Positions 1 to 8,278 of a stretch of 8,278 bases of DNA are shown piece by piece. The notes below the pieces were generated by a model. It made no database searches. It worked only from the letters and a program-made list of their open reading frames with translations, and was not told the DNA's origin. The stretch comes from Naegleria gruberi (lineage: Eukaryota), in NCBI GenBank assembly GCA_000004985.1, contig GG739076.1, one strand, 5' to 3'. How positions within the stretch are numbered: position 1 is the first letter of the stretch; each line of letters opens with the position of its first letter. The translations under genes and the position numbers were made by a program.

Positions 1-25
1 GGTTTTTAAATTAACGTTAAGCAGA

Positions 26-60
26 GGCGCCAAGTGGAAATTGTAGTTTTTTGGCGCCAA
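26..60. repeat. Two copies of GGCGCCAA (26-33 and 53-60). The second lies inside the perfect 10-bp palindrome TTGGCGCCAA (51-60). The two could pair as an 8-9 bp GC-rich stem with a ~19-nt loop.
   Basis: Read directly from the sequence. GGCGCC is a 100% GC hexamer in a region with under 30% GC. Two occurrences 27 bp apart are not expected by chance. Confidence 0.5.
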
Positions 61-319
61 TAATGACGGTTTGAAATCTTTAAGAAAACATTTCCAAACG
101 GATCCGACATGTTTTTACTTCCTTCATCATAAAATACTATCATTAAAAGGTTTACTATTTATGAGAGTGGTAAAATAGAAAACAATGTAGTTAAAAACAG
201 AATTCTTTTTCTCTTTTACCTGTGTTAAACAAATCAACGTAGTCGTCTATTGAGGTATCAAGCTATTATCAATACCGTTAAATGATTGCGCCTTCGTTGT
301 TTATGATGAATATTAATAT

Positions 320-550
320 AAAAAATGGCAAAACAAGGTCCCTTCTTTTTTCATAAACAAAATAACAAAATATTAAGCACGAATATAGCGATACTAGATG
401 GAACAGAAATACAAATTAATTTTTCTTCCATCAAATTTTACTTTAACAAAACAAAGTATTATTTTAGGATTAAATTATTAATTAATTGTAAACCGCTTAA
501 ACAATATCAAATTGGATTACCAAAATGGATTATTATATGCATAGAATTAG
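320..550 (+). repeat. Copy A, the left arm, of a diverged inverted-repeat pair of about 230 bp.
   Basis: The reverse complement of 1165-1419 aligns to 320-550 by hand. Identity is about 80% over about 215 aligned nt, with 5 indels. It begins with A5-ATGGCAAAACAAG, matching A5-ATGGTAAAACAAG in the rc of copy B. Similarity fades after CAAAATGG (A 522-529, B rc of 1188-1195) and is gone by about 550 in A and about 1165 in B. Confidence 0.7.
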
Positions 551-639
551 TAATGGTAAATGAGATTGGATTAAATTTTTTAGTATTACGATTTAATTTT
601 GATAAGGACGTAATATTTGATTTTTCATATCCTTTATAA
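325..639 (+). CDS. Hypothetical 104-aa ORF. Its first ~68 codons lie in repeat copy A and are paralogous to the head of ORF 962-1414 (-).
   Basis: ORF track. The heads align as MAKQGPFFFHKQNNKILSTNIAILDGTEIQINFSSIKFYFNKT... versus MVKQVSYFWQKQNNKLSNTNPTILLDGKEIQINYTSIKFHYFNKT.... A stop-free run of this length is rare at about 27% GC. Substitutions between the copies show no third-position excess, so protein-level constraint is not demonstrated. Confidence 0.2.
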   Translation: MAKQGPFFFHKQNNKILSTNIAILDGTEIQINFSSIKFYFNKTKYYFRIKLLINCKPLKQYQIGLPKWIIICIELVMVNEIGLNFLVLRFNFDKDVIFDFSYPL

Positions 640-866
640 TATTTCCATTTACAAAATCTGTAAATTCATTTTCTTTTCTTAATAAATTAAATGCATCACT
701 AGATTTAGGATGCACTGTTTTTCCTTTTGCACTTTTTATCAATTTCCAATAAATCTATAATCTAACAAGCCAACCCTGGTATGTATATTCTAATATTATT
801 AATTTATTTAACACAATTAATTACAATAAACAATCTAATGTTTCATTTGTGTACAATGAGAAGGTA

Positions 867-1133
867 ATGATCATGTACATAAATGTCTCAAAGGAAAAGA
901 ATAAGTTGAAAAAACTTGTTACTAATGAAGAACACGTCACCTTCTTCAAGATTTCCAAATCTCAGACACAAATCAACAAAGCTGATATCTTTGGAAATTT
1001 AAAACAAATTTCCAGATTTGTGTTTAATGAAGAGCAAGAGAAAAGAAAGCGAATTGAGATGATAAATAAAATTAATTCATATCCATTAAATAATTGTAAT
1101 ATTTGTAAATATAAAATTTTAAAGTTCAAGTAA
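867..1133 (+). CDS. Hypothetical small Lys/Glu-rich protein of 88 aa from the first ATG. The ORF track starts at GTG 849, which is not a eukaryotic start.
   Basis: The ORF is open 849-1133 and ends at TAA 1131-1133. Codon usage is yeast-like (AAG, TTG, ACT, GCT, AGA, ATC, TTC). The product is hydrophilic: MIMYINVSKEKNKLKKLVTNEEHVTFFKISKSQTQINKADIFGNLKQISRFVFNEEQEKRKRIEMINKINSYPLNNCNICKYKILKFK. I do not recognise it by homology. Confidence 0.3.
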   Translation: MIMYINVSKEKNKLKKLVTNEEHVTFFKISKSQTQINKADIFGNLKQISRFVFNEEQEKRKRIEMINKINSYPLNNCNICKYKILKFK

Positions 1134-1414
1134 TATGATATTAAAAAAGTAAGAGATTTAAAATAAAAAAATCTATAATGAATATTCCATTTTGATAATC
1201 TAATTTGATGCTGTTTTTTGAATTGTTTAAATGGTTTACAATTAATAAATACTAATTTAATCCTAACATAATTAGTTACTGTTTTGTTAAAGTAGTGAAA
1301 TTTGATAGAAGTATAATTAATTTGTATTTCTTTTCCATCCAGTAATATTGTTGGATTGGTGTTTGATAATTTGTTATTTTGTTTCTGCCAAAAGTAAGAA
1401 ACTTGTTTTACCAT
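962..1414 (-). CDS. Hypothetical 150-aa ORF. The first ~76 codons (about 1187-1414) lie in repeat copy B and match ORF 325-639. The distal part (962-1133) is antisense to the K/E-rich + ORF and is probably a fortuitously open antisense frame.
   Basis: ORF track. The tail is hydrophobic F/L/I/Y-rich, typical of antisense translation of AAR/GAR-rich coding sequence. Confidence 0.15.
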   Translation of the reverse strand: MVKQVSYFWQKQNNKLSNTNPTILLDGKEIQINYTSIKFHYFNKTVTNYVRIKLVFINCKPFKQFKKQHQIRLSKWNIHYRFFYFKSLTFLISYYLNFKILYLQILQLFNGYELILFIISIRFLFSCSSLNTNLEICFKFPKISALLICV

Positions 1415-1419
1415 TTTTT
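1165..1419 (-). repeat. Copy B, the right arm, of the same inverted-repeat pair, in reverse-complement orientation.
   Basis: Same alignment as the previous feature. The outer boundary is sharp at the A5-ATGG motif (1411-1419). Flanking sequence beyond 1419 does not match the sequence left of 320. Confidence 0.7.
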
Positions 1420-1733
1420 CTTGAAGTGTGTGAAGTATTTATTTGACATTTAAAAAATAACAATTTTGAGTTTCAATAAATGTTTTGTTCAACTAGGGTT
1501 GAGTATTACGATATCTACAGCCATTTAGTTTTGCAAGAACTTTTGATGAAATATAATACTAATCATCATTCTAATTTCATCTTGCTACAATTATCACTAA
1601 TGGCTTACCAATATTACAACGCTGATAAATACAAACGAATGGTTTTTTAATTTAATTCTCTCAATTGTTCCTTAATTCCTCCACCACTCCTTTTATTTAC
1701 AGTAAATTTTTAAGAAGAAAAATAATTAAAAAA

Positions 1734-1810
1734 ATGCAACCACCTCCGCGTGATGATTCTTCAGCGTTGTTGTCTTGTGTGATGACTTCAACTGCTGCGG
1801 GGTTGTTATC
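1734..1810 (+). CDS. 5' end of a protein-coding gene (MQPPPRDDSSALLSCVMTSTAAGLL...) that continues into the N block. It is partial.
   Basis: ATG 1734 is the first in-frame ATG after stop TAA 1653-1655. It sits in the A-rich context ATTAAAAAAATGCAA. Codons are yeast-preferred (CAA, CCA, TCT, TTG, ACT, GCT). The antisense reading (…DNNPAAVEVITQDNNAEESSRGGG) uses rarer codons (CCC, GCA, CGC, GGA). Confidence 0.45.
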
Positions 1811-4800
1811 NNNNNNNNNNNNNNNNNNNNNNNNNNNNNNNNNNNNNNNNNNNNNNNNNNNNNNNNNNNNNNNNNNNNNNNNNNNNNNNNNNNNNNNNNN
1901 NNNNNNNNNNNNNNNNNNNNNNNNNNNNNNNNNNNNNNNNNNNNNNNNNNNNNNNNNNNNNNNNNNNNNNNNNNNNNNNNNNNNNNNNNNNNNNNNNNNN
2001 NNNNNNNNNNNNNNNNNNNNNNNNNNNNNNNNNNNNNNNNNNNNNNNNNNNNNNNNNNNNNNNNNNNNNNNNNNNNNNNNNNNNNNNNNNNNNNNNNNNN
2101 NNNNNNNNNNNNNNNNNNNNNNNNNNNNNNNNNNNNNNNNNNNNNNNNNNNNNNNNNNNNNNNNNNNNNNNNNNNNNNNNNNNNNNNNNNNNNNNNNNNN
2201 NNNNNNNNNNNNNNNNNNNNNNNNNNNNNNNNNNNNNNNNNNNNNNNNNNNNNNNNNNNNNNNNNNNNNNNNNNNNNNNNNNNNNNNNNNNNNNNNNNNN
2301 NNNNNNNNNNNNNNNNNNNNNNNNNNNNNNNNNNNNNNNNNNNNNNNNNNNNNNNNNNNNNNNNNNNNNNNNNNNNNNNNNNNNNNNNNNNNNNNNNNNN
2401 NNNNNNNNNNNNNNNNNNNNNNNNNNNNNNNNNNNNNNNNNNNNNNNNNNNNNNNNNNNNNNNNNNNNNNNNNNNNNNNNNNNNNNNNNNNNNNNNNNNN
2501 NNNNNNNNNNNNNNNNNNNNNNNNNNNNNNNNNNNNNNNNNNNNNNNNNNNNNNNNNNNNNNNNNNNNNNNNNNNNNNNNNNNNNNNNNNNNNNNNNNNN
2601 NNNNNNNNNNNNNNNNNNNNNNNNNNNNNNNNNNNNNNNNNNNNNNNNNNNNNNNNNNNNNNNNNNNNNNNNNNNNNNNNNNNNNNNNNNNNNNNNNNNN
2701 NNNNNNNNNNNNNNNNNNNNNNNNNNNNNNNNNNNNNNNNNNNNNNNNNNNNNNNNNNNNNNNNNNNNNNNNNNNNNNNNNNNNNNNNNNNNNNNNNNNN
2801 NNNNNNNNNNNNNNNNNNNNNNNNNNNNNNNNNNNNNNNNNNNNNNNNNNNNNNNNNNNNNNNNNNNNNNNNNNNNNNNNNNNNNNNNNNNNNNNNNNNN
2901 NNNNNNNNNNNNNNNNNNNNNNNNNNNNNNNNNNNNNNNNNNNNNNNNNNNNNNNNNNNNNNNNNNNNNNNNNNNNNNNNNNNNNNNNNNNNNNNNNNNN
3001 NNNNNNNNNNNNNNNNNNNNNNNNNNNNNNNNNNNNNNNNNNNNNNNNNNNNNNNNNNNNNNNNNNNNNNNNNNNNNNNNNNNNNNNNNNNNNNNNNNNN
3101 NNNNNNNNNNNNNNNNNNNNNNNNNNNNNNNNNNNNNNNNNNNNNNNNNNNNNNNNNNNNNNNNNNNNNNNNNNNNNNNNNNNNNNNNNNNNNNNNNNNN
3201 NNNNNNNNNNNNNNNNNNNNNNNNNNNNNNNNNNNNNNNNNNNNNNNNNNNNNNNNNNNNNNNNNNNNNNNNNNNNNNNNNNNNNNNNNNNNNNNNNNNN
3301 NNNNNNNNNNNNNNNNNNNNNNNNNNNNNNNNNNNNNNNNNNNNNNNNNNNNNNNNNNNNNNNNNNNNNNNNNNNNNNNNNNNNNNNNNNNNNNNNNNNN
3401 NNNNNNNNNNNNNNNNNNNNNNNNNNNNNNNNNNNNNNNNNNNNNNNNNNNNNNNNNNNNNNNNNNNNNNNNNNNNNNNNNNNNNNNNNNNNNNNNNNNN
3501 NNNNNNNNNNNNNNNNNNNNNNNNNNNNNNNNNNNNNNNNNNNNNNNNNNNNNNNNNNNNNNNNNNNNNNNNNNNNNNNNNNNNNNNNNNNNNNNNNNNN
3601 NNNNNNNNNNNNNNNNNNNNNNNNNNNNNNNNNNNNNNNNNNNNNNNNNNNNNNNNNNNNNNNNNNNNNNNNNNNNNNNNNNNNNNNNNNNNNNNNNNNN
3701 NNNNNNNNNNNNNNNNNNNNNNNNNNNNNNNNNNNNNNNNNNNNNNNNNNNNNNNNNNNNNNNNNNNNNNNNNNNNNNNNNNNNNNNNNNNNNNNNNNNN
3801 NNNNNNNNNNNNNNNNNNNNNNNNNNNNNNNNNNNNNNNNNNNNNNNNNNNNNNNNNNNNNNNNNNNNNNNNNNNNNNNNNNNNNNNNNNNNNNNNNNNN
3901 NNNNNNNNNNNNNNNNNNNNNNNNNNNNNNNNNNNNNNNNNNNNNNNNNNNNNNNNNNNNNNNNNNNNNNNNNNNNNNNNNNNNNNNNNNNNNNNNNNNN
4001 NNNNNNNNNNNNNNNNNNNNNNNNNNNNNNNNNNNNNNNNNNNNNNNNNNNNNNNNNNNNNNNNNNNNNNNNNNNNNNNNNNNNNNNNNNNNNNNNNNNN
4101 NNNNNNNNNNNNNNNNNNNNNNNNNNNNNNNNNNNNNNNNNNNNNNNNNNNNNNNNNNNNNNNNNNNNNNNNNNNNNNNNNNNNNNNNNNNNNNNNNNNN
4201 NNNNNNNNNNNNNNNNNNNNNNNNNNNNNNNNNNNNNNNNNNNNNNNNNNNNNNNNNNNNNNNNNNNNNNNNNNNNNNNNNNNNNNNNNNNNNNNNNNNN
4301 NNNNNNNNNNNNNNNNNNNNNNNNNNNNNNNNNNNNNNNNNNNNNNNNNNNNNNNNNNNNNNNNNNNNNNNNNNNNNNNNNNNNNNNNNNNNNNNNNNNN
4401 NNNNNNNNNNNNNNNNNNNNNNNNNNNNNNNNNNNNNNNNNNNNNNNNNNNNNNNNNNNNNNNNNNNNNNNNNNNNNNNNNNNNNNNNNNNNNNNNNNNN
4501 NNNNNNNNNNNNNNNNNNNNNNNNNNNNNNNNNNNNNNNNNNNNNNNNNNNNNNNNNNNNNNNNNNNNNNNNNNNNNNNNNNNNNNNNNNNNNNNNNNNN
4601 NNNNNNNNNNNNNNNNNNNNNNNNNNNNNNNNNNNNNNNNNNNNNNNNNNNNNNNNNNNNNNNNNNNNNNNNNNNNNNNNNNNNNNNNNNNNNNNNNNNN
4701 NNNNNNNNNNNNNNNNNNNNNNNNNNNNNNNNNNNNNNNNNNNNNNNNNNNNNNNNNNNNNNNNNNNNNNNNNNNNNNNNNNNNNNNNNNNNNNNNNNNN

Positions 4801-7059
4801 NNNNNNNNNNNNNNNNNNNNNNNNNNNNNNNNNNNNNNNNNNNNNNNNNNNNNNNNNNNNNNNNNNNNNNNNNNNNNNNNNNNNNNNNNNNNNNNNNNNN
4901 NNNNNNNNNNNNNNNNNNNNNNNNNNNNNNNNNNNNNNNNNNNNNNNNNNNNNNNNNNNNNNNNNNNNNNNNNNNNNNNNNNNNNNNNNNNNNNNNNNNN
5001 NNNNNNNNNNNNNNNNNNNNNNNNNNNNNNNNNNNNNNNNNNNNNNNNNNNNNNNNNNNNNNNNNNNNNNNNNNNNNNNNNNNNNNNNNNNNNNNNNNNN
5101 NNNNNNNNNNNNNNNNNNNNNNNNNNNNNNNNNNNNNNNNNNNNNNNNNNNNNNNNNNNNNNNNNNNNNNNNNNNNNNNNNNNNNNNNNNNNNNNNNNNN
5201 NNNNNNNNNNNNNNNNNNNNNNNNNNNNNNNNNNNNNNNNNNNNNNNNNNNNNNNNNNNNNNNNNNNNNNNNNNNNNNNNNNNNNNNNNNNNNNNNNNNN
5301 NNNNNNNNNNNNNNNNNNNNNNNNNNNNNNNNNNNNNNNNNNNNNNNNNNNNNNNNNNNNNNNNNNNNNNNNNNNNNNNNNNNNNNNNNNNNNNNNNNNN
5401 NNNNNNNNNNNNNNNNNNNNNNNNNNNNNNNNNNNNNNNNNNNNNNNNNNNNNNNNNNNNNNNNNNNNNNNNNNNNNNNNNNNNNNNNNNNNNNNNNNNN
5501 NNNNNNNNNNNNNNNNNNNNNNNNNNNNNNNNNNNNNNNNNNNNNNNNNNNNNNNNNNNNNNNNNNNNNNNNNNNNNNNNNNNNNNNNNNNNNNNNNNNN
5601 NNNNNNNNNNNNNNNNNNNNNNNNNNNNNNNNNNNNNNNNNNNNNNNNNNNNNNNNNNNNNNNNNNNNNNNNNNNNNNNNNNNNNNNNNNNNNNNNNNNN
5701 NNNNNNNNNNNNNNNNNNNNNNNNNNNNNNNNNNNNNNNNNNNNNNNNNNNNNNNNNNNNNNNNNNNNNNNNNNNNNNNNNNNNNNNNNNNNNNNNNNNN
5801 NNNNNNNNNNNNNNNNNNNNNNNNNNNNNNNNNNNNNNNNNNNNNNNNNNNNNNNNNNNNNNNNNNNNNNNNNNNNNNNNNNNNNNNNNNNNNNNNNNNN
5901 NNNNNNNNNNNNNNNNNNNNNNNNNNNNNNNNNNNNNNNNNNNNNNNNNNNNNNNNNNNNNNNNNNNNNNNNNNNNNNNNNNNNNNNNNNNNNNNNNNNN
6001 NNNNNNNNNNNNNNNNNNNNNNNNNNNNNNNNNNNNNNNNNNNNNNNNNNNNNNNNNNNNNNNNNNNNNNNNNNNNNNNNNNNNNNNNNNNNNNNNNNNN
6101 NNNNNNNNNNNNNNNNNNNNNNNNNNNNNNNNNNNNNNNNNNNNNNNNNNNNNNNNNNNNNNNNNNNNNNNNNNNNNNNNNNNNNNNNNNNNNNNNNNNN
6201 NNNNNNNNNNNNNNNNNNNNNNNNNNNNNNNNNNNNNNNNNNNNNNNNNNNNNNNNNNNNNNNNNNNNNNNNNNNNNNNNNNNNNNNNNNNNNNNNNNNN
6301 NNNNNNNNNNNNNNNNNNNNNNNNNNNNNNNNNNNNNNNNNNNNNNNNNNNNNNNNNNNNNNNNNNNNNNNNNNNNNNNNNNNNNNNNNNNNNNNNNNNN
6401 NNNNNNNNNNNNNNNNNNNNNNNNNNNNNNNNNNNNNNNNNNNNNNNNNNNNNNNNNNNNNNNNNNNNNNNNNNNNNNNNNNNNNNNNNNNNNNNNNNNN
6501 NNNNNNNNNNNNNNNNNNNNNNNNNNNNNNNNNNNNNNNNNNNNNNNNNNNNNNNNNNNNNNNNNNNNNNNNNNNNNNNNNNNNNNNNNNNNNNNNNNNN
6601 NNNNNNNNNNNNNNNNNNNNNNNNNNNNNNNNNNNNNNNNNNNNNNNNNNNNNNNNNNNNNNNNNNNNNNNNNNNNNNNNNNNNNNNNNNNNNNNNNNNN
6701 NNNNNNNNNNNNNNNNNNNNNNNNNNNNNNNNNNNNNNNNNNNNNNNNNNNNNNNNNNNNNNNNNNNNNNNNNNNNNNNNNNNNNNNNNNNNNNNNNNNN
6801 NNNNNNNNNNNNNNNNNNNNNNNNNNNNNNNNNNNNNNNNNNNNNNNNNNNNNNNNNNNNNNNNNNNNNNNNNNNNNNNNNNNNNNNNNNNNNNNNNNNN
6901 NNNNNNNNNNNNNNNNNNNNNNNNNNNNNNNNNNNNNNNNNNNNNNNNNNNNNNNNNNNNNNNNNNNNNNNNNNNNNNNNNNNNNNNNNNNNNNNNNNNN
7001 NNNNNNNNNNNNNNNNNNNNNNNNNNNNNNNNNNNNNNNNNNNNNNNNNNNNNNNNNNN
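1811..7059. other. Run of 5,249 N. It is an assembly gap of estimated size or masked sequence, and nothing in it can be interpreted.
   Basis: Read directly. All ORF-track entries that cross it (1665-7070 +, 1775-7351 +, 1697-7141 -, 1726-7083 -) are poly-X artefacts. Confidence 1.
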
Positions 7060-7060
7060 C

Positions 7061-7351
7061 GGAAGAGTAACTTGCTTGCTCAATAGAAAGATGGAAACTG
7101 AATTGGCAAAGGCAATTCAATATGCCATGGTAACCAATCAACCACTCACAACCATTAACGTGGAGAATGCCTCAGAAAATCTTGAAAGAATGAAGGGTGA
7201 ACAAGCAAGAAAACGACAATTGAGAAGAAATTCCTACGAGAAGAGATTTAGAAATTCTAGAAGTGATAATAACAATTATTACCAAAAGGGTCCAATCAGT
7301 ATTAACAATCCAAATAGAATGTCCAAGCTCTCTAATAAAAAGAATTACTAA
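7061..7351 (+). CDS. 3' end of a protein-coding gene, the last 97 codons (...GRVTCLLNRKMETELAKAIQYAMVTNQPLTTINVENASENLERMKGEQARKRQLRRNSYEKRFRNSRSDNNNYYQKGPISINNPNRMSKLSNKKNY*). It is partial. The basic C-terminal tail has a bipartite-NLS-like KR-x10-KRFR arrangement.
   Basis: The frame is open from the gap edge to TAA 7349-7351. Every Arg codon is AGA except one CGA, and the rest is yeast-style. The product is hydrophilic and protein-like. Product identity is not recognised. Confidence 0.7.
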   Translation, partial: GRVTCLLNRKMETELAKAIQYAMVTNQPLTTINVENASENLERMKGEQARKRQLRRNSYEKRFRNSRSDNNNYYQKGPISINNPNRMSKLSNKKNY

Positions 7352-7460
7352 GCCATTAATAATTTTAATACATTATAGAGAAAGCAATCTAATGTTTTCC
7401 GAATGGTTGTGATTCTTAATACTGATACAGTTGTTGAGACTTCACACTTCCTTAACCATC
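7352..7460 (+). terminator. AT-rich 3' UTR and probable cleavage/polyadenylation region of the upstream gene.
   Basis: AATAAT, TTTAATACATTATAG and similar A/T-rich elements lie immediately after the TAA. This is typical of yeast efficiency/positioning elements. No experimental support. Confidence 0.3.
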
Positions 7461-7519
7461 AAACCGTCAATTACGGACTCTATTAAGGAAACAACATTCC
7501 CGCTAAAAGAACTTGTGCA

Positions 7520-7525
7520 ACGCGT
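7520..7525. promoter_or_regulatory. A single ACGCGT hexamer (MluI cell-cycle box, MCB-like) about 160 bp upstream of ATG 7682.
   Basis: Exact hexamer read from the sequence. MCB is the MBF binding motif of G1/S genes in budding yeasts. One hexamer in a 330-bp spacer has roughly a 5-10% chance of occurring randomly. Confidence 0.2.
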
Positions 7526-7681
7526 GTTTACATTAGAAAGAAGGTTCTCCCGATTTTCCTTAGCACAACGGTGGTTTTTTTTATTACCCATCAAGGCCTG
7601 TCTTACGTGATGTTCAAATGCTGTTGTGGTGGTTGAAAATTAATCAAAAAGAAAAACTCTTATTTTTTCTTCGAAGAATTT

Positions 7682-8278
7682 ATGCCCCCACACAATAGTA
7701 GCCGAAGAGATAGTATTACATCGAATCGGGGCTCGCCAATGAGGCCAACCGTCTCCCTCTCCCCTCGACTCTCAATACCATCAGCACATACTATTCAAAT
7801 TCCCTATGATCCCAATGAAACTTATAATGTTGTACATATACCGACTCAAATAGCCCTCTCTCCTCGTTCTGATCATTCTTTAAGAAATTCGTTACACGCC
7901 TCTACACTTCGTGCCTCAATGAATAATAATAATAATAATACACTTCGATCATCAATGAATGGAACCAATACGCTGAGAACATCAATGCAAGGAGGAAATA
8001 CAATGCTCTCTCGATCGATGGATCTACAACAACAACAACCAATTAGCTATGTTAGTAGCAATAATAATGTTATTCTAACTTCCAGAATGGACACAAATAC
8101 ATTCAGAAGAAATTCTGGAACCTCCGAAGATGAAGTTATCTATGTAGATAAACCTCTCGTAATGACAACAACAACAACCACCAACACTCCGTCCTTAATT
8201 CTCTCACCAAATTCTGTTAGTGTTGGAAATGTAAGCGATTTTTCTGGAGAAAGACAAGTAAGGAGAGTTACTTCGATA
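7682..8278 (+). CDS. N-terminal 199 codons of a Ser/Thr/Asn-rich low-complexity protein, probably intrinsically disordered and regulatory. It runs off the window end. It does not appear in the ORF track, presumably because it has no stop inside the window.
   Basis: In-frame stop TGA 7634-7636 is followed by the first ATG at 7682, and the frame stays open to 8278, exactly 199 codons. The translation is MPPHNSSRRDSITSNRGSPMRPTVSLSPRLSIPSAHTIQIPYDPNETYNVVHIPTQIALSPRSDHSLRNSLHASTLRASMNNNNNNTLRSSMNGTNTLRTSMQGGNTMLSRSMDLQQQQPISYVSSNNNVILTSRMDTNTFRRNSGTSEDEVIYVDKPLVMTTTTTTNTPSLILSPNSVSVGNVSDFSGERQVRRVTSI.... The -3 position is T rather than A, so the true start could be elsewhere. Confidence 0.6.
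   Translation, partial: MPPHNSSRRDSITSNRGSPMRPTVSLSPRLSIPSAHTIQIPYDPNETYNVVHIPTQIALSPRSDHSLRNSLHASTLRASMNNNNNNTLRSSMNGTNTLRTSMQGGNTMLSRSMDLQQQQPISYVSSNNNVILTSRMDTNTFRRNSGTSEDEVIYVDKPLVMTTTTTTNTPSLILSPNSVSVGNVSDFSGERQVRRVTSI
7922..7939 (+). repeat. (AAT)6 trinucleotide repeat, in frame, encoding N6.
   Basis: Read directly. It is codon-aligned with the 7682 ORF. Confidence 0.9.
8027..8038 (+). repeat. (CAA)4, in frame, encoding Q4.
   Basis: Read directly. Confidence 0.9.
8165..8182 (+). repeat. (ACA)4(ACC)2, in frame, encoding T6.
   Basis: Read directly. Confidence 0.9.

Follow-up and report, generated by a model that had tools for sequence, protein, structure and literature searches.

The inverted repeat at positions 320-1419 of the window, the 8,278-nucleotide stretch of DNA analysed here, carries two open reading frames (ORFs) that converge upon each other and share their beginning. 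With a probability of roughly 0.55, we consider them two small, basic and lineage-restricted ORFs in convergent orientation, derived from partial inverted duplication or from a gene-conversion tract. One module of about 215-240 bp would be common to both, made up of 5 nt before the ATG and the first 68 (ORF A) or 76 (ORF B) codons. We call these codons heads and the remainder of each ORF its tail. The features of the region are as follows.

320-534, plus strand: arm A, an A-run of 5 nt, the ATG at 325 and 68 codons as far as ...LPKW at 528, then a few bases of fading similarity
1181-1419, minus strand: arm B, the same module, with the ATG at 1414 and 76 codons as far as ...LSKW at 1187
320-396/1343-1419, 392-442/1294-1344, 458-484/1246-1272, 476-505/1222-1251 and 499-534/1181-1216: ungapped arm pairs (arm A/arm B)
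325-639, plus strand: ORF A, 104 codons, with a conserved basic head (codons 1-68, pI 10.0) and a non-conserved, T-rich hydrophobic tail (codons 69-104)
962-1414, minus strand: ORF B, 150 codons, with a conserved basic head (codons 1-76, pI 10.2) and a T-rich hydrophobic tail unrelated to that of ORF A
849-1133, plus strand: middle ORF, 94 codons from the GTG at 849 or 88 from the ATG at 867, A-rich and period-3 positive
550-860, plus strand: hypothetical intron between head A and the middle ORF, with donor GTAATG at 550 (or GTAAAT at 556), CTAAT at about 835 and AG at 859-860
1420-1733, no strand: non-coding spacer separating the minus-strand start of ORF B from the ATG (1734) of an ORF running into the masked stretch

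Self-comparison with a program of the find_repeats type resolved the repeat into five collinear ungapped arm pairs of 78-90% complementarity. Blastn of positions 1-1810 against themselves aligned 320-533 with 1195-1419 at E 1.4e-41, all remaining self-matches having E of at least 0.003. The inverted repeat of about 80% identity, claimed for 320-1419 in a preliminary description of this DNA, is thus real. Compared arm against arm, the copies are 78-84% identical (blastn E 1e-41 to 1e-50). In the left, unmasked part of the window no other self-similarity is significant; when each unit was run by blastn against the entire window, no third copy of the arm appeared in its unmasked sequence, and six-frame tblastn of the region against itself found no second pair of paralogous exons. 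The block of similarity is sharp-edged on both its outer and its inner side. In both copies the homology begins 5 nt ahead of the ATG, in the start context AAAAAATGG. The starts and outer ends of the arms were correctly placed before, whereas the inner ends, put at 550 and 1165, have to be moved, as clear homology stops at about 534 and 1181. The flanks of the two arms, compared so as to tell a discrete copied block from an old duplication limited by selection, are unrelated to each other: their residual similarity corresponds to z of -0.4 to +0.6, compared with z of 25 for the arms, and the region upstream of A has no similarity to 1420-1733. Because only 5 nt upstream of the ATG are shared and the flanks are unrelated, at least one copy would have been made without a promoter. 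A full palindrome centred near 870 was ruled out, its inner halves being unrelated.

Adding up the coordinates within each ungapped pair gives 1739, 1736, 1730, 1727 and 1715, so that the offset between successive segments changes by 3, 6, 3 and 12 nt, in the output of a repeat finder that is blind to codons. All indels are thus multiples of 3, as had been proposed, and their number is four if the 6-nt step presents one event, or five as in the earlier hand alignment. Every one of them lengthens copy B, and arm B exceeds arm A by 24 nt. MAFFT and protein alignments concur on the indels, with the 12-nt gap mis-placed by MAFFT.

Only one of the six frames in each copy is free of stops, and it is the same homologous frame in A and B; the other five contain 3-12 stops. 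Despite about 16% divergence in the aligned codons (nucleotide identity over the 68 codons is 84%), neither copy has suffered a frameshift, a stop or the loss of its ATG, and the heads are 61% identical across 68/76 residues (E 8e-22). According to a Markov-1 model of the block, 0.0026 ATG-initiated ORFs of at least 104 codons are expected per 1.1 kb and two are observed, which supports the earlier view that ORFs of 104 and 150 codons are unexpected here. Their whole length is only partly evidence for a family, because the T-rich tails past codon 68/76 show neither conservation nor relationship to each other, and the tail of ORF B runs antisense over 962-1133 to the middle ORF, which has the better coding statistics. 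The probability that any frame is open over a 226-nt unit of such composition is 0.008. After 32 random substitutions of the observed types, a frame stays stop-free with a probability of 0.04-0.09 (0.04-0.05 if survival of the ATG is also required), and the probability that all of 4-5 indels are multiples of 3 is about 0.004-0.012. Neutral decay is therefore unlikely, and the preserved frame points to a constraint of the coding type, as the preliminary description had argued.

Protein-level constraint on the heads is weak. The dN/dS ratio between A and B is 0.70, a value based on only 37 synonymous sites (dS about 0.24), and the 22 amino-acid differences observed equal the 22.0 expected neutrally; ordinary purifying selection is not visible, in agreement with the previous reading. 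Differences fall on codon positions 1, 2 and 3 in numbers of 11, 11 and 10. This recount replaces the former counts of 13, 10 and 8 and leaves the qualitative picture of evenly spread substitutions as it was. Compared with random change, the replacements are on the conservative side, with a BLOSUM62 sum of -2 instead of -14 to -18 (P 0.012-0.053). The period-3 power of both heads lies below that of about 97% of shuffles, while the real genes of the window and the middle ORF do have a period-3 signal; P was 0.000 for the gene at 7682-8278, 0.037 for the middle ORF and 0.069 for 7070-7348. G+C content is 23-25% in the heads and 20-26% in the block, not about 27% as previously given, and reaches 31% in the left flank and 35-39% in neighbouring coding sequence. 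Three of these observations are new with respect to the preliminary description: the conservative replacements, which favour translation, and the unusually low period-3 and the sharp edges with unrelated flanks, which complicate the picture.

The earlier proposal to search databases with heads and arms yielded no relatives in protein, Pfam, PDB, genome, metagenome, virus, plasmid or phage sets. Head A had no match in Pfam and ORF B only sub-threshold ones (E 0.12-0.19). A word-indexed search of 5.8e9 proteins with the heads returned nothing at E of 10 or below, an HMMER profile search of 1.84e9 representative proteins no credible homologue, and comparison with the PDB matches with E of at least 1.6. 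The lone profile match to the heads, P0001, is spurious, being a translated tandem repeat in which eight weak stretches were summed. Scans of genome, metagenome and viral contigs with back-translated patterns gave no confirmed relative of the heads, and a 42-nt pattern common to both arms had 0 matches in genome and metagenome contigs, collections that do not include the source genome. Neither plasmid tblastn nor phage blastn detected the arms or heads. None of the exact products of ORF A, ORF B, the middle ORF and the ORF at 1480-1650 is on record as a called gene, and the 93-aa C terminus of the ORF that emerges from the masked stretch had no match among proteins. AF2 modelled the heads with pLDDT 37.5, drawing strands in a model of low confidence. 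Over positions 1-1810, Rfam gave only sub-threshold hits (SNORD78 with 27.4 vs 38 bits, SNORD79 with 23.5 vs 47 bits), and no tRNA was found. Literature searches on dictyostelid transposons and on inverted duplications turned up nothing specific to the element. An insertion of mitochondrial DNA was ruled out, as conserved tryptophans are encoded by TGG and the matches include no organellar protein.

We propose that just a 5' piece of coding sequence was copied, either by a partial inverted duplication on the spot or as a gene-conversion tract involving paralogues of older date. Since no more than this piece was copied, both ORFs would be chimeric, composed of a common N-terminal domain of about 70 residues and of unrelated tails. 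The tails would be read from whatever sequence lies downstream and probably have little or no function. Both heads are probably translated now, or were until very recently, judging from the intact frame, the in-frame indels and the conservative replacements; the same three features suggest selection that is strict on the frame and loose on residues. Such a combination would mark out an orphan protein that is young and evolves fast. For the head, our guess is a small binding domain of basic character. That the copies are inverted probably reflects the way in which the duplication arose and serves no function of its own. Speaking against this explanation are the weak purifying signal, the absent period-3, the low G+C content of the heads, the lack of a homologue and the pLDDT of 37.5; so do the unrelated flanks with a mere 5 nt shared ahead of the ATG, the lack of a splice donor in ORF B and the position of its tail, antisense to a more gene-like ORF.

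The A-rich, period-3-positive middle ORF may be a small gene in its own right or else exon 2 of gene A. Judged from sequence signals, head A may be spliced to it (867-1133) instead of continuing into its own tail: the AG at 859-860 is in phase with the frame of 849, and the hypothetical intron is T-rich. On the strand of ORF B, no GT donor is present between 1187 and 1005. The homologue search with the middle ORF was empty, its similarity to Pfam PF06058 (Dcp1/EVH1) amounts to 15.3-17.7 bits against a cut-off of 22.5 and covers only profile positions 11-67 of 117, and its AF2 model is a single long helix of pLDDT 53, of insufficient quality for a fold search, as is the model of the heads. As to ORF B, the spacer at 1420-1733, whose longest ORF in six-frame translation is 56 aa with no other long one, could serve it as a shared divergent promoter region.

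Of the three candidates named in the preliminary description, a fast-evolving small protein family, of which two members are visible, fits best; a non-coding repeat that kept its frame by coincidence has become unlikely, and a recently dead gene pair may be considered together with a variant in which B alone is dead. In this variant gene A is real, possibly with head A spliced to the middle ORF (861-1133), arm B is a dead, promoter-less partial inverted duplicate, and the 150 codons of ORF B are an accident of antisense reading through the last exon of gene A. The copied block is indeed sharp-edged and reaches just 5 nt upstream of the ATG, the arms differ by substitutions of neutral appearance, and in B no GT donor follows within 180 nt of the end of the homology, whereas A has GTAATG/GTAAAT and an in-phase acceptor into a period-3-positive ORF. 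In addition, if the middle ORF is coding, the frame antisense to it would be open with about 6 times the frequency of a naive estimate (0.033 vs 0.006). We nevertheless hold this variant to be unlikely. A neutral copy should bear indels other than multiples of 3, and all 4-5 are 3n, with none other in either copy; several, mostly non-3n, would be expected to gather, yet the lineage without the 3n indels appears to have taken none. If half of the 32 substitutions occurred in B, the probability of no stop would be about 0.25-0.3 (a square root estimate), which together with 2-5 in-frame indels becomes roughly 0.001-0.03. B has also retained the ATG and start context, the replacements are conservative, and the 314-bp divergent spacer facing B could drive its transcription. 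The death of both copies, that is, a small gene partially duplicated whose heads lost function too lately for disabling mutations to appear, agrees with the dN/dS near 1, the neutral number of amino-acid changes, the missing homologues and codon statistics unlike those of neighbouring genes. It is nonetheless very improbable, as the dS of about 0.24 and the 4-5 indels accrued in the very interval when the frame was kept. Because divergence and indels accumulated while the frame stayed intact, most of the time since copying would have passed under frame constraint.

A different group of explanations places any constraint on nucleotides. The arms could be terminal inverted repeats (TIRs) of a 1.1-kb non-autonomous DNA transposon or foldback element, or a hairpin RNA for small-RNA silencing, the open frames being relics of the gene fragment that gave rise to the arms. 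They do terminate a discrete block of 1100 bp with sharp outer and inner edges, more AT-rich than the left flank and the genes, and the codon-position-blind substitutions without period-3 would fit a constraint, if any, on nucleotides. The likeness to long-TIR non-autonomous DNA transposons (MITE-like or foldback) extends to the arm length of about 220 bp and the lack of a recognisable transposase. However, there is no target-site duplication abutting 320/1419 and no recognisable terminal motif; the sole pair of 11-mers, 316-326/1448-1458, overlaps the arm on the left and lies 29 nt beyond the arm on the right. The internal ORFs match neither a transposase nor any other family, and no further copy was found in the window or in genome, metagenome, viral and phage collections, among which the source genome is not represented. 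Inverted-duplication hairpin loci are known to yield small RNAs in plants and animals (the proto-miRNA/hpRNA model), and the present inverted duplicate of a coding fragment resembles them; its read-through transcript is predicted to form a stem of about 215 bp. In the transcript of 310-1430 the arms pair end to end (MFE -301 kcal/mol), which is expected by construction. Yet a hairpin needs neither in-frame indels nor an open frame, and arms of about 80% identity make poor TIRs or Dicer substrates. A frame-preserved ORF that begins with its start codon at the arm edge, shared by both copies, with in-frame indels only and conservative replacements, is left unexplained; the joint chance is of the order of 1e-5 or less, the separate probabilities being multiplied under the assumption of independence. 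We thus regard a purely non-coding repeat as quite improbable. Even slighter is the prospect that the arms are doubly constrained, as translated heads and as the stem of a functional inverted repeat. Such a stem could be a self-silencing hairpin from convergent read-through or form the ends of a mobile 1.1-kb cassette, and dual constraint would account for codon-position-blind substitutions and absent period-3 alongside a strict frame.

The pair of small basic ORFs favoured here has two classes of known counterparts. Katju and Lynch reportedly found partial and chimeric young gene duplicates in inverted orientation among recent duplicates of C. elegans and human. Features in common with such partial inverted duplicates are the short span, covering part of a coding region, the inverted copies within about 1 kb, the fusion of the new copy to an unrelated flank and the relaxed constraint on the protein. 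Unlike in those, both frames are kept here through about 16% divergence and 4-5 indels, survival is longer than usually expected of a promoter-less copy, and the parent family has no detectable relatives. The second class, lineage-specific (orphan or possibly de novo) small ORFs of AT-rich eukaryotes, likewise lacks homologues and codon periodicity, has low, non-genic G+C content and low structure confidence, and displays dN/dS near 1 with the ORF intact. Orphan ORFs are usually single, whereas the paralogue present here allows the constraint on the frame to be tested internally.

Should both heads be translated, they would present a clean natural case of a very young or orphan small-protein gene in which the frame is protected and residues are nearly free, and the paralogue would supply an internal control usually missing for orphan ORFs. 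This would be of use in annotating small ORFs in AT-rich eukaryotes and in studying how partial inverted duplicates survive; it would introduce no new molecular mechanism or kind of system and open no long-standing question. Dual constraint, if true, would be unusual: in an AT-rich eukaryote, coding sequence would serve as a structural repeat as well.

Two further features speak for the favoured pair of small genes. The layout suits such a pair, as non-coding DNA of about 320 bp precedes each ATG (1-324 and 1420-1733) and 320 bp separate the stops of the two ORFs. The sense strand of the heads is A-rich, as in the real genes of the window, and switches to T-rich in the tails.

The repeat search of the window joined 320-534 to 1181-1419 by five collinear inverted segments. 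In a self-blastn of positions 1-1810 this pair reached E 1.4e-41, with no other match better than E 0.003, and blastn against the window, of which 1811-7069 is masked, revealed no further copy in the unmasked part. The features concerned are the following:

320-534, + strand: arm A of the inverted repeat
1181-1419, - strand: arm B of the inverted repeat
325-639, + strand: ORF A, whose first 68 codons (325-528) form head A
962-1414, - strand: ORF B, whose first 76 codons (1187-1414) form the homologous head B
849-1133, + strand: middle ORF between the arms, from GTG 849 or ATG 867, A-rich, period-3 positive
1734 to the mask at 1811: ORF from ATG 1734, starting MQPPPRDDSS...
7070-7351: ORF leaving the mask, in a frame different from that of the ORF at 1734

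The ungapped segments have coordinate sums of 1739, 1736, 1730, 1727 and 1715; successive register shifts of 3, 6, 3 and 12 nt follow from these, corresponding to four or five indels. All of them are multiples of three and copy B is longer by every one; MAFFT and two protein alignments gave the same phase. The inverted pair and the in-frame nature of its indels, both claimed in the preliminary description, are thus confirmed. The block of similarity is sharply edged: the arms align with z 25, and the adjoining 200-nt stretches, upstream (z -0.3) and downstream (z +0.6), do not exceed shuffled sequence. As dS between the heads is only ~0.24, flanks of equal age should still be recognisable, and we infer that just the 215-240 bp were copied or converted.

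In each copy exactly one of the six frames is free of stops, and these frames are homologous. The open frame begins with an ATG that lies 5 nt in from the repeat edge (context AAAAAATGG) and extends over 104 codons in ORF A and 150 in ORF B, as previously reported; the heads are 61% identical (E 8e-22). In 1.1 kb, a Markov model of the block predicts 0.0026 ATG-initiated ORFs that reach 104 codons, against two observed, so that their length is unexpected, as had been claimed. For a 226-nt unit of block composition, the probability that any of six frames is open is 0.008. When the 32 observed substitutions were re-dealt to random sites, starting from either head, the stop-free frame survived in only 4-9% of trials, and the probability that four to five independent indels are all multiples of three is at most 0.012-0.004. 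Their product puts neutral decay of a once-coding frame at about 1e-3 to 1e-4, and a repeat without any coding past far below that. That both copies are recently dead is rated as quite improbable. Whichever lineage lacked the in-frame indels would have taken none at all over equal time, and several, mostly out of frame, would be the expectation for a neutral copy.

The reading we prefer, with a probability of about 0.55 as judged from sequence, is a convergent, lineage-restricted pair of small ORFs with a common basic head. A partial inverted duplication or a conversion tract would have given rise to two ORFs sharing a basic head of ~70 residues; both heads would be translated, now or until very recently, selection would act on the frame, and the inverted geometry would be a by-product. 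Among the three candidates proposed earlier, fast-evolving small proteins are thus retained as the best, and a dead gene pair and a non-coding repeat are ranked lower.

Very little selection is visible at the level of residues, in agreement with the preliminary description. The dN/dS ratio of the heads is 0.70 (Nei-Gojobori, from only 37 synonymous sites), their differences are spread evenly over codon positions (11/11/10), and 22 amino acids differ against a neutral expectation of 22.0. Replacements are milder than random (BLOSUM62 sum -2 versus -14 to -18; P 0.012 in one direction and 0.053 in the other). The G+C content of the heads is 23-25%, versus 35-39% in neighbouring genes. Overall, the heads appear protected in frame and nearly free in residues, unlike an established gene of this genome. 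Period-3 power of both heads (325-528 and 1187-1414) lies below ~97% of shuffles; the sequences compared with them are all periodic (gene 7682-8278, P 0.000; ORF ending at 7351, P 0.069; middle ORF, P 0.037). This low periodicity stands against every frame-based test, all of which show the frame kept.

Past codons 68 and 76 the tails of the two ORFs are unrelated. Composition flips there from A-rich to T-rich, and the tails are hydrophobic, as expected from translated T-rich DNA. The tail of ORF B is antisense to the middle ORF over 172 nt; if one of them is coding, the other would be open by chance ~3-4% of the time. AATAAA lies ~30 nt past the middle-ORF stop. The search found no homologues of the middle ORF, its only Pfam match being sub-threshold (DCP1, E 0.004, 17 bits versus a cut-off of 22.5), and its AF2 model is one long helix of low confidence (pLDDT 53.3). 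A match to the C/D-box snoRNA SNORD78 (Rfam) at 862-932 (+) scores 27.4 bits versus a gathering threshold of 38 (E 0.049); no D box (CUGA) was seen in it by eye, and it is probably due to chance.

A two-exon gene A, with head A spliced to the middle ORF, is possible: candidate donors (GTAATG/GTAAAT) lie at 550/556, a CTAAT is present at about 835, and the AG at 859-860 matches the phase of the middle ORF. ORF B contains no GT donor over 180 nt past the end of homology. This missing donor, the sharp repeat edges and the neutral substitution pattern suit an explanation that we consider unlikely though the strongest competitor, in which gene A is real, perhaps spliced in this way, with arm B as its dead copy lacking a promoter. 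Against it speak the exclusively in-frame indels and the retention of both ATG and frame by arm B. Rather less probable is an inverted repeat that does not code for protein, its arms being the TIRs of a transposon or belonging to a hairpin-RNA locus. Geometry, the AT-richness of the block and codon-blind substitution fit such an origin, but it would have to ascribe to coincidence that a start codon sits at the edge of the arms, that one open frame is common to both and that the indels are 3n, no terminal motif is present, no other copies were found, and the target-site duplication that defines a TIR transposon is absent at 320-1419. Least probable, again on sequence grounds, is that the arms are coding and also act as a functional stem or terminal repeat, which would explain strict frame-keeping alongside codon-blind substitution. 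The pair showed none of the tested defining features of any protein or Rfam family either; it comes closest to a partial or chimeric inverted duplicate combined with an orphan small ORF. Partial or chimeric inverted duplicates are common among young duplicates, and orphan small ORFs are typical of AT-rich genomes.

No relatives of the heads were found in Pfam, in PDB, in a word-indexed search of 5.8e9 proteins, or in pattern-plus-tblastn scans of prokaryotic genomes, metagenomes and viral contigs; plasmid and phage collections gave nothing, and a 42-nt pattern shared by the two arms had zero matches in genome and metagenome collections. Look-ups of exact ORF products were likewise negative. 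Full profile search of 1.84e9 representatives returned a single match, rejected because it is a translated tandem repeat whose score adds up eight weak stretches. The AF2 model of the heads has a low confidence of 37.5.

The window is AT-rich, with long non-coding stretches, and its ORFs carry runs of poly-Asn (AAT), poly-Gln (CAA) and poly-Thr (ACA/ACC), features reminiscent of dictyostelid social amoebae or of AT-rich, yeast-like eukaryotes. The repeat pair sits in a region, at least 1.7 kb long, that lacks large genes and precedes the ORF from ATG 1734. About 320 bp of non-coding DNA face the ATG of both ORF A and ORF B, and the spacer 5' of ORF B is shared divergently with the ORF at 1734. 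G+C content is 20-26% in the block (320-1419), 31% in the left flank, 34.5% in the 7352-7681 spacer and 35-39% in neighbouring coding DNA; because the right flank, at 25.7%, does not stand out, these values point only weakly to an inserted island. The ORFs entering and leaving the mask differ in frame, so that 1811-7069 must conceal either an intron or a change of frame, or else several genes. For the ORF ending at 7351, the 93-aa C-terminal part has no relatives in the protein collection. TGTTTTCCGAA at 7389-7399 resembles the CCGAA core of the budding-yeast centromere element CDEIII; neither a CDEI-like motif nor an extremely AT-rich CDEII lies upstream, and the likeness is probably chance. 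Two GGCGCC hexamers, 27 nt apart from start to start (GGCGCCAAGTGGAAATTGTAGTTTTTTGGCGCC), occur at 27-59 in the AT-rich non-coding flank. Three direct repeats of ~22 nt at 7903-7990, spaced by 36 and 30 nt, encode the reiterated peptide TLR[A/S/T]SMN within a Ser/Thr/Asn-rich ORF that begins with ATG 7682 and is still open where the window ends.
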